64,000 nt of DNA, taken from NCBI GenBank assembly GCA_965220965.1, contig OZ244852.1, forward strand, positions 2,176,001 to 2,240,000, read 5' to 3'. Below the pieces are notes generated by a model. It did not search any database, was not told the origin of the DNA, and worked only from the letters and a program-made list of their open reading frames with translations. The stretch is from Candidatus Marinacidobacterium sp. (GTDB lineage Bacteria; Acidobacteriota; Vicinamibacteria; Marinacidobacterales; Marinacidobacteraceae). Position numbers and translations under genes: made by a program. How positions within the stretch are numbered: the first letter of the stretch is position 1; each line of letters opens with the position of its first letter. Positions 1 through 64,000 of the stretch are shown here, in pieces.

Positions 1-2
1 CC

Positions 3-1022
3 CGCCGGGGGGCCGAGGTCACGGTGTTCGAGCGGGAGGGGCCCGCCGCCGGCGCCACCGGCAACTCGTTCGCCTGGATCAACGCGAACTACTCGAAGCG
101 GCCCCACTCCTACTTCCAGCTCAACTGGCTCGGGCTCCAGGGCTGGCGGGGCCTCGAGGCGGAGGTGGGGCATGGCCTCCAGGTGACCTGGGGCGGAAGC
201 CTCGAGTATCGGGACGCGCCGGACCGGGCCGGAGCGCTGCGCGAACAGCTCGCCCGCCACCAGCGCTGGGGGTACCCGGTGCACGCGGTGGACGCGGAGG
301 AGTTCCGCCGGCTGGAGTCGGGCGTCACCCCGCAGCAGCCGATTCTGGGCGCCGCGTGGGCGAGCGCCGAAGGCAGCATCGAGCCGCGTTCCGCCACCCG
401 GGCGCTGCTCGCCGCGGCCGAGGCGGAGGGCGCCCGCTTCGTCCGGGCGGAGGTCACCCGCCTCGACCTGGGCTACGGGGCGCTCCGGGGCGTCGCGACG
501 AGCGAGGGCGAGTTCGAGCTGGACACGCTCGTGCTGGCCGCCGGCGTCCAGGCGCCGGGGCTCGCGCAGCAGGCGGGCGTGGACGTGCCGCTCGTGGAAT
601 CGCCCGGCATCCTCGCCCACTCGGCGCCCACCGGAGCGGCTCTTGGACGGATCCTCCTGGCGCCCGAGATCCACGCCAAACAGACCGCCGAGGGCAGGAT
701 CGTCGCGGGCGTCGGTTTCGCCGGCGCCGGCTCGACGGACGCCTCGATGGCGGTCGGCAAGGGGATCCTCGAGACGACCGCGAAGGTTCTCCCGGCCGCC
801 AGCGGACTCGATGTGGACGAAGTCACGCTCGGCTACCGGGTCCTTCCGAAGGACGGCCACCCGATCGTGGGCTTCGATCGCGGCGCGCCCGGGATCTACT
901 TCGCCTCCATGCACAGCGGGGTCACGATGGCCCCGACGATCAGCCAGTTCGCCGCGATGGAGATCCTCGACGACGTCGAGATCGCTCTCCTCGACGACTA
1001 CCGCCTGGCCCGTTTCCGGTAG
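3..1022 (+). CDS. FAD-dependent oxidoreductase, DAO/glycine oxidase family (5' truncated by window)
   Basis: Frame open from the window start (RRGAEVTVFERE..GATGNSFAWIN); C-terminal RVLPKDGHPIVG..HSGVTMAP motifs typical of the DAO family. Confidence 0.85.
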   Translation, partial: RRGAEVTVFEREGPAAGATGNSFAWINANYSKRPHSYFQLNWLGLQGWRGLEAEVGHGLQVTWGGSLEYRDAPDRAGALREQLARHQRWGYPVHAVDAEEFRRLESGVTPQQPILGAAWASAEGSIEPRSATRALLAAAEAEGARFVRAEVTRLDLGYGALRGVATSEGEFELDTLVLAAGVQAPGLAQQAGVDVPLVESPGILAHSAPTGAALGRILLAPEIHAKQTAEGRIVAGVGFAGAGSTDASMAVGKGILETTAKVLPAASGLDVDEVTLGYRVLPKDGHPIVGFDRGAPGIYFASMHSGVTMAPTISQFAAMEILDDVEIALLDDYRLARFR

Positions 1023-1047
1023 GCGCGGCGCGGCCCCACGATGGCCG

Positions 1048-1159
1048 CAAACAGAACCCTTCGGGCTGCCGCTGTGGGGGTGGGGTGGGTCTCGAGGCGA
1101 CAGCCCCCGGACAAGCCGGACGCCGAATGGGTAGGGGGTATAAACAATCCACCCGACGC
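1048..1159 (-). ncRNA. Candidate small RNA with two stem-loops carrying C-rich loops (6C-like architecture)
   Basis: Lies between convergent genes. Minus-strand 11-bp stem 1159-1149/1130-1120 and 10-bp stem 1106-1097/1072-1063 with G.U pairs; loops contain ACCCCC. Extended -10 sits 7 nt upstream; the 3' end is U-rich. Confidence 0.6.
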
Positions 1160-1166
1160 AGGAAGG

Positions 1167-1177
1167 AATGTACCACA
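1167..1177 (-). promoter_or_regulatory. Extended -10 promoter TGTGGTACATT for the candidate sRNA
   Basis: TG-n-TAnnnT consensus in an otherwise GC-rich region; the predicted start site coincides with the first stem base (1159). Confidence 0.55.
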
Positions 1178-1211
1178 TCCCGGCCGGCCCGGAACCGGCG
1201 GGATGGCGGGC

Positions 1212-2192
1212 TCAGGCGGCCGGAACCGAGGGCGCCGAGGGGCTGCGCCCCGCATGGCGATACGCCGCGAAGACGAGCTCGAGGTCGCGGCGGGCGCGGC
1301 CGAAATCCGAAATCGGTCGGTGGGCGGGGTCGCCCACGGCGCGCAGGAAGTCTCCGGTCATCGCCCGGAACCCCATCAGGTCCGCCAGCGGGCCCATTCG
1401 GGCGTGGACGAAGGGGCCCCGGGAGCGGGTGGCGAGCGCGGCGTAGAGGCCGTTGCTCTCGAAGACCACCCGCCCCCGCTCTCCCTCGATGCGGGAGTGC
1501 TGCAGGACGCCGCCGGGAAGCGAGCGGGCATCCCAGCCGTAGCGGATCTCGCCGACCGCGCCGGACGGGTAGCGCGCGGTGACTTCGGCGCGGCGTTCGG
1601 GGTCGGTCCCGGGGGAGAAGACAGCTTCCACGCTCTCGGGGACTTCATCCAGCAGCGCGCCCAGCAGCGCCACGAAGTGGATGCCGCCCTCGAGCAGGGC
1701 GCCGTGGCGACTGCGCCAGTCCGGAGTCTCCTGGCGCGTCAGCTTCGTCAGGCGGATCCTGCGGACCGGACCGATCTCCCGGGTCCACGCGCGGAGACGC
1801 CGGAGAAGGGGCTTGTAGAGGTAGTTCTCGGCGACCATCAGCGCGCCCGGGGGGCGGCCTTCGAGGGCGCGAGCAATCCGGTCGAGTTCCGGCGCCGCAG
1901 CGACCAGCGGTTTCTCCACGAGGACCGTCTTGCCGGCTTCGAGCGCCGCGACCGTCTGGTCGGCATGGGCGTCGAGGGGCGTCGCCAGGACGATGCCCGC
2001 AACATCCTCCCGGGCGAGAGTCGCCTCCAGGTCGGCGACCGTCTCGCCGCCGAAGCGCGCCGCGAATTCGCGGGCCGAACTCTCCCGGCGGCTCGCGAAG
2101 AGGAGTCGCGCCCGGCCCCGCAGATTCGCGGCGTGGACCCGGCCGATGCCGCCGCAACCCACGACCGCGATGGTTGGGAGCGAATCCGTCAC
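1212..2192 (-). CDS. Gfo/Idh/MocA family oxidoreductase
   Basis: N-terminal GCGGIG Rossmann motif, VLVEKP motif, GALLEGGIH. Confidence 0.9.
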   Translation of the reverse strand: MTDSLPTIAVVGCGGIGRVHAANLRGRARLLFASRRESSAREFAARFGGETVADLEATLAREDVAGIVLATPLDAHADQTVAALEAGKTVLVEKPLVAAAPELDRIARALEGRPPGALMVAENYLYKPLLRRLRAWTREIGPVRRIRLTKLTRQETPDWRSRHGALLEGGIHFVALLGALLDEVPESVEAVFSPGTDPERRAEVTARYPSGAVGEIRYGWDARSLPGGVLQHSRIEGERGRVVFESNGLYAALATRSRGPFVHARMGPLADLMGFRAMTGDFLRAVGDPAHRPISDFGRARRDLELVFAAYRHAGRSPSAPSVPAA

Positions 2193-3709
2193 CGGGCCGC
2201 TCCCCGCGCGATCCCCTCGGCCACCCGCAGGGCGTTCGCCGCGATCGTGAGGCTGGGGTTCACGCCTCCCGACGCCGGAAAGGCGCTGCCGTCGGTGACC
2301 CAGAGATTGTGGACGCCGCGGACGCGCCCGTCTACGTGGAGGACCGAATCCTCCGCACCATCTCCCATCCGCAGCGTGCCGACGGCGTGGGAGAACGAGG
2401 AGATGGGCCAGATTCCGGTGGCGAGAGCGCCGGCCTCGCGCAGGATGCCCACCGCCGCCCGCGTCAGCCGCCGCAGGCGTCGTTCATCCGACGATCGGTA
2501 GCGGTGTTCGACCCGGACCCGGGGCTGGCCGAGTTCGTCCTGCTCCGCGGCCAGCGTCACGCGGTTGTCGGGATCGGCTTCATCCTCGGCGACGCACAGC
2601 AGGTTCTGAAGGCGGCGGATGACCGGCCCCCCGAGGAAGAGCCGTCGGAAGCGGCCGGCGGCCTCACGAACGACTTCGGGGGCGGGGGTGTAGATGTCCT
2701 GGATGACGCCGGTGGCGAGGCCCCCGGCATCGCGCTCCGCCTCGTAGAAGTCCGTGAAGGCGACCTGCTTGTGGAACACCTGCTCCGGATTCGTCGGGAA
2801 CCGGAAGAGACCGGCGACCACGGCGTTGCAGTGGCGCATGAGAAACCGCCCGATCGGAAGACCCGGCGCCTCCGGGGCGTTCGACCGGAGAAGCAGGGCC
2901 GGGCTCCCGATGGCGCCGGCGGCCAGGACGAAGACTCCCGCTTCGATCCGGTCCATGTTCCCCGTGCGCGCGTCCTGGCACTCCACGGCCGCGACGCGGG
3001 GGCCGTCGAACGCGAGGCGGCGCACGACCGTCTCCGCCCGGACTTCGACCTGGGGCGCCGCCCGCTCGAGAATCCCGGCGGCGTCGTTCTTGGCGTTCAT
3101 GGCGCAGGGGAACCCGTCGCAGGTGTTGCACCGGACGCAGGCCGGACCGTTCTCCCCGCTGAAGTCCAGCGCGAGCGGGATGGGGAACGGCCGGTAGCCG
3201 AGCCGCCGGCCGGCTTCGAGGATTCGCCGGGCGGGCGCCGAGGGAGGAATCGACTGGAACGGATACGCCCCTGACCGGGTCGGCTCGACGGGGTCCTCCC
3301 CGGCGACGCCGTGGACCCCGAGAAGCCGCTCGGCCTCGGCGTAGAAGGGCTCGAGGTCGCCGTAGCTGATCGGCCAGCGGTCGAAGTCCCGCGCCCGCAG
3401 CCGGAAGGCGGCCCCCCCGTAGAAGACCGACATCCCGCCCACCGTCTCGTTCTGGCGGACCGGGCGGAAATCCCGTTCCTCGCGCTGCCGCACTTCGATG
3501 GGAGCCGGCCCGGCGTATCGCAACCGGCTCAGGATCCCCACCGGGTCCCAGTCCGCCCGGTCGCGGCGGGGCCAGCGTCCGCGCTCGAGCACGAGGACCC
3601 GGGCCCCCTCCTCCCGCATCCGGTGCGCGGCGAGCGCCCCTCCGATGCCGGACCCGATGACGACGGCGTCGTAACGCCGCGTCCCGCCGCTCTGTCGGAT
3701 CGCGGTTAT
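2189..3709 (-). CDS. GMC family oxidoreductase (start uncertain)
   Basis: YDAVVIGSGIGG FAD motif, VGGMSVFYGG, CVRCNTCDGFPC, HAVGTLRMG, NPSLTIAANALR. The ORF-track N-terminal extension is a shadow of the upstream gene. Confidence 0.88.
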   Translation of the reverse strand: MTAIRQSGGTRRYDAVVIGSGIGGALAAHRMREEGARVLVLERGRWPRRDRADWDPVGILSRLRYAGPAPIEVRQREERDFRPVRQNETVGGMSVFYGGAAFRLRARDFDRWPISYGDLEPFYAEAERLLGVHGVAGEDPVEPTRSGAYPFQSIPPSAPARRILEAGRRLGYRPFPIPLALDFSGENGPACVRCNTCDGFPCAMNAKNDAAGILERAAPQVEVRAETVVRRLAFDGPRVAAVECQDARTGNMDRIEAGVFVLAAGAIGSPALLLRSNAPEAPGLPIGRFLMRHCNAVVAGLFRFPTNPEQVFHKQVAFTDFYEAERDAGGLATGVIQDIYTPAPEVVREAAGRFRRLFLGGPVIRRLQNLLCVAEDEADPDNRVTLAAEQDELGQPRVRVEHRYRSSDERRLRRLTRAAVGILREAGALATGIWPISSFSHAVGTLRMGDGAEDSVLHVDGRVRGVHNLWVTDGSAFPASGGVNPSLTIAANALRVAEGIARGAAR

Positions 3710-4506
3710 CCCAGCGCGCCGGTCTCGACGATCGCCACCGCGGCCACGGCCAGGATGAGGATCCACGCGAGGTAGTGCAGTTCCTCGCGTCGCCGGGTCT
3801 CGACGCGGGGCAGGTCCGGTCGGAATTTCCCGGACATGTTCCGCTGGATGTAGGTCTTGTAGTACTCGACGAGAAAGCGCTCGAGGCCGCCGTTCATGTA
3901 GATGAGGATCCCCAGGGCGACCGGGTCGCCCGGGTCCCGCAGCCAGTAGAAGAGCGGCGAGGCGACGGCGAGCGTCAACCCGGAACGGAGGAACTTGAAG
4001 AACTGAAACCCCTCGAAGGGAGCGTCCTTCCACGCGCCGCCTCCCGACACCAGCAGCCCGGTGGCGTAGGCGACGAGCAGGTACGACCAGAAACCCTCCA
4101 CCGGCGCCCCGATCATGAGCACGCCGAAGACGGCCGACACCAGCACGACGCCGGCGGCGGCGCGCAGCCCCCGGCTGTGGACCGGCCGCCCCAGAATCGC
4201 CAGTTGCGACGGTACGAAGTACTTGTCCTGCGGCTCGCTGCGGAAGCACCCCTTGTAGAGCTCGGTGAGGAAACGCTCCAGCCCCATCACCAGGAAGAAG
4301 AGCTGGACGAGCCCGAGCCCGGCCACCCGCCCGGCGAGCGTCGGAATCGCCGCCAGACCCGCGAAGAGGACCAGGGAGAGGAGGATGCTCCTCGGGAAGG
4401 TGCGCGGCTTGAAGCCCTCCCAGGGAGCGTCCTTGAACGCCCCCCAGAGGGAGGTGTAGAGACCGGAGAGGGCGGCGACGAGAAGACCGGTCACGGCGGA
4501 GAGCAA
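3706..4506 (-). CDS. Uncharacterised multi-pass membrane protein with an internal two-fold repeat
   Basis: Hydrophobic helices; repeated KDAPWEGF..FPRS / KDAPFEGF..FLRS and GLERFLTELYK / GLERFLVEYYK; TAGAGT -10 lies 6 nt before the TTG start. Confidence 0.75.
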   Translation of the reverse strand: MLSAVTGLLVAALSGLYTSLWGAFKDAPWEGFKPRTFPRSILLSLVLFAGLAAIPTLAGRVAGLGLVQLFFLVMGLERFLTELYKGCFRSEPQDKYFVPSQLAILGRPVHSRGLRAAAGVVLVSAVFGVLMIGAPVEGFWSYLLVAYATGLLVSGGGAWKDAPFEGFQFFKFLRSGLTLAVASPLFYWLRDPGDPVALGILIYMNGGLERFLVEYYKTYIQRNMSGKFRPDLPRVETRRREELHYLAWILILAVAAVAIVETGALG

Positions 4507-4591
4507 GCCCGGACTCTACCGGGAAAGAGATCCCCGCCCGCCCCGGGAGAGTGACGCGCGACGGCGGAACCGGGCGCCCGGCCCGCCGCTC

Positions 4592-6817
4592 CTAGTTGAC
4601 GTCGAACTGGCGGGTGTACTTGATCGTCAGGCTCCGGTTCTGCGGGCCGATGAGAACGTTCCCGAGGCCCTCGGTGTCGTTGTAGACGATGAACAGCCCC
4701 GTCCCGGCGGTGTTCAGCCAGTTGAAGCGGACGTTCGAAGACCAGACATCGGCGTCGTCGTTGTACTGGAGGAGCGCCTGCAGGTAGATCAGCGGGGTGA
4801 AGTTCACCGCGACCCGGAACTGGCCCAGGTTCGCCACGAAGTTCCCTTCAGCGAGCTCGATGTCGTTGTAGAGCCACGACGCCGAGGTGATGAGCCGCGT
4901 TCCCCAGCGGAAGTTGAGCGTCGTGTCGACGGTGCGCTGTTCGCCGGAGAGGAACCCGCCGTAGTCGAGCCCTCCGCTGTAGGACAGCCGATCCGCCGAG
5001 TTCGTGTTCCAGCGCCAGCCCAACTGCCAGTGTTCGTAGGTTCCGGCGGGGACGACGATCCCCTCGCGGATCTCGAAGGGCTCTTCGAGCCCCTCCACGA
5101 TGCGGTTCATCGCAGGGCTGAGGTACCACCCGTTCTCGAAGTCGAGGTGGCTGTCGACGTGAAGGCGGGAGGTCTCGAGGAAGCCGCCGAGCGTCCGGAA
5201 GCCGTTGTAGGTGATGTGGGGCCGCAGCTCGCGGAAGATCGGCGCCCAGCTTGGCCGGTGGTAGCTGAAGTAGCCCCAGTCGAAACTCCGGTAGGCGGAA
5301 CGACGAAGGAAGCCGGCTTCCGGGTTGAAGTTCTGCTGGACCTCGGTCATGCCCAGCCAGAGGCGGAGGGTGTTCGTGAAGTACTCGCCCCGGGCCCGAT
5401 AGGCGTACTCGCCGCCCTCGAGATCCTCGTAGCCGGGAGTCTGGGTCCGCGCGGCGAAACCGCTGAAGGTCACGGACTCCCCGATGCCGAGCTGGCCGTC
5501 CACGCCCCAGGTCCGGTTCCAGTCATCCTCGAGGGCCGCCGCGCCGGTCCCCATCCGGTTCACGAACATCGCGCCGAGCGAGGACCGCTGCCCGAACTCC
5601 CGGCTGACGCTGGCCACCGTGAAGTTGTTCGCGGCCACGACGCCGGAAACTTCCTGCGTCTGCATGTTGAGGAAGCCGAGGTTGTAGTCGCCGGCCTTGC
5701 CCGAGAGCCGGGCGCCTCCGAGGATCGGCACCCGGGCGCCGTTCGGGCCGATCCCGATCCGGCGGCTGAAGAAGAGATCGACCGAACCCGGGGCCCCCAT
5801 CGAGAAGTTGCCGGCGTTCTCCAGGAAGAACCCGCGCTTCTCGGGGAAGAAGAGATTGAACCGCGTCAGGTTGATCTGCTGATCGTCCACCTCGACCTGG
5901 GCGAAATCAGTGTTGTAAGTCAGGTCGAGGTTCAGGCTGGGGGTGATGCCGATCTTCGCGTCGGCGCCGAAGTCGAACTGGGTCTGCGCCTCGGTCTCGG
6001 CCGCGTAGTCGCGTCCGGCCGCGCCGAGGGCGTAGGGCGTGACCTGGATGTTGCGGGGCGTGCGCAGGTTCAACCCCTGCAGCTCGCCGGCGGAGGAGAG
6101 CCGGTAGAGGTTGTAGTTCCTCGCCACCGGGGACCAGAAGGCCTCCTCCCGCTTGCGGCGGATGTTCCGCTGGAAGTTGAGACCCCAGGTCTGGGGGCTC
6201 GTCCCGTAACGCAGCGTCCGCAGCGGAATGGCGAACTCGGCGGACCAGCCGTCGTCTCCGACGTGCGTGGCGACGCTCCAGGCGGCGTCCCAGTTCAGGT
6301 TGAAGCCGCCGCCGGAGCCGGTCCGGGCGCGCATCTGCGGTCCGCCTCCCATGCCGCCGCCGCCCCCGGCGTTGCTGACCTGCCCGTCGTACTCGAGCCC
6401 CGACGGGGTCGTGCCGAATACGAAGCCGTTCTGGAGGTCGTGGTAGGTGTCGAAGATGACCTGGAAAGAGTCGGTGTCGTCGAGGCCCGAGTCGCGGCGG
6501 GCGTCGGTGGCGATGATGCCGGAGGGGTCCGAGTCGTAGAGCATCGCGCCGATGTAAATGGCATCCTCGTCAAAGAGGATGCGGACCTCGGTGCGCTCGG
6601 TGGAGGGCTCCCCCTCGAAGGGGTTCGCCTGCACGAAGTCGGTCAGCGGCTCGGCCGCGGCCCAGACATCCTCATCGAGCCGGCCGTCGATGGCGGGGGC
6701 CTCGATGGCCGCCGTGGCGCGTCCGATCCGCGCGCCCGAGACGGTTTCTTCCTCCACCCCATAGGCGGAGCCTGACACAAGACCTGCAGACAGCAGGAGG
6801 AGAGCAACGCGCGGCAT
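4592..6817 (-). CDS. DUF5916/CBM9-like domain outer-membrane protein (paralog 1)
   Basis: Signal peptide, PAIDGRLDE..W, GWSAEFAIPLRTLRY, NTDFAQVEVDDQQINLTRFNLFFPEKRGFFLE, beta-strand-rich C-terminus. Confidence 0.85.
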   Translation of the reverse strand: MPRVALLLLSAGLVSGSAYGVEEETVSGARIGRATAAIEAPAIDGRLDEDVWAAAEPLTDFVQANPFEGEPSTERTEVRILFDEDAIYIGAMLYDSDPSGIIATDARRDSGLDDTDSFQVIFDTYHDLQNGFVFGTTPSGLEYDGQVSNAGGGGGMGGGPQMRARTGSGGGFNLNWDAAWSVATHVGDDGWSAEFAIPLRTLRYGTSPQTWGLNFQRNIRRKREEAFWSPVARNYNLYRLSSAGELQGLNLRTPRNIQVTPYALGAAGRDYAAETEAQTQFDFGADAKIGITPSLNLDLTYNTDFAQVEVDDQQINLTRFNLFFPEKRGFFLENAGNFSMGAPGSVDLFFSRRIGIGPNGARVPILGGARLSGKAGDYNLGFLNMQTQEVSGVVAANNFTVASVSREFGQRSSLGAMFVNRMGTGAAALEDDWNRTWGVDGQLGIGESVTFSGFAARTQTPGYEDLEGGEYAYRARGEYFTNTLRLWLGMTEVQQNFNPEAGFLRRSAYRSFDWGYFSYHRPSWAPIFRELRPHITYNGFRTLGGFLETSRLHVDSHLDFENGWYLSPAMNRIVEGLEEPFEIREGIVVPAGTYEHWQLGWRWNTNSADRLSYSGGLDYGGFLSGEQRTVDTTLNFRWGTRLITSASWLYNDIELAEGNFVANLGQFRVAVNFTPLIYLQALLQYNDDADVWSSNVRFNWLNTAGTGLFIVYNDTEGLGNVLIGPQNRSLTIKYTRQFDVN

Positions 6818-6898
6818 AACCCCGCAAATTTACCGCGCCGCGGCGGGCGCCGCCTGCCCCGGGACGGAGTCCGTTCCGACGGCGCGCGAAGAGCTCCT

Positions 6899-6918
6899 TG
6901 AACAGTCCGTGAACAGTC
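6899..6918. promoter_or_regulatory. 11-bp-period direct repeat TGAACAGTC-cg-TGAACAGTC, possible OmpR/PhoB-family box
   Basis: Exact 9-mer repeated at one-helical-turn spacing in a divergent intergenic region. Confidence 0.4.
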
Positions 6919-7012
6919 GCCGCCGCTCACGATCCGGAGAAAGTCTGGTGGCATAGTTCGCGCCACCGCGCCGAACGCGGCGCCAACCCCCGCCCTGAGA
7001 GGAGCCAACCCC

Positions 7013-7792
7013 TTGAGTGATCGCAACCCGGCAAGCGCCCGGGAACTTCTCGACTTCGCAACCGAAATCGCCTGGGAGGCCGGACGCCTCATCATGCGCC
7101 ACTTCCAGGTGGGCGTCGGCGTCCAGCAGAAGCCGGACCGCACCCCGGTGACCGAGGCCGATGTCGCCGGAGAACGGCTGCTCCGCAAGCGGATCCAGGC
7201 GAAGTTTCCGGGCCACCGGATCCTCGGCGAGGAGGACGGCGAGTCGGGGTCCGATCCGACGCACCGGTGGATCCTCGATCCGATCGACGGCACGACCTCG
7301 TTCATCCACGGGGTGCCGCTCTTCGGGATGCTCATCGGGCTCGAGGTCTCCGGCGAGGCGGTCGTCGGCGTCTCGAACATCGCCGGGCTCGGCGAGATGG
7401 TCACCGGCGCGCGCGGGGTCGGCGCGTTCTGGAACGGTCGGCCGGCGCGGGTGTCGCAGGTGACGGACATCGAAAACGCCCTCGCCACGACGACGGACCC
7501 GGCGACGATCGGGCCGATCTGGGACGCGGTCGGCGCCCGGGGCGCGGTGCGTCGCACCTGGGGCGACGCCTTCGGCCACTCGCTGGTGTGCACCGGCCGC
7601 TCGGAGATCGGGCTGGACCCGGAGATGAAGGCGTGGGACTCGAGCCCCTTCCTGCCGATCCTCGAGGAAGCGGGAGGCCGGTTCACCGACTGGGACGGGA
7701 ACCGGACGATCCACGGGCCGAACGCCCTGAGCACGAACGGGGCGCTGCACGACGAGGTGCTCGCCCTCCTCGCGGAAGTGCGGGGAGGCTGA
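7013..7792 (+). CDS. hisN: Inositol monophosphatase family, probable histidinol-phosphatase
   Basis: KPDRTPVTEAD, GEE, WILDPIDGT, RTWGDAFGH and WD motifs; SD-like AGGAG upstream. The hisN assignment is tentative. Confidence 0.75.
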   Translation: MSDRNPASARELLDFATEIAWEAGRLIMRHFQVGVGVQQKPDRTPVTEADVAGERLLRKRIQAKFPGHRILGEEDGESGSDPTHRWILDPIDGTTSFIHGVPLFGMLIGLEVSGEAVVGVSNIAGLGEMVTGARGVGAFWNGRPARVSQVTDIENALATTTDPATIGPIWDAVGARGAVRRTWGDAFGHSLVCTGRSEIGLDPEMKAWDSSPFLPILEEAGGRFTDWDGNRTIHGPNALSTNGALHDEVLALLAEVRGG

Positions 7793-7822
7793 TCCGCCGC
7801 CGGCCGTCAGAAGCGCCGCGGC

Positions 7823-8806
7823 TCAGCGCGCGGTCGGCGCTTCGGGTCGGGACAGATCGGGGCGACCCGGTTCGTCGTAGCGATCCACGTACTCGCGGAC
7901 CAGGTCGCACTTCCGGAAGCCGGGAACGGCGGTCGCCGTCCGGCGGGCGAGATCGCCGAAGTCGAGCGACCGGAGTTGCTCGAGCGCCAGCGGGGTGCGC
8001 GCCTTGAAGAGCATCCACTGCTTGTGCTTCTCGCAGCGGTCCGCGTCGGTCTCGCGCCGCGAATAGTCCTGCCAGCCCTGGCACGGAACGCCGAAATCGA
8101 AGTCGTTCTCGAACACCTTGAGCGCGTCGCGGGTGTTGTTGTACTGCCAGAGAAGGAAGTCGGGGTGGCGGATGGGGGGAGGCCGCAAGAGGCGCCGGTC
8201 CCGGTGCGGGCTCCGCGCCCGGGTCCAGATCTGGAACTCGGTGTTCACCCGGTAGGGACGTCCGTCGCCCAGGACGAAGGAATCGGGGGCCAGCGTCCGG
8301 GCGAAGATCCAGCGGAAGCCCGGCGGAAGGTGTCGGTGCGCGCCGTACTTGCGAAAGTTCAGCGGCAGGATGAATCCGATCGTGTCAGCGAATTCCGCCG
8401 CCCTCTGGAAGAACCGCAGCGCCAGGCGCCCGCGCTTGCCGAAGGGCGGATTGCCGACCACGACGACCGCTTCCCGGCCGAGCGGAAGGTCCGGAGTCCA
8501 GTCCAGAAAGTCCCGACGCGCGATGCCGTCGCAGGCGGGTTCGAGGTCCATGCCGATGCGCCGGCCGGGCGGAAGATGGCGGTGGAAGGCGCCGGCGCCC
8601 GCCGAAGGCTCGACGAAGAGCGGCTCGTCCGGAATGGCGATCCCGGGGAGGACGCGGAAGAGGTCCTCAAGGCACGCCTCGGCCACGGCCGGCCGGGTGT
8701 AGAAGGCGTCCAGCCGGGAGGCGTCGGCGCCCCGATCCGCTAACGTGGCGCCGCCATGACCGCTGAGCGGCGAACCCGCCACGATCCGCCCACTCACGCC
8801 CGACAT
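7823..8806 (-). CDS. Solitary SAM-dependent (N6-adenine DNA-type) methyltransferase
   Basis: DAFYT, FVEPSAGAGAF (motif I) and VVGNPPFG (motif IV); start uncertain. Confidence 0.75.
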   Translation of the reverse strand: MSGVSGRIVAGSPLSGHGGATLADRGADASRLDAFYTRPAVAEACLEDLFRVLPGIAIPDEPLFVEPSAGAGAFHRHLPPGRRIGMDLEPACDGIARRDFLDWTPDLPLGREAVVVVGNPPFGKRGRLALRFFQRAAEFADTIGFILPLNFRKYGAHRHLPPGFRWIFARTLAPDSFVLGDGRPYRVNTEFQIWTRARSPHRDRRLLRPPPIRHPDFLLWQYNNTRDALKVFENDFDFGVPCQGWQDYSRRETDADRCEKHKQWMLFKARTPLALEQLRSLDFGDLARRTATAVPGFRKCDLVREYVDRYDEPGRPDLSRPEAPTAR

Positions 8807-8875
8807 CCCGCGAGGTCTGTCGAACCCGGGTTCCCGTCCGGAGACTCAGCCTCGGATCCACCGGCTCCCAGCGCC

Positions 8876-8992
8876 GGGATCGCGGTCATCTTCAACCTCG
8901 GAGAAGCCACCGAACCCACGGACATCGAAGCTGACAAGGACCGCCTGATCGGCGAGGCGATCGCGTCCCGCAAGGCAGACCTCGCTCCCTGA
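8876..8992 (+). pseudogene. Possible C-terminal remnant of an RHH/CopG-type antitoxin
   Basis: Protein-like segment GIAVIFNLGEATEPTDIEADKDRLIGEAI with coding-like codons but no credible N-terminus; the family resemblance is from recall only. Confidence 0.35.
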
Positions 8993-10423
8993 TCAGTCGG
9001 ACCCGGCGGAACGCCGCTCCGCCTGGACGCGGCGGACGACCTCCTGGATCTGCTCGGCGAACCCGCGGGCCCTCTCGAGGACCTCGGCTTCGTTGACCGT
9101 CGTGATCTCTCCGTCGCGGACCACGATCCGGCCGTTCACCAGGACGGTGGAGACGTCGCCCCCCCGCACGGCGTAGACCAGGTGCGAGTAGGGGCGGTAG
9201 AGCGGGGTGAGGTGCGCCTGGCGGGTCTCGACCAGGACGATGTCGGCCCGCTTGCCCACCTCGAGCGAGCCGATCCGGTCCTGGAGGTTCAGGACGCGGG
9301 CGCCGCCCATCGTGGCCATGCGGAACACCGTCTCGGCGGGCATCGCGGCCGGATCGCCGGTGGCGAACTTGGGGAGCTTCGCCGCCATGTCCATCTCGCC
9401 GAACATGTCGAGGTTGTTGTTGCTGGCCGCGCCATCGGTTCCGAGACCGACGGGAACGCCGGCGGCGAGGAGCTCCGCCACCGGGGCGGCGCGCGACGAA
9501 CCCAGCTTCATGTTGCTCTCGGGGTTATGGGCGACGCCGGCGCCGCCGGCGGCGATGCGGGCGATGTCGTCCTCGGTCAGATACGTGCCGTGGGCCAGCA
9601 CCACGCCCGGGCGAAGCGCCCCGATGGACTCGAGCGCCGGGATCGTCTTCATGCCGATCGCGGCCTCGATCCGCGCATCCTCGTCCTCGGCCTCCACGAC
9701 GTGGATCTGGAACGGGGCGTCGTAGCGGTCCGCAAGTTCGAACGCGGCGCGAGTGGGCTCGAGCGGCGTCGTGTAGAGCGCGTGGGCGGCGGTACCGGGG
9801 ATCAGCGTGGGATGGTCCCGGTACTTCTCGAAGAACGCCTCGGCGCCCCGGAGCGACTCCTCGGGGCTCGGGAAGTCCGGCGTGGGAAAGCCGATCACGT
9901 GTGGACCCACGACCGCCCGGATCCCCGCCTCGATCGTCGCCCGGGCGGCGTCCTCGCGGAAGTAGTACATGTCGGTGAACGTCGTCGTGCCGCTCTTCAG
10001 CATCTCGATCGAGGCGAGGAGCGTCCCCCAGTAGACGAAGTCGGGGGCGACGAGCTCGGCCTCCGCCGGAAAGATGTTCTCCTCGAGCCACGTCATGAGC
10101 GGAAGGTCGTCGGCGAGGCCCCGGAGAAGCGTCATCGCCGCGTGGCCGTGGGTGTTCACCAGACCGGGAATCACGAGCTGCCCGGTGGCGTCGATCGTCG
10201 GAATGTCCGGCGGGCGCGGCGCCGCCCGATCGAAGAGCCCCACGATCCGGTCGTTCTCCACCAGAACCGCGCCCCCTTCGAGGATCGTGCCGGCGTCATC
10301 CATGACGACGACCGCGCCGCCGTCGATGAGGAGGCGCTCCACCTGTGCGGCGCCCGAACCCGAACACCCCGAACCGGCGAGCGGCAGCGCGAGGAGGAGG
10401 CTGGAAGAAGAGACTCTGGCCAT
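8993..10423 (-). CDS. mtaD: Amidohydrolase, MTA/SAH deaminase-like, with lipoprotein-like signal
   Basis: PGLVNTHGH, HNPESNMKL, GTDGAASNNNLDM, GSLEVGKRAD; N-terminal LLLALPLAGSGC. Confidence 0.8.
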   Translation of the reverse strand: MARVSSSSLLLALPLAGSGCSGSGAAQVERLLIDGGAVVVMDDAGTILEGGAVLVENDRIVGLFDRAAPRPPDIPTIDATGQLVIPGLVNTHGHAAMTLLRGLADDLPLMTWLEENIFPAEAELVAPDFVYWGTLLASIEMLKSGTTTFTDMYYFREDAARATIEAGIRAVVGPHVIGFPTPDFPSPEESLRGAEAFFEKYRDHPTLIPGTAAHALYTTPLEPTRAAFELADRYDAPFQIHVVEAEDEDARIEAAIGMKTIPALESIGALRPGVVLAHGTYLTEDDIARIAAGGAGVAHNPESNMKLGSSRAAPVAELLAAGVPVGLGTDGAASNNNLDMFGEMDMAAKLPKFATGDPAAMPAETVFRMATMGGARVLNLQDRIGSLEVGKRADIVLVETRQAHLTPLYRPYSHLVYAVRGGDVSTVLVNGRIVVRDGEITTVNEAEVLERARGFAEQIQEVVRRVQAERRSAGSD

Positions 10424-10433
10424 GACGCGGTGA

Positions 10434-12236
10434 TTATCGGGCGGGGGAGCACCCATCGGGCGAACCGGCGTCATCGAAGCCCGGATCCAGGCTGCTGGTG
10501 AACCGGGCGGGGCGGAGGCGGTTCATGACGGCGGCGATCTCGTGGCGGCGGGGACGCGCGAGGCGTCCGGGGTGGCGCCCGGCCCGCCCCTCCCCGGTCA
10601 GGGCATCGGGGCCGTCGCGGTCGAGCAACGCGTCGAGCTCATCCAGGACGTCGGCGACGGAGCGCCCCGGGAAGTCGCGGGCGGCGAGCGCGACCGCGTG
10701 GCCGGCGGCGCGCGTCTGGCTGGCGCAGAAGAGCTGGTCGAGCGCCCGGAGGTCGACCTCCGACTCCCCGTACTCAAGGATCTCGCGGCGCGCGGCGCGG
10801 ATCCGGGAACGGCCCCGCCGCCCCGAAGGATCGAGGCTCGCCGGCGCGGGGGTTCGCACGCGCCGCCCGAAGCCGCCCGGAACGGGCTCCTCCGCCCGGC
10901 GGGTCGGAAGCTCTCGCGCCACCTGGCGGGCAAGCGCGGTGACCTCCCGGGGGCGGTAGCCGGTCATCTGGATCACGGTGTCCGCGGCCTCGAAGTAGTC
11001 ACCGGAACCGCCCATCACCAGGATCGTCGAGACGCCGCGCTCCTCGTGGAGTTCGCGCACCCGGTCGAGGAAGGGGGTGATGGGCTCGGCCTCGCGGGCC
11101 ACCAGCGCCTGCATCCGGGCGTCCCGGATCATGAGGTTGGTCGCCGAGGTGTCCTCGTCCAGCAGGAGCAGGCGGGCGCCCGCCTCGACGGCCTCCACGA
11201 TGGAAGCCGCCTGGCTGGTGCTGCCGCTCGCGTTGGAGGTGGCGAACCGCTCCGTGGGCCACCCGCCGGGGAGATCCCGCAGGAAGGGACGGACATCCAC
11301 TTCCTGGACCGAGCGGCCTTCCTCGGCGCGGATCGTGACCGCATCCGGCCGGGTGACGACCCGCTCGCGACCGTCCCCCGGAACGTGCGGGACAACCGAC
11401 CGGGCGAGCGCCTGAAGGAGCGTGGACTTGCCGTGGTAGCCGCCCCCGACGATCAGGGTGACGCCCACGGGGATCCCCATCCCGGAGACCGCGCCGCCGT
11501 CCGGGAGGTCGAGCGTGACGCGGAGCGAGGGCGGGCTCTCGAACGGGACCGCCGGCGGGGTCGGAAGCGGCCGGTCGCTCGCCCCATCGGCGCGCGGCAG
11601 GACGGCGCCGTCCGCCACAAACGCCGCAAGACCGCGGTGCGCGAGCTGCGCCCGCAGGCCCTCCTGGAGCTCGATGTCCTCGACGAAGGCTTCCGGTCCG
11701 GAGGGCGCCAGGTTCCTCGCGACCAGCGCCGCTTCGGCGATCCGCGGCAGTCGCCGGGTCAGGAGCTCGGCGGCGCTGCGGCCGAGGATCCGGCGCCCGG
11801 CGGCGGGAAGGCCGACCTCGAGACGCGCTTCGACCACCCCGGGAGCGAGAGGACCGCCGACCCACCCCACCAGCACCGCGGACCGCTCGAGGACTTCCTG
11901 CCCTCCGGCGTCGATCCGCACTTCGCCGCTGTGGCCCGAGCCGGACCGGCCTTCGGCGGCGCGTTCCGGCCCGGCGGCGCGCGCGACCCGGCGCGCGAGG
12001 TCATCGGCGAACGCGATCCGGCGAACCGGGGTGGCGTAGAGCGTCGGCGAAAAACCGGCGGCGTCCGCCTCGAGCCGCAGGCGCACCCGCGAGGGCGGGG
12101 CGAAGGGGTCCCGCGCCACCCGGTCCACGAACAGCGTGAGCCCGGGGCCCAGCCGCCACCCACCTTCGAGCGCGCGGTACGCCGGGTAGCCCCGGCCCTC
12201 GAGCCGGCGGCAGGCGTCCGCCAGCCCTTCTCTCAA
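10434..12236 (-). CDS. ABC-class ATPase domain protein (ABC_ATPase family, no permease partner)
   Basis: Walker A GGGYHGKST, NASGSTSQAA, LLLDEDTSATN, DPFAPPS. Confidence 0.88.
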   Translation of the reverse strand: MREGLADACRRLEGRGYPAYRALEGGWRLGPGLTLFVDRVARDPFAPPSRVRLRLEADAAGFSPTLYATPVRRIAFADDLARRVARAAGPERAAEGRSGSGHSGEVRIDAGGQEVLERSAVLVGWVGGPLAPGVVEARLEVGLPAAGRRILGRSAAELLTRRLPRIAEAALVARNLAPSGPEAFVEDIELQEGLRAQLAHRGLAAFVADGAVLPRADGASDRPLPTPPAVPFESPPSLRVTLDLPDGGAVSGMGIPVGVTLIVGGGYHGKSTLLQALARSVVPHVPGDGRERVVTRPDAVTIRAEEGRSVQEVDVRPFLRDLPGGWPTERFATSNASGSTSQAASIVEAVEAGARLLLLDEDTSATNLMIRDARMQALVAREAEPITPFLDRVRELHEERGVSTILVMGGSGDYFEAADTVIQMTGYRPREVTALARQVARELPTRRAEEPVPGGFGRRVRTPAPASLDPSGRRGRSRIRAARREILEYGESEVDLRALDQLFCASQTRAAGHAVALAARDFPGRSVADVLDELDALLDRDGPDALTGEGRAGRHPGRLARPRRHEIAAVMNRLRPARFTSSLDPGFDDAGSPDGCSPAR

Positions 12237-12327
12237 CCGGGTCCGGATCGCGGCGTCATCCCGGCGGCGCGGGACGATCCCGGCGGGCTCGTGGGCAAGG
12301 CGCTACCATCGTACTTTCCGTCGGGCA

Positions 12328-13389
12328 GTGGTTGGGATCGAGGTCGTTCCGGGGGGATCCGGCGCCGGGGGCGACGGCGCGCGCACGCGGTCCCACTGGG
12401 CGGACCACACCGGCGAGCTCCGGCGGCGGCTCGCGAAGGCCGTGCCGCAGGAGGCGCTCCGCCGCCTGCACCAGCGACGGGCCTTGCCCCACTTCCTCGT
12501 CCTCGGGTGGCAGTTCCTGCTCCTCTTCGGGTTCGGGGCCGTCGCGTTCCGCAGTTCCACCTGGTGGGTCTGGGTTCCCGCCGCCGTCGTCGTCGGGTTC
12601 ACCGTCTTCAACTTCACGGTGATGCTCCACGAGGTGGTCCACGAAGCCGTCTTCGACGGCCGGCGGCGCCGCGCCCACCAGATCCTGCGTCACCTCTACG
12701 CCTTCCCGAGCGGCATTTCCGCCACCCAGTTCACCCGGTGGCACCTGGACCACCACGCCCAGCTCGGAGACGCCGAGGGCGACCCCAAGCGCCACTGGCT
12801 CTCGCCGAAGCGCAACGCCCGGTGGTTCAAGGCGCTCTACCTCACCCCGGCGCTGATCCCCATCTACTTTCGCGCCGCCCGGCGGGAGAGCGCGCGCTAT
12901 CCGGAAGCGCTCCGCCGACGGATCGCCCGCGAGCGGCGGCTCACCGTGATGGGCCACCTCGCGATCGCCGCCGTCCTGGTCTGGGTGGGGGCCGACGCTC
13001 CCGGCGGGGGGCTCGCGGCGATGGCGCGGGCCTGGCTCGTTCCCGTGCTCCTGGTCTTCCCGGTGGCGTTCACGCTGAACCGCCTGGGCCAGCACTACGA
13101 CATCGCGCCGGACAACCCCGCGCTGTGGGGGAGCGTGCTGCGGCCCTCGCGATTCTGGGACGCCGCCTTCCTGTGGTCCGGCTACCACCTCGAGCACCAC
13201 TACTTCCCCCGCGTCCCGTTCTACAACCTGCGCGCCCTCCACTTCCTGCTGCGGCCCTTCTTCGACAGCATCGGGGCGCGCCCCACCGGCTACGGACGGC
13301 TGCTGTGGCTCTGGTTCGTCGAGAACCGGCCTCCCCATACCGACTGGCGGGCGGGCGCGCGGTCCGCGACCGGGGCGGAGCCGGCGTGA
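12328..13389 (+). CDS. Fatty acid desaturase family protein
   Basis: Three His boxes (HEVVH, HLDHH, HLEHH) plus GQH and transmembrane helices. Confidence 0.88.
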   Translation: MVGIEVVPGGSGAGGDGARTRSHWADHTGELRRRLAKAVPQEALRRLHQRRALPHFLVLGWQFLLLFGFGAVAFRSSTWWVWVPAAVVVGFTVFNFTVMLHEVVHEAVFDGRRRRAHQILRHLYAFPSGISATQFTRWHLDHHAQLGDAEGDPKRHWLSPKRNARWFKALYLTPALIPIYFRAARRESARYPEALRRRIARERRLTVMGHLAIAAVLVWVGADAPGGGLAAMARAWLVPVLLVFPVAFTLNRLGQHYDIAPDNPALWGSVLRPSRFWDAAFLWSGYHLEHHYFPRVPFYNLRALHFLLRPFFDSIGARPTGYGRLLWLWFVENRPPHTDWRAGARSATGAEPA

Positions 13390-13649
13390 CCCCGCCCCCG
13401 GAGGACGCGGTGGCCGTCCTCACCGAAGGGGTCGTGAAGTGGTACGACCGTCAACTCGGCGAGGGCTTCATCCAGCGCGCCGAGGGGCCGGATGTCCACG
13501 TTCCGGCGAGCGCGCTCGCCGAGGTCGAAGACGGGTTCCTGGTGGAAGGCCAGGAGGTCCGCTTCGAGCTGCTCCCGATCCCCGGCGGGTTCCGCGCCCG
13601 GAGCGTCCGCGTCGTCGAACCGGACGAATCCGGAACGCGGGAGATCTGA
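13386..13649 (+). CDS. Cold-shock domain protein (atypical RNP motifs)
   Basis: GVVKWYD..GEGFI..GPDVHV..L.EGQEVRFEL..G.RARSV; GTGA overlap with the desaturase stop. Hidden at the end of ORF 10542..13649. Confidence 0.8.
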   Translation: MTPPPEDAVAVLTEGVVKWYDRQLGEGFIQRAEGPDVHVPASALAEVEDGFLVEGQEVRFELLPIPGGFRARSVRVVEPDESGTREI

Positions 13650-13716
13650 CCGACCGGGCCCAGAGGGCGCTCCGGGAGACTCCCCCCGCGAGCCGCCCGT
13701 TCGGGGCGTCAGCCCC

Positions 13717-14055
13717 TCAGAACTTCGCCAGCGCTTCTTCCTCGGTCGGCGTGATCGTGAGGATCTGGTTGAACCCGCTGATCCGGAAGACCTCGAAGAT
13801 GTGTTCCTTCATGCCGCAGAGAACAAGCTGCCCGGACCCGGCGGCCAGCTTGCGGGCGAGCATCAGGAGCACCCGCATCCCGGTGCTGTTGATGTAGTCG
13901 AGGCCCTCGAAGTTCATGACGATCCGGTTGGCGGCGTCGGCCCCGGATGTCCGCGTGGTGATGGCCTGCTCGAAGTCGCTGGCCGTGCGGGTGTCAATGC
14001 GACCGGCAGGCGAAAGGACCAGGACTCCGTCCCTGGTCTCGTCGGTGACATTCAT
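13717..14055 (-). CDS. STAS domain anti-sigma factor antagonist
   Basis: GRID..A, LDYINSTGMRVL (phospho-Ser motif), VFRISGF. Confidence 0.92.
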   Translation of the reverse strand: MNVTDETRDGVLVLSPAGRIDTRTASDFEQAITTRTSGADAANRIVMNFEGLDYINSTGMRVLLMLARKLAAGSGQLVLCGMKEHIFEVFRISGFNQILTITPTEEEALAKF

Positions 14056-14522
14056 GAGGATCCCTCCGGGTCGCCCGTTGGCAGGGTGCGGGACAGGGTG
14101 ATGCGGTTGCGGTCGCCGATGCGCTCGTAGCGAGTGCTGGACATGAGCGACTTGACGAGGAACACGCCAAGGCCGCCGATCGGCCGCTCTTCCAGCGGCA
14201 GCGTGATGTCGGGCGTCGGAGCCTCGACGAAGGGGTCGAATGCTACTCCGCGATGTTCGATCACCACGCGGACTTCGTCGGACAGCCGACGCACTTCGAC
14301 GTGGACCCGCACGGGGGTTCCATCGTCCGAGCCGTAGTTGATGATGTTGGTGATCAGCTCGTCGATCGCCAGGCTGATCCGCTGGGCCGGGACGGACTCC
14401 TCGTTCCCGGCGGCCACGAAGGCCTCGACCTCTTCGGTCAGTCGGCTGAGCGCGTCCGGGTCCGCGAGGAAGTCACGCTCCAGTGTGGATTCCCCGGCGC
14501 CGCCCGCTCCCACCTCGCTCAT
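14052..14522 (-). CDS. Anti-sigma factor / Ser kinase, RsbW-like HATPase
   Basis: LAIDELITNIINYG, G.AFDP, ERPIGGLGVFLVKSLM; ATG at 14522; ATGA overlap with the STAS gene. Confidence 0.9.
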   Translation of the reverse strand: MSEVGAGGAGESTLERDFLADPDALSRLTEEVEAFVAAGNEESVPAQRISLAIDELITNIINYGSDDGTPVRVHVEVRRLSDEVRVVIEHRGVAFDPFVEAPTPDITLPLEERPIGGLGVFLVKSLMSSTRYERIGDRNRITLSRTLPTGDPEGSS

Positions 14523-14530
14523 TCGCCGCG

Positions 14531-15439
14531 TCAGCTCCGCGATGAATCGGCGGGGCGACGGCGCTCGGTCGCCTCCGGGCCGTCCGCGAGCGCGATGCTC
14601 ACGCTGACCTCCATGGTCTGCTCGGCCACGCCCCGGAACGTCCCCCGGGTCGGCGGCACATCCCGGTAGTCGCGCCCGCGGGCCACCCGGATGTGCCGGT
14701 CGCCGGAGACGGTGTTGTTCGTCGGGTCCGCCGAGACCCAGCCCAGACCGGGGAGGAAGCACTCGACCCAGGCGTGTCCCGCCTCCGCCATCTGGTCCTC
14801 GCTGCCGTCGCGGCTCGGGAAGAGGTATCCCGAGACGTAGCGGGCGGGCATTCCCCAGCTCCTCAGGACGGCCAGCAGGATGTGGCTGAAGTCCTGGCAC
14901 ACGCCTCCGCCACGCTGGAGCGCATCATCGATCGGGGAGTCCACGCCGGTCGCGCCGGGCCGGAAGTCGAGGGCCTCGTAGAGGCGGGCGGTCACGCTCC
15001 GCACTGTCTCGAGAGGCGTCTCGCCACGCTCGATCCCGTGTTTCCCGAGGAAGTCGGTCAGCACGGACGTTGGCTCGGTGAGCTCCGTGGGGTGAAGCCA
15101 GTGCCACATCCCCGATGTCGCCGGATCCGGGAGTTCCTCCCACGACGGCCCTTTGCCCTCCGGTTCCGGAACCGGGTGGAGGGCCACGACCGATCGGGCG
15201 ATGACCTCGAGCCGGGTGTGCTGGCTGGGGATGTCGAAGAAATGGGCGGAGTTCCGGAAACAGTCCTGGTAGACGGAGAGCTCGGCGGCCGGATCAGTCC
15301 GCAGGGAGAACGACTCCCGGTGCTGCGAGGCGTCGCTGGCGGGCTGGAGATACAGCGTGGCGACCGCCTCGCGGACGGCCTCCGAGTAGCGGAACCGCGT
15401 GATGTGCTCGATCTCGTAGACCGTCCCGGATCCGTTCAC
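14531..15439 (-). CDS. Transglutaminase family protein
   Basis: N-terminal YEIEHITRFRY; catalytic GVCQDFSH, HAWVE, DPTN; GRDYRDVPP. Confidence 0.92.
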   Translation of the reverse strand: MNGSGTVYEIEHITRFRYSEAVREAVATLYLQPASDASQHRESFSLRTDPAAELSVYQDCFRNSAHFFDIPSQHTRLEVIARSVVALHPVPEPEGKGPSWEELPDPATSGMWHWLHPTELTEPTSVLTDFLGKHGIERGETPLETVRSVTARLYEALDFRPGATGVDSPIDDALQRGGGVCQDFSHILLAVLRSWGMPARYVSGYLFPSRDGSEDQMAEAGHAWVECFLPGLGWVSADPTNNTVSGDRHIRVARGRDYRDVPPTRGTFRGVAEQTMEVSVSIALADGPEATERRRPADSSRS

Positions 15440-15511
15440 GCCACAGCCTCCGGCAAGCCGCGCGCGTCCGGGGACGGCGGGAGAGAGTCGAGGACCACCG
15501 ATGTCTCCAAC

Positions 15512-16483
15512 CTATCCGATGCGGAGCGCCTGATCGACCGCATAGACGATGTACCGCTGGTAGATCTCCTCATGGAGGTTCCGGGCGAGGCGCCGCACCT
15601 CGGCGAGCGTCTCCTCGAAGGTGTCCTCGCGCCCCGGGCTGTAGGCGAGCAGCGAGCGGAGCTGCCCGGCGATCCGGTGGGGCGACCCGAGCGGGTGAAG
15701 GGCGCCTCCGGCCGGATCGATGCGGTTCAGCCCGTTCCGCAGCATCTCGGCGGAGAACCGGAGCGTGTGCGGCGACTCCGGCTCGTAGATCAGAAAGTTC
15801 ATCACCCGCACCGGCTCGACGACGGCGGTGTGGTGCTTGCAGTAGGGCTCGAAGCTGGCGCAGATGCGCAGCAGAAGCGCCCAGTCGAGATGCTCGTCCG
15901 TCTCCAGGGCCGCGCGGTGGGCTTCCAGAATCTCGGTCGTCACCTGGATGCGTTCGAGGAAGCGGCCCAGCCGGATGAAGTCCCACGCCAGCCCGTGCCG
16001 GAGGCTGTTGTCGGTGATGCCGCGGAAAAGATAGATCCCGGCCGAGGTGTCCTTGTAGAAGCTCTGCGGTTCGGCGTTCCAGAACGACCGCAGCTCGGTA
16101 TCGCGCAGGGTCAGGTAGGAGCGGTTCATCCGGGACCACATCTCGGAGGTGATCTCCTGGCGGGCCTGGCGGGCGTTCTCCCGGGACATGGCCCACAGCG
16201 ACCGCACGGAACCGGGGTTGTCCGGCTCGAAGGTCATGAAGTCCGCCAGGGTGTACGCGTCGGCGAGCAGGAAGTTCTCGTCCAGCGATCCGTCGAAGAA
16301 CTCGAAGCCGCCGGGGGGCGCGATCATCAGCGCCTGGAACAGCCTCCTCCAGCCGGCGGCGACTTCGGCGGCCGACCGGTCCGCCAGCGAACCCACCTGG
16401 ACCCCGAGGAGCCGGGCGGTCTGGTCGGCGCGCTCGAGGTACCGGCTCATCCAGTACAGGTTGTCGGCGACGCGGGTGAGCAT
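15512..16483 (-). CDS. Alpha-E domain protein
   Basis: MLTRVADNLYWMSRYLERA, RENARQAR..I.SEMW, LGRFLER. Confidence 0.92.
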   Translation of the reverse strand: MLTRVADNLYWMSRYLERADQTARLLGVQVGSLADRSAAEVAAGWRRLFQALMIAPPGGFEFFDGSLDENFLLADAYTLADFMTFEPDNPGSVRSLWAMSRENARQARQEITSEMWSRMNRSYLTLRDTELRSFWNAEPQSFYKDTSAGIYLFRGITDNSLRHGLAWDFIRLGRFLERIQVTTEILEAHRAALETDEHLDWALLLRICASFEPYCKHHTAVVEPVRVMNFLIYEPESPHTLRFSAEMLRNGLNRIDPAGGALHPLGSPHRIAGQLRSLLAYSPGREDTFEETLAEVRRLARNLHEEIYQRYIVYAVDQALRIG

Positions 16484-16486
16484 CGG

Positions 16487-17950
16487 TCAGTCGCTCCCGA
16501 CGTCGACGATCCAGGCGTCCTTGGAGCCGCCTCCCTGCGAGGAGTTCACGACCAGACTGCCCTTCTTGAGCGCGACCCGGCAGAGCCCTCCGGGGACGAT
16601 GTCGGTCCGCTCTCCGCTCAGGATGAACGGCCGCAGGTCCACGTGGCGGGGCTCGATGCGGGAGCCGACGAGGCACGGGGCCCGGGAGAGCGCCAGCGTG
16701 GGCTGGGCGATGTAGTTCGCCGGGTCGGCCTTGAGCGCCTCGGCGAACTCCGCGCGCTCCGCCTTCGTGGCGTGGGGACCCACGAGCATTCCGTAGCCGC
16801 CGGACTCGCCCACCATCTTCACCACCAGCTCGTCGAGGTGGTCGAGCGTGTAGCGGAGGCCCTCGGGTTCGCGGCAGAGCCGGGTCGGCACGTTGTCGAG
16901 CAGCGGCTCCTCGTCCAGGTAGTACCTGATGATCCGGGGGACATACGCATAGACCCCCTTGTCATCGGCGACTCCGGTGCCGGGAGCGTTCGCGATGACG
17001 ACCCGCCCCGCCCGGTAGGCGTGGAACAGGCCGGGGACTCCGAGAACCGAGTCCGGCCGGAAGGCGAGCGGATCGATGAAGTCGTCGTCGATCCGCCGGT
17101 AGATCACATCCACCTTGCGAAGGCCGCCGGTGGTCCGCATGAACACCCGCTCGTTGTGGACGAGGAGGTCGCGTCCCTCCACCAGCTCGATCCCCATCTG
17201 CCGGGCGAGGAAGGCGTGCTCGTAGTAGGCGGAGTTGTAGACCCCGGGGGTGAGCAGGACGACCGTGGGGTCGGACACGTGGGGCGGCGCCAGCGAGGCG
17301 AGCATCCCGTAGAGGAGCTGGCTGTACTGCTCCACGTCCCGGACCCGGGAGCGCCGGAACAGCCGCGGCATGCTCCGCTTGATCGCGTCCCGGCAGGCGA
17401 GCATGTAGCTGACCCCGGACGGGACCCGGAGGTTGTCCTCGAGGACCGCGAAACCCTCGTGGGTGCGGACCAGGTCGCTGCCGCAGACCGAGACATAGAC
17501 CCCGTGGGGGACCGGCAGATCCCGCATCTCGATGCGGTAGTGCTTGCTGCCGTAGATCATGTCGGCGGGAACGACGCCGTCGCGCAGGATCAGACCGCGG
17601 TGGTAGATGTCGTGGAGGAAGAGGTTCAGCGCCCGGATCCGCTGCTCGAGGCCGCGAGCCACCCGGTCCCATTCGTCTCCCCGGACGATCCGCGGCAGGC
17701 AGTCGATCGGGAACACCCGCTCGATCGTCCGCTCGTCGCCGTAGACGGTGAACGTGATCCCCTCGTAGAGGAACGACCGGGTGACCCGCTCCTGGATCCG
17801 CTCGAGCTCGTCGGGCGGCGTCGTGCTCAGCGAGGAGAAGAAGTCGGCGCAGTGCTCCCGCGGACGCCCGTCGTCCCCGAACATCTCGTCGTAGAAGACG
17901 GAGTTGAAGTCGTAGTGGCGAAAAGCCGGACCGGGGCTGGATCCGCTCAT
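16487..17950 (-). CDS. Circularly permuted type 2 ATP-grasp protein
   Basis: [56 protein letters not shown]. Confidence 0.95.
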
Positions 17951-18019
17951 CGTTCGGCCCGCATCATGGTTGAGCCCGCGCCGAATCGCCTGGGACGACC
18001 TGGTTCCCGGAGAGCGCGA

Positions 18020-19324
18020 TCAGGCGGATGCCGGGAGCCCTCGGCGGGCGACATCCTCGAACACGTTGCAGAAGTAGTCCAGTTCGCCCATCGTGGTGTA
18101 GAGGTTCGGCGTGATCCGCAGACCCTGGAACTCCTCGTGCATGATCGGGACGACGATGATGTGGTGCTTGTCCCACAGGTAGTCGCGGAACGCCCCCGGG
18201 TCCACCGACGTCAGGTTGATATTCCCGATGGCGCAGCTCATCTTCGGGTCGAGCGAGGTGTGGAGTTCGGTGTTCGGGAGCGCGGAGAGCCGTTCGGCCC
18301 AAGTGTCCTTCAGGTACCGAAGGCGGGCCTCCTTCCGCTTCGCTCCGATCGTGTTGTGGAAGGTGATGGCTTCGCCGCACGCGACGAAGTTGGCGGCGGG
18401 GTGGGTGCCGATCTCCTCGAACTTGCGGATGTCCTCGTCCATGCGCTCGGGCGCGGGCATGAGCGGCCAGATCTTCGGGATCTTGTCCCGCTTCACGTAG
18501 AGCATCCCGGTGCCCTTGGGGGCGAGCAGCCACTTGTGGAGGCTCGTCCCGAAGTAGTCGCAGCCGATGTCCTCGAGGCGGAAGTCGAACTGGGCGAAGG
18601 AGTGCGCCCCGTCCACCATGACCTCGACGCCGCGCTCGCGGGCCATGTCGCAGACCGCCTTGACCGGGAGGATCTGCCCGGTGAGGTTGATCTGGTGGGA
18701 CATCAGGATGATCCGGGTCCGGTCGGTGATCGCCGCCCGGAACCCCTCCACGATCTCCTCGTCGGTCTCCGCCGGAGTCGGGATCTGGATGAACTTGAGC
18801 GCGATGCCCTCGCGCCGCGTGCGCTGGCGGAGCGTGGTCAGCATGCGCCCGTAGTCCTGCGTCGTGGTGAGCACCTCGTCGCCGGACTCGAGGTCGAGAC
18901 CCAGCAGCAGGATCTCCATCGCCTCCGAGGTGTTCCGGACGAGCGCCACCTCTTCCGGGTCGCACCCGAAGAGGCCGGCGAGCCGCTGGCGGACATGTTC
19001 CTTCTGCGGCTGCAGGATCTGCCACATCGTGTAGACCGGCGCCTCTTCCTGCTGCCAGGTGTAGCGGACGAACGCCTCGGTGACCATCCGCGGTGACGGG
19101 CAGACGCCGCCGTTGTTCAGGTTGATGATCGAGCGGGAAACGCTGAACGCCTGCTGGACCTCGCTCCAGTAGCTCTCGTCGCGCGCGAGGTCTTCCGGGC
19201 TCCGCGAGCCCGCCTGAACACCCGCCGCCTCGACGGCCCGCACCGTCTCCGGGCTGAAGAGCGTGTGGACGAGAGCGCCAGCGCCCGCGCCCGCCGCAGC
19301 CCCGAGGAAATTCCGGCGTCGCAT
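18020..19324 (-). CDS. Class V PLP-dependent aminotransferase (isopenicillin-N epimerase-like) with Tat signal
   Basis: MRRRNFLG twin-arginine motif, NLNNGGVCPSP, VDGAHSF, SLHKWL (PLP lysine). Confidence 0.88.
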   Translation of the reverse strand: MRRRNFLGAAAGAGAGALVHTLFSPETVRAVEAAGVQAGSRSPEDLARDESYWSEVQQAFSVSRSIINLNNGGVCPSPRMVTEAFVRYTWQQEEAPVYTMWQILQPQKEHVRQRLAGLFGCDPEEVALVRNTSEAMEILLLGLDLESGDEVLTTTQDYGRMLTTLRQRTRREGIALKFIQIPTPAETDEEIVEGFRAAITDRTRIILMSHQINLTGQILPVKAVCDMARERGVEVMVDGAHSFAQFDFRLEDIGCDYFGTSLHKWLLAPKGTGMLYVKRDKIPKIWPLMPAPERMDEDIRKFEEIGTHPAANFVACGEAITFHNTIGAKRKEARLRYLKDTWAERLSALPNTELHTSLDPKMSCAIGNINLTSVDPGAFRDYLWDKHHIIVVPIMHEEFQGLRITPNLYTTMGELDYFCNVFEDVARRGLPASA

Positions 19325-19453
19325 GTGGTTTCCGCTCCTGTCCGGGCGGCCGCGCGCCCGCACCCGCCGCCGGCCGCCGCGGGGCCGAATTTACCACCGC
19401 GCCTTTCCGGTTCGGGTCCCCCCGAAGCGGGGTCCGGCTCTACCATCCCCCCC

Positions 19454-20977
19454 ATGCTCTCCGCCCTGTCCGACCTTCTCGGCCGGATTCCTCCGGTGTT
19501 CGACTCGAGCGTCGGTCAACTGGTGATCGCCCTCGGCGTCGTCATCACGGCGTTCGGATTTGCGCTGCTGGTGGTCCTCCTGCTGCGGCGCGCGCTCTCG
19601 CGGCTCGGGCTCGAGCGACGCGCCGCCTCCCGGATCGCAAACGGGGTGCGCATGGTCCTCGGGCCGGGCCGGGCCGCGAAGGAAGACGTGGACGCGATCT
19701 CCCGGCGCGTGCTGTTCTGGGGACTGATGGTCCTCGTGGTGGCCGCGGTCGCCTCGCTGGTGGACTTCTCGCAGGTCGGAGGCGTCTCGGGAGCGCTGCT
19801 CGCGCGACTCATGGCGCTCGTGGCCCAGGTGGGGCGGGCGCTCGTTCTGCTGCTCGCCGCGTGGTTCCTGGCGGCGATCCTCCGGCGCGCGGTGCGCGTC
19901 GCGCTCGAGGCCGCCTCGGTGGATGGCCCCGAACGACCCGGTCAGGACGCCTCCGGACGGCTCTCGCACGCCATCCCGGAGACGGTCTACTGGATCGTGC
20001 TGCTGCTGTTCCTGCCGCAGATCCTCGCCGCGCTCGATCTCGAGGGCGTCCTCCTCCCGATCGAGACGCTGGTGGACGAGGTCGTCCGGTATCTGCCGAA
20101 CGTGTTCGGCGCGCTGATCATCTTCGTGGTCGGGTGGTTCGTCGCGCGGATCGCCCGCGCGGTCGTGACGAACCTGCTGACAGCCGTCGGGCTGGACCGG
20201 GCGGCTGACCGGTTCGGCGCGTCGCGGGTCCTGGGTTCGCGGCGGCCTTCGTCGCTGGTGGGCGCGCTCGCCTACCTGCTCGTCCTGCTTCCGGTGATCC
20301 TGACGGGACTCGACCGGCTGCGGCTCGACGTGATCACCGGACCGGCGTCCGAGATGCTGGCGCGGGTCCTTGGAGCGCTGCCCCTCGTGCTGGTGGCGGC
20401 GGGCCTGCTGCTCACCGCCTACGTCGTGGGTCGCATCGTCGCCAACCTCGTCCGCGATCTGCTGCGCCAGGCCGGATTCGACCACGTGCTCACCCGCCTG
20501 GGCCTGGCCGCGGGGGCCACGAACGACGACTTCACCGCGTCGGGCATCGTGCGGGTCGTGCTGCTCGCGGTCATCATGCTGTTCGCCAGCATCGAGGCGG
20601 CGAGCCTCATCGGCTTCGACAACGCCGCCAGCCTGCTGACCCGCCTTCTGGAGTTCGCCGGGCAGTTCCTGCTGGGGGTGGTCTTCCTCGGCTTCGGCAT
20701 CTTCCTCGCCGGACTCGCCGCCCGGGCCATCTCCGCGAGTTCGATTCCCCACGCCCGGTTCGTTGCGCTGGCGGCCCGGATCGGCATCCTGCTCTTCACG
20801 ACCGCCATCGGATTGCGGCAGATGGGGATCGCCAACGAGATCATCGAGCTGGCGTTCGGGCTGGTTCTGGGCGCGGTCGCGGTCGCGTTCGCGGTGGCCT
20901 TCGGACTCGGGGGACGCGACGCCGCCGCCCGTCAGATCGAGCGGTGGCGAAACCGCGTGATGGAAGAGGACGACTGA
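19454..20977 (+). CDS. TM-helix repeat membrane protein (CmpX / mechanosensitive channel-like)
   Basis: Repeated YLPNVFGALIIFVVGWFVA-type units; C-terminal AFAVAFGLGGRDAA; TACCAT -10 lies 7 nt before ATG. Confidence 0.82.
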   Translation: MLSALSDLLGRIPPVFDSSVGQLVIALGVVITAFGFALLVVLLLRRALSRLGLERRAASRIANGVRMVLGPGRAAKEDVDAISRRVLFWGLMVLVVAAVASLVDFSQVGGVSGALLARLMALVAQVGRALVLLLAAWFLAAILRRAVRVALEAASVDGPERPGQDASGRLSHAIPETVYWIVLLLFLPQILAALDLEGVLLPIETLVDEVVRYLPNVFGALIIFVVGWFVARIARAVVTNLLTAVGLDRAADRFGASRVLGSRRPSSLVGALAYLLVLLPVILTGLDRLRLDVITGPASEMLARVLGALPLVLVAAGLLLTAYVVGRIVANLVRDLLRQAGFDHVLTRLGLAAGATNDDFTASGIVRVVLLAVIMLFASIEAASLIGFDNAASLLTRLLEFAGQFLLGVVFLGFGIFLAGLAARAISASSIPHARFVALAARIGILLFTTAIGLRQMGIANEIIELAFGLVLGAVAVAFAVAFGLGGRDAAARQIERWRNRVMEEDD

Positions 20978-20980
20978 GGC

Positions 20981-23032
20981 ATGGACGCTTCGGGGTTCCG
21001 CTGGCGCGGGCGGACGCTTCGCCGCGCGGCGGTCATCGGTTCGGGGAACATCGGACCGGACATCGCGCTCCATCTCGTCAAGACGCTGGCCCCGGTCGGG
21101 GCGCAGGTCCTCCTGCTGGACATCTCGGAAGCGGCGCTGGACGCCGGACGGCGCAAGATGTTCGGGAAGATCGAGAAAGGCCGCCAGTCGGGCGCCTTCC
21201 GGGAGGCCCACGCCGACGGGATGAAGGGCTCGGTGGAGTTCAGCACCGATTACGGACGGCTCGAAGAGACGGATCTGGTGATCGAGGCCGCCTCCGAGGA
21301 CCTGCCGGTCAAGCGGGCGATCTTCGCCGCGGTGGAGGAGCGGGTCGGCCCCGACGCGGTCCTCCTGTCCAACTCCTCCCATCTGCCGCCGTCGCAGCTC
21401 TTTTCCGACCTCGCGAAACCGGAGCGCGCCGCCGTCGCGCACTACTTCTTTCCGGCGGAACGGAACCTGGTGGTGGAACTGGCGGCCGACCGGGCGGGCC
21501 GCGAGCTGCTTCCCTGGCTGCTCGGCTTCTACGAGGCGATCGGGAAGGTCCCGGTGGCGGTCGGCGACCGGTTCGGCCACGCGCTGAACCCGGTCTTCGA
21601 GGGGCTCTTCCTCGCCGCCGCGCTCGCGGTGGAAGAAGGCCTCGGGACGACCCGGGAAGTGGACGATGTGGCGCGGAGAGTCCTGCGTCTGGGGATCGGT
21701 CCGTTCACCGCCATGAACCTGACCGGCGGCAACCCGATCGCCTGCGAGGGGTTCCGGGAGATGCATGCCCGGCTCCACCCCTGGTTCCGGACGCCGCGCC
21801 TCCTGGAAGAGGCGATGGAAGAAGGCGGACCGTCGGGCCGGGTCTGGGACGTTCCCGCGCGGGGCGAAACGGTCCCGGTGGAAGACGACCGGGCGCGCGC
21901 CATCGAGGAGCGGATGACCGCCGCCTACCTGGGGCTCGCGGGGTGGACCGCGACGTCCGGGGTCATTTCGGTCCCCGATCTGGACATGGGCTGCCACCTC
22001 GCGCTCGCGGTGGTTCGTCCGTTCGGGCTGATGCGGCGGCTGGGCGCCGAACGCGTCCGCGAACTGATCGCGACCTACCGGGACCGGGAGCCGGACTTCT
22101 TCGACCCGGACGCCTGCCTCGGCAGCCTCGACGGCTGGATCGCCCGGCCGGTCTCGCGCATCCAGCGCGAAGACGCCGCGGGACCGGACGGGGTCGTTCG
22201 CGTGCTCGTCATCCGGCGGCCGGAGGCGCTCGGGGCGCTCGACGAGGACCTGCTGTCCGAGCTGGACCGCGCCTTCGAGGAGGCGCGCGCCGACGACGCG
22301 GTCCTGGGCGTGGTCCTTACCGGGTTCGGGGTGAAAGCCTTCGCGGCCGGCGCCGATGTCCGGATGCTGGCCCGGATCCGGTCGGCGGAGGACGGGGAAC
22401 GCCTCTCGCGGGCGTCGCACCGCGTTCTCGACCGGGTGGCGGCCTTCCCGAAGCCGGTCGTCTGTGCGCTGAACGGGATGGCGGTCGGGGGCGGGAACGA
22501 GCTGGCGATGGCGTGCCACGCGCGGATCGCGCGGGAGGACCTCGCGGTCGCCGCCTCCCAGCCCGAGGCGAACCTCGGCATCATCCCCGGCGCCGGAGCG
22601 ACCCAGCGCCTGCCTCGCCTGGTCGGGGTGGAGATTGCCTGGGACCTGCTGCGGACGACGCGCCCGGTTTCCGCCGGGGAGGCGCTCCGGATCGGGCTGG
22701 TGAGCGAACTGGTTCCGGGAGAGCGGCTCCGGGAGCGCGCCGGGGAACTCGTCCGGCAGGCCGCCGCCGGAAATGGCGGGCCCGGAATCGCAACGGACCC
22801 GATCCCCGTCCCGGACCAGCTTCCGGAGGTGGACATCGGGCCGCGATCGCGGGCGGTGGACGCCCTGATCCGGCGCGCCGTGCTCGAGGGGGCCAGCCTC
22901 GATCTGCGCAGCGGGCTGGAACTGGAGATCCGGCTCTTCGCCGAGGGGTGCGCGCTCGAGGACATGCGGATCGGGGTCCGGAACTTCCTCGAGAACGGGC
23001 CTCGCTCGCCCGCCCCGTTCGAGCACCGGTAA
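20981..23032 (+). CDS. 3-hydroxyacyl-CoA dehydrogenase / enoyl-CoA hydratase fusion
   Basis: N-terminal GSGNIG, IEAASEDL.VK, SNSS, HYFFP; C-terminal AFAAGAD, GGGNELAMAC, PEANLGIIPGAGATQRLPR. Confidence 0.9.
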   Translation: MDASGFRWRGRTLRRAAVIGSGNIGPDIALHLVKTLAPVGAQVLLLDISEAALDAGRRKMFGKIEKGRQSGAFREAHADGMKGSVEFSTDYGRLEETDLVIEAASEDLPVKRAIFAAVEERVGPDAVLLSNSSHLPPSQLFSDLAKPERAAVAHYFFPAERNLVVELAADRAGRELLPWLLGFYEAIGKVPVAVGDRFGHALNPVFEGLFLAAALAVEEGLGTTREVDDVARRVLRLGIGPFTAMNLTGGNPIACEGFREMHARLHPWFRTPRLLEEAMEEGGPSGRVWDVPARGETVPVEDDRARAIEERMTAAYLGLAGWTATSGVISVPDLDMGCHLALAVVRPFGLMRRLGAERVRELIATYRDREPDFFDPDACLGSLDGWIARPVSRIQREDAAGPDGVVRVLVIRRPEALGALDEDLLSELDRAFEEARADDAVLGVVLTGFGVKAFAAGADVRMLARIRSAEDGERLSRASHRVLDRVAAFPKPVVCALNGMAVGGGNELAMACHARIAREDLAVAASQPEANLGIIPGAGATQRLPRLVGVEIAWDLLRTTRPVSAGEALRIGLVSELVPGERLRERAGELVRQAAAGNGGPGIATDPIPVPDQLPEVDIGPRSRAVDALIRRAVLEGASLDLRSGLELEIRLFAEGCALEDMRIGVRNFLENGPRSPAPFEHR

Positions 23033-23079
23033 GCGCGGCGCCCGCCCCCGGGACGGGGCCGCGCAGCCCCGAAAATCAG

Positions 23080-24039
23080 TTACCGGCCGGGGGCGACGAG
23101 GCTCTCCCAGACCTCGCCGAGTTCGAGGTGGTGGGCGAGGCGGCCGAGCGCCGCCGCGGTGTCGGCGTCGAGGGGGATTCCGAACGTGCGCCGTTGCTCC
23201 TCCACCTCGGCGATGTCAAGCCCCGGAAGGCGGACCCGCGCCCGGCGGAGCTGGTCGAGCCGCTCCACCATCCGGTTCCGGAAGCCGGCCCACGGCGCGA
23301 AGGCCCGGATCCGGAAGGCGAGGAACAGATGTCCCGTCCCCCGGTGGGTGGGCTCTGGCCGCGAATCCATCATCTCGGCGGCGAGCGCTCCGCCGCCGAG
23401 CAGCACCAGCGTCTCGAGGGCCAGCGCCAGATCGGGACCCCAGGGTTGTCCGGGGTCGTCGGCGTCGATCGCCCGATCCGGACCGGGGAGCCGGAGCGCC
23501 AGGCGGAGCGGCGGCGCGGTCTCGGCCATCGGGACCGCGAGTCCGATGCGCACCGGGGCGAAGGCCGCCGGCGCCGCCTCATCGCCGCGCTCCGGGGTCT
23601 CGTTCGAGAGCGCGATGCCGGCCATCACGTGGGGCGTCGCCAGCCCGGCGAAGAAGTCGAGCGCGCCCGGACGGTTGCTGCGGCGGACGGCGACGGCGCC
23701 CACTCCGTGGGAGTTGGCGAGCTGCGTCGCCTCCGACATGGCGCGGTGCGCGACGACCGGGCCGGGACCGTTGTCTCCGTCGAGAACCGCCACGGCGCCC
23801 GAAGAGGCCACCACCCGCAGCTCGGGCGCCGGGTTCAGGTGACGGGTCGAGAGCCCGGTGATCAGCTCCGGCAGCCACCCGACGCCGACATCGTCGGAAC
23901 CCGTGAGGCTCGCGCCGACCAGCGCGTCCGCCATCTGCGAAGCCAGGCCGCCGCCCAGCCGGACCCGTTTCAGCGCTTCGCGGACGAAGAAGTGAAGGCG
24001 GTGGTGGCGGACCCGCAACTCCGCGGCGCCGCCGCTCAC
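23080..24039 (-). CDS. Ldh_2 (AllD/ComC-type) oxidoreductase homolog with degenerate active-site motifs
   Basis: VAVLDGDNGPG.VV..AM.EA..LA..HGVGAVAVRRSN; C-terminal VRLPG..E..R..GIPL; GTGA overlap with the upstream transporter. Confidence 0.75.
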   Translation of the reverse strand: MSGGAAELRVRHHRLHFFVREALKRVRLGGGLASQMADALVGASLTGSDDVGVGWLPELITGLSTRHLNPAPELRVVASSGAVAVLDGDNGPGPVVAHRAMSEATQLANSHGVGAVAVRRSNRPGALDFFAGLATPHVMAGIALSNETPERGDEAAPAAFAPVRIGLAVPMAETAPPLRLALRLPGPDRAIDADDPGQPWGPDLALALETLVLLGGGALAAEMMDSRPEPTHRGTGHLFLAFRIRAFAPWAGFRNRMVERLDQLRRARVRLPGLDIAEVEEQRRTFGIPLDADTAAALGRLAHHLELGEVWESLVAPGR

Positions 24040-25388
24040 GCGAGCAGGTCCGCGATCGGACCGGCCCATCCCCACGCCAGCACGACCACGATCCCGGCGG
24101 GCACGACCCAGCGGATCCAGAAGAGCCACAGCGCCCCCGGCGGACGCGCGGCGCCCCTTCCGGCCTCGGCGAGCGCCCGCCCGCGCGAGACGAAGAAGCC
24201 GAGCCCGATGAGCGTCAACGCCGATCCGACGGGCTGCAGGGTGGAGCCCCAGAGCAGATCGCTCCAGGCGAGGTAGTCGGCGCTCACCATGGACGGCGTC
24301 GCGAGCGGGATCTGGACGAGGATGATCGCGAGGATGACCCGCTTCCGCGTCCACCAGGAGAAGACCGCGGAGCCGGCGTCGGCCCGCTCCCGGGTCCAGG
24401 CGGCCGCCGAGTTCACGATGACCTCGAGCGCCGCCACCGCGGAGAGGAAGGCGGCGAGGAAGAGCGCGAGGAAGAAGACCGGGCCGAAGATCGCGCCTCC
24501 CGGCATGGCCGCGAACACCCGGGGGAGGGTGAAGAAGAGCAGCGGCGGCCCGGAGGCCGGGGGGATGCCGAGCGCGAAGGCCGCCGGGATGACCGCGAGC
24601 CCGCCGAGGATCGCGGCGCCGGCGTCGCCGAGCGCCGTCGAGCCGGCGAGGCGCTTCAGGCTGACCGACCCGGGGAGATAGCTGCCGTAGGCGAGGAAGA
24701 ACGTGCCGCCGAGCGAGAGGCTGAAGAAGGCCTGCCCCAGCGCAGCGAGGAACGTCGTGGCGCTGACGCGGTCCAGATCGGGCCAGAGGAGGTAGCGGAC
24801 TCCCTCGAGCGCTCCTGGCAGGGAGACCGACCGGACCGCGACCACCAGCAGACCGACGCCGACCAGGGGCATGGCGATCCGGGACAGGCGTTCGATGCCC
24901 CGGCGAACGCCGAACGCGCTGACCGCGCCCATGGCGGCGAACACCAGGACGGTTCCGCCCAGGTTCAGGCCAGTGATCCCGGAGAAGTTGGCGGCGTAGT
25001 AGGCCTCGGGATCGCCCACCGCCCCTCCCCGGACGGCGTAGAAGAGGACCTGCGCCACCACGACCGTGTAGTAGGAGGTCGCCATGAAGACGGTGAGGAA
25101 GAGCACCGAGCCGATCAGCCCCCCGCCCGGCATCCCGATCTTGCGGAACGCCCCGCCCGGACCGGACCGGGTGAGCCGTCCGAGCGACCACTCGCCGATC
25201 AGCGCCGGAACTCCGAGGACCAGCACGAAGACGGCGTAGGCGAGCACGAAGGCGCCGCCGCCGTACTGCCCCGCCATGTAGGGGAAGCGCCAGATGTTGG
25301 CGAGCCCCACGGCGACCCCGAGCAGGGCCATCGCCGCCCCGAAGCGGCTGGCGAAACGGGGCGCGTCCGCCGGCGCGCCGGAGCTCAC
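24036..25388 (-). CDS. Sodium-dependent transporter, NSS/SNF family
   Basis: AVGLANIWRFPY..G.YGGGAF, GQAFFSLSLG..YGSY. Confidence 0.93.
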   Translation of the reverse strand: MSSGAPADAPRFASRFGAAMALLGVAVGLANIWRFPYMAGQYGGGAFVLAYAVFVLVLGVPALIGEWSLGRLTRSGPGGAFRKIGMPGGGLIGSVLFLTVFMATSYYTVVVAQVLFYAVRGGAVGDPEAYYAANFSGITGLNLGGTVLVFAAMGAVSAFGVRRGIERLSRIAMPLVGVGLLVVAVRSVSLPGALEGVRYLLWPDLDRVSATTFLAALGQAFFSLSLGGTFFLAYGSYLPGSVSLKRLAGSTALGDAGAAILGGLAVIPAAFALGIPPASGPPLLFFTLPRVFAAMPGGAIFGPVFFLALFLAAFLSAVAALEVIVNSAAAWTRERADAGSAVFSWWTRKRVILAIILVQIPLATPSMVSADYLAWSDLLWGSTLQPVGSALTLIGLGFFVSRGRALAEAGRGAARPPGALWLFWIRWVVPAGIVVVLAWGWAGPIADLLA

Positions 25389-25510
25389 GGAGCGGACCGG
25401 GAGAGGCGTCGACGCTCCCGCTCGAGCCGGCGCCCGAGGAGCGCCAGGCGGAGGATGTACCCCGCGAGCAGCGCGAAGAACGCCGCGTAGCCGCCGACCA
25501 GGAACTCCAT
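25385..25510 (-). CDS. ccmD: CcmD-like small membrane protein
   Basis: MEFLVGGYAAFFALLAGYILRL..RRLERE: a single TM helix plus charged tail, overlapping the ccmC stop (TGATG). Confidence 0.75.
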   Translation of the reverse strand: MEFLVGGYAAFFALLAGYILRLALLGRRLERERRRLSRSAP

Positions 25511-26196
25511 CACGCCTCCTCGAGGAGGACGCGCTGGCGGAGCGTCTCGACCGAACGGGCCTCGTGCTCGAGCCGCACCCTCCAGCGGTAGAGCCAGACG
25601 AAGAGCAGCGTGAAGGCCGCCAGGCAGACCACCAGCGCGATCGCCATGTCGGGGTGGAGCCCGGAGTCGGGGCCGCCCATGATGACCGGAGCGGGGTGCT
25701 GGGTTCGCCACCACCGGATCGAGAAATACACGATGGGGACGTCGGCGGCCCCGAGGATGCCGAGCGCCGCGGCCAGGTTGGCCCGCCGCACCGGGTCCTC
25801 GACGGCTTCCCGCAGCAGCAGGTAGCCGACGTAGATGAGCCACAGCACGAAGGCGGTCGTGAGACGGGCGTCCCAGGTCCACCAGATGCCCCAGGCCGGC
25901 TTCGCCCAGATCATCCCCATGGCGAGGCCCGCCGTGGTGAACAGCACCCCGATCTCGGCGGCGGCGAAGGCCGCGGCGTCGTACGACTCGCGGCGCTTCC
26001 ACAACCAGCCGATGCTCGCGCCGGCGACCACGAAGAAGGCCCCGAAGGCCAGCCACCAGGACGCCAGGTGGAAGTAGAAGAGCCGCTGCAGGTTCCCCAT
26101 GGTCCGTTCCTCGGGCGCGTAGAGGAAGACCATCGCGAGAGCGACCGCCATGGCGAGCGCCGTGAGCAGACCGAAAACGCCCGATTTCAAGGTCAT
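25510..26196 (-). CDS. ccmC: Heme exporter protein C
   Basis: QRLFYFH, WWD motif GMIWAKPAWGIWWTWDARLT, SIRWWRTQHP. Confidence 0.92.
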   Translation of the reverse strand: MTLKSGVFGLLTALAMAVALAMVFLYAPEERTMGNLQRLFYFHLASWWLAFGAFFVVAGASIGWLWKRRESYDAAAFAAAEIGVLFTTAGLAMGMIWAKPAWGIWWTWDARLTTAFVLWLIYVGYLLLREAVEDPVRRANLAAALGILGAADVPIVYFSIRWWRTQHPAPVIMGGPDSGLHPDMAIALVVCLAAFTLLFVWLYRWRVRLEHEARSVETLRQRVLLEEA

Positions 26197-26264
26197 TGCT
26201 GGGGGGCTTCTCGGGGGGAACACCGCCCGGAAACGGGCGGCTGCGCCCGGAATATACTCGGGCG

Positions 26265-27089
26265 ATGCTCTCCAGACTCCTTCCGGTATTCGGTCTCGTT
26301 CTCGGGTTCGGGGCGGTTCCGGTCGCGGAATCGCAGGTTCTCCCCGCCTCGAACGACCGCGCCCGCGAGCGGCTCAACGCCTCGCCGCGGCACGGGGAGT
26401 GGGTTTCCATTCCGACGGAGAGCGGCCCGGTGGAGTCCTGGATCGTCTACCCGGAGCGCTCCGACAACGCGCCGGTGGTTATCGTCATCCACGAGATCTA
26501 CGGCCTCACCGACTGGATCCGCGCGGTCGCCGACGAACTGGCGAACAGCGGCTTCATCGCGGTCGCGCCGGACCTGCTGAGCGGCAAGGGTCCGGACGGC
26601 GGACGAACCGACTCGGTGGATCGCGACGGCGCGGTCGCGCTGGTGCGGGCGCTCGACGCGGCGGAGGTCCATGCCCGACTGGGCTCGGTCGCCGCGTGGG
26701 CGACGGCGCTTCCCGCCGCCCGCGCCGAGTACGGCGTCGTCGGCTTCTGCTGGGGCGGGCGCACCAGCTTCACGCTGGCGACCGCAGACGCCGACCTCGG
26801 CGCCGCCGTCGTCTACTACGGGACCTCGCCCGACGGGGAGGCGCTCCAGCAGGTGGAGGCGCCGGTCCTCGGGCTCTACGGCGAGGACGACGCCCGGGTG
26901 AACGCGACGGTGCCGGACGCCAAGGCGCGGATGGACGAGCTCGGCAAGATCTTCGAGATCCACACCTTCGACGGCGCCGGGCACGGATTCCTTCGCGCCC
27001 AGGAGGACCGCGAGGGCCGCAATCTCACCGCCTCGATGCAGGCCTGGCCGCGGACCGTCCGGTTCTTCCGGGAGCACCTCGGGTCCTGA
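26265..27089 (+). CDS. Dienelactone hydrolase family protein, exported
   Basis: Signal peptide, HEIYGL, GFCWGG nucleophile elbow, D and GAGHGF triad residues. Confidence 0.9.
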   Translation: MLSRLLPVFGLVLGFGAVPVAESQVLPASNDRARERLNASPRHGEWVSIPTESGPVESWIVYPERSDNAPVVIVIHEIYGLTDWIRAVADELANSGFIAVAPDLLSGKGPDGGRTDSVDRDGAVALVRALDAAEVHARLGSVAAWATALPAARAEYGVVGFCWGGRTSFTLATADADLGAAVVYYGTSPDGEALQQVEAPVLGLYGEDDARVNATVPDAKARMDELGKIFEIHTFDGAGHGFLRAQEDREGRNLTASMQAWPRTVRFFREHLGS

Positions 27090-27107
27090 GCCGGGGCCCC
27101 GAACGGC

Positions 27108-28553
27108 CTACCGGACCAGGGTGAACGGGCGAACCGTCTCGTAGACCTCTTCGCGGTACTGGATCCGTATCCCGAGTTCGTAGCTCCCGGGCGGGAAGTC
27201 CGCCAGCTCGATCTCGGCGTTGGCGGCGGCCTGCTCGGTGGTGGCCGGTAGCCGCTCGGGCCGGATGAAGCCGGTGTCCCGGCCGTCGCGGCGCAGGGTG
27301 TACTCCGCCACGATATCGGGGAGCCCGCCGTCGTCTTCCCGGTCGCCGACGTAGAAGTAGTAGAACGCGCCGAGCGTCTCGGTCTGCCGGAAAACGCCGC
27401 TGGCCCTCGGGTGGAAGTGCGTCCGGCCGAACTGGAAGGCGCGCCCGGGCGCCCCGGCGGCGTACTCCAGGGTGGTCGTCGTCCCGTCATAGAGGACGAC
27501 GGAGGAGAACGCCGGCTCGGAAGCCGGGAACGCGGGCGCCTCGATCTCGATCCCGGCCGTCCCGTAAGCGTCCGACTGCTCGTCCACGACCCCGAGGAGA
27601 AGGCGGCGGGGCCCCGGCGGCACAACGAGCGAGGCCTCCAGCCGGGCGGTGGCCCCGGCCGGAACGAGTCCGGTGTGGGCCGCTTCCCAGCGGAAGACGC
27701 CGCCGCCGGGAGGCCCCTCCTCAGCCCGGGCGGCCTCCGCGTCCACCGCGTGGGCGAACACCGAGAGCGCGGCCTGGCCGTCGGTCCCGACGGCGAAGGC
27801 GTCGGCTTCCGCCTCGAAGAGGAGCGCCACGTAGGTCGCGTCATCGGCCTCGCGGAAGTAGGCCGGAGTCACCCGAAAGCCGATTCCGGAGGTCTGCGGC
27901 GACTGGACGAGGTCCCGAAGCACCCTCCGCGCCCGGTCGGAGCCGCCGGCGGGGAGGTTCGGGACGATGAGGCGGCCCGAAGGGTCGTGCTCGAATCCGA
28001 TCTCCGGGCGGGTGATGAGGCGGCGGCGCATGTCTTCGAGCGCCGCATCCACCGCGTCCCGGTTCTCCAGCCACAGGCTTCCGTCCTCGTCCCGCCGGTA
28101 CTGGGCCTCGAGGTCCCCGGCGAGCCCGCTGGCCGGGTCGGCCCGGTAGACCCACAGCAGGCCCTCGAGCGCGCTCTCGGTCGCGGGCTGGGGCAGGGCC
28201 GAGACCGGCATCCCGAGAAGGACGAACACCCGGGCGCGATCCCCGCCGCCGTAGCCGCCGTCGGCGCTGAAGGTGCGATCGGCGAGCCGCACCCGCGCCA
28301 GGTAGTGATCGAGGGTCTCGTTGGCGGCGGTCTCCGGGACCGGATCGCGGCGCATCCAGAACAACCGCCGGAACGCGGCGCGATCATCGGCGCCGACGGC
28401 GCGCACGTAGACCCGGCGCTCCTCCGAGGTCATGAGGAACGACTCGAGCCAGCCCAGCTCGGTCGGGGACGGGCGGTCGCCCTGGGCGAAAGCGCCCGGG
28501 GCTTCCGCGAAGACGAGCGCAGCCAGCGCGAAGGCGGCGACGGACTGGCGCAT
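27108..28553 (-). CDS. GWxTD domain-containing protein (divergent motif)
   Basis: Signal peptide, LMTSEER, FWMRRDP.P.TAANE, DRARVFVLLG.P; C-terminal Ig-like PPGSYELGI. Confidence 0.8.
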   Translation of the reverse strand: MRQSVAAFALAALVFAEAPGAFAQGDRPSPTELGWLESFLMTSEERRVYVRAVGADDRAAFRRLFWMRRDPVPETAANETLDHYLARVRLADRTFSADGGYGGGDRARVFVLLGMPVSALPQPATESALEGLLWVYRADPASGLAGDLEAQYRRDEDGSLWLENRDAVDAALEDMRRRLITRPEIGFEHDPSGRLIVPNLPAGGSDRARRVLRDLVQSPQTSGIGFRVTPAYFREADDATYVALLFEAEADAFAVGTDGQAALSVFAHAVDAEAARAEEGPPGGGVFRWEAAHTGLVPAGATARLEASLVVPPGPRRLLLGVVDEQSDAYGTAGIEIEAPAFPASEPAFSSVVLYDGTTTTLEYAAGAPGRAFQFGRTHFHPRASGVFRQTETLGAFYYFYVGDREDDGGLPDIVAEYTLRRDGRDTGFIRPERLPATTEQAAANAEIELADFPPGSYELGIRIQYREEVYETVRPFTLVR

Positions 28554-28608
28554 GCGGCCAGACTAGCGCGGCATCAGCGCGGCTCTTCGGACCGGTACGA
28601 TCCCGCTC

Positions 28609-29859
28609 ATGGAGGGCTTCGCGCTCGCTCGGGGAGGTCCGCCACCCGAGCCGGCGCCGGCGTGGCCCGGCTCGCCTTCGGAGAGCGAGACGCTCCTCGA
28701 AGAGCTCGACGCGCGGACGCGTCGGGGGGAGCTGGAGCGCGGCGCGACCGAAGGCGTTCCCGCCTTTCGGGGGGAGTTCTGGACCGCCCGGCAGCGGCAG
28801 GCGCACCGCATCCACGAGGTGAGTTACCGGGCCTGCTTCAAGCCGCAGCTTCCCCGTTTCTTCATCGAGCGGCTCAGCCGTCCCGGAGAGGTCGTCTACG
28901 ACCCGTTCCTGGGCCGGGGGACGACGGCGGTGGAGGCGGCGCTGCTCGGCCGGACGCCCTTCGGAAACGACGTGAACCCGCTGAGCCGGGCGTTCGCCGA
29001 GCCGCGCGTTCACAGCCCGGCGCTCTCCGAAGTCGAGCGGCGACTCGAGGAGATCCCGTGGGACGCCTTCCGGACCGTGGAGCGCGAGGACCTTCTGGCC
29101 TTCTACCACCCGGACACGCTGGCGGAGGTCGAGGGCCTGCGCGGCTGGCTTCTCGGACGCGAGCGGGAGGGCGAACTCGACCAGGTCGACCGCTGGATCC
29201 GGATGGTCGCGCTGAACCGCCTCACCGGCCACTCCTCGGGGTTCTTCTCGGTCTACACCCTCCCTCCGAACCAGGCGGTCTCGGTGGAGCGGCAGCGGCG
29301 GATCAACGACCGGCGCGGTCAGACGCCCCCGCGTCGGGATGTCCGTCTCCGCATCGCTAGGAAGTCCCGGAGCCTGCTCGGCAGGGGCGCTCCCGACGTC
29401 CGGCGGAGCCTGTTCCTGACCGGCCCTGCGGACCGGACCCCCCGGATCCGGGCCAATTCGGTCGCGCTGGTCGTGACCTCGCCGCCGTTCCTGGACGTGG
29501 TCCACTACGCCGCCGACAACTGGCTTCGCTGGTGGTTCCTCGGCGTGGACCCGGAGGCGGTCCCGATCACCCGGCTCCGGAACCTGGAGGCGTGGCGCGC
29601 CTTCATCCGGTCGACGCTCGTCGAACTGAGCCGCGTTCTCCGGCCCGGCGGGCGCATCGCCTTCGAGGTCGGGGAGGTGCGGAAGGGAACGGTCCGCCTC
29701 GAGGAGACGGTGATCCGGGCCGCCCGCGGCCTGGCGCTCGAACCGGTCGCGGTCCTGCACCACCAGCAGCGGTTCACCAAGACCGCGAACTGCTGGGGCG
29801 TCTCGAACAACCGAAGCGGCACGAACAGCCAGCGCATCGTGGTGTTCCGCCGGATCTGA
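28609..29859 (+). CDS. Solitary site-specific DNA methyltransferase (N4-C/N6-A type)
   Basis: HEVSYRACFKPQLP, VYDPFLGRGTT (motif I), LVVTSPPF (motif IV), RVLRPGG. Confidence 0.85.
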   Translation: MEGFALARGGPPPEPAPAWPGSPSESETLLEELDARTRRGELERGATEGVPAFRGEFWTARQRQAHRIHEVSYRACFKPQLPRFFIERLSRPGEVVYDPFLGRGTTAVEAALLGRTPFGNDVNPLSRAFAEPRVHSPALSEVERRLEEIPWDAFRTVEREDLLAFYHPDTLAEVEGLRGWLLGREREGELDQVDRWIRMVALNRLTGHSSGFFSVYTLPPNQAVSVERQRRINDRRGQTPPRRDVRLRIARKSRSLLGRGAPDVRRSLFLTGPADRTPRIRANSVALVVTSPPFLDVVHYAADNWLRWWFLGVDPEAVPITRLRNLEAWRAFIRSTLVELSRVLRPGGRIAFEVGEVRKGTVRLEETVIRAARGLALEPVAVLHHQQRFTKTANCWGVSNNRSGTNSQRIVVFRRI

Positions 29860-29903
29860 CACCCGGCAGGCGCCGGATCTCCGGTGGTAATCTGCAGGGC
29901 GCG

Positions 29904-30344
29904 ATGTTGAGACGGAGCTTTCTCGGAACGTTGGGGATCCTTGTAACCCGCGCCGCCCTTGGCCGGGCGGACACAAGGGAAGTCGTCGTCGAGGGTCGCG
30001 CCGTGTGCCTGAAGGACGGCGTCCCGGGCCCGGTGGACGGCTGCGCCTACGGAGACCCGTTCGCGATCGAGGCGGACGACGGCGTGATCCATCCGCTGGA
30101 CCCCGCCGACCTTCGAGTCGAGATCCTGACGGATGAGCGGGTGACCCGGCACCCCCTCGAGGTGACGCTCTTCGTCGAGGACGGGATCGGCAAGATCCTG
30201 CACCTCCACACGATCCAGGACGGCGAGCGGATCGAGCCCTACTACTTCTGCTTCACCTGCAACATCACGTCGCATCTCCCGGGACCCTGCTGGTGCTGCC
30301 AGCAGGAGTTCGACTTCATGGAGCGACCGGCCCGGCGCGGGTAG
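29904..30344 (+). CDS. Tat-exported small protein with C-terminal CxxC..CxCC metal-binding motif
   Basis: MLRRSFLG signal; YYFCFTCNITSHLPGPCWCCQ. Confidence 0.75.
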   Translation: MLRRSFLGTLGILVTRAALGRADTREVVVEGRAVCLKDGVPGPVDGCAYGDPFAIEADDGVIHPLDPADLRVEILTDERVTRHPLEVTLFVEDGIGKILHLHTIQDGERIEPYYFCFTCNITSHLPGPCWCCQQEFDFMERPARRG

Positions 30345-30389
30345 GTCGGGCCGGCCCAGGGACGCGGCTCGTCCGGTCCGGCGGCGCTT

Positions 30390-32576
30390 CTATCCCGGGA
30401 CCCAGTACCAGGTGAGCTTCAGGATGAGGTCCCTGGTCTTGGCCACATCGGCGGAGTCGAACCCGTACGGACGCCGGTCGTTGTAGACCAGATAGAGGTC
30501 GCTGCCCGGACGCCAGGTCCAGCGGAACTGCACGTTCGCTGAGAAGTCCCCGTCGTCGTCGTTCCACTGGAGAAGGGCCCGGACGAAGGCGTCCGGTGAG
30601 AGCGCGGCCAGCGCCCGCAGCACGATCAGGTTCGTGTTGAAGTCGCCGCCTTCCTGGGGAAGCCGGATCTCGTTCCGCGAGTAGTTCACCTGGAGCCGCA
30701 GCCGCGGATGGGGGCGGACGGCGACGCCCGGGGAGAGGATGCGCAGCCGGCCATCGAAGAAGCCGCTGTTCATCGCAAAGAGATTCAGCGAGACCCGACG
30801 GCTGCGTGAGGTCTCGGCCATCGTCATGAACCTGGTGTTCCAGTACTCGCCGTCGTCGATCACGACCCCGTCGCGGAGCTCGAAGGAGCTGTCGAGCCCT
30901 TCGACCTCCCGCCCCACGTTGAAGAAGAAACTGCTGCCGTCTTCGAACAGGAAGTAGGGGCCGGTCTCGATCGCTCCGCTCTGGACGGTTCCATCCGGAT
31001 CGGTGATCCACACGAAACCGGAGCCCATGAAGATCTGGCGGATGCCGAAGCGTCCGGGACGGGGCTTGAACATGGCGTTCCCCATCACCTTGCGGATGCC
31101 GCTCCGAGGCACGTACCCCATGGGCGAATCGAAGTCCTCGCCGATGTGGACATAGTCCGCGTAGGCCCCCCACAGGTCGTTCACCGCCTCGGCGTGGAGC
31201 CCGAGCGCGGCGCTGTCCGAGGCCGATCCAGCCGCTCCGTCGGGCGCCGAAGCCCGGGCGACGAACCCGCTGACCCGGGAGAACTCGTTCGCCGCCCACG
31301 AGAAGTCCGCGGCGGCGACGCGGTGGGACAGGCCCCCGACTTCCGTCCGGTCCAGCGCGAGGACGCCGACGGAACTGCGGTCGAGCACATCGCGCCGCAG
31401 GCGGATCGCCGAGAACCCGGTGGCCGGGGACGCGCCGGCGACTTCCTGCTGGCGGATGTGGAACGCGCCCACATCGGTGGCGCCCAGCTTGCCGGTGATG
31501 CGGGCGCCGCCCAGGATCGGCACGATGTCGCCGTCCTCGGAGAGGCCGATGCGGCGGCTGAAGAAGAGCAGCGTCTGGGGCGGGTCGAAGGGCTGGGTGA
31601 CCTCACCGACCTGGAACAGTCCGGCGTTCTCGAGGAAGAACTCCCGCTGCTCGGGGAAGAAGAGCTCGAAGCGGGTCAGGTTCACCTGCTGCTCGTCGGC
31701 CTCGACCTGGGCGAAGTCGGTGTTCATGGTCAGGTCGAGGTTCAGATTGGGGCCGAGCGCGACCTTCGCATCCAGACCGAGGTCGCCGCCGTTGTCCCGC
31801 TCCTCCACGCCGCCGGTCGAGTGGGCCACGCCGAACGGCTTCAGCTTCACCCGGCCGCCGGGCTGCGCCGGACCGAGACCCTCGAGCTCGCCGTACGCCG
31901 AGACCCGCCAGCGCGCGTTGAAGCCCCAGTCATTGCTGATCTCGGCCCACCAGCTCGCCTCGCGGGTGCGGGCCACGCTGCGCCCGAAGTTCAACCCGAA
32001 CCGGGTGGCTCCCGAGGGGAACCGCAGCGTCTCGAACGGGATGACCATCTCGGTGCTCCACCCGTCGTCGGTGCGGCGCGAGCCCGCCTCCCAGACGCCG
32101 TCCCACTCGTTGTTCACGCTCGCTCCCTCGTTCTGGACGAGCCCGTCGAGCCGCGTGCCGACGGCGTTCGTCGAGAAGAAGAAGGCGTTGCGCTGGTCGT
32201 GGTAGGTGTCGAGCGCGACCGTGAAGTTGTCGTCGCTCTCGAGGTCGGAGTCCCGCCGGTACTCGCGGGCCACGACCGCCGCCGGGTCCGGGTCCGAAAG
32301 ACGCGCCGCGATCAGCAGGGCGTCCCTCGTCATCGCGACCAGAACCTCGGTGGGGAACGTCGCGGGCTCGCCCTGGCGGGGCTCCTCCTGTACGAAGCCG
32401 GACACGGTCGCCGCCAACCGCCAGACTTCATCATCGAGCACTCCGTCCACGACCGGCGCCTCCTCGACGAGCGGCGCCGCGACGACGCGGTCGGCGCCTT
32501 CCTCGCCTCGGGCGCCGGGCGCCGCGGCCAGGACCCCGGGAACGGCCAGGAGGGCGAGCGCCCGGCGAACGTTCAT
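30390..32576 (-). CDS. DUF5916/CBM9-like domain outer-membrane protein (paralog 2)
   Basis: MNVRRALALL signal, PVVDGVLDD..W, NTDFAQVEADEQQVNLTRFELFFPEQREFFLE; ATGA overlap with the ccmB stop. Confidence 0.85.
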   Translation of the reverse strand: MNVRRALALLAVPGVLAAAPGARGEEGADRVVAAPLVEEAPVVDGVLDDEVWRLAATVSGFVQEEPRQGEPATFPTEVLVAMTRDALLIAARLSDPDPAAVVAREYRRDSDLESDDNFTVALDTYHDQRNAFFFSTNAVGTRLDGLVQNEGASVNNEWDGVWEAGSRRTDDGWSTEMVIPFETLRFPSGATRFGLNFGRSVARTREASWWAEISNDWGFNARWRVSAYGELEGLGPAQPGGRVKLKPFGVAHSTGGVEERDNGGDLGLDAKVALGPNLNLDLTMNTDFAQVEADEQQVNLTRFELFFPEQREFFLENAGLFQVGEVTQPFDPPQTLLFFSRRIGLSEDGDIVPILGGARITGKLGATDVGAFHIRQQEVAGASPATGFSAIRLRRDVLDRSSVGVLALDRTEVGGLSHRVAAADFSWAANEFSRVSGFVARASAPDGAAGSASDSAALGLHAEAVNDLWGAYADYVHIGEDFDSPMGYVPRSGIRKVMGNAMFKPRPGRFGIRQIFMGSGFVWITDPDGTVQSGAIETGPYFLFEDGSSFFFNVGREVEGLDSSFELRDGVVIDDGEYWNTRFMTMAETSRSRRVSLNLFAMNSGFFDGRLRILSPGVAVRPHPRLRLQVNYSRNEIRLPQEGGDFNTNLIVLRALAALSPDAFVRALLQWNDDDGDFSANVQFRWTWRPGSDLYLVYNDRRPYGFDSADVAKTRDLILKLTWYWVPG

Positions 32577-33252
32577 TCCTCGAGCACCGACTCGAAGACC
32601 ATCGCCGAGACCGCGACGAAGGCGGTCGCCGCGAGCAGCAGGAACCGGACGGCGTCGAACACCGGCTCGCCCGACACCGCCGCGCGCGCGCCGGTCACCC
32701 CGGCGATCAGCAGCGGGGCCGCCAGCGGAAAGAGCAGCAGCGGCAGCAGGACTTCGCGGACCGGCGTCGAGGCGCAGATCGCCGCCACCGTGACGCCGAG
32801 CGCGAGAAAGGACAGCGAACCGCACAGGAAGACGCATCCGAGGATGACAAGACCCCATACGCCGCGGCCGCCGTCGAGGTTCGCGGCGAAGAGAACTTCG
32901 TAGAGCAGGATGACCGGGATCTGCACCGCGAAAAGGACGAGCGTCCCGGAGAGCAGCTGCCGAAATAGATCGCGGAGCGGTCGGTCGGCCCCAGCATCAG
33001 GCCGTGGATCGCCATCGCCTCGGTCTCGGGCGCGAAGCTGCGGTAGAGGCCGAGGGTTCCCGCGAACAGGAAGGCCACCCAAAGCACTCCGGGCGCGAAG
33101 TCCCCGGCCTGCGCCCCGTCGAGACCCACGGCGAAGTGCATCACGAGGAGCACGAGGGCGGAGAACAGCAGCATGGCCGGGACCCGTTCCCGCGAGCGGA
33201 GCTCGCGGAGCAGGTCCTGGAGGGCGATGGCGGCGACGGCCCGGAGGAACAT
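32573..33252 (-). pseudogene. ccmB: Heme exporter protein B, frameshifted (1-nt deletion near 32958; may be a sequencing error)
   Basis: The N-half (MFLRAVAAIALQDLLRELRSRE..APGVLWVAFLFAG..IYFG) and C-half (LLSG..REVLLPLLLFPLAAPLL) are in different frames; span is 680 nt; GGC AG CTG appears where GGC AAG CTG is expected. Confidence 0.85.
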
Positions 33253-33956
33253 CAGGGAGCGCCTCCGGCGGACGCGTCCCGATACAGGCGGCGGGCCCGG
33301 TCGCGATCGGTCGCCGGGCCCTCGTGGATCACCCGGCCCCGCCTCAGGATCACGAAACGATCGGCCGCGGCGAGGCCGCGATCGAGGTCGTGGGTCGCGC
33401 TCACGACCGCCGCCCCCCGTTCCCGCGCCTCCTCGAGGCGGACCAGCAGTCGCTCTCCGGCGGCGGCGTCGAGCCCGGTGAAGGGCTCGTCGAGGAGGAG
33501 CAGGTCCGGGTTGTGGAGCAGCGCGCGCGCCAGGGTGGCGCGCTGCGCGGTCCCCCGCGAGAGGTGGCGGGCCGGCGCGTCCGCCACCGCGAGCAGCCCG
33601 TGCCGCTCGAGCGCCTCGTCGAGATCGCAACCGGCGCTGTGAAGGCGGCGGTGGAACCGCAGGTTCTCCCGCACGGTGAGCTCGGGATAGAGGAGCGAGT
33701 GGTGGGAGGCGAAGCCGATCCATGCCCGGGCCCCGGGAAACGCGCTCGCCGCCGGGACGCCGCGGTAGCGCAGCTCACCGGATGTCGGACGGGCCAGGCT
33801 CGCGGCCAGCCGCAGGAGCGTCGTCTTCCCGGCGCCGTTCGGCCCCAGCAGGCAGACGCTCTCTCCCGGCGCGACCTGAAGACTGACTCCGTCCACCGCG
33901 GGCAGACCGCGGAAGCGGCGCGTGAGGCGTTCCGCCTCGAAGACGGGAACGGCCAC
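33252..33956 (-). CDS. ccmA: Heme ABC exporter ATP-binding protein
   Basis: GPNGAGKTT, LSRG..QR, LLLDEPFTGLD; located in the ccm operon. Confidence 0.88.
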   Translation of the reverse strand: MAVPVFEAERLTRRFRGLPAVDGVSLQVAPGESVCLLGPNGAGKTTLLRLAASLARPTSGELRYRGVPAASAFPGARAWIGFASHHSLLYPELTVRENLRFHRRLHSAGCDLDEALERHGLLAVADAPARHLSRGTAQRATLARALLHNPDLLLLDEPFTGLDAAAGERLLVRLEEARERGAAVVSATHDLDRGLAAADRFVILRRGRVIHEGPATDRDRARRLYRDASAGGAP

Positions 33957-33973
33957 GGTCCGCCGCGAGGCGG

Positions 33974-35113
33974 TCAGCTCCCGGCGTTCCCGCCGGAATC
34001 CGCCTCGTTCGCCGCCCGGGCCCGGGAACCGGAGGCCCCACCGGGGCCGGAGAGGCTCCGGTGGAGCAGTCCGAAACCAAGCGCCGCCGCCATGAGCAGC
34101 GCGATCGCCCACTTGGAAGCGAGCGTCGGATCGGGCAGGCGGCCGACCGTCCCCACCTGCGACCCGTCAGGCGCCGGGGTCTCCACCGGCGGGAGAGCTC
34201 CGCCCCGGCCGATGTCGCCGGCCTCCGCCGGAGTCGAGCCGCCGCGAAACACCAGACGGACCGCCTCCCCGGCCGCGACATCGAACTTGCGCGCCGCCGT
34301 GAGGCCCGCGGCGTCGTCCGGACCCAGGATCTCCCAGCCGGGGGGAGCGCCCGGCGGGAGCTCGAGGAAGATGTCCGGTGGGGAAGCCAGGAGCATGACC
34401 TCCGGGCTGTCGCGCGGCGCCACGAGTTGCGCCTCGTGCCGTTCTCCCTCGTAGGAGACCTCGTAGTTCAGGAGGACCTCGGTCTCTCCCGGCTTGAAGG
34501 CGGTGCGGACCGCCCAGGATCCGTCGTCCCCCACGGGAAACGGGCTCTGCGGCACCGGCATCCCGGTGGCTCCGGTGGCGCTCACCGAAGGAAGTCCGCG
34601 GCGCGCGGGTTCCTCCGGGAGACGGAAGCGGAGAGTCTCCTCGTCGGAGACGAACGTCCGGGGCGGATCGGAGCGGTTCTCCACCACGAGGATGTGGTCC
34701 ACCCGGAGCGCGTCCCCCGAGGAGCGCGGCAGCCTGCGGTAGAGCGCCCGCCAGGTCGTCAGTCCGATCTCCGGGGCGCTCCACGCATCGAATGTGTCGT
34801 AGACGGTCAGCTCGACATCGGCGCTTCCATCGGGGCCCAGCCGCACCGGCTGGTTGTAGTTCACCCCGAGGTGGGTGGCCTGGAGCAGCCAGGGACGCGC
34901 CGCCCCCTCGTCGGGGGCCTCCAGAACCGCCTCCGGACCCGCACTCGTCGCCGAGGCGACCGGCTCCATCCCCTCACCCAGCCGATAGAGGGTCAGGAGC
35001 TCCACCGTCGCCGGCGCTCCCGTCGTCCCGTTCACCAGCCGCACCCGGACCGGTCCGGCGAGGGCGGGAGCCGGCGCGAGAACGAGCGTGGCCAGGGCCA
35101 GGACGCGGATCAT
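33974..35113 (-). CDS. Uncharacterised exported, membrane-anchored protein of the ccm operon
   Basis: Signal peptide MIRVLALATLVLAPAPALA, beta-rich body, C-terminal TM; ATGA-coupled to the upstream gene. Confidence 0.75.
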   Translation of the reverse strand: MIRVLALATLVLAPAPALAGPVRVRLVNGTTGAPATVELLTLYRLGEGMEPVASATSAGPEAVLEAPDEGAARPWLLQATHLGVNYNQPVRLGPDGSADVELTVYDTFDAWSAPEIGLTTWRALYRRLPRSSGDALRVDHILVVENRSDPPRTFVSDEETLRFRLPEEPARRGLPSVSATGATGMPVPQSPFPVGDDGSWAVRTAFKPGETEVLLNYEVSYEGERHEAQLVAPRDSPEVMLLASPPDIFLELPPGAPPGWEILGPDDAAGLTAARKFDVAAGEAVRLVFRGGSTPAEAGDIGRGGALPPVETPAPDGSQVGTVGRLPDPTLASKWAIALLMAAALGFGLLHRSLSGPGGASGSRARAANEADSGGNAGS

Positions 35114-35427
35114 GCGGAGGACTCTCCATCCGGGGCCGGACTCCGGCGCGGCGGAGCGCCTCGCTCGTCCAGTTCCTTCGTGACTTCGGCCGCTTCCACC
35201 AGCAGACGGGCGCGGGCGCTTTCGTGCTCGGCGGGCGCCACCTTGCCGGCGTCCCGCTCGAAGTCGAGCTCGGCCAAGGCGAGGACAAGCTGGTCGCGCC
35301 GCTCGACGAGCCGAACCACGGCCGGATCCACCGCCGCCGTCTCCTTCCCGGACTCGGCCCCGAAGACCGGCTGAAGCACCCAGGCGGTCGCCGCCGCCGC
35401 CAGCAGCGCGAGGAGCAGGAGGGTCAC
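35110..35427 (-). CDS. CcmI N-terminal-like small protein
   Basis: N-terminal TM, then LAELDFERDAGKV..EHE..RARL; lies between ccmH and ccmA. Confidence 0.7.
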   Translation of the reverse strand: MTLLLLALLAAAATAWVLQPVFGAESGKETAAVDPAVVRLVERRDQLVLALAELDFERDAGKVAPAEHESARARLLVEAAEVTKELDERGAPPRRSPAPDGESSA

Positions 35428-35460
35428 CGGAATGCTCCCCGCCCGAACCCGTCCGCCGCG

Positions 35461-35952
35461 TTAGCGGATGCGGGCGACGTCCCGTTCGATGCGGGCGGCC
35501 AGCTCGGCCGGAACCTCCGGCGCCGCGGCCTGACGCTCCGCCGCCTCCGATCCGGAGCGCCGCCACTTCCGCAGCACGAAGCCGGCCCCCAGGCCGCCAG
35601 CGAGGAGGATGGCGAACGGGATGACCCATGCGGAGAGGTGGAACCCGGAGGTCGGCGGCGCCGCGAGGATGTGGAGTCCGTAGCGGTCGCGGAACCGGGC
35701 GATGACCTGATCCGCGGTCTCGCCCGCCTGGATCCGTTCGGAGATTTCCTCGCGGATCGGCTCCGAGGAGGGACAGCGGTCCATCGCGCATTCGTGGACC
35801 AGGGCCCGGCACCCGCCGCACTGGCAAACCAGCGCTCGCGCCGCGGTCCGGTACTCCTCGGAGTTGAAGCGCTCCTGGGCGGTGAGGGGCCCGGAAACCG
35901 AGAGGGCGGCGGCGAGCAACGCGCCGCCGAGCCGCAGGCCGAGGCGCCTCAT
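35461..35952 (-). CDS. ccmH: Cytochrome c biogenesis protein CcmH
   Basis: Signal, LVCQCGGC, IREEI..I.AG.T.DQVI..F.DRYG..ILAAPP..GF..AWVIP; ATGA overlap with ccmF. Confidence 0.85.
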   Translation of the reverse strand: MRRLGLRLGGALLAAALSVSGPLTAQERFNSEEYRTAARALVCQCGGCRALVHECAMDRCPSSEPIREEISERIQAGETADQVIARFRDRYGLHILAAPPTSGFHLSAWVIPFAILLAGGLGAGFVLRKWRRSGSEAAERQAAAPEVPAELAARIERDVARIR

Positions 35953-37952
35953 GCGGCGGCCGCCGGCAGCGTCGCGCCCCGGGGGGAGCGGACGGTCCGC
36001 TCCCGACGGGCGGGCAGAAGAGTCAGCAACGTTCCAAGGAACATGACGAAGCCTCCGATCCAGACCCAGCGCACGAGAGGGTTCCGGTAGACGTGGATTG
36101 TCGCCTTGCCGTCCTCGGTGAGTCCGGAGAACACGAGGTAGATGTCCTCGCGGAAGTTGGCGTGGCGCCGGACCTCCGATGTGACCTGCCCGGTCGCGCG
36201 GTCGACCTGGCGGCGCGGCTGAAGGACTCCCACGGGCTCGCCGTGCTTCGTGAGCGTCAGGTCGGCCCCCAGCCAGGTGTAGACCGGCGTCTCCCCGGAG
36301 GGGAGGTTGCCGAGGGTGACCTCCCAGGGCCCCATCCGCGTGCTCTCGCCAGGCTCCAGATCGGCGATGACATCCCGGTTGAACGCGTTGCCGGCGAAGC
36401 CGATGAAGAGCGCGACGATCCCGAGATGCACGACGTACCCGCCGTAGCGGCGGGCGTTGCGGCGGAAGAGATCCGCGAGGGCGGCGCCATAGCCGCCGCC
36501 GCGATGCGCTCGCCGGGCCCGGACGCCGCGGTGGAACTCGGAGAGGATCGTGGCGATGACGAAGGCGCTCATCGCGAAGGCGACCAGCGCGTAGGGGTGG
36601 CGGATCCCGAGCGCCACGAGCAGGACGAGGGCGGCGACGGCGCAGACGGTGGGAAGCACGAAGTTCCGCCGCAGGCTGTCCAGCGAGGATCGGCGCCAGG
36701 CGAGCAGCGGTCCGATGCCGGTCATGAGGAGCAGCGCCAGCCCGAGCGGCACGTTCACCCGGTTGAAGTAGGGGGCGCCGACGGTGATCTGCTCGCCCTG
36801 GACCGCCTCGGAGAGAACCGGAAAGAGCGTGCCCCACAGGACCGCGAAGCAGGCGGCGAGCAGAAGCAGGTTGTTGAAGAGGAAGCCCGACTCGCGGGAG
36901 ACGACCGAGTCGAGCTGGTTCTCGGAACGGAGATCCTTCAGCCGGGAGATCAGAAGGCCCGCCGCGACGAGCGCCGCGATCACGATGAACGCGAGGAAGC
37001 GCCAGGCGAAGTCCGACGAGGCGAATGCGTGGACCGACGAGACGATCCCGCTGCGGGTCAGGAAGGTTCCGAAGACGGCGAGCAGATACGTCGCCATCAC
37101 CAGGCCCGCGTTCCAGACCTTCAGCATCCCCTTGCGTTCCTGGATCATCACCGAGTGCAGGAACGCGGTGCCGGTGAGCCAGGGCATGAGCGCGGCGTTT
37201 TCCACCGGGTCCCAGCCCCAGTAGCCGCCCCAGCCGAGTTCCACGTAGGCCCAGCGGCCGCCGAGGAGGATGCCGGTCCCGAGGAAGAACCAGGCGACGA
37301 GCGTCCAGCGCCGGGTGTTCCGGGTCCAGGCGGCGTCCAGCCGCCGGGTCCACAGCGCCGCGATGCAGAAGGCGAACGGGACCACGAAGCCCACGTACCC
37401 GACGTAGAGCACGGGAGGGTGGATCGCCATGATCGGATGCTGCAGCAGCGGGTTCAGACCGCTGCCATCCACCGGCGCGAAGGGGACCGGTCCGGCGGCG
37501 GTGATCTCGGCGAGCTGTCCGAACGGGTTGCAGACGGTGAGGTTCATCCAGGCGAAGAACAGCACGGCGATCGAGAGCGTCGTCGTCACCTGGGGGATGA
37601 GCTCGTCGCGTCGCTTGAGGACCATGACGGCCGCCGCGAAGACGAGCATCAGGAAGGTCCAGAGCAGCAGGGACCCGTCGTTTCCCGCCCACAGCGCCGA
37701 GATCTTGTAGGCCGTGGGCAGCGCGGCGGAGGAATAGCTCGCGACGTACTGGAACCGGAAGTCGTCGGCGAGGAACAGCGCCAGCAGCGCCGCCACCGAG
37801 AGCGCCGAGAAGCCGGCGGCGGCGATCAGCGCCCGGCGGGCGCTCGTGATCAGCGCGTCGGAGCGCTGGCGCGCCCCGAGGAACGACGCGAGCGCCCCGT
37901 AACCGCAGAGCACGACCACCGCCATGAGGGCGAAGTTGCCGAGGTGATGCAC
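35949..37952 (-). CDS. ccmF: Heme lyase CcmF
   Basis: WAGNDGSLLLW, GLNPLLQH..M.IHPP, WAYVELGWGGYWGWDPVENA, FLTRSGIVSSVHAF. Confidence 0.96.
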   Translation of the reverse strand: MHHLGNFALMAVVVLCGYGALASFLGARQRSDALITSARRALIAAAGFSALSVAALLALFLADDFRFQYVASYSSAALPTAYKISALWAGNDGSLLLWTFLMLVFAAAVMVLKRRDELIPQVTTTLSIAVLFFAWMNLTVCNPFGQLAEITAAGPVPFAPVDGSGLNPLLQHPIMAIHPPVLYVGYVGFVVPFAFCIAALWTRRLDAAWTRNTRRWTLVAWFFLGTGILLGGRWAYVELGWGGYWGWDPVENAALMPWLTGTAFLHSVMIQERKGMLKVWNAGLVMATYLLAVFGTFLTRSGIVSSVHAFASSDFAWRFLAFIVIAALVAAGLLISRLKDLRSENQLDSVVSRESGFLFNNLLLLAACFAVLWGTLFPVLSEAVQGEQITVGAPYFNRVNVPLGLALLLMTGIGPLLAWRRSSLDSLRRNFVLPTVCAVAALVLLVALGIRHPYALVAFAMSAFVIATILSEFHRGVRARRAHRGGGYGAALADLFRRNARRYGGYVVHLGIVALFIGFAGNAFNRDVIADLEPGESTRMGPWEVTLGNLPSGETPVYTWLGADLTLTKHGEPVGVLQPRRQVDRATGQVTSEVRRHANFREDIYLVFSGLTEDGKATIHVYRNPLVRWVWIGGFVMFLGTLLTLLPARRERTVRSPRGATLPAAAA

Positions 37953-38077
37953 TACGTCAGTCGGGAAGAGCCGCGCCGGCCCTTTCCGCCCTCTCCACGG
38001 ATCGGCGGATCATGCGCGCCCCCGGCGGCTCGGTCGGCGCGACGGACCGCCCCCTGGCGGGGAATGCGTCCTCGAAC

Positions 38078-38548
38078 TCAGAGTCCGTCGGTCGCCTGGC
38101 GGCCCGGCGAGCCGGCGGGACGCGGCTCCGGCGAGCCGGCGTCCTTCGTTTCCTCGTAGGCCGCGTCGTACTTGGAGGCGCACTTCGCCTGAACGTGGTC
38201 GGCCTCGAAGGAGCCGTCGGCGAGGAGCTCGCCCTCGGCGACGGCCTGGGCCCGATCCACCAGCGTGTCGGGCAGCGGCTCGCGCCCGGTGTACAGGACC
38301 GCCAGACGCGACCCCTCGTGCTCGATCTGGAAGCGGACGCGACCCTCGCCCTCGGAGGCGATCGTGCCGGGGACAACATCCCCCGCAACGCGCAAACGCC
38401 GCCCCTCGGCGCCCGGCCCGAGCGAACGCAGCTCTCCCACCGTCTGGTAGTAGGCCTTCCCCTCTTCGAACCCGGTGACCAGCAGGCCGGTAACCGCCAG
38501 CGCGAAGAGAACGCCGCCCACCACGAACTTCATCCGACGAAGCCCCAT
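38078..38548 (-). CDS. ccmE: Heme chaperone CcmE, CxxxY variant
   Basis: YY.TV.EL, LRVAGDV.PGTI, PLPDT, AVAEG, AKCASKY. Confidence 0.9.
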   Translation of the reverse strand: MGLRRMKFVVGGVLFALAVTGLLVTGFEEGKAYYQTVGELRSLGPGAEGRRLRVAGDVVPGTIASEGEGRVRFQIEHEGSRLAVLYTGREPLPDTLVDRAQAVAEGELLADGSFEADHVQAKCASKYDAAYEETKDAGSPEPRPAGSPGRQATDGL

Positions 38549-38720
38549 AACAGCCCCATCCTAACACCGTGACGCGGCCTCGGGCGGATGCCCCGGCCGC
38601 GCTCCGGAACCCTCCCGGGCCGCGGCGAAACCGGGGCGCCATCCGCGGGACGGGATCCGACGGGAGGCGCCGCCAGGAAGTAGACTTGGGGGTCCGTCCG
38701 CGTCTGCGGCATGGCGTCCC

Positions 38721-41084
38721 GTGCCCCTCTGGTTTCCCTCGCGTCGAGAGAGTCGGGGCTCCGCATTGTTCCGAGGCGTCGCGGCGCTCCTGCTGCTTGG
38801 ACTTCCGGCGGCCGCTTTCGGGAGCGCGCGCCAGCAGGCGTCGGATCAGCAGGGGGGTCAGGGCTCCTCCGCGCTTTCCTCGGTCGCGCCCGCGACTCCC
38901 GAGGCGGACACGCTGTTCCGGGAGATGGGCCTGGGCCCGGGGGAGGCGATCCACCGCGACGCCGACGGCGCGGTCGTGCTGCGGGCGTTCCGGCTGGAGG
39001 CCCCGCTGGATCTGGACGGCGCGCTCGACGACCCGGTGTATGACGAGGTCCCGGCCGCGGAGGGGTTCACCCAGCAGGAGCCGGACGAGGGCGCTCCGGC
39101 GTCGGAGAGGACACGGGCCTGGGTCTTCTACGACGACGAGAGCATCTACATCGCAGCGGACCTCGAGTACGAAGACCCGGAACTGATCGTCGCCAGCGAG
39201 ATGCGGCGGGACCACCGCAACATCGGCTGGAACGATTCGTTCTCGGTCATCCTCGACACCTTCCACGACCGGCGGAACGGATTCCTGTTCCACACGAACC
39301 CGCTCGGGGCGCTGTTCGAGGGGCAGGTCACCGACGAGCGGAACACGAACAGCGACTGGAACACCGTCTGGTGGTCGGAGACGGCCCGCACGCCCACCGG
39401 CTGGTCGGTCGAGATCCGGATTCCTTTCCGCTCGCTCCGGTACCCCGCCGGCGGCCTCCAGCAGTGGGGCATCAACTTCCGGCGCATGATCAAGCACCGG
39501 AACGAGCGCGCCTTCCTGACCCCGATGTCCCAGGCTTTCAGCCGGGAGGCGCTGCTGCGGCTCTCGTCGGCGGCCACCCTGGTCGGCCTCGAGGCGCCTC
39601 CCGGCTCCCGCCGGATGGAGCTGAAGCCCTACGCCATCGGGTCGCAGAGCCACGTACCGGCCAACGAGGTCCTCAACGAATGGGGCGGGGACTTCGGGGC
39701 CGACTTCAAGGTGGGAGTGACCGAGGGACTGACCGCCGATCTCACCTGGAACACCGACTTCGCCCAGGTCGAGGACGACGAGAGCCAGGTGAACCTGAGC
39801 CGGTTCAGCCTGTTCTTTCCGGAGAAGCGCGAGTTCTTCCTCGAAGGTCAGGGCGTCTTCGATTTCGGAGGGCGGCAGACCCGCGCCTTCGGCGGCCCCA
39901 CCGACATTCCGATCCCGTTCTTCAGCCGGTCGATCGGCATCTCCGGCGGCGCCGCGGTCCCGATCATGGGCGGCGGGCGTCTCCACGGTCGGCAGGGCGC
40001 CTACACGCTCGGCCTGATGAACATCCAGACCGGGGAGGTGGACGACCTCGAGGAGCAGTCCACCAACTTCACCGCGGTCCGGGTGAAGCGGGACGTGTTC
40101 GCCCGCAGCAACATCGGCGTCATCGCCACCCACCGGAACCGGACGGCGGACGGAGGGGGGGCGAACTCGCTGCTGGGTGTGGACGGCAACTTCAACCCGA
40201 CGGACCACCTGCGCATCAACACCTTCTACATGGCGACGCGCGATCCGGACCAGGACCTGAACCACCGCGCCGCCAGCTACATGGGCCAGGTGAACTACGA
40301 CCGGGACCTGATCGGCTTCTCGCTCGAGCGCCTCTATCTGGGAGAGGACTTCAACCCGGAGATGGGGTTCGTCCGGAGGTCGGATTTCCTCAAGACGGGG
40401 GGAAGCCTGAAGATCGCGCCGCGCCCCCGCTCCATCGAAGCGATCCGGCAGTTCGAGCTCGAGCTGCAGGGAAGCAACTACGACCGCCCGGACGGCGAGC
40501 TCGAGACGCGGGAGTTCTCGGCCCAGGGGACCATCATTCTGGAAAGCAGCGACCGGCTGGTCTTCCAGTGGCAGCAGACCGAGGAACACCTTCTCGACGG
40601 GTTCAATCTGTCCGACGATGTCGCGGTCGGCGCCGGGGAGTACCTGTTCCGGCGCGCCGCGGCGCGCCTCTGGCTCGGCTCCCACCGGCCGGTTTCCGGT
40701 TTCCTCCGCTACGAATGGGGCGATTTCTTCGGCGGGAGCCGGCGCGAACTGACCTATTGGGGGCGCGCCGAAGTGAACGAGCGCCTCTCGCTCGAGCCAA
40801 ATCTGAGCCTGAACTGGATCGAGGTTCCGGCCGGCGACGTGCAGGCCACGGTCGCGCGGGTGCGGGCCGCCTACACCCTGACGCCGCGCAGCTACCTGGC
40901 GGCGCTGGTCCAGTACAACTCCGCCGCCCAGCTCATCTCGACCAACCTGCGCTTCCGCTGGGAGTACTCCCCGGGCAGCGACCTGTTCGTGGTGTTCAGC
41001 ACGAACCGGGACGGCGATGACGGCATCTCCGGGCTGAGCGACCGCACGCTGGTCGTCAAGTTCACCCGGCTCTTCCGGTTCTGA
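38721..41084 (+). CDS. DUF5916/CBM9-like domain outer-membrane protein (paralog 3)
   Basis: LDLDGALDD, NTDFAQVEDDESQVNLSRFSLFFPEKREFFLE; ends VKFTRLFRF. Start uncertain. Confidence 0.85.
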   Translation: MPLWFPSRRESRGSALFRGVAALLLLGLPAAAFGSARQQASDQQGGQGSSALSSVAPATPEADTLFREMGLGPGEAIHRDADGAVVLRAFRLEAPLDLDGALDDPVYDEVPAAEGFTQQEPDEGAPASERTRAWVFYDDESIYIAADLEYEDPELIVASEMRRDHRNIGWNDSFSVILDTFHDRRNGFLFHTNPLGALFEGQVTDERNTNSDWNTVWWSETARTPTGWSVEIRIPFRSLRYPAGGLQQWGINFRRMIKHRNERAFLTPMSQAFSREALLRLSSAATLVGLEAPPGSRRMELKPYAIGSQSHVPANEVLNEWGGDFGADFKVGVTEGLTADLTWNTDFAQVEDDESQVNLSRFSLFFPEKREFFLEGQGVFDFGGRQTRAFGGPTDIPIPFFSRSIGISGGAAVPIMGGGRLHGRQGAYTLGLMNIQTGEVDDLEEQSTNFTAVRVKRDVFARSNIGVIATHRNRTADGGGANSLLGVDGNFNPTDHLRINTFYMATRDPDQDLNHRAASYMGQVNYDRDLIGFSLERLYLGEDFNPEMGFVRRSDFLKTGGSLKIAPRPRSIEAIRQFELELQGSNYDRPDGELETREFSAQGTIILESSDRLVFQWQQTEEHLLDGFNLSDDVAVGAGEYLFRRAAARLWLGSHRPVSGFLRYEWGDFFGGSRRELTYWGRAEVNERLSLEPNLSLNWIEVPAGDVQATVARVRAAYTLTPRSYLAALVQYNSAAQLISTNLRFRWEYSPGSDLFVVFSTNRDGDDGISGLSDRTLVVKFTRLFRF

Positions 41085-41107
41085 CGCCCGCCCGGACGAG
41101 GGTTCCC

Positions 41108-43480
41108 GTGGTGGGGGATTCCCGGCGCCGTTTCCGGTGTGGCCGCCGGTTTGCCGGCCTTGTCCTGGCGGTCACGCTGGCGGCGTTGCCCGCCGACGCC
41201 CAGGCCGCAACCACCCATCAGCAGGCGGAGGCGTCTCCGGGGTCGTCGCGCTCCGGGCAGGGCGGAGAGCCGCCCACCTTCGTGATCCGGGGCCCGGCGC
41301 CCCCGGACTCGCCGGAGATGGTCCGCCGCAACGACCGGGGTGAGGCCACGATGCGCGCGACGCGTCTCGAAGAGCCGTTCGAACTCGACGGACGGCTGGA
41401 TGAGGCGGCCTACGAACGGGTACCGGGGGTCAGCGACTTCATCCAGGCGCTGCCGCTCGAGGGGGAGCCCGCCACCGAGAAGACCGAGGTGTGGGTCTTC
41501 TACGACGACGACACCGTGTACATCGGCGCGCGCTGCTGGGACTCGGAGCCCGACCGGATGGTCGCGACCGAGATGCGCCGGGACCACTTCGGGATCTTCA
41601 ACAACGAGAACCTGGCGGTCATCTTCGACACGTTCTACGACCGCAGGAACGCCTTTTTCTTCTACCTGAACCCGCTCGGGGGCTTCTTCGACGGGCTGAT
41701 CGTGGACGAGCGGAACGTCAACCGGGACTGGAGCGCGGTGTGGGATTCCCGCGCGACCCGGTTCGACGGGGGCTGGACGCTCGAGATGGCCATCCCGTTC
41801 AAGACGCTGCGCTATCCCACCGGGGGAGAGCAGGTCTGGGGCATCAACTTCCGGCGGGTCGTGCGCTGGAAGAACGAGATCTCCTACCTCACGCGGGTGC
41901 CGGCGGCGCTCGGCCCGCGCGCCATCACCAAGGTGAGCTCCGCCGGGACCCTCGTCGGGCTGAACGCCCCCGCCAGTTCCCGGACCGTGGAAGTCAAGCC
42001 CTATGTGATCGGGGACTCGGCCGGGCTGCGGGGCGACGCCGCCGCGTTCGAACGCGACTACGGCGGGGATTTCGGCGTGGACGCCAAAGTCGGGATCACC
42101 TCCGGGCTCACCGCCGACCTGACCTGGAACACCGACTTCGCCCAGGTCGAGGCGGACGCCCAGCAGATCAACCTGACCCGGTTCAGCCTCTTCTTTCCGG
42201 AGAAGCGCGAGTTCTTTCTCGAGGGACAGGGCATCTTCGGGTTCGGGACATCGACCCGCGCCCCGCCGCAGGGGTCCACCCGCAGTTTCGGAGCGCCGAG
42301 CAGCACGCCGGTGCTGTTCTTCAGCCGGCGCATCGGCATCGAGGACGGGCAGTCGGTCCCCATCCTGGGGGGCGGCCGGGTCACCGGCAAGATGGGGGAC
42401 TACAACGTCGGGGCGCTCGCGATCCGCACCGGCGCGAACGACTCCACCGAAACGGGCGGGACGGACTTCGGCGTGCTCCGGCTGAAGCGCGACATCCTGA
42501 ACCGGAGCACGGTGGGCATGATCGGGACCTACCGCTCGGGGACCACGGCGGGAACCGGGCGGAACTACGCCTGGGGCGCGGACGCCCGGTTCGGCTTCTA
42601 CGACCACCTCGACATCCGCAGCTACGCCGCCTGGACCCGGAACGAGTTCGACACCTCGACCGGACTCAGCTATCTGGGCCAGCTCGACTACAACGCGGAC
42701 CGCTACGGGCTCCAGCTCGAGCGCCTCGTCGTCGGAGAGGGCTTCGACCCCGGGATCGGCTTCCTCCGCCGGGAGAACTTCCAGCGGAACTACGCCGAGG
42801 CCCGGTTCAGCCCCCGGCCCCACTCCATCGGCTGGCTGCGCAAGATCGGCGGGACCACCAGCCTGGACTACACGACGGACAACGACGGGAACCTGGAGAC
42901 GCAGATCTTCCAGGTTCGCAGCGATGTGGAACTGGAGAACGGGGACAACTTCAACCTCACGCTGGCGCGCAACCGGGAAGTGCTCCCCGAGGCCTTCGAG
43001 CTGAGCGACGAACTCGGGATTTCCGAGGGCGACTACGACTTCGACACGCTTCGGCTGAGCTGGCAGGCCGGACCGCAGCGGCCGATCTCCGGCAACTTCG
43101 CCTTCCAGCAGGGGGGGTTCTTCTCCGGGACGCGAAGCGAGTTCGCCTGGCGCGGCCGGGTCGAGGTCTCCTCGCGCTTCACCGTGGAGCCCACGCTCTC
43201 GCTCAACTGGATCGCCCTGCCCGAAGGCGACTACGACACCGGGCTGGTGGCGACGCGGGTGAACTACACGCTGTCTCCGCGCAGCTTCCTCGCCGCCTTC
43301 CTCCAGTACAACACCGCCGCCAACAGCCTGTCGACGAACATCCGCTTCCGCTGGGAGTACCAGCCGGGGAGCGACCTCTACCTCGTCTACAACTCGCTTC
43401 GGGACACGCTCGCGCCCGGATACCCGGAACTGGACTCGCAGTCCCTCATCGTCAAGTTCACCCGGCTGTTCCGGTTCTGA
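41108..43480 (+). CDS. DUF5916/CBM9-like domain outer-membrane protein (paralog 4)
   Basis: ELDGRLDE, NTDFAQVEADAQQINLTRFSLFFPEKREFFLE; ends VKFTRLFRF. Tandem with paralog 3. Confidence 0.85.
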   Translation: MVGDSRRRFRCGRRFAGLVLAVTLAALPADAQAATTHQQAEASPGSSRSGQGGEPPTFVIRGPAPPDSPEMVRRNDRGEATMRATRLEEPFELDGRLDEAAYERVPGVSDFIQALPLEGEPATEKTEVWVFYDDDTVYIGARCWDSEPDRMVATEMRRDHFGIFNNENLAVIFDTFYDRRNAFFFYLNPLGGFFDGLIVDERNVNRDWSAVWDSRATRFDGGWTLEMAIPFKTLRYPTGGEQVWGINFRRVVRWKNEISYLTRVPAALGPRAITKVSSAGTLVGLNAPASSRTVEVKPYVIGDSAGLRGDAAAFERDYGGDFGVDAKVGITSGLTADLTWNTDFAQVEADAQQINLTRFSLFFPEKREFFLEGQGIFGFGTSTRAPPQGSTRSFGAPSSTPVLFFSRRIGIEDGQSVPILGGGRVTGKMGDYNVGALAIRTGANDSTETGGTDFGVLRLKRDILNRSTVGMIGTYRSGTTAGTGRNYAWGADARFGFYDHLDIRSYAAWTRNEFDTSTGLSYLGQLDYNADRYGLQLERLVVGEGFDPGIGFLRRENFQRNYAEARFSPRPHSIGWLRKIGGTTSLDYTTDNDGNLETQIFQVRSDVELENGDNFNLTLARNREVLPEAFELSDELGISEGDYDFDTLRLSWQAGPQRPISGNFAFQQGGFFSGTRSEFAWRGRVEVSSRFTVEPTLSLNWIALPEGDYDTGLVATRVNYTLSPRSFLAAFLQYNTAANSLSTNIRFRWEYQPGSDLYLVYNSLRDTLAPGYPELDSQSLIVKFTRLFRF

Positions 43481-43496
43481 GGCCGACGACGAGCGG

Positions 43497-44486
43497 CTAT
43501 CCCGCGACGAACCCCCGGGCGATCTCTCCCAGCCAGGGTTCGATGTTCCGGTAGAGCGTGTTCCGGCAGTGGAAGCGGTAGAGGTAGGTCCGCCCGTCCA
43601 CGAAGTTGTAGACGACCCACTCGAGGTAGTCGGCGAGCTGGGTCTCGAGCGAATAGAGGACCGCGATCCCGCGGCCGTCGTCGAGGATCTCGTGGCGGAG
43701 CATCCGGTAGTTCTCCCCGAGCGACGCGGCTGATTCGCTGTAGAAGCCTTCGAGCGTCACGCCCGGTTCGGCCTGGCTGACGGTGACCTCGAGCGTCGCG
43801 TGGACGGTCGAGCCGTCGGCCTCCACCGCGAGCGGCCCGCTCCGGAATCCCACGAACAGGGTCTCATCCGCCTGCCGCAGAAAGTGGGAGCGGGTCCAGC
43901 TCTTCGGGGTGCGGAGCGAGAGGTTGAAGTCGGGCTCTTCGTAGAGGTCGAAGGTGTCCGACGACTCGATGGAGAACTCCTCGTAGAGCCGGTCGAGCGT
44001 CGGGCCGTACGCCTGGATGCTGCGCGCCTCTCCGGTCGTGAAGACCCCGTAGAGGAGGTCGTCCGACTCGACAAGCAGCAGGCGGCCGGCCTGCGGGCGC
44101 CGCTCCCAGGCGAAGGTCCAGAGCATGCCCTCGTCGTCGCCGTAGAGCACCGGCTCCTCCGACTCGACGATCTGCTCGCCGATGTAGAAGCGGTCGGCGA
44201 CCTCGCGCAGCGTCTGTCCCGAGGGCGCCGGCCCGGCCATCACCTGAACCTGGATGCCGTCGCGCTCGGGAACGTCCACCGACGGACCGCTGAACGTCGT
44301 CATGCGGTATCCGCCCTGCTGGGTGGACGCCGAGTTCCAGCCCTGCGGCAGCGGGAGCGAGACCTCGATGTCCGGCAGATAGACGGTGATCAGGGGCGGC
44401 TGGCCGGCGTACTGGCAGGAGAGCGCCGACAGCGCGAGCGCGGCCAACGGCGCCAGCGCCAGAGGCGCGCGAAGACTCCGGGCCAT
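43497..44486 (-). CDS. Putative lipoprotein with two PsbP/DcrB-like domains
   Basis: Lipobox-like LSALSC; two repeats beginning SLPLPQGW and SLRTPKSW, each ending in an amphipathic helix. Confidence 0.6.
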   Translation of the reverse strand: MARSLRAPLALAPLAALALSALSCQYAGQPPLITVYLPDIEVSLPLPQGWNSASTQQGGYRMTTFSGPSVDVPERDGIQVQVMAGPAPSGQTLREVADRFYIGEQIVESEEPVLYGDDEGMLWTFAWERRPQAGRLLLVESDDLLYGVFTTGEARSIQAYGPTLDRLYEEFSIESSDTFDLYEEPDFNLSLRTPKSWTRSHFLRQADETLFVGFRSGPLAVEADGSTVHATLEVTVSQAEPGVTLEGFYSESAASLGENYRMLRHEILDDGRGIAVLYSLETQLADYLEWVVYNFVDGRTYLYRFHCRNTLYRNIEPWLGEIARGFVAG

Positions 44487-44517
44487 GGTCCGCACAGGGG
44501 TCCTCATCCACCGGCCG

Positions 44518-46005
44518 TCAATCCAGCCGGTAGTTCGGGGCCTCCTTGGTGACCACAACGTCATGGGCGTGTCCTTCCCGCTGCCCGGCGCCCGTCACCT
44601 GGACGAAGGCCGCCTCGGCCTGGAGTTCGGGGATCGAGCGACAACCGGCGTAACCCATCCCGGAGCGCAATCCTCCCACGAGCTGCTCGACCACGCCGGC
44701 GAGCGGACCCTTCGTCGGCACCCGGCCCTCGATCCCCTCGGGGACGAGCTTGGATCGCGGGCGCCCCGCCTGGTAGTAGCGATCGGCGTGCTCCCCGCTC
44801 ATGGCGCCGAGGGACCCCATGCCGCGGTAGCTCTTGAAGGTGCGGCCCTGGAAGAGGATCGTCTCCCCGGGGCTCTCGTCCGTGCCGGCGAGGAGGTTCC
44901 CCACCATGACGCAGTCGGCGCCGGCGGCGAGCGCCTTCACGATGTCGCCGCTGAAGCGGATTCCGCCGTCGGCCACCACCGGCACTTCCGCGGCCGGGCA
45001 GGACTGGCGAATCGCCGTGAACTGCGGCATGCCGGTTCCGGCCACCACGCGCGTGGTGCAGATGGAGCCGGGCCCCATCCCGACCTTGACGCCGTCGACG
45101 CCGGCGTCGCTCAGATCCCGCGCGGCCTCGGCGGTCGCGATGTTCCCCGCGACCACATCCACCGATTCGGGGAGTTCCTCGCGGAGCCGCCGCACGGTGT
45201 CCACTGCGGACCGGGTGTGGCCGTGGGCGGTGTCCACGACCACGGCGTCCACCTGGCGCTCGGCGAGCCGGTGGGCGCGGGCAATGGCGGCGTCCCCGAC
45301 CCCTACGGCGGCGGCGCAGCGGAGCCGTCCCAGCCGGTCCTTCGTCGCGTCGGGGTAGGTGCTCGCCTTCTGGATGTCCTTCACCGTCAGAAGGCCGGCG
45401 AGCGCGCCGTTCTCGTCAAGAACCGGCAGCTTCTCCACCCGGTGCTCGTGGAGGATCGCCTTGGCCTGTTCGAGCGTGGTGCCCAGAGGCGCGGTGTGGA
45501 GCGGCGCCCGGGTCATGAGCTCCGACACCAGGAGGTCGCCGCGGGTCTCGAAGCGGAGGTCCCGGCTCGTCAGGATGCCGACGAGCGCGCCCTCGCGGAC
45601 GACCGGCAGCCCCGAGATGCCGTGGCGCTCCATCAGGTCGAGGGCGTGGGAGACGGGGGCGTCCGGCGCCACGGTGACCGGGTCCACGACCATGCCGCTC
45701 TCGGAGCGCTTCACCTTGGCCACTTCGGCCGCCTGTTCCTCGACCGTGAGGTTCCGGTGAATGACCCCGATGCCGCCAAGCTGCGCGAGGGCGATCGCGA
45801 GGCGCGCCTCGGTGACGGTGTCCATGGCGGCGCTGACCACGGGAACGCGGAGCCGGATCCGGCGGCTGAAGCTCGTCTCCACGTTCGCGTCCGCCGGCAG
45901 GACCTCCGAGTAGCGGGGAACGAGCAGGACGTCGTCGAACGTCAGGGCGACCGGCGGATCCCCGGGCCCATGCCCGGCGCGCGTGACGGGAGCTTCGGAG
46001 GTCAT
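44518..46005 (-). CDS. guaB: IMP dehydrogenase
   Basis: [23 protein letters not shown] pair, [19 protein letters not shown]; ATGA overlap with secA. Confidence 0.97.
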
Positions 46006-48755
46006 GCCGAGAGCAGACAGCACCTCTTGTACTTCTTCCCGCTCCCGCACGGACACGGGTCGTTCCGGCCGACCTTGGCCTTGCCGCTCTTCACCGCCAT
46101 GACGCGGGGCTGCCGGGCCGCCGGACGGGCGGCGAGGGGGGCCGCGGCTCGGGACCGCGCAAGCGCGCCGGGCCCGGAGGCGATCGCCGGCGCCCCGGCC
46201 TGGCGCGTGCGCGCCGCCGCCGGTTCGTTGCTGACGGCGCGCAGCACGAACAGGAAGCGGACGATGTCCCTCTCGATCCGGTCCCACATCTCCTCGAACA
46301 GCGCGAAGGACTCCTTCTTGTATTCGATGAGCGGGTTGCGCTGCCCGTAGCCGCGGAGCCCGATCCCCTGCTTCAGGTGATCCATCGCGTGGAGGTGGTC
46401 CTTCCACTGCGAGTCCACGATGTGGAGCATGATGTAGCGCTCCTGGCGCCGCATCATCTCGGGCCCGATCTCCTCCTCCTTCTCGGCGTAGCGCGCCGGC
46501 AGCGCTTCTCCGAGAAGCGCCAGGACCTCGTCGCGGCCGAGCTGATCGAACGCGGTCCCGTCGGCCGCCGCCGGCGTGAACCCGTACTGCCCGCGAAGCG
46601 CCTCCTGGAGGGCCGGGTAGTCCCAGTCGTCCGGATCCTGCTCCTTCGACAGCCACTGGTCCACCATCCCCTCGCCGATGAGCGACGCCAGATCCAGCAC
46701 GTAGGCGCGCTGGTCCTCCCCTTCGAGGATGCGGCGCCGCAATCCGTAGACGGCGACGCGCTGCTTGTTCATGACGTCGTCGTACTCGAGCAGGTGCTTG
46801 CGGTAGGAGAAGTTCTGGGCCTCGACCTGTTTCTGCGCCCGCTCGATGGCGCGGGTGACCATCCCGGCCTCCACCGGAACGCCCTCCTCCATGCCGAGCC
46901 GCTGCATCAGGCCGCTCATGCGGTCGCTGCCGAAGATCCGCATCAGGTCGTCTTCGAGCGAGAGGAAGAACCGGGAGCTCCCGGGGTCGCCCTGCCGTCC
47001 GGCGCGTCCGCGCAACTGGTTGTCGATCCGCCGCGCCTCGTGGCGCTCGGTGCCGACGATGTGGAGGCCCCCGAGCCCGACGACCTCGTCATGGGCCGCC
47101 CGGGTTCGTTCGCGCGCGGCCGACACCGCGGCCTCCCAGACCTCTCCGGGGGCCTCGGTCCATTCCACCCCCTGCTTGCGCAGATCGGCCTTCGCGAGCT
47201 CGTCGGCGTTGCCGCCGAGGATGATGTCGGTGCCCCGACCGGCCATGTTCGTGGCGATCGTGACGGAGCCGCTGACGCCGGCCTGGGCCACGATTTCGGC
47301 TTCCCGCTGGTGGTACTTGGCGTTCAGCACCACGTGGGGCACGCGCTGGCGCTTCAGGAGCCGGGAGAGCCGTTCGCTCTTCTCGATCGAGGTCGTTCCC
47401 ACCAGGATCGGGCGGCCCGCCTGCTGCTCGGCGGCGATCTCCTCGGCGATCGCGTTCAGCTTCTCGCGTTCGGTCCGGTAGACCACATCGGCGTGCTCGA
47501 CGCGCACCAGGGCGCGGTTCGTCGGGATCGGCACGACCTCGAGCTCGTAGATCTTCTCGAACTCGGCGGCCTCCGTTTCCGCGGTGCCGGTCATCCCGCT
47601 GAGCTTCCGGTACATCCGGAAGTAGTTCTGGAACGTGATCGTCGCGAGCGTCTGGTTCTCGCGCTCGATCTTCACGTTCTCCTTGGCCTCGACCGCCTGA
47701 TGGAGACCGTCGGACCAGCGCCGGCCGGGCATGAGCCGGCCGGTGAACTCGTCCACGATCACGACCTTCCCGTCCTTGATCGTGTAGTCCTTCTCGCGCT
47801 TGTAGAGCGCGTGCGCCCTCAGCGCCTGCGTGAGGTGGTGGAGCAGGGTCATCTGCTCCGGGTCGTAGAGGTTCTCCACGTGGAGAAGCTCCTCGGCGCG
47901 GGGAACCCCTTCCTCGGTCAGGGTCACGGTCCGGGACTTCTCGTCCACGGCGTAGTGGAGGTCGCGGCGGAGGTTCGGGATGATCCGGTCCACCGCGTAG
48001 TAGAGCTCGGTCGAAGCCTCGGCGGGCCCGCTGATGATGAGCGGGGTCCGGGCCTCGTCGATGAGGATGGAGTCCACCTCGTCCACGATCGCGAAGTGGA
48101 AGAGTTTCTCGACTTCCTTCCCGTCGCTGTCGCGCTCCACCGAAGGGAACATCCGGTGGACGAAACTCTCCGCCGAGAACTTCATGTTGTCCCGGAGGTA
48201 GTCGAAGCCGAACTCGTTGTTCGTGCCGTAGGTGATGTCGGCGGCGTAGGCCTGACGCCGCGCGTCGTCGCTCAGGTCGTGCTGGATGACGCCGACCTCG
48301 AGCCCGAGAAACCGGTAGACCCGGCCCATCCAGTCCGAATCCCGGCGCGCCAGGTAGTCGTTCACCGTGACCACGTGGACGCCCTTGCCCGAGAGCGCGT
48401 TCAGGACGGCCGCGAGAGTGGCCACCAGGGTCTTCCCCTCGCCGGTCTTCATCTCGGCGATGCGGCCCCGGTGGAGGACGGCGCCGCCGAGGAGCTGCAC
48501 ATCGAAGTGCCGCATCCCGAGGGTGCGGCGGGCGGCTTCGCGGGTGACGGCGAAGACCTCGGGCATGAGGTCCTCGAGGGATTCCCCGGTGTCGGCGCGA
48601 CCCCGAAGCGCCCCCAGACGGCCGCGGAGCCCAACGTCGTCGAGCGCCTTCATTTCGGGCTCGAGCGCCCCGACGGCGGCCACCAGCGGCTGAAGCCGCT
48701 TCAGTTCCCGCTCGGACTTCTTGCCGACGATCTTCGTGAGAACGCTCTGGAACAC
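46002..48755 (-). CDS. secA: Preprotein translocase subunit SecA
   Basis: [38 protein letters not shown]-terminal SEC-C motif [18 protein letters not shown]. Confidence 0.98.
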
Positions 48756-48879
48756 GGGTACGCCGGCTGAAGTGGAATGGTAGCGCCGCCCCGGGAACCG
48801 GAACTCAGCGCCGCTCCGGAGGGCGGAGCGGCCAGGGGCTCATGGGCCCCCACGCGTAACGCGCGGTTCGAGCGGTGGA

Positions 48880-49794
48880 CTACCGGGAGTAATCGACGAT
48901 GAAATCGAGGGGGTTCTGCGAGCGTTCGTCGACCCAGACTTCGTAGTGGAGGTGAGGAGACCGGCTGCGGCCAGTGTTGCCGACCTCGCCGACGTGAGCT
49001 CCGCGCAGAAGGCGCTGGCTGCGCCGAACGAGGGTCCGCGACAGGTGCGCGTAGCGGGTCACCCGGCCAAACCCGTGGGAGACGACCACGAACCTGCCGA
49101 AGGTGGAGGAGTTGCCGACGTCGATCACCACGCCATCGGCGGTCACCCGGACGGGAGTGCCGGTGTCGGCCGAGATGTCGATCCCGTAGTGGGGCGCGAT
49201 CTCCCCGGTGAACGGGTCGGCGCGGGATCCATACCCGGAAGAGAGGTAACCGCGCACCGGCCAGATCGAGGGGGTTGACGCCATGAGCCGGCTCTTGTCC
49301 CGCATGACCCGCTCAAGCGCGACGCCCTGGCGGTCCAGCGCCGCCATGCGGCCGGAGAGGTCCTCGAGGCGCCGCGCGACGTAGTCGTAGCCGCTGGCCC
49401 CGTTGGCGCCGCCGCCGAGGCCGGCCATGCGGGGAGCGACCGGTTCGGCCCCCGCGAGCACCGCGAGTCGCCGCATCTGGACTTCGAGATCCTCGATCCG
49501 CGCAGCCATCCGCTCGGTGTCCCGGGCGTAACCACGGTTCAGTTCGCGCAGCGAGGACCGCTCCTCGAGCAGCTCCCGGGCGCCCGGACCGGCGCGCAGA
49601 ACCAGCCAGGCGTAGTGCCCGCCAAGCGTCAGACCGACAAGCGCCACCACGGCGAAGAACGCCTTGAACACAGGCGTGATCCGCAGTTCGACGGGAGCGT
49701 TCCGGGGGCTTCCGAGGAAGACGATCCGGGCTCCGCCGGAGCGGAAGAACCGTCGGAAAGCGCCCCCCCGGGAGGCGAGTCTACGCCGTGACAT
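48880..49794 (-). CDS. M23 family metallopeptidase
   Basis: TM plus coiled coil, PSIWPVRG, HYGID, YAHL, GRSRSPHLHYEV. Confidence 0.92.
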   Translation of the reverse strand: MSRRRLASRGGAFRRFFRSGGARIVFLGSPRNAPVELRITPVFKAFFAVVALVGLTLGGHYAWLVLRAGPGARELLEERSSLRELNRGYARDTERMAARIEDLEVQMRRLAVLAGAEPVAPRMAGLGGGANGASGYDYVARRLEDLSGRMAALDRQGVALERVMRDKSRLMASTPSIWPVRGYLSSGYGSRADPFTGEIAPHYGIDISADTGTPVRVTADGVVIDVGNSSTFGRFVVVSHGFGRVTRYAHLSRTLVRRSQRLLRGAHVGEVGNTGRSRSPHLHYEVWVDERSQNPLDFIVDYSR

Positions 49795-49833
49795 GGACTT
49801 AGGTCAGATTATCCCTCGATTTCGGGCGTCGGA

Positions 49834-50289
49834 TCAAATCCGTCCGGAGTCCGGGGGCTCCGGAAGAGCCGCTCCCTGCCCGGTCTCCGCCCGAAGCTGG
49901 AGCCGCGGAAGGTCCTCCGGGCCCCAGTCGGCGGCCCTTCCGGCGCGGGCCAGACGAACCTTCCGCAGAGCCGAGCCCGCCGGCGCCGAAAGCGTCTCCG
50001 GAACGATCCACAGACCCTCGCCGACCTCGATTCCGGACGGGGAAGGCGTCCGGGCCAGCGCATCCAGACCAGCCGCGAGGAGGCTTTCCGCGCCGGGGAG
50101 GTTCGAGGTCTGAAGGTGATACATCCCGGCGGCCACCTTGACGAGCGCCTGGAGTCGACGCCGCCTCGGACCCCGAGCGTCGGCCCACGCCTCCTCGAGC
50201 ACGTCGTGGGCTTCGTAGTACCGGCGGTCGTTGAACAGCCGCGCCGCTTCGCGGACCCGCTCGCCAGGCGCGGGTTCCGGCGGCGGCAT
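49834..50289 (-). CDS. DUF309 domain protein
   Basis: LFNDRRYYEAHDVLEEAW..LQALVKVAAGMYH. Confidence 0.85.
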   Translation of the reverse strand: MPPPEPAPGERVREAARLFNDRRYYEAHDVLEEAWADARGPRRRRLQALVKVAAGMYHLQTSNLPGAESLLAAGLDALARTPSPSGIEVGEGLWIVPETLSAPAGSALRKVRLARAGRAADWGPEDLPRLQLRAETGQGAALPEPPDSGRI

Positions 50290-50368
50290 GGCGCGATCCT
50301 AAGACCGGACGCCGCGACCCATCGCCGCCGCTCTGGCCGGTTTCGTGGGAACGGGCGGCTCCCGGGCA

Positions 50369-52060
50369 TCAGGGGGCCACGAGCGAGGCCGTCTTCCCAA
50401 GGACGGTCGGCGTTCCGGTCGGAGGCTCCCGGAACTGAAGGGCCTCCTCGAAGTGCGCCGGAAGCACCTCGTCGGCTTCGGCGAGGTCAGCGATCGTCCG
50501 CGCCACCCGGAACCCGCGGGTGACGCCGCGCGCCGACATCCCGAGGCCGTCCATCGCCCATCCCACCAGCGAGCGGAAGGGCGCCATCCTCCGGCACGCC
50601 TCGCGCACCTGGCGGACACCGACCAACCGTTGCGCCTCGTCGCTGGCGAGCCGCCGATCGCGCCGCTCGCGGGCCTGGAGGACGCGCTCCCGGACAAGGG
50701 CGGTGGTTTCGCCCGCCTGGTCGCCGAGCACCTGACGCGACGTCACCGGCCGGACCGTCAGGTGAATGTCGATCCGGTCGAGGAGCGGCCCGGAGATCCG
50801 GGCGCGGTAGCGCGCCACCGCGGCCGGGGGGCAGGCGCAGGGGCGCCCGCCTTCGCCGTGGAAGCCGCAGGGACAGGGGTTCATCGCCGCGACGAACTGG
50901 AAGTCGGCCGGAAAGCGGACCGACTGACGCGCGCGTCCCACATGGATCTCCCGGTTTTCGAGCGGCTGGCGAAGGCACTCGAGGACCGGCCGCTGGAACT
51001 CCGGGAGTTCGTCCAGGAAGAGGACCCCCCGGTGGGCGAGCGTCAGCTCGCCGGGAGTCGGGCCCGGTCCACCGCCAGCCATCCCGGCGTAGGAGATCGT
51101 GTGATGCGGGGCGCGAAACGGCGGAGAGAGCGGGCAGGCGGGCGGTGGAGCTCCGACCGCGGACCGGATCCGGGCCACGTCCATCGCCTCGGACGGCTTG
51201 AGCGGCGGCAACAGGTCGGGCAGGACGCCGACGAGCAGCGTCTTCCCGCTCCCCGGCGGCCCGGTGAAGAGGAGGTTGTGCCGGCCGGCGGCGGCGATCT
51301 CCAGCGCCCGGCGGGCGCGCGGCTGACCCCGGACTTCCGAAAAGTCCGTTCTGGCGCGCGAACGGGAGCGTCGCGGGGGCTGCGCGCGGTGAGGCTCCGG
51401 GAGCTCGTCGAGCGTGAGGAGGTCGAGCGCCGCCTGCAGGCTCTCCACCGGATAGACGCTGATCCCGTCGGCGAGGGCGGCCTCGTCGGCGTTGTCCGGG
51501 GGGACCAGCGCGATCTCGTACGCCGCGGCGGCGGCCTCCCACGCGATCGGGAGCGCGCCGCGCACTCCGCGGATGGAGCCATCGAGCGCGAGCTCCCCCA
51601 GCAGGAGCGCGCTGCCCAGCCGTCGGCCGCCGATCCGGTGAGCGGCGTCGAGAAGGCCGAGCGCGACGGCGAGGTCGAACCCGGAGCCCTCCTTGCGGAT
51701 GCCGGCGGGGGCGAGATTCACGATGATGTGGGCCCGAGGCAGCCCGAAGCCGGTATTCCGGAGCGCCGCCAGGACGCGCTGCTGCGACTCGCGGATGACG
51801 GCGTCGGGGAGGCCGACGGTGCGGAAGCTGGAATCCCGGTCGGAGGACTCCATGAAGTCGACTTCGACGCGAACCAGCAGGCCGTTCACGCCCCGCACGG
51901 TTCCGGTGCGCGTCACCGCCAGTCGGCGGCCCGGGTCGCCGCCCACCCCGGTGGACGGCTTCGCCGGGGACCTGTCCGCCCCTCCATCCGGCGGAGGTCG
52001 GGAGGGAACGACGCCGCCGGAGAGGTCGGGAACGGACGGCGGGAGGGAGGGGGCTGCCAT
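50369..52060 (-). CDS. comM: YifB/ComM family Mg-chelatase-like AAA+ ATPase (true start probably near 51920-51950)
   Basis: VGLPDAVIRES, NLAPAGIRKEGSGFDL, GPPGSGKT, PFRAPHH, LFLDELPEF, AMNPCPCG, SGPLLDRIDI. Confidence 0.9.
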   Translation of the reverse strand: MAAPSLPPSVPDLSGGVVPSRPPPDGGADRSPAKPSTGVGGDPGRRLAVTRTGTVRGVNGLLVRVEVDFMESSDRDSSFRTVGLPDAVIRESQQRVLAALRNTGFGLPRAHIIVNLAPAGIRKEGSGFDLAVALGLLDAAHRIGGRRLGSALLLGELALDGSIRGVRGALPIAWEAAAAAYEIALVPPDNADEAALADGISVYPVESLQAALDLLTLDELPEPHRAQPPRRSRSRARTDFSEVRGQPRARRALEIAAAGRHNLLFTGPPGSGKTLLVGVLPDLLPPLKPSEAMDVARIRSAVGAPPPACPLSPPFRAPHHTISYAGMAGGGPGPTPGELTLAHRGVLFLDELPEFQRPVLECLRQPLENREIHVGRARQSVRFPADFQFVAAMNPCPCGFHGEGGRPCACPPAAVARYRARISGPLLDRIDIHLTVRPVTSRQVLGDQAGETTALVRERVLQARERRDRRLASDEAQRLVGVRQVREACRRMAPFRSLVGWAMDGLGMSARGVTRGFRVARTIADLAEADEVLPAHFEEALQFREPPTGTPTVLGKTASLVAP

Positions 52061-52241
52061 ACCCGACTCCGACGAATCCCCGGGGGGGTTTCGTGGCGCC
52101 GGCCGATCGGCTGTCGAGAACGCGGGGCGTCACGGGACGCAGAACGGCCAGGCCCCCGCGCGCCGCGGCGCCCGGCGCCGTTACGATTCGGGGTCCCGCT
52201 CACGGAGCTCTCAGGGCTCCATCCTCCCGGGCTCCCGCTTC

Positions 52242-52976
52242 ATGGACGCGCTTTCGCTTCTCACCGCCGTTGGCGCCGGCGTGGTGAGCTTCCTGTCGCC
52301 GTGCGTGCTGCCGCTCGTCCCCGGCTACATCTCCTTCGTCTCGGGCGCATCGCTGAGCGACCTCACGAGCGGCGCCGGGACCCCGGAGGAGCGCGCGGCG
52401 CGCCGGCGGCGCATCGTGCTGAACACGGTGCTCTTCGTCCTGGGGTTCTCGATCGTGTTCGTGGCGATGGGGGCCTCGGCGACCTACGCCGGCCAGTGGC
52501 TGGCCGGGAACCGGATCTGGCTCGGCCGGATCGCCGGGACCGCGATCGTGATTCTGGGCCTCCATGTCATGGGGGTCCTGAAGATCCCCTTCCTGAACGT
52601 GGAGAAGCGCTTCCACACCCAGCGCGAACCGGTGGGCTGGATCGGATCCTTCGCGATCGGACTCGCGTTCGCCTTCGGCTGGTCTCCCTGCATCGGGCCG
52701 ATCCTGGCGGGCGTCCTGGTCCTCGCCGCGAACCACGAGACCGTGGGCCAGGGCATCGTCCTGCTGTCCGCTTATTCCGCCGGACTCGGCGTGCCCTTCA
52801 TCCTCACCGGCCTCGCGGTCGACCGCTTCTTCGCGGTCTCCAAGCGGGTGAAGCGGCACATGCGGGTGGTGGAAATCGTGGCCGGCGTCCTTCTCATCGT
52901 GATCGGGGTCCTGGTCTTCACCGACAGCCTGCAGGCGCTCGCCCAGTACCTGACCTTCCTGCCGGTTCTCGGCTGA
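52242..52976 (+). CDS. ccdA: Cytochrome c biogenesis protein CcdA
   Basis: SFLSPCVLPLVPGY and FGWSPCIGPILA. Confidence 0.93.
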   Translation: MDALSLLTAVGAGVVSFLSPCVLPLVPGYISFVSGASLSDLTSGAGTPEERAARRRRIVLNTVLFVLGFSIVFVAMGASATYAGQWLAGNRIWLGRIAGTAIVILGLHVMGVLKIPFLNVEKRFHTQREPVGWIGSFAIGLAFAFGWSPCIGPILAGVLVLAANHETVGQGIVLLSAYSAGLGVPFILTGLAVDRFFAVSKRVKRHMRVVEIVAGVLLIVIGVLVFTDSLQALAQYLTFLPVLG

Positions 52977-52984
52977 GGTTCGCC

Positions 52985-53374
52985 ATGTCCGTCCTCATTG
53001 CGGCCGTCCTCCTCGCTCTGTCGCCCGCCGCCGCGGCGCAGGAACCCTGGGACGTTTCCGACGAAATCCGGGCGGTGCAAAACCCGGTGCCGGCGGACGA
53101 AGCGGCCATCGAGGCGGGACGCGGGTTCTACGCCGCCCGCTGCGCCTCGTGCCACGGCGACACCGGGAAGGGAGACGGCAGGGCCACCCGGTTCATCAAG
53201 CCCGCGCCCGCCGACATCTCGACCGCGGAGGCCCGCGACCGGATGACGGATGGAGAGATGTTCTACAAGATCACCGAGGGCAGGAAGCCCATGCCCGGCA
53301 TGAAGCGGACGCTCAGCGACGAAGAGCGCTGGCAGGTCGTCCACTTCCTGCGCACCCTCCAGCCGCCGAGGTAG
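52985..53374 (+). CDS. Monoheme c-type cytochrome
   Basis: Signal peptide, NPVP, CASCHG, distal PMPG Met, LSDEERWQVV.FLR. Confidence 0.9.
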   Translation: MSVLIAAVLLALSPAAAAQEPWDVSDEIRAVQNPVPADEAAIEAGRGFYAARCASCHGDTGKGDGRATRFIKPAPADISTAEARDRMTDGEMFYKITEGRKPMPGMKRTLSDEERWQVVHFLRTLQPPR

Positions 53375-53429
53375 AAGCCAGAGCGGGATGTCCCCCGGGA
53401 CCGCCGCCGATCCGCCGAGGGAGGAAACC

Positions 53430-53972
53430 ATGAAGACCACCCGGAATCGTTCCGCGCGGCGCGCCGCCGCGGTCCTGCTGCTCGCAGTCACCGGCTGTGT
53501 GGCCCCGCCCCCCGAGGGAGGGAGCGCCGGCGCCGGGCTGGCGGCGGAGATGCCCGACCTCGTTCTCCCCCACGCGGACGGGAGCGGCGAACTCGACCTG
53601 CGGGCCGCGACCGAGGGCAAGGTGGCGCTGGTCGACCTCTGGGCGACCTGGTGCGTCCCGTGCGTCGCCGAGCTCCCCCATCTCCAGCAACTGTCGGATG
53701 AACTGCCCGAGGAGGACTTCCTGATGCTCGGGATCGTGCTCGAGTCGGGAGACGCCGAGGGCGTGGCCGAATTCGTGGCCGACAAGGACATCACCTACCC
53801 GAACGTCATGGGCTCCGACGCCGCCCGCGACGCCTTCGGGCCCTTCCTCGGCTACCCGACGAAGTACCTCATCGACAAGGAAGGCAAGCTGATCAAGCGC
53901 TACTTCGGCGCGGTCGGCGACATCCTCGATCACGAGATCGGCCAACTCCTGGAGACCGGCGCGATCAACTGA
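53430..53972 (+). CDS. TlpA/ResA-like thiol-disulfide oxidoreductase lipoprotein
   Basis: Lipobox VTGC, LWATWCVPC, GYPT.YLID; SD GAGGA upstream. Confidence 0.9.
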   Translation: MKTTRNRSARRAAAVLLLAVTGCVAPPPEGGSAGAGLAAEMPDLVLPHADGSGELDLRAATEGKVALVDLWATWCVPCVAELPHLQQLSDELPEEDFLMLGIVLESGDAEGVAEFVADKDITYPNVMGSDAARDAFGPFLGYPTKYLIDKEGKLIKRYFGAVGDILDHEIGQLLETGAIN

Positions 53973-54152
53973 GCGGCCGCTCCCGCGAAGCGGAGCGCGC
54001 GGGGGTGATCCGGGAGGCGTCGCCCCGAAGCCGGTTGGGGGAGGCTTGTCTGCCCATACGCCCGGAGTCCGGGAAGAAGACCAGGTCGGAGTCTGCGCGG
54101 CCTGCGTTAGTCTTCGGGCAGTATTTCTGACACGTTGACCGAGACCCGGACC

Positions 54153-54764
54153 ATGAGCAGCCTCCCCAAACGCATCATGCAGCACGCGGAGGCCCTCCCG
54201 GAGGCGACGCCGCTCTGCCCCGGCGCGCTGCTGCACCTCGGCAAGCGGGCCGCGGTCGACCAGGCGCTGTCGCGTCTCGCCCGGTCCGGTCGACTCAGGA
54301 GGATCTGCCAGGGTGTCTACATGCGCCCGATCCACACCCGGTTTGGACCTTGCGCGCCGCCCAGAAAGAAGGTCCTCAAGGCTCTTTCGGCGCTGTGGGG
54401 CGAGACCATCGCGCCACACGGCGGGGGGGCGGCCAATTGGCTTCGTCTGACGACGCAGAATCCGGTGCGGGCGATCTACCTGACGTCCGGCCCCAGCCGC
54501 CGGCTGCGTTTCGGCTCGTCCGTCGTCGAACTGCGTCACGCGCCGCGCTGGCAACTGGTGTCCCCGGAGGGCAATGCGGGGCATCTCATCCGCGCCCTCG
54601 CGTGGCTCGGTCCGGAAGAGGTCGAAGACGCTCTGGACGCCGTCCTGCCGACGTTTTCTGAGACCGAGATGGAGGAGCTGTCAGCAGCCCGCGCCGTGCT
54701 GCCGATGTGGATGGCCGAACCACTGAGCGCGCGGATCCAGACGGCGGAGCCGGCCGCTTCGTAG
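54153..54764 (+). CDS. DUF6088 family protein (AbiEi-like type IV antitoxin / transcriptional regulator)
   Basis: LLHLGKRAAVDQALSRL..G.L.RI.QGVY.RP..TRFG, GAANWL.LTTQNPVR.IYLTSGPSR. Confidence 0.85.
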   Translation: MSSLPKRIMQHAEALPEATPLCPGALLHLGKRAAVDQALSRLARSGRLRRICQGVYMRPIHTRFGPCAPPRKKVLKALSALWGETIAPHGGGAANWLRLTTQNPVRAIYLTSGPSRRLRFGSSVVELRHAPRWQLVSPEGNAGHLIRALAWLGPEEVEDALDAVLPTFSETEMEELSAARAVLPMWMAEPLSARIQTAEPAAS

Positions 54765-54783
54765 CGGTCGTTCGGCGGAGGCT

Positions 54784-54807
54784 CTCCCCTTCCGCAACGA
54801 AGGGGAG
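54784..54807. terminator. Perfect 9-bp hairpin CTCCCCTTC-cgcaac-GAAGGGGAG between convergent genes
   Basis: Inverted repeat seen directly; no clear U-tract, so it could be a REP-like element rather than a terminator. Confidence 0.4.
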
Positions 54808-54856
54808 TCCCTGTCGGCTCCATCAGGATGGACGAGCCGACGCAGGCCAGCACCGA

Positions 54857-55096
54857 TCACCCGACTCGTCCCGGATCGCGACGTCGCTCGGCCCGAACCC
54901 ACCCGGCGGGATCCCGATCCCAACCGTGGTCCCGGTCCGGGACCGTCCCGGCAGACCTTCGGATCAGTTCCCAGCGATGGTGGTGATCCACGGCGGCCTG
55001 CAGCGCGCGGCGGACGAACTCGCTGCGCCCGCGCGGTCCGGCGATGGCGTCCACCCGCGCCATCAAAGCGTCGTCAACGTGGATGTTCAGTCGCAT
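54857..55096 (-). CDS. Ribbon-helix-helix (CopG/VapB-like) antitoxin
   Basis: MRLNIHVDDALMARVDAIAGPRGRSEFVRRAL fits the RHH pattern; tail W..DPAGWVRAERR. Confidence 0.78.
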   Translation of the reverse strand: MRLNIHVDDALMARVDAIAGPRGRSEFVRRALQAAVDHHHRWELIRRSAGTVPDRDHGWDRDPAGWVRAERRRDPGRVG

Positions 55097-55182
55097 GGGA
55101 ATTCGATAGCACGATTCAGGCCGCCCGCTCAGCGCTCGAGGCGCTCCCTCCGTCCGGATCGCCACCGAACCAGCGCGGCGAA

Positions 55183-55274
55183 ACGCCGAATCACCCGTTG
55201 GGGATACGCCGAATCACCGGTTGAGAACACTCCAAATCACAGGTTGAAGATCCGCCGAATCACCGGTTTGATCT
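55183..55274 (+). repeat. Four tandem 23-bp direct repeats (consensus aCgCCgAATCACcgGTTg.....)
   Basis: Units at 55183 ACGCCGAATCACCCGTTGGGGAT, 55206 ACGCCGAATCACCGGTTGAGAAC, 55229 ACTCCAAATCACAGGTTGAAGAT, 55252 CCGCCGAATCACCGGTTTGATCT. Confidence 0.9.
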
Positions 55275-55305
55275 ACACTCCCCACCAACCGCGGCCGGCG
55301 CCGCC

Positions 55306-56580
55306 GTGCGGCGGGAACTCCCCTTGCGCTACCTCCCGCGGATCGTCGACTCCGAGCTGTCGGATCGCCTGCGGGGAGCGGGGGCGGTCATCATCGAGGG
55401 TCCGCGAGCGTGTGGCAAGACCTCGACAGCCCGCCAGCGGGCGGCCAGCGAGGCGCTGCTCGACACCGACGAGAACGCGCGAAGGATGGTTGATGCGGAC
55501 CCGGCCGCGGCTCTCGCGGGGGAGACGCCGCGCCTGTTCGACGAATGGCAGCTCGCTCCTTCGATCTGGAACCACGTGCGGCGGGCGGTGGATGACCGGG
55601 CGAGACCAGGCCAGTTCCTTCTGACCGGGTCGGCGCTGCCGGCTGACGACGTCACGCGTGACACGGGCGCCGGGCGCTTCTCGCGGCTGCGCATGCGTCC
55701 GCTCACCCTGATGGAGATGGGAGAGGCCAGCGGGGAGGTGTCCCTCGCGGGCCTGCTCGACGGAGACCGCTCGCTCGCGCGGCGCTCGGACCTCAGCGTC
55801 GCGGCCCTCGTGGAGCTCATCTGCTCCGGGGGGTGGCCCGGACATCTGGCGCTGCCGGCGAAGCAGCGGTTGCGAGCCAACCGCGACTATCTGGACGAGA
55901 TCCGGCGCGTGGACATCCGTCGAGCGGATGGCAGAGCGCGGGATCCGGTGAAGATCGGCAGGCTGCTGCGATCCCTGGCGTGGAACGTCGCCACCCCGGT
56001 CTCCCTGTCCCGGCTCGCCGTCGAGACCGGCGGACCGGACCGCGCCCTCAGTGCAGACACCGCCGCCGACTACCTGGAAGCGCTCGAACGGCTCATGGTG
56101 GTCGAGCACCAGGTCGCCTGGTCACCCCACCTGCGGTCGCGGACGACCCTGCGGACCACGCCGGTCCGCCACTTCGTGGACCCCTCGCTGGCTGTCGCCG
56201 CCCTCCGGGCGACTCCGGACCGCCTCATGGCCGATCTCCGCTACACGGGATTCCTCTTCGAGTCGCTGGTCGTCCGGGATCTGCGGGTCTACGCCCAGGC
56301 GGCCGACGCCGAGGTCTTCTGCTACCGCGAGAAGGAGGGCCTCGAGGTGGACGCCATCGTGGATGCCGGCGACGGTCGGTGGGCCGCTTTCGAGGTCAAG
56401 CTGGGCGAGCGCTGGGTGGACCAGGCCGCCGGGTCCCTCCTGCGACTCCGGGATCGCCTGCGAGGGAACCGGGACGGCTACGGGGAACCCTCGGCGCTCT
56501 GCGTCGTGGTCCCGGGCGGCGCCGGATACCGCAGGGAGGACGGCGTGCGCGTCGTCCCGATCGGAGCGCTCGGTCCGTAG
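55306..56580 (+). CDS. AAA_14 ATPase - DUF4143 protein
   Basis: EGPRACGKT, LFDEWQ, FLLTGS, GGWP, HFVDPSL, GFLFESLV.RDL, EVDAI..AAFEVKLG (PD-(D/E)xK-like C-terminus). Confidence 0.9.
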   Translation: MRRELPLRYLPRIVDSELSDRLRGAGAVIIEGPRACGKTSTARQRAASEALLDTDENARRMVDADPAAALAGETPRLFDEWQLAPSIWNHVRRAVDDRARPGQFLLTGSALPADDVTRDTGAGRFSRLRMRPLTLMEMGEASGEVSLAGLLDGDRSLARRSDLSVAALVELICSGGWPGHLALPAKQRLRANRDYLDEIRRVDIRRADGRARDPVKIGRLLRSLAWNVATPVSLSRLAVETGGPDRALSADTAADYLEALERLMVVEHQVAWSPHLRSRTTLRTTPVRHFVDPSLAVAALRATPDRLMADLRYTGFLFESLVVRDLRVYAQAADAEVFCYREKEGLEVDAIVDAGDGRWAAFEVKLGERWVDQAAGSLLRLRDRLRGNRDGYGEPSALCVVVPGGAGYRREDGVRVVPIGALGP

Positions 56581-56639
56581 AGCGACGACGCCCGTCTACC
56601 CGAATCCGCGGGTTCTCGCCGGCGTCTCCCGGGGCAAAC

Positions 56640-59627
56640 TCAGCTCTTCTTCCCGCCGTGGACCGAGGGCTCGGCGCACCACTTGGCGCGCAACAGGGTG
56701 ATCTGCTCCATGGCGGGCTCATCGAATCCCAAAGCTTCCGCGAAGACAAGGCGATCCAGCTCGATCCGGGCCGGATCCTGGTGGCTGCGATGGGCGGGAA
56801 GGAACTCGGCTTCGTTCATGTCGTCAAAGGCGCGCTCCAGCCCTCGAAGCTGCGCGGCCGTAAGACGGCGAAGGTCCAGCACCGGGAGGTCGGGTAGCCG
56901 GGAAGTCGTGAGGCGCGCTCTGCCCGACTGCTGCGTGGAACCGAGCCACCAGAACAGGAGCAGGCCGAGGGTCGAGTTGGCCCAGGCGATCATGGCTCGA
57001 TCCCAACGGGGATCGGTGAGCCTGACGGACGGCCACGCCGTACCTCCAATCGCCGGATCCGGCGTCAGACAAGCGGCGAGACTCTGTGAGTTGAGTCGAA
57101 AGTCACGGTTGAAGTGGAGGGGACTCGCCGTCTCCCAGACTCGTGAGGCGTCGGCCTGTCTCCCAGGTCGTACTTTTCCCATCGTATCTGGCAATACCGT
57201 GAGGCGACGTTCTCGCGCTGCGGCATGGCCCCACAAGATGGGAAACGTGGGAACTCCAACGATCGGGACGACGCGAAACGGACCACGGGGCTTCACGTTC
57301 GACTTCACGCGGCCGCCGATATCGCGATCCACTGGGCCGCGCTCCCCCAGCGTGCCGAGGGCAACCAGGGGGATCGGCCTGGTATCTCCAGTCCGCACAA
57401 GAGGGAGCGAACCACCCCGCAGACCCATGGCGGCCTCGACAAGCTGCAGATCAACAACACCGGCGCAGCCTCCGTCACGGAGACTGGCCCGGATCCCCGT
57501 TCCGATTCGGGTCGACCCCGTCAGAATCTCAAAGCGACGCCCGCTTCTCACTCCGTCCGTCAGCGCACCGCCACGAATCCCACGAGCGGCTTGGTGGGCG
57601 GCGGTGACCGTTCGCGGACGTGAATCGAGGCTGACCCAGGTTGCTTGGGCCGCCTCCAGTTCCTCCGGGCCCAGTCCGTATCGGCGGCGAGCAAGGAGTA
57701 GCACCTCCGCCATTCCGGTGTCCGCAGAGAAGGATTTCTCTTCGCTCCGGGCGCCGGCGAGCGAAACGATCACGATGTCTTCGTAGTGTCGGGCCAGGAG
57801 CCGGCGGGCGGAAAGCCACGAAGCTCCCAGCGTCAGGGCCGCCGGGAGAACTAGCGCGATGACCCCACCGGGCCGGACCTTCGCGTGCGCGAGGTCCAGA
57901 AAGTTAGACCCCAGGCCCGCGTTCCCATTGCTCGCGGGGAGCGCCTCTGCGGCGCCGGCTCCTCCCTTGCGACGCGCCGCGCTCCGGCGGCGAACGATCG
58001 CCCCGCGCAGCTCCTTGAGCGTCCGGGACATCTCCTGCTGCTCGGCCTTGGTCTTCCCGAATCCCGCGAAGGAGGGCACGGCTTCGTCGGAGATCTCGTG
58101 GTTCGTCGCGCGGGGGAAGGGAGGATTCATGATCACAAGATCGAGGGAGGCATCCTTCAGAGCGAACTCTTCGCTGACTACTTCCCCGCGGGAGACAGCC
58201 CTTGCGCTCTTTCCTCCCAAGCCCTTGATGTGGTCCGTCATTCCCGTCCCGAACAGCGGCAGGACCTTCGTCTTCTCCGACATCAAGCTGAGGCTACCGA
58301 GACCCACGTGAGATCCAGGCACCGGTCCATAGGGGAGGGCGAAAACCTGGGTATCTGCGTAAGGCGTCGTCGGGTGGACGCTCGACAGCATGGACGCCGT
58401 GAGGTGCGTCGCCGCCGGCATGATGTCCGCAGCGATCAGGCACTTCTCCATCATCGTGGGGTGCGCCTCGCGGTCGTCATGGCCGGCCCGCCGGTGTCGG
58501 CCGATGAGGGCGTGGTACGCCGCCGAGATCAGCGTTCCCGTGCCGCACGCGAGATCTCCAACCCGAACCGAGGTCATCCCGGTCTCGAGCCAGGGAACGC
58601 GGAGCATGCTGACCGCGAGCTCGGAAAGGAGGGCCGCCGACTCGGGCCGGGTGTAGTAGGTGGCCAGGAACTTGCGGTCCTGGATGAGCTGCTGGAACAT
58701 GCGGCCGGTGAGGTCGTGGGATGAGGTCGCCCCGAGCGCCGCCAGCTCATCGGCGGCCCTCGCGAGGATTTCCAGCACCGCGGCCGCCGCGGAGGACGGG
58801 ATCCCCACGAGAAGCTCTCTCGCGATGTGGAAGATCGGCCAGTAGTTGATCCTCAGGATCGCGTCCCACTCGCGCACCAGCGCATCGCGTCCCAACCGCC
58901 CACCGGGGGGGCGCAACTGCGCCAGCGTCCGGATCCCGTGAGCCCCGGCGACGACTGCATGAAAGGTGCAGGCGTTCGCCACGATGGCCATCGCCATCCT
59001 CTCGGTCTGCACACCGGGGTCCTGGAACAGCTTGGCCGCGATATCGCTGAGCACGGCAGGCTTGTCAGTCAGCTCCGCGGCCAGTCGGCTCGCGGCCTGA
59101 CGGACGGCGGTCTCCAGCACATCGGTACTCCGCGCCACGGCGGACTCCGAGACGGCGAGGACCTCGAGCAGCGCCGCAAGCTCATCGACGCCACCCTCGA
59201 GCCAGCCCTCGTCGGGGAACTGGGCGGGAGGGGCAACGGCATCGGTCGCGCCACTCGCGCCAGAGATGACCTTGAACCGGTACTTCGACGCCTCGACGTG
59301 CGCATCGAGCTCGGTTTCCGGCGCCTCCCGTAGAGCGACGGGCATACAGACGGCAACGGCCCGCTCGACGGCCTGACCGGTCTCCGCGGCGACGCGGCCC
59401 AGCCGGCTCCGGGCATCCTCGATGACCGTGTTCGCGGGCTCGTACTCGGTCTCCACGACGAGCGGGCCACCACCCTCGCCCAGGACGAAGATGTCCGGGC
59501 GTCCGGCGCCTTCGAGTGCGCCGAGGCTCTCAGCCGAGAGCCGGTCCGGTTCGCGCCAGATCGGGTTCTTCTTGCGAAGACAACGCGCCAGCGACGTGTT
59601 CAGGGTGTGCTCGTCGTTGCGGATCAA
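56640..59627 (-). CDS. Type IIG-like restriction-modification fusion (nuclease + N6-adenine MTase + TRD); start uncertain
   Basis: N-terminal RPDIFV..LVVETEY; ATYYT, VGDLACGTGTL (motif I), DLVIMNPPF (motif IV); C-terminal WANSTLGLL..LPVLD TRD-like region. Confidence 0.78.
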   Translation of the reverse strand: MIRNDEHTLNTSLARCLRKKNPIWREPDRLSAESLGALEGAGRPDIFVLGEGGGPLVVETEYEPANTVIEDARSRLGRVAAETGQAVERAVAVCMPVALREAPETELDAHVEASKYRFKVISGASGATDAVAPPAQFPDEGWLEGGVDELAALLEVLAVSESAVARSTDVLETAVRQAASRLAAELTDKPAVLSDIAAKLFQDPGVQTERMAMAIVANACTFHAVVAGAHGIRTLAQLRPPGGRLGRDALVREWDAILRINYWPIFHIARELLVGIPSSAAAAVLEILARAADELAALGATSSHDLTGRMFQQLIQDRKFLATYYTRPESAALLSELAVSMLRVPWLETGMTSVRVGDLACGTGTLISAAYHALIGRHRRAGHDDREAHPTMMEKCLIAADIMPAATHLTASMLSSVHPTTPYADTQVFALPYGPVPGSHVGLGSLSLMSEKTKVLPLFGTGMTDHIKGLGGKSARAVSRGEVVSEEFALKDASLDLVIMNPPFPRATNHEISDEAVPSFAGFGKTKAEQQEMSRTLKELRGAIVRRRSAARRKGGAGAAEALPASNGNAGLGSNFLDLAHAKVRPGGVIALVLPAALTLGASWLSARRLLARHYEDIVIVSLAGARSEEKSFSADTGMAEVLLLARRRYGLGPEELEAAQATWVSLDSRPRTVTAAHQAARGIRGGALTDGVRSGRRFEILTGSTRIGTGIRASLRDGGCAGVVDLQLVEAAMGLRGGSLPLVRTGDTRPIPLVALGTLGERGPVDRDIGGRVKSNVKPRGPFRVVPIVGVPTFPILWGHAAARERRLTVLPDTMGKVRPGRQADASRVWETASPLHFNRDFRLNSQSLAACLTPDPAIGGTAWPSVRLTDPRWDRAMIAWANSTLGLLLFWWLGSTQQSGRARLTTSRLPDLPVLDLRRLTAAQLRGLERAFDDMNEAEFLPAHRSHQDPARIELDRLVFAEALGFDEPAMEQITLLRAKWCAEPSVHGGKKS

Positions 59628-59742
59628 GGTGAAGCGGCGTTCGCGCCCGTAGCCGGAGAGTCGGAGTCTCTCCGATCCGCGAGGCGGCGACAGGCCCCGG
59701 GGCCGCTGCATGGATCGGGGCTGCGCGGCGCGGCCAACTATG

Positions 59743-60258
59743 TCACGGCAGGAGGCGCGGTTTTCCTTCCGCCCAGTCCGTACGAAAGTCGAGCCGCCGA
59801 ACCAGATCGAAGACATCGATGGCCTCGACTCCGAATTGCCTGCAGACGTCCGGAAGGCGTCGGTTGGACCTTGTCTTGCTCGGCCCTTCCTTCTCGTTCG
59901 TCACGACCGTAATCCCTTCGGGGCTCTCCATTCCGTACGCCACGAGGAACGGGTCGCCGCCGATCTTCTCGAGTTCCACCCGGTCCGGACGCGGCCCATA
60001 GCCCTCTTCCAGGACTCTTCGCACCAGTTCCGTGTTCACCTCTCCCTTGTAGACGAGTTCCTTCCGGTGAGCGCGCGCCCAGGCAACCAGATCGTCTTTG
60101 CTTCCCCTGACAACCTCGCGCCACATCTCGTCGGGGATCTTCACGACCTCGTTCTGCGCGCGCCAGAGAAGCCATCCCCAGAACTCGGGAACCCGATCGA
60201 GCGGGTAGTAGTCCCTGGCGGCGTCGATCAGGACATTCGCGTCCAGGAGGTAGAGCAC
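59743..60258 (-). CDS. DUF4411 family PIN-like protein
   Basis: YLLDANVLIDA..YYP.DRVPEFWGWL, DPFLVAY, VVTNE, RLPDVC. Confidence 0.88.
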   Translation of the reverse strand: MLYLLDANVLIDAARDYYPLDRVPEFWGWLLWRAQNEVVKIPDEMWREVVRGSKDDLVAWARAHRKELVYKGEVNTELVRRVLEEGYGPRPDRVELEKIGGDPFLVAYGMESPEGITVVTNEKEGPSKTRSNRRLPDVCRQFGVEAIDVFDLVRRLDFRTDWAEGKPRLLP

Positions 60259-60268
60259 GGCGCAGTGC

Positions 60269-61423
60269 TCAGATGCCGAGAATCGGACCGACCTGGCGAG
60301 GGCTAACGCCGAGAATGACGGCGGCTTTCGTTGTCGTCAGGTTGCGCGCCCGCAGGGAACGCCGGACGAGATCCCGGAGTGGCTGCCCCAGAGCATGCTG
60401 CTTGACCTTCACAGGGGGAGCGAAACCGGCTTGAGGTCGGGGGCTGGCGCGTTCGCGCCGCTCCTCCCACCGCTGCCGCAGGACCTCCGTCACCCGGCGG
60501 AAAGCATCCGCGCCGAGGCGATCCGACCGCCACAGCCGGTAGGCGAGGTGGGCGCTGCTGATGCCGAGATCCCTGGCCTGCTCGTCCAGCCAGTCGACGA
60601 GTTCTTCGCCCGACAGACCGCGCCAGTCCAGAGCGGGGAGGGCATCTGGAGCGAGCAGGAATCTGGAGGCCGCGTCGTTGCACAGACGCTCGACATCGTT
60701 GTCGAAGCAGTCGTTCCCCACTCCGCTCTGCCCCAGCAGCAGGTGGACCAGTTCGTGAACCAGCGTGAACGAACGAGCCGCCTTGGCGTCGTTGTCGTTG
60801 ATGACGACGAACGGAGCGATCCCGTCGGCCAGCGAGAGCCCGCGAAACACGCTGGTGTCCAGGTCGGTGTGGTAGCTCCCGAGGTCTCCCCGGAGCAGGA
60901 CGAAGACGCCGCTGGCTTCCGCCTTCTGGCGCAACGTCGCAAAGGAAGGCGCCCTGTCCCGGTCGCGCGGTGACCCAAGGAGCTCCACAAGGGCCTGGTG
61001 GATGGCCTCCAGACCGGCCGAGGGGTGAAGAGCACCCACGAAATCGAGTGGCGTGGCCCCTTCGTCCTGAAGGAGGTCCCGGACGAGGGCCTGAGCGGCC
61101 TGGACATCGCGGATCAGCGCATCGAGGTGCGGCCTGTTCACGGCGTTCGCGCCTTGCGGCAGAGTGCGAAAATCCGGCAACGCGTCGCCGCCGGGCGGCG
61201 GACGCTCCAGATAGAAGGCGATGAGCGGCTGCCGGTAGCGCTCCGACATCCTGAACAACTGGCTCTGCGTCGGAGGCTTGGCGCCCGACTCGAGCGCCGC
61301 GAGCCGCTCCGCGGCGCTCTTCCCGGAAGCGGGACGGAACCCCAGCTTCCTGGCCGCTTCCTCCCCCGAGAGCCCGGCGCTCCTGCGGGCCCAGACGAGG
61401 AGTTCGGGATTCACTTCCGGCAT
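60269..61423 (-). CDS. XRE-family HTH fused to ImmA/IrrE metallopeptidase
   Basis: VNPELLVWARRSAGLS.EEAA, LESG.KPPT..QL, DFRTL, FRGLSL, FTLVHELVH (HExxH), VERLCN. Confidence 0.9.
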   Translation of the reverse strand: MPEVNPELLVWARRSAGLSGEEAARKLGFRPASGKSAAERLAALESGAKPPTQSQLFRMSERYRQPLIAFYLERPPPGGDALPDFRTLPQGANAVNRPHLDALIRDVQAAQALVRDLLQDEGATPLDFVGALHPSAGLEAIHQALVELLGSPRDRDRAPSFATLRQKAEASGVFVLLRGDLGSYHTDLDTSVFRGLSLADGIAPFVVINDNDAKAARSFTLVHELVHLLLGQSGVGNDCFDNDVERLCNDAASRFLLAPDALPALDWRGLSGEELVDWLDEQARDLGISSAHLAYRLWRSDRLGADAFRRVTEVLRQRWEERRERASPRPQAGFAPPVKVKQHALGQPLRDLVRRSLRARNLTTTKAAVILGVSPRQVGPILGI

Positions 61424-61515
61424 GGCGGTAGGGCGGACGGGCTCGCGGATGCGCTCACGTTCTCATCCTGACGGGCGCGTCACAGGTTCCGATGCTATCC
61501 ATGCTTGGGGATCTG

Positions 61516-61770
61516 ATGCACACAACCCGTCTGCGTAGAGTCGGTGGCGCGGTGATGCTCGCCGTACCGCCGGCGCTCCTTGATCGCCTTGGGCTCCGCG
61601 CCGGCGACCGGGTGACGATCGGAGCCGAAGACGGCCGGCTGGTCGTGGCGCCGCGCGGCCGGCCTCGCTACCCGCTCGACGAACTCCTGGCGCAGCGCCG
61701 GGAGTCCGGTCCGGACGACGAAGACCGGGCGTGGCTCGAGGGAGGACCGGTCGGGCGAGAACTGCTGTAG
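61516..61770 (+). CDS. AbrB/MazE (PemI-like) antitoxin
   Basis: MHTTRLRRVGGAVMLAVPPALLD.L.L..G, RPRY.LDELLAQ, EDRAWL..PVGRELL. Confidence 0.88.
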   Translation: MHTTRLRRVGGAVMLAVPPALLDRLGLRAGDRVTIGAEDGRLVVAPRGRPRYPLDELLAQRRESGPDDEDRAWLEGGPVGRELL

Positions 61771-61799
61771 CCGTCCTCGCCCTCGGTCGGCCCCTCCGA

Positions 61800-63104
61800 T
61801 CAGACGTCCCGGAGCTGGTTCTCGGAGGCGGCCACCACCGAGGCGACGGTGAGGTCGCCGGTCACGTTCGTCGCGGTGCGGATCATGTCGAGGATGCGGT
61901 CCACCCCCAGGATGAGCGCGACACCGGCGGCGGGGACACCGATCGCCTGCAGGATGATCACCAGCATGATGATCCCGGCGCCCGGCACCGCGGCGGTGCC
62001 GATGGAGACCAGGACCGCGGTGATCACGATCGTGAGCTGACCCTCGAGACCGACTCCGAGGCCCAGCGACTGGGCGATGAAGACGGCGGCCACCGCCTGG
62101 TAGAGCGCGGTGCCGTCCATGTTGACGGTGGCGCCTAGGGGGAGCACGAACGAGGAGACCTCCTCGGACACTCCGAGATCGCGCTGGGCGCGGTCCATCG
62201 TGACCGGCAGGGTGGCCCCGCTGGAGCTCGTGGAGAACGCGACGAGCTGCACCTGCGCCGCCGCCGGGAAGAACCGGCGCCAGGGCAGCGGCGTGAAGAA
62301 CCGCAGGATCAGCGGATACACGATCAGCATCTGGGTCGCCAGCCCGCCCACGACGATCAGGCAGTAGTACCCGAGCGCTGCGAGGAGCTGGGTGACCTGG
62401 CCCGGGTCGTCGCCCGCCATCCCGGTTATGGCGGTGGCGATCAGGGCGAAGACACCGATCGGCGCCATGAGCATCACGATGTGGACGATCTCGATGACGA
62501 CCGCTTCGAGCCCCTTGAAGAACCCGAGAAGGGGTCCGGCTCGATCCGCCGGGATCCGCAACAGCGCGATCCCGAAGAGCAGCGACAGGAACACGATCTG
62601 GAGCATGTTCCGGTTGCTCGAGGCGGAGGAGACCGCGTTCGGCGGCACGATGTCCTCGAGCATGCTCAAGGGGCCGCGCTCCTCCATCATGGCGGCCGCC
62701 TGACCCTCCCGGCTGGCGGCGGCCTCCTCGTACTGGAGCGAGAGCTCCTCCTGGAGCGCGGGGGGAACCTGGTCACCCGGCCGGAAGATGTTCACGTAGG
62801 CAAGGCCGATCGTCACCGACACCGCCGTCGTCGCGATGTAGATCGCGATCGTCTTGCCGCCGATCCGGCTCACCTTGCGAATGTCGCTCAGCGAAGCGAC
62901 GCCGAGCACGAGCGAAGCGAGCACCAGCGGCACCGCGATGACCTGGAGCCCGTTGAAGAACACCGTGCCGAAGGGGCTGATGTAGTCGCTTGTGAACTGG
63001 CCCCAGCCGAAGGCGGCGGCGGCGACGCCGTAGACGATGCCGAGCGCCAGACCGAGAACGATCCGGAACCAGAGAGTTCGATACCAGGGAGTCGCTTGCT
63101 TCAT
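61800..63104 (-). CDS. Dicarboxylate/amino acid:cation symporter (DAACS, GltP-like)
   Basis: AFSTSSSGATLP, LPLGATVNMDGTA, GVDRILDMIRTATNVTGD. Confidence 0.95.
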   Translation of the reverse strand: MKQATPWYRTLWFRIVLGLALGIVYGVAAAAFGWGQFTSDYISPFGTVFFNGLQVIAVPLVLASLVLGVASLSDIRKVSRIGGKTIAIYIATTAVSVTIGLAYVNIFRPGDQVPPALQEELSLQYEEAAASREGQAAAMMEERGPLSMLEDIVPPNAVSSASSNRNMLQIVFLSLLFGIALLRIPADRAGPLLGFFKGLEAVVIEIVHIVMLMAPIGVFALIATAITGMAGDDPGQVTQLLAALGYYCLIVVGGLATQMLIVYPLILRFFTPLPWRRFFPAAAQVQLVAFSTSSSGATLPVTMDRAQRDLGVSEEVSSFVLPLGATVNMDGTALYQAVAAVFIAQSLGLGVGLEGQLTIVITAVLVSIGTAAVPGAGIIMLVIILQAIGVPAAGVALILGVDRILDMIRTATNVTGDLTVASVVAASENQLRDV

Positions 63105-63159
63105 GACGGGAAAGGCACCTCGCGGCCGCGTCTGGTTGCTGGGGAGGGCGTGACGGCGG

Positions 63160-63999
63160 CTATTCGCCTGGTCGGTTGCCCCGGAGCAGGAACCGGCCCA
63201 GTCGCCCGAGCCGGGTCAGTCGGATGGGAGGCCGGTCGCCCGGCTCGCGCCCATAGGCGCCGACCTGGATCACGGCCTCCCCCGAGAGGATCAGAAGGAG
63301 GTCCTCGCCGAGCAGCTTCCGCCGGAATCCCCGGAGCGGACGCACATCCGCGGCCTCCTTCGGCCAGGCGGCGGCGATCGTCCGGAGCTCCTCCTGGGTG
63401 GCGAGAAGCTCGGCCGCGACGCCGTGCTCGGCGGCGCGGAGGCGAAGCCAGGTCTCGAGCAGCAGAGCGAGCGACTCGGGCGCCGGCCGGCGGGCGACGG
63501 GGCCGGTGCCCGAGAACTGCACCTTGCGCTTCGCTCCCGCGGCGATGACCTGGAGGATCGCGTCCGCGTTCTTGGCGAGCACGGCGCGCGTCTGCTGGGT
63601 TGCGCGGGGGTCTCCCTTGGGCGGGCGGCCCGAGGGCGAGGGCTCGTAGGGCGCGAGCAGATCGCTCCGGTTCTTCGGCTGCCGCCGGGCCAGGTCCTTG
63701 ATCGCCCCGTCCTTGAGCACCCAGCCCCGGGGCCGGTTCGCGCTGCGCGCCCGGCGCTCCCGCCACGCGCTCAGCTCGGCGAGCGTCCCGCGCTGCGACG
63801 GATTGAAACTGGAGGCGTCGAGGGATCGGTAGGAGTCCTCCACCGGCGCGAGCCCGTAGCTCGCCGCATCGGTAAGCGACGCCATCTCCTCGTCCAGCCA
63901 TTCCAGCCGACCGAGGGCCCGGGCGCGCTCCCGCAACTTGTTCCGCAGCGGCAGCAGGTAGCGGACGTCCGCGATCGCATAGTCCACCTGACGCGGGGT
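63160..63999 (-). CDS. rnd: Ribonuclease D with HRDC domains (5' part beyond the window)
   Basis: TPRQVDYAIADVRYL, L.AWRERRA..NRPRGWVLKD, PL.GFRRKLLG; frame open to the window end. Confidence 0.85.
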   Translation of the reverse strand, partial: TPRQVDYAIADVRYLLPLRNKLRERARALGRLEWLDEEMASLTDAASYGLAPVEDSYRSLDASSFNPSQRGTLAELSAWRERRARSANRPRGWVLKDGAIKDLARRQPKNRSDLLAPYEPSPSGRPPKGDPRATQQTRAVLAKNADAILQVIAAGAKRKVQFSGTGPVARRPAPESLALLLETWLRLRAAEHGVAAELLATQEELRTIAAAWPKEAADVRPLRGFRRKLLGEDLLLILSGEAVIQVGAYGREPGDRPPIRLTRLGRLGRFLLRGNRPGE

Positions 64000-64000
64000 G

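Follow-up and report, generated by a model that had tools for sequence, protein, structure and literature searches.

A candidate RNA family in the Acidobacteriota

The spacer between two convergent oxidoreductase genes of Candidatus Marinacidobacterium sp. almost certainly holds a structured RNA gene which, judged by sequence comparison, is a new family confined to one family of Acidobacteriota (class Vicinamibacteria). The full proposal, that of an independently transcribed minus-strand sRNA acting in trans on G-rich ribosome-binding sites, is in our estimate about evenly poised between right and wrong. As far as alignments can tell, the evidence that goes beyond chance comes from the comparison of relatives and not from the single sequence.

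The element lies on the minus strand of the window (the whole 64,000-nucleotide stretch of DNA that was analysed), in a gap of 189 bp by ORF ends. The sequence-only reading, which gave the gap as 190 bp, described the flanking genes as convergent, as they are, and all three of its stems are found where it placed them. P1 (its hairpin 1) joins GCGUCGGGUGG to CCAUUCGGCGU in 11 bp, 4 of them G.U, under an 18-nt loop; P2 pairs CCGG at 1119-1116 with CCGG at 1110-1107; and P3 (its hairpin 2) joins GGGCUGUCGC to GCGGCAGCCC in 10 bp under a 24-nt C-rich loop. The features of the locus, by position in the window, are:

1167..1177, minus strand: extended -10 promoter element TGTGGTACATT, with TAnnnT and TG kept across the family copies
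1120..1159, minus strand: hairpin P1, stem 1159-1149/1130-1120, loop 1148-1131 containing ACCCCCUA
1107..1119, minus strand: short hairpin P2, CCGG, loop CUUGU, CCGG
1063..1106, minus strand: hairpin P3, stem 1106-1097/1072-1063, loop 1096-1073 reading CUCGAGACCCACCCCACCCCCACA
1049..1062, minus strand: linker, GAA, then a G-run (GGG here), then UUCUGUUU
1030..1048, minus strand: hairpin P4, GCGGCC, loop AUCGUGG, GGCCGC, with no U-run after it, present in the MFE and centroid folds
1212..2192, minus strand: Gfo/Idh/MocA-family oxidoreductase (Pfam PF01408, 6e-18, and PF22725), upstream neighbour on the same strand as the RNA, not part of it
24..1022, plus strand: DAO-family FAD-dependent oxidoreductase (Pfam PF01266, 3.6e-39), convergent downstream neighbour, not part of the RNA

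The DAO-family ORF, which may begin ahead of the window, has a twin-arginine-type N-terminus; an N-terminus of the RRR-x-FL type is present in this neighbour at 20 of 28 loci. The arrangement of the genes recurs among relatives: the Gfo/Idh/MocA gene is located upstream, on the same strand, in all four relatives that were queried with the correct frame (G016, G013, G007 and G010), the DAO family is likewise convergent in G019, G015 and G002, and the RNA lies 35-60 nt past the Gfo/Idh/MocA stop codon, on the same strand, in the host genome and in the 4 relatives, from 4 genera, that were checked. The host had been predicted to be non-actinobacterial, which is borne out: it is an acidobacterium with a genomic G+C content of 71%, and going by record titles, the family belongs to the class Vicinamibacteria of the Acidobacteriota. 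The family that carries the RNA comprises 7 genera of marine and sponge-associated bacteria that are uncultured and known from metagenome-assembled genomes alone.

Covariation, strand and sequence constraint

The minimum-energy fold of 1165-1030 consists of exactly P1, P2 and P3 plus the fourth hairpin at 1048-1030. Taken by itself, this minus-strand fold (-52.3 kcal/mol, z +0.24) is equalled or bettered by 116 of 200 shuffles; the plus strand gives z +0.27, and its centroid fold keeps P4 alone. The alignment of 28 copies contains 22 pairs in the three hairpins, with 99.6% of the 570 cells paired, and just 32-50% of cells pair when the registers are slid by 1-3 columns. The covariation test on homologues that had been suggested for the predicted helices came out in their favour: compensatory changes occur at 6 pairs, spread over all three helices, and none of the 500 shuffles reaches the observed covariation score. 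A single genus supplies 16 of the 28 copies, and the effective number of sequences is 1.38; this covariation therefore rests on about seven lineages.

The three stems differ in how they vary. P1 has 8 pairs that are shared in the alignment; both sides have changed in a compensatory way at 4 of them and one side alone at 3, and 99.0% of the cells are paired. All 4 pairs of P2 are formed in every copy and one of them changes in a compensatory manner (G-C to A-U or U-A), and the P2 loop is variable in both sequence and length. In P3, 9 of the 10 pairs never vary, including an invariant U.G, and the remaining one covaries (U-A to C-G in 3 copies and U.G in one).

The G.U pairs fix the strand. They had been noted to work on the minus strand alone, and across the alignment 86 of the 570 paired cells are G.U or U.G, among them the U.G that P3 has in every copy and the G.U that closes P1 in nearly all; read from the plus strand, these pairs would be A.C mismatches, hence the assignment to the minus strand. 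The alignment gaps span 7, 2, 1, 1 and 2 columns, so that no reading frame is kept and the RNA is not coding. Within one genus (g2), the RNA is 97-100% identical, compared with mostly 72-97% for the flanking genes, by crude 260-nt windows of both.

Downstream of P3, the CCCGAA of the linker is unchanged in all 28 copies. The G-run that follows is GGGGG in most relatives; it is kept in 5 of the 7 genera and differs in the four g6 copies and in the single g3 copy. The linker may contribute to a terminator stem or serve as a loop-pairing partner. Pairing of the loops (CCUCC/CCCCC) with the G-run of the tail was considered and rejected, the tail being conserved neither in genus g6 nor in the host genome. 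The conformational switch that had been suggested, with a stem competing against hairpin 2, finds no backing in the comparison: CCC-GAA-GGG provides just 3 bp in most relatives, and the 3' side of the competing stem is not conserved in one genus.

Distribution and novelty

The search for homologues returned a single-copy element across the whole family (28 of 28 genomes, 7 genera). BLAST with the 189-bp spacer matched 28 of 61 related genomes, namely the host genome and all 27 others of the same family, with no match in the 33 genomes outside it. Each genome has one significant copy, as does that of the host; G027 has an additional 25-nt partial match (E 6.6e-4). Identity among the family copies is 72-100%, and the flanks diverge. 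A covariance model found no copies in the 8 and 19 genomes of two sister families, and none among 150 other sampled genomes of the phylum, where just two matches appeared, both with E ~0.09. A scan of one genome per species yielded 27 model-confirmed copies, all in records titled Acidobacteria, Acidobacteriota, Vicinamibacteria, Vicinamibacteraceae or Ca. Marinacidobacterium. Pattern matches in four actinobacterial records (Streptosporangium, two of Arthrobacter, and Acidimicrobiales) had no model match, and a Solirubrobacteraceae record gave at best a model match of E 0.58 away from the pattern site. The metagenome pattern AGACCCACCCMWCCCC proved too loose: among the 80 loci listed, out of 118 stretches reported, none had E<0.01 and one had E 0.089.

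The RNA had been thought possibly undescribed, and this has held up so far. A cmscan of 950-1300 on both strands against the 4,227 families of Rfam 15 gave no match at E<=10, 6C, Acido-1 and Acido-Lenti-1 included, and at the gathering score the 64-kb window as a whole yielded no Rfam match either. A full-text literature search of limited scope returned no description of an acidobacterial sRNA of this kind. Rfam motifs from Acidobacteria, such as Acido-1 and Acido-Lenti-1, share the phylum and include small structured RNAs of unknown function, but neither of these two matches over 950-1300 at E<=10.

Promoter and transcript

The extended -10 is present as originally described: TGTGGTACATT at 1177-1167 on the minus strand reads as TGn followed by TACATT and is separated from hairpin 1 by the 7-nt spacer CCTTCCT (1166-1160). 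A TAnnnT hexamer is found 6-7 nt 5' of P1 in all 28 family copies, with TG two bases upstream in 27, and both the bases that surround the box and the sequence from the stop codon to the box vary. In the whole window there is one exact occurrence of the -10 motif TGTGGTAYATT, where 0.00 would be expected. A consensus promoter scan reported no site and no -35 box; the scan is empty because it demands a -35 box. Taken together, we consider it likely that the RNA has its own promoter, with a transcription start predicted from the sequence at ~1160-1158 on the minus strand, and we infer a transcript of ~105-130 nt running from ~1159 to either ~1050 or ~1030.

The 3' end is less sharply marked. The predicted U-rich tail GAAGGGUUCUGUUUG is there, although merely moderately U-rich, and a terminator scan of 800-1500 finds no site. 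P4 is a possible terminator, perhaps for both convergent genes; at its position, the relatives have a hairpin of other sequence, some with U-runs (U7 in G022 and U4 in G015). The combination that would mark an intrinsic terminator or a passive 3' UTR, a GC-rich stem plus a U-run and no promoter of its own, is not what is seen: there are 0 terminators, and the stretch that separates P1 from the stop codon includes the conserved -10.

In one study, two RNA libraries with the label sponge metagenome yielded contigs that join the 3' two-thirds of the RNA of a same-genus relative to the DAO 3' end. These contigs are compatible with expression of the relative's copy, weakly so, given that strand and ends are not readable and DNA carry-over is possible. 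Neither library has contigs over the Gfo/Idh/MocA gene or the first ~10-50 nt of the RNA, a gap that carries no weight as evidence. Two other data sets (X3 and X4) contain the stretch at 100% identity and may be its source assemblies, and runs X5-X8 contained no more than small shares of the sampled words.

The C-rich loops and a proposed mode of action

No part of the RNA is better conserved in the 28-copy alignment than its C-rich loops. The core AGACCCACCC..CCCC of the P3 loop (loop 2), whose C-run region is CCCACCCCACCCCC, is invariant in all 28 copies, as are 14 positions of this loop altogether, and a 17-nt stretch is invariant in the six other genera. The P1 loop (loop 1) contains CCCCC in the genus of the host and CCUCC in the other genera. 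In these six genera it reads GUUCACCUCCUUACA, which includes UCACCUCCUU, a 10-nt match to the 3' tail of 16S rRNA; the 16S rRNA of the host itself ends in GGAUCACCUCCUUUCU. By this sequence identity, loop 1 of the six genera is a putative anti-Shine-Dalgarno mimic. The host genus retains GAUCAC of the same 16S segment with CCUCC changed to CCCCC, which would mismatch the canonical GGAGG, so that a simple reading in which the RNA binds every Shine-Dalgarno sequence does not fit all members. The organism does use classical Shine-Dalgarno sites, as indicated by a GGAGG peak 9-15 nt before the start codons in the host genome, with starts called crudely.

We propose that the RNA would be transcribed from its own promoter and would fold into P1, P2, P3 and a variable terminal hairpin, with P1 and P3 presenting long single-stranded C-rich loops. 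These loops would act in trans by base-pairing with mRNAs at ribosome-binding regions that are G-rich and Shine-Dalgarno-like, and the pairing would compete with the 30S subunit, reducing translation and possibly also mRNA stability. Because multiple G-C pairs would form, an Hfq-type chaperone is probably unnecessary; no Hfq domain was found in the host genome. Argued from analogy with the systems compared below, pairing of the RNA with G-rich ribosome-binding sites has, in our view, an even chance of being correct.

The target searches are uninformative rather than negative. One of them used home-made gene calls for the host genome (1,940 ORFs, with 1,939 crude start regions scanned). For both loops, the duplex energies at start regions do not improve on what reversed loops or within-gene windows give, a comparison with no discriminating power at 71% G+C and self-called starts; for loop 2, the mean duplex energy over the 1,939 regions is -12.41 for real and reversed loops alike. 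A genome-wide duplex scan with both loops gives many sites at -35 to -40 kcal/mol, the top ones being in wrong-frame or repeat contexts. When the 28 genomes were searched for the 17-nt complement of loop 2 with <=3 mismatches, the gene itself alone matched at 0-1 mismatch. The start region of the neighbouring DAO gene contains no G-rich motif.

Comparison with known C-rich-loop RNAs

Conserved unpaired C-rich loops on covarying stems, one trait of the class of sRNAs that pair with ribosome-binding sites through such loops, are found here. The closest parallel is 6C of Actinobacteria (M. tuberculosis B11/6C), a small stand-alone RNA of a high-GC bacterium with stable hairpins that display functional, conserved C-rich loops, which is reported to bind multiple mRNAs via these loops without chaperones, neither Hfq nor ProQ being involved (PMC6486639), just as no Hfq was found in the acidobacterial genome. 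Two hairpins with C-run loops are common to both RNAs, but the resemblance is one of design only: there is no sequence or structure homology (no Rfam match at E<=10 across 4,227 families), the phylum differs, the acidobacterial RNA adds a third small hairpin and a variable fourth one, and its loops are much longer (14-24 nt), with loop 1 copying the 16S 3' tail in six genera.

Xanthomonas sX13 is of about the same size and likewise consists of consecutive stable stem-loops, three in number, with apical C-runs (4C/5C); its description reports Hfq-independent repression of mRNAs with G-rich motifs near the start codon, in a G+C-rich host where G-rich motifs can serve as ribosome-binding sites (PMC3771888). 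The two RNAs are not homologous: of the three conserved loops here, only those of P1 and P3 are C-rich, that of P2 being variable, and the RNA is limited to one acidobacterial family.

Loops with CCUCC also occur in Alphaproteobacteria, in sRNAs of the CcsR/'cuckoo' type. With these and with C-rich-loop sRNAs of Firmicutes, the acidobacterial RNA would share the principle of blocking initiation through the pairing of a single-stranded loop, C-rich or anti-SD-like, with the Shine-Dalgarno region, although the families and phyla are unrelated and their motifs are shorter than the 10-nt 16S match (UCACCUCCUU) seen here. The Firmicutes group, as cited in the description of sX13, has UCCC or C-rich loops and includes S. 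aureus RNAIII, the Rsa RNAs and RsaE/RoxS (PMC3771888).

Alternative explanations

That the hairpins are a functionless chance product of a GC-rich spacer is extremely unlikely. The single-sequence fold, no better than shuffles, and the empty promoter and terminator scans are what such a spacer would give, but every family genome has the element, with 72-100% identity next to diverging flanks, compensatory changes affect all three helices at a level that no shuffle matches, and the spread over seven genera makes an alignment artefact of recent shared ancestry unlikely. A role as the 3' UTR of the Gfo/Idh/MocA mRNA, be it as a stabiliser, a terminator, the source of a processed 3'-UTR sRNA or a cis-antisense to the DAO transcript, deserves more weight and is still improbable. 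In every case checked, the element follows the stop codon by 35-60 nt and shares the strand of that gene, which makes co-transcription possible; the DAO gene is always convergent, and the RNA-library contigs that link its 3' end to the element allow for overlapping convergent transcripts. Against this stand the TGn-TAnnnT, kept at a constant 6-7 nt ahead of P1 in 27-28 of the 28 copies and preceded by variable sequence from the stop codon on; a level of conservation above that of the preceding coding sequence, which is unusual for a passive 3' UTR; and the lack of a classical terminator in either the tail or P4.

A reading in which the RNA binds or sequesters a protein, with P3 and the 16S-like loop 1 serving as recognition sites rather than pairing with mRNAs, is the strongest of the three rivals, even if we consider it unlikely. 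The partner could be a factor normally bound to the 16S 3' end, a KH-type or other binder of C-rich RNA, or an RNase. A stem frozen at the sequence level is typical of protein or tertiary contacts, and one that only has to pair should drift more; the nearly invariant P3 stem (9 of 10 pairs, along with 14 loop-2 positions, in 28 of 28 copies, against 7 of 8 pairs that vary in P1) is thus a hint of recognition by a protein. The 10-nt identity of loop 1 with the 16S tail in six genera, with GAUCAC kept in the host genus, points the same way, and no mRNA target stood out. However, that failure is expected at 71% G+C and does not tip the balance towards the protein reading; no candidate partner emerged, the co-occurring genes being two oxidoreductases alone, without RNA-binding domains; and pairing of C-rich loops with G-rich sites is established in other GC-rich bacteria. 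We retain mRNA pairing, at the strength given above, as the working reading.

The SRP pathway in the RNA-carrying family

The family that carries the RNA appears to be without Ffh, FtsY and SRP RNA, all of which are present in all sister genomes. SRP54-type GTPases (PF00448) were detected in none of the 28 family genomes and in 27 of 27 sister genomes; the Ffh M domain (PF02978) is absent from the host genome and is represented among the 28 by one fragment on a 2.9-kb contig; and tblastn for Ffh was negative. In a full-text literature search of limited scope, no report of SRP loss in Acidobacteria was found. A seemingly SRP-less family at genome sizes of 2.7-4.9 Mb is possibly a more surprising result than the RNA.

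With RF00169 missing from the family, the element was considered as an SRP (4.5S) RNA and rejected: it has no RF00169 or RF01854 match at E<=10, it forms three local hairpins instead of one long one, the one short apical loop that it has, P2, differs freely among copies in sequence as well as length, unlike the GNRA tetraloop of SRP domain IV with its conserved AGCA-type flanking loops, and the partner Ffh is missing. A weak RF00169 match elsewhere in the host genome (21.7 bits) is contained in a long CrtI-like ORF of the opposite strand; by BLAST, this site is conserved in 14 of the 28 genomes because the coding sequence is conserved. For 6S RNA (RF00013), no match was found in the host genome, with a control that detects 6S in just 5 of 14 genomes.

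It is conceivable, and in our judgement very unlikely, that the RNA is a global anti-Shine-Dalgarno decoy which arose on the branch that lost the whole SRP pathway. Competition with the 30S subunit would then slow initiation and widen the time window for SRP-independent membrane targeting, a view likened to E. coli suppressors, which reportedly make SRP dispensable by lowering initiation (PMC7844537), since both would lower initiation. The phyletic patterns mirror each other (RNA in 28 of 28 family and 0 of 27 sister genomes, SRP54-type GTPases in 0 of 28 and 27 of 27), but on one branch, that is, n = 1, and a crude test in the host genome showed no bias of loop complementarity to membrane-protein genes (p = 0.83 and 0.21).

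Significance

Acidobacteriota are abundant and, to our knowledge, next to none of their regulatory RNAs has been characterised. The family described here is ready for curation: an alignment and a covariance model exist, the promoter is conserved and the taxonomic range is defined. The RNA would extend to a new phylum, with the pairing taken by analogy, the design in which a C-rich loop pairs with a G-rich ribosome-binding site, and its loop 1, in six genera, appears to copy the 16S anti-SD tail with unusual fidelity, a feature amenable to reporter tests.

Distribution of the RNA element and its genomic context

The candidate RNA element resides on the minus strand, in the 189 bp that separate two convergent genes, and comprises the helices P1 to P3, followed by a fourth, variable hairpin.

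Layout of the element and its flanks
ends 1022, plus strand: DAO-family FAD oxidoreductase gene, the convergent neighbour
1048-1030, minus strand: hairpin P4, the fourth hairpin
1062-1049, minus strand: linker, GAAGGGUUCUGUUU
1106-1063, minus strand: hairpin P3, 10 bp, 24-nt C-rich loop (loop 2)
1119-1107, minus strand: hairpin P2, CCGG / CCGG
1159-1120, minus strand: hairpin P1, 11 bp, four G.U pairs, 18-nt loop (loop 1)
1166-1160, minus strand: 7-nt spacer between the -10 and P1
1177-1167, minus strand: extended -10, TGTGGTACATT
ends 1212, minus strand: Gfo/Idh/MocA oxidoreductase gene, the upstream neighbour of the RNA

By itself, the window sequence proves little about the existence of an RNA gene. 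RNAfold gives exactly the hairpins proposed in the sequence-only reading, and the minus-strand fold energy is ordinary for the composition (z = +0.24; 116 of 200 shuffles fold as well or better); the plus-strand fold is no better, and its centroid retains P4 alone. Scans of the element region for consensus promoters and terminators yielded no site, and the -10 word occurs once in 64 kb, against an expectation of 0.00.

A BLAST search of 61 related genomes with the 189-bp spacer matched 28, namely the source genome and all 27 others of its family (seven genera), and none of the 33 genomes outside the family. Each match is the only significant one in its genome, except for G027, a family genome with an extra 25-nt partial match (E = 6.6e-4); no second copy was found in the source genome. 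The most conserved core spans window positions 1129-1057, with 77-93% identity across the family genomes in BLAST. The covariance model was made from the 28 family copies and matches these by construction, so that its value lies in the negatives: it found nothing in either sister family (8 and 19 genomes), and in a sample of 150 further genomes from the phylum it gave two matches only, both with E of ~0.09. When one genome for each prokaryotic species was scanned with a pattern, 36 loci emerged; the model confirmed 27, all of them in records titled Acidobacteria, Acidobacteriota, Vicinamibacteria, Vicinamibacteraceae or Candidatus Marinacidobacterium. It follows that the host is part of a Vicinamibacteria lineage of family rank that is known from MAGs, which bears out the earlier suggestion that it is not an actinobacterium. 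The remaining nine loci, from other phyla, are chance hits of the pattern: the model matches none of them where the pattern does, and in L066 it matches weakly (E = 0.58) at another position. Within one genus of the family (g2), the RNA is 97-100% identical, compared to mostly 72-97% for crude neighbour-gene windows, which are approximate, being taken at fixed offsets.

In 20 of 28 loci, the convergent DAO-family oxidoreductase (window 24-1022, plus strand; orthologues L005-L036) has a twin-arginine-type N-terminus, M-RRRR-FL..., followed by a GxGxxG fold, and it is probably exported via the Tat pathway; the start of the gene in the source genome probably lies just upstream of the window.

Conserved structure, promoter and expression

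RNAalifold, applied to the alignment of the family copies, recovers the same three helices, with 22 pairs, six of which show compensatory changes. Among the 26 distinct alignment rows on which the covariation counts are based, 99.6% of the 570 helix cells are paired, slid helix registers pair only 32-50% of the cells, and none of 500 shuffles reached the observed covariation score. Most of the covariation is in P1, where four of the eight pairs change on both sides, with one compensatory pair each in P2 and P3. G.U or U.G pairs occupy 86 of the 570 cells, including a U.G in P3 that never varies and a closing G.U in P1 that hardly varies; therefore, as had been claimed for the single sequence, the structure exists on the minus strand only, the same strand as the promoter. 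The alignment gaps, 7, 2, 1, 1 and 2 columns long, rule out a conserved reading frame.

Anchored on P1, the motif TAnnnT is present 6-7 nt upstream of this hairpin in all 28 copies, and TG precedes the hexamer by two bases in 27 of them, making an extended -10; the reading TGTGGTA is found in 19 of the 28 copies, and the bases flanking the box vary among genera. At the other end, the G-run of the relatives is followed by a hairpin whose sequence is unrelated; in some of them the G-run forms the 5' arm of this hairpin, and in some U-runs come after it. Judging from these sequences, we read P4 as a putative variable terminator. The conformational switch proposed earlier finds no support: the competing CCC-GAA-GGG stem has just 3 bp in the majority of copies, and genus g6 does not conserve it.

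The order of the Gfo/Idh/MocA gene, the RNA and the convergent DAO gene is kept in every relative checked by Pfam (four relatives for the upstream gene, three for the downstream gene). This constancy leaves room for the element being the 3' UTR of the Gfo/Idh/MocA gene, although an independent start is favored by the -10 box that is conserved between P1 and the stop codon of that gene. Two RNA libraries from one study, labelled sponge metagenome, contain a same-genus relative, and the assembled contigs of both run from the DAO 3' end through P4, P3 and P2. These contigs, which by nature reveal neither transcription, strand nor ends, are compatible with expression of the element.

Apparent lack of the SRP pathway in the family

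We searched for SRP components to determine whether the element is a divergent universal RNA. SRP RNA (RF00169) exceeded the cut-off in none of 19 family genomes but in 12 of 12 sister genomes (sister-family examples at loci L102-L107), and RF01854 was absent. An nhmmer profile of the sister SRP RNAs gave a best E-value of 1.3 in the source genome, and a domain-IV motif search returned nothing convincing. The sole weak RF00169 match in the source genome (L108:501-579, that is, G000:C1:2296323-2296401; 21.7 bits, sub-threshold) contains a GGAA tetraloop look-alike and falls inside a long ORF on the minus strand that is similar to CrtI-type FAD oxidoreductases. The match is therefore spurious, and its conservation by BLAST, seen in 14 of 28 genomes, is that of a coding sequence.

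The protein components show the same distribution. The Ffh M domain was found in one of 28 family genomes, versus 26 of 27 sister-family genomes; the family hit, from a MAG of 270 contigs, is a C-terminal fragment located where a contig of 2,886 bp ends. The SRP54-type GTPase domain, shared by Ffh and FtsY (sister-family examples at L235 and L233, respectively, in genome G033), is present in none of the 28 family genomes versus all 27 sister genomes, there usually in two copies ~5 kb apart; the counts for family f2 include the unpublished genome G036. A tblastn search of the source genome with the sister Ffh and FtsY gave just a 48-residue P-loop match (E = 0.001). The same genome has 16S rRNA, RNase P RNA, tmRNA, 63 tRNAs, SecY and YidC, showing that the search method does not fail in general. 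The family seems to lack the whole SRP pathway, which may explain the 87-95% completeness scores of its closed genomes. The identification of the element as the SRP RNA is rejected, the Ffh and FtsY partners being missing as well. The boldest reading, recorded as such and not as a result, links the gain of the RNA to the loss of SRP, the two coinciding on one branch; we consider such a link highly improbable.

Among the tRNA genes of the source genome, nine are packed within 1 kb of its 363-kb second contig (G000:C2:271,965-272,943), with two more elsewhere on that contig; tRNA-Sec is present on the main contig.

Conserved loops and the likely mode of action

The frozen part of the RNA is the loops, not the stems. 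The loop-2 core AGACCCACCC..CCCC is unchanged in all 28 copies, and CCCGAA, 3' of P3, is invariant in the alignment. In six genera, loop 1 is GUUCACCUCCUUACA and thus presents the anti-Shine-Dalgarno tail, having UCACCUCCUU in common with the 3' end of the 16S rRNA of the source genome (GGAUCACCUCCUUUCU). In the genus of the source genome, loop 1 is longer (...CACACCCCCUAA in two relatives and UAUACCCCCUAC in the source genome itself), and the C-run is kept but CCUCC is not. With crude gene calls, a GGAGG peak is seen 9-15 nt upstream of the start codons of the source genome, alongside a smaller GGGGG peak, so classical Shine-Dalgarno use is retained. An Hfq domain (PF17209) was not found in this genome, which is 94% complete.

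The best-supported reading is that of a trans-acting sRNA that would pair, through its C-rich loops, with G-rich ribosome-binding regions. There are two precedents for this reading, 6C (PMC6486639) and sX13; the latter is described as having three stems with apical C-rich loops, as recognizing G-rich motifs near start codons, and as Hfq-independent (PMC3771888). Duplex scans with the loops, both genome-wide and in start regions, showed no excess over reversed-loop controls, and no long complement of loop 2 was found elsewhere in the family genomes; at 71% G+C, these scans have little power. The main rival, a protein-binding role of the RNA, is alive, and the near-invariance of the P3 stem speaks for it.

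Outside the window, at G000:C1 ~1,345,130-1,345,830, a near-identical stretch of ~130 nt occurs in two copies ~650 nt apart, with GGGGGGTGGGGTGG, which complements loop 2 perfectly over 13 nt, on one strand and CCACCCCACCCCCC on the other. Noise matches from nhmmer point to a tandem repeat of ~650-850 nt in this region, and no credible ORF start was found there.

The comparison with Rfam proposed in the sequence-only reading gave no match to the element in Rfam 15 at E<=10, nor was there any over the whole window at the gathering score, and such an RNA was not described in the literature covered by full-text searches. The element represents a new RNA family that, we infer, works like a known kind.
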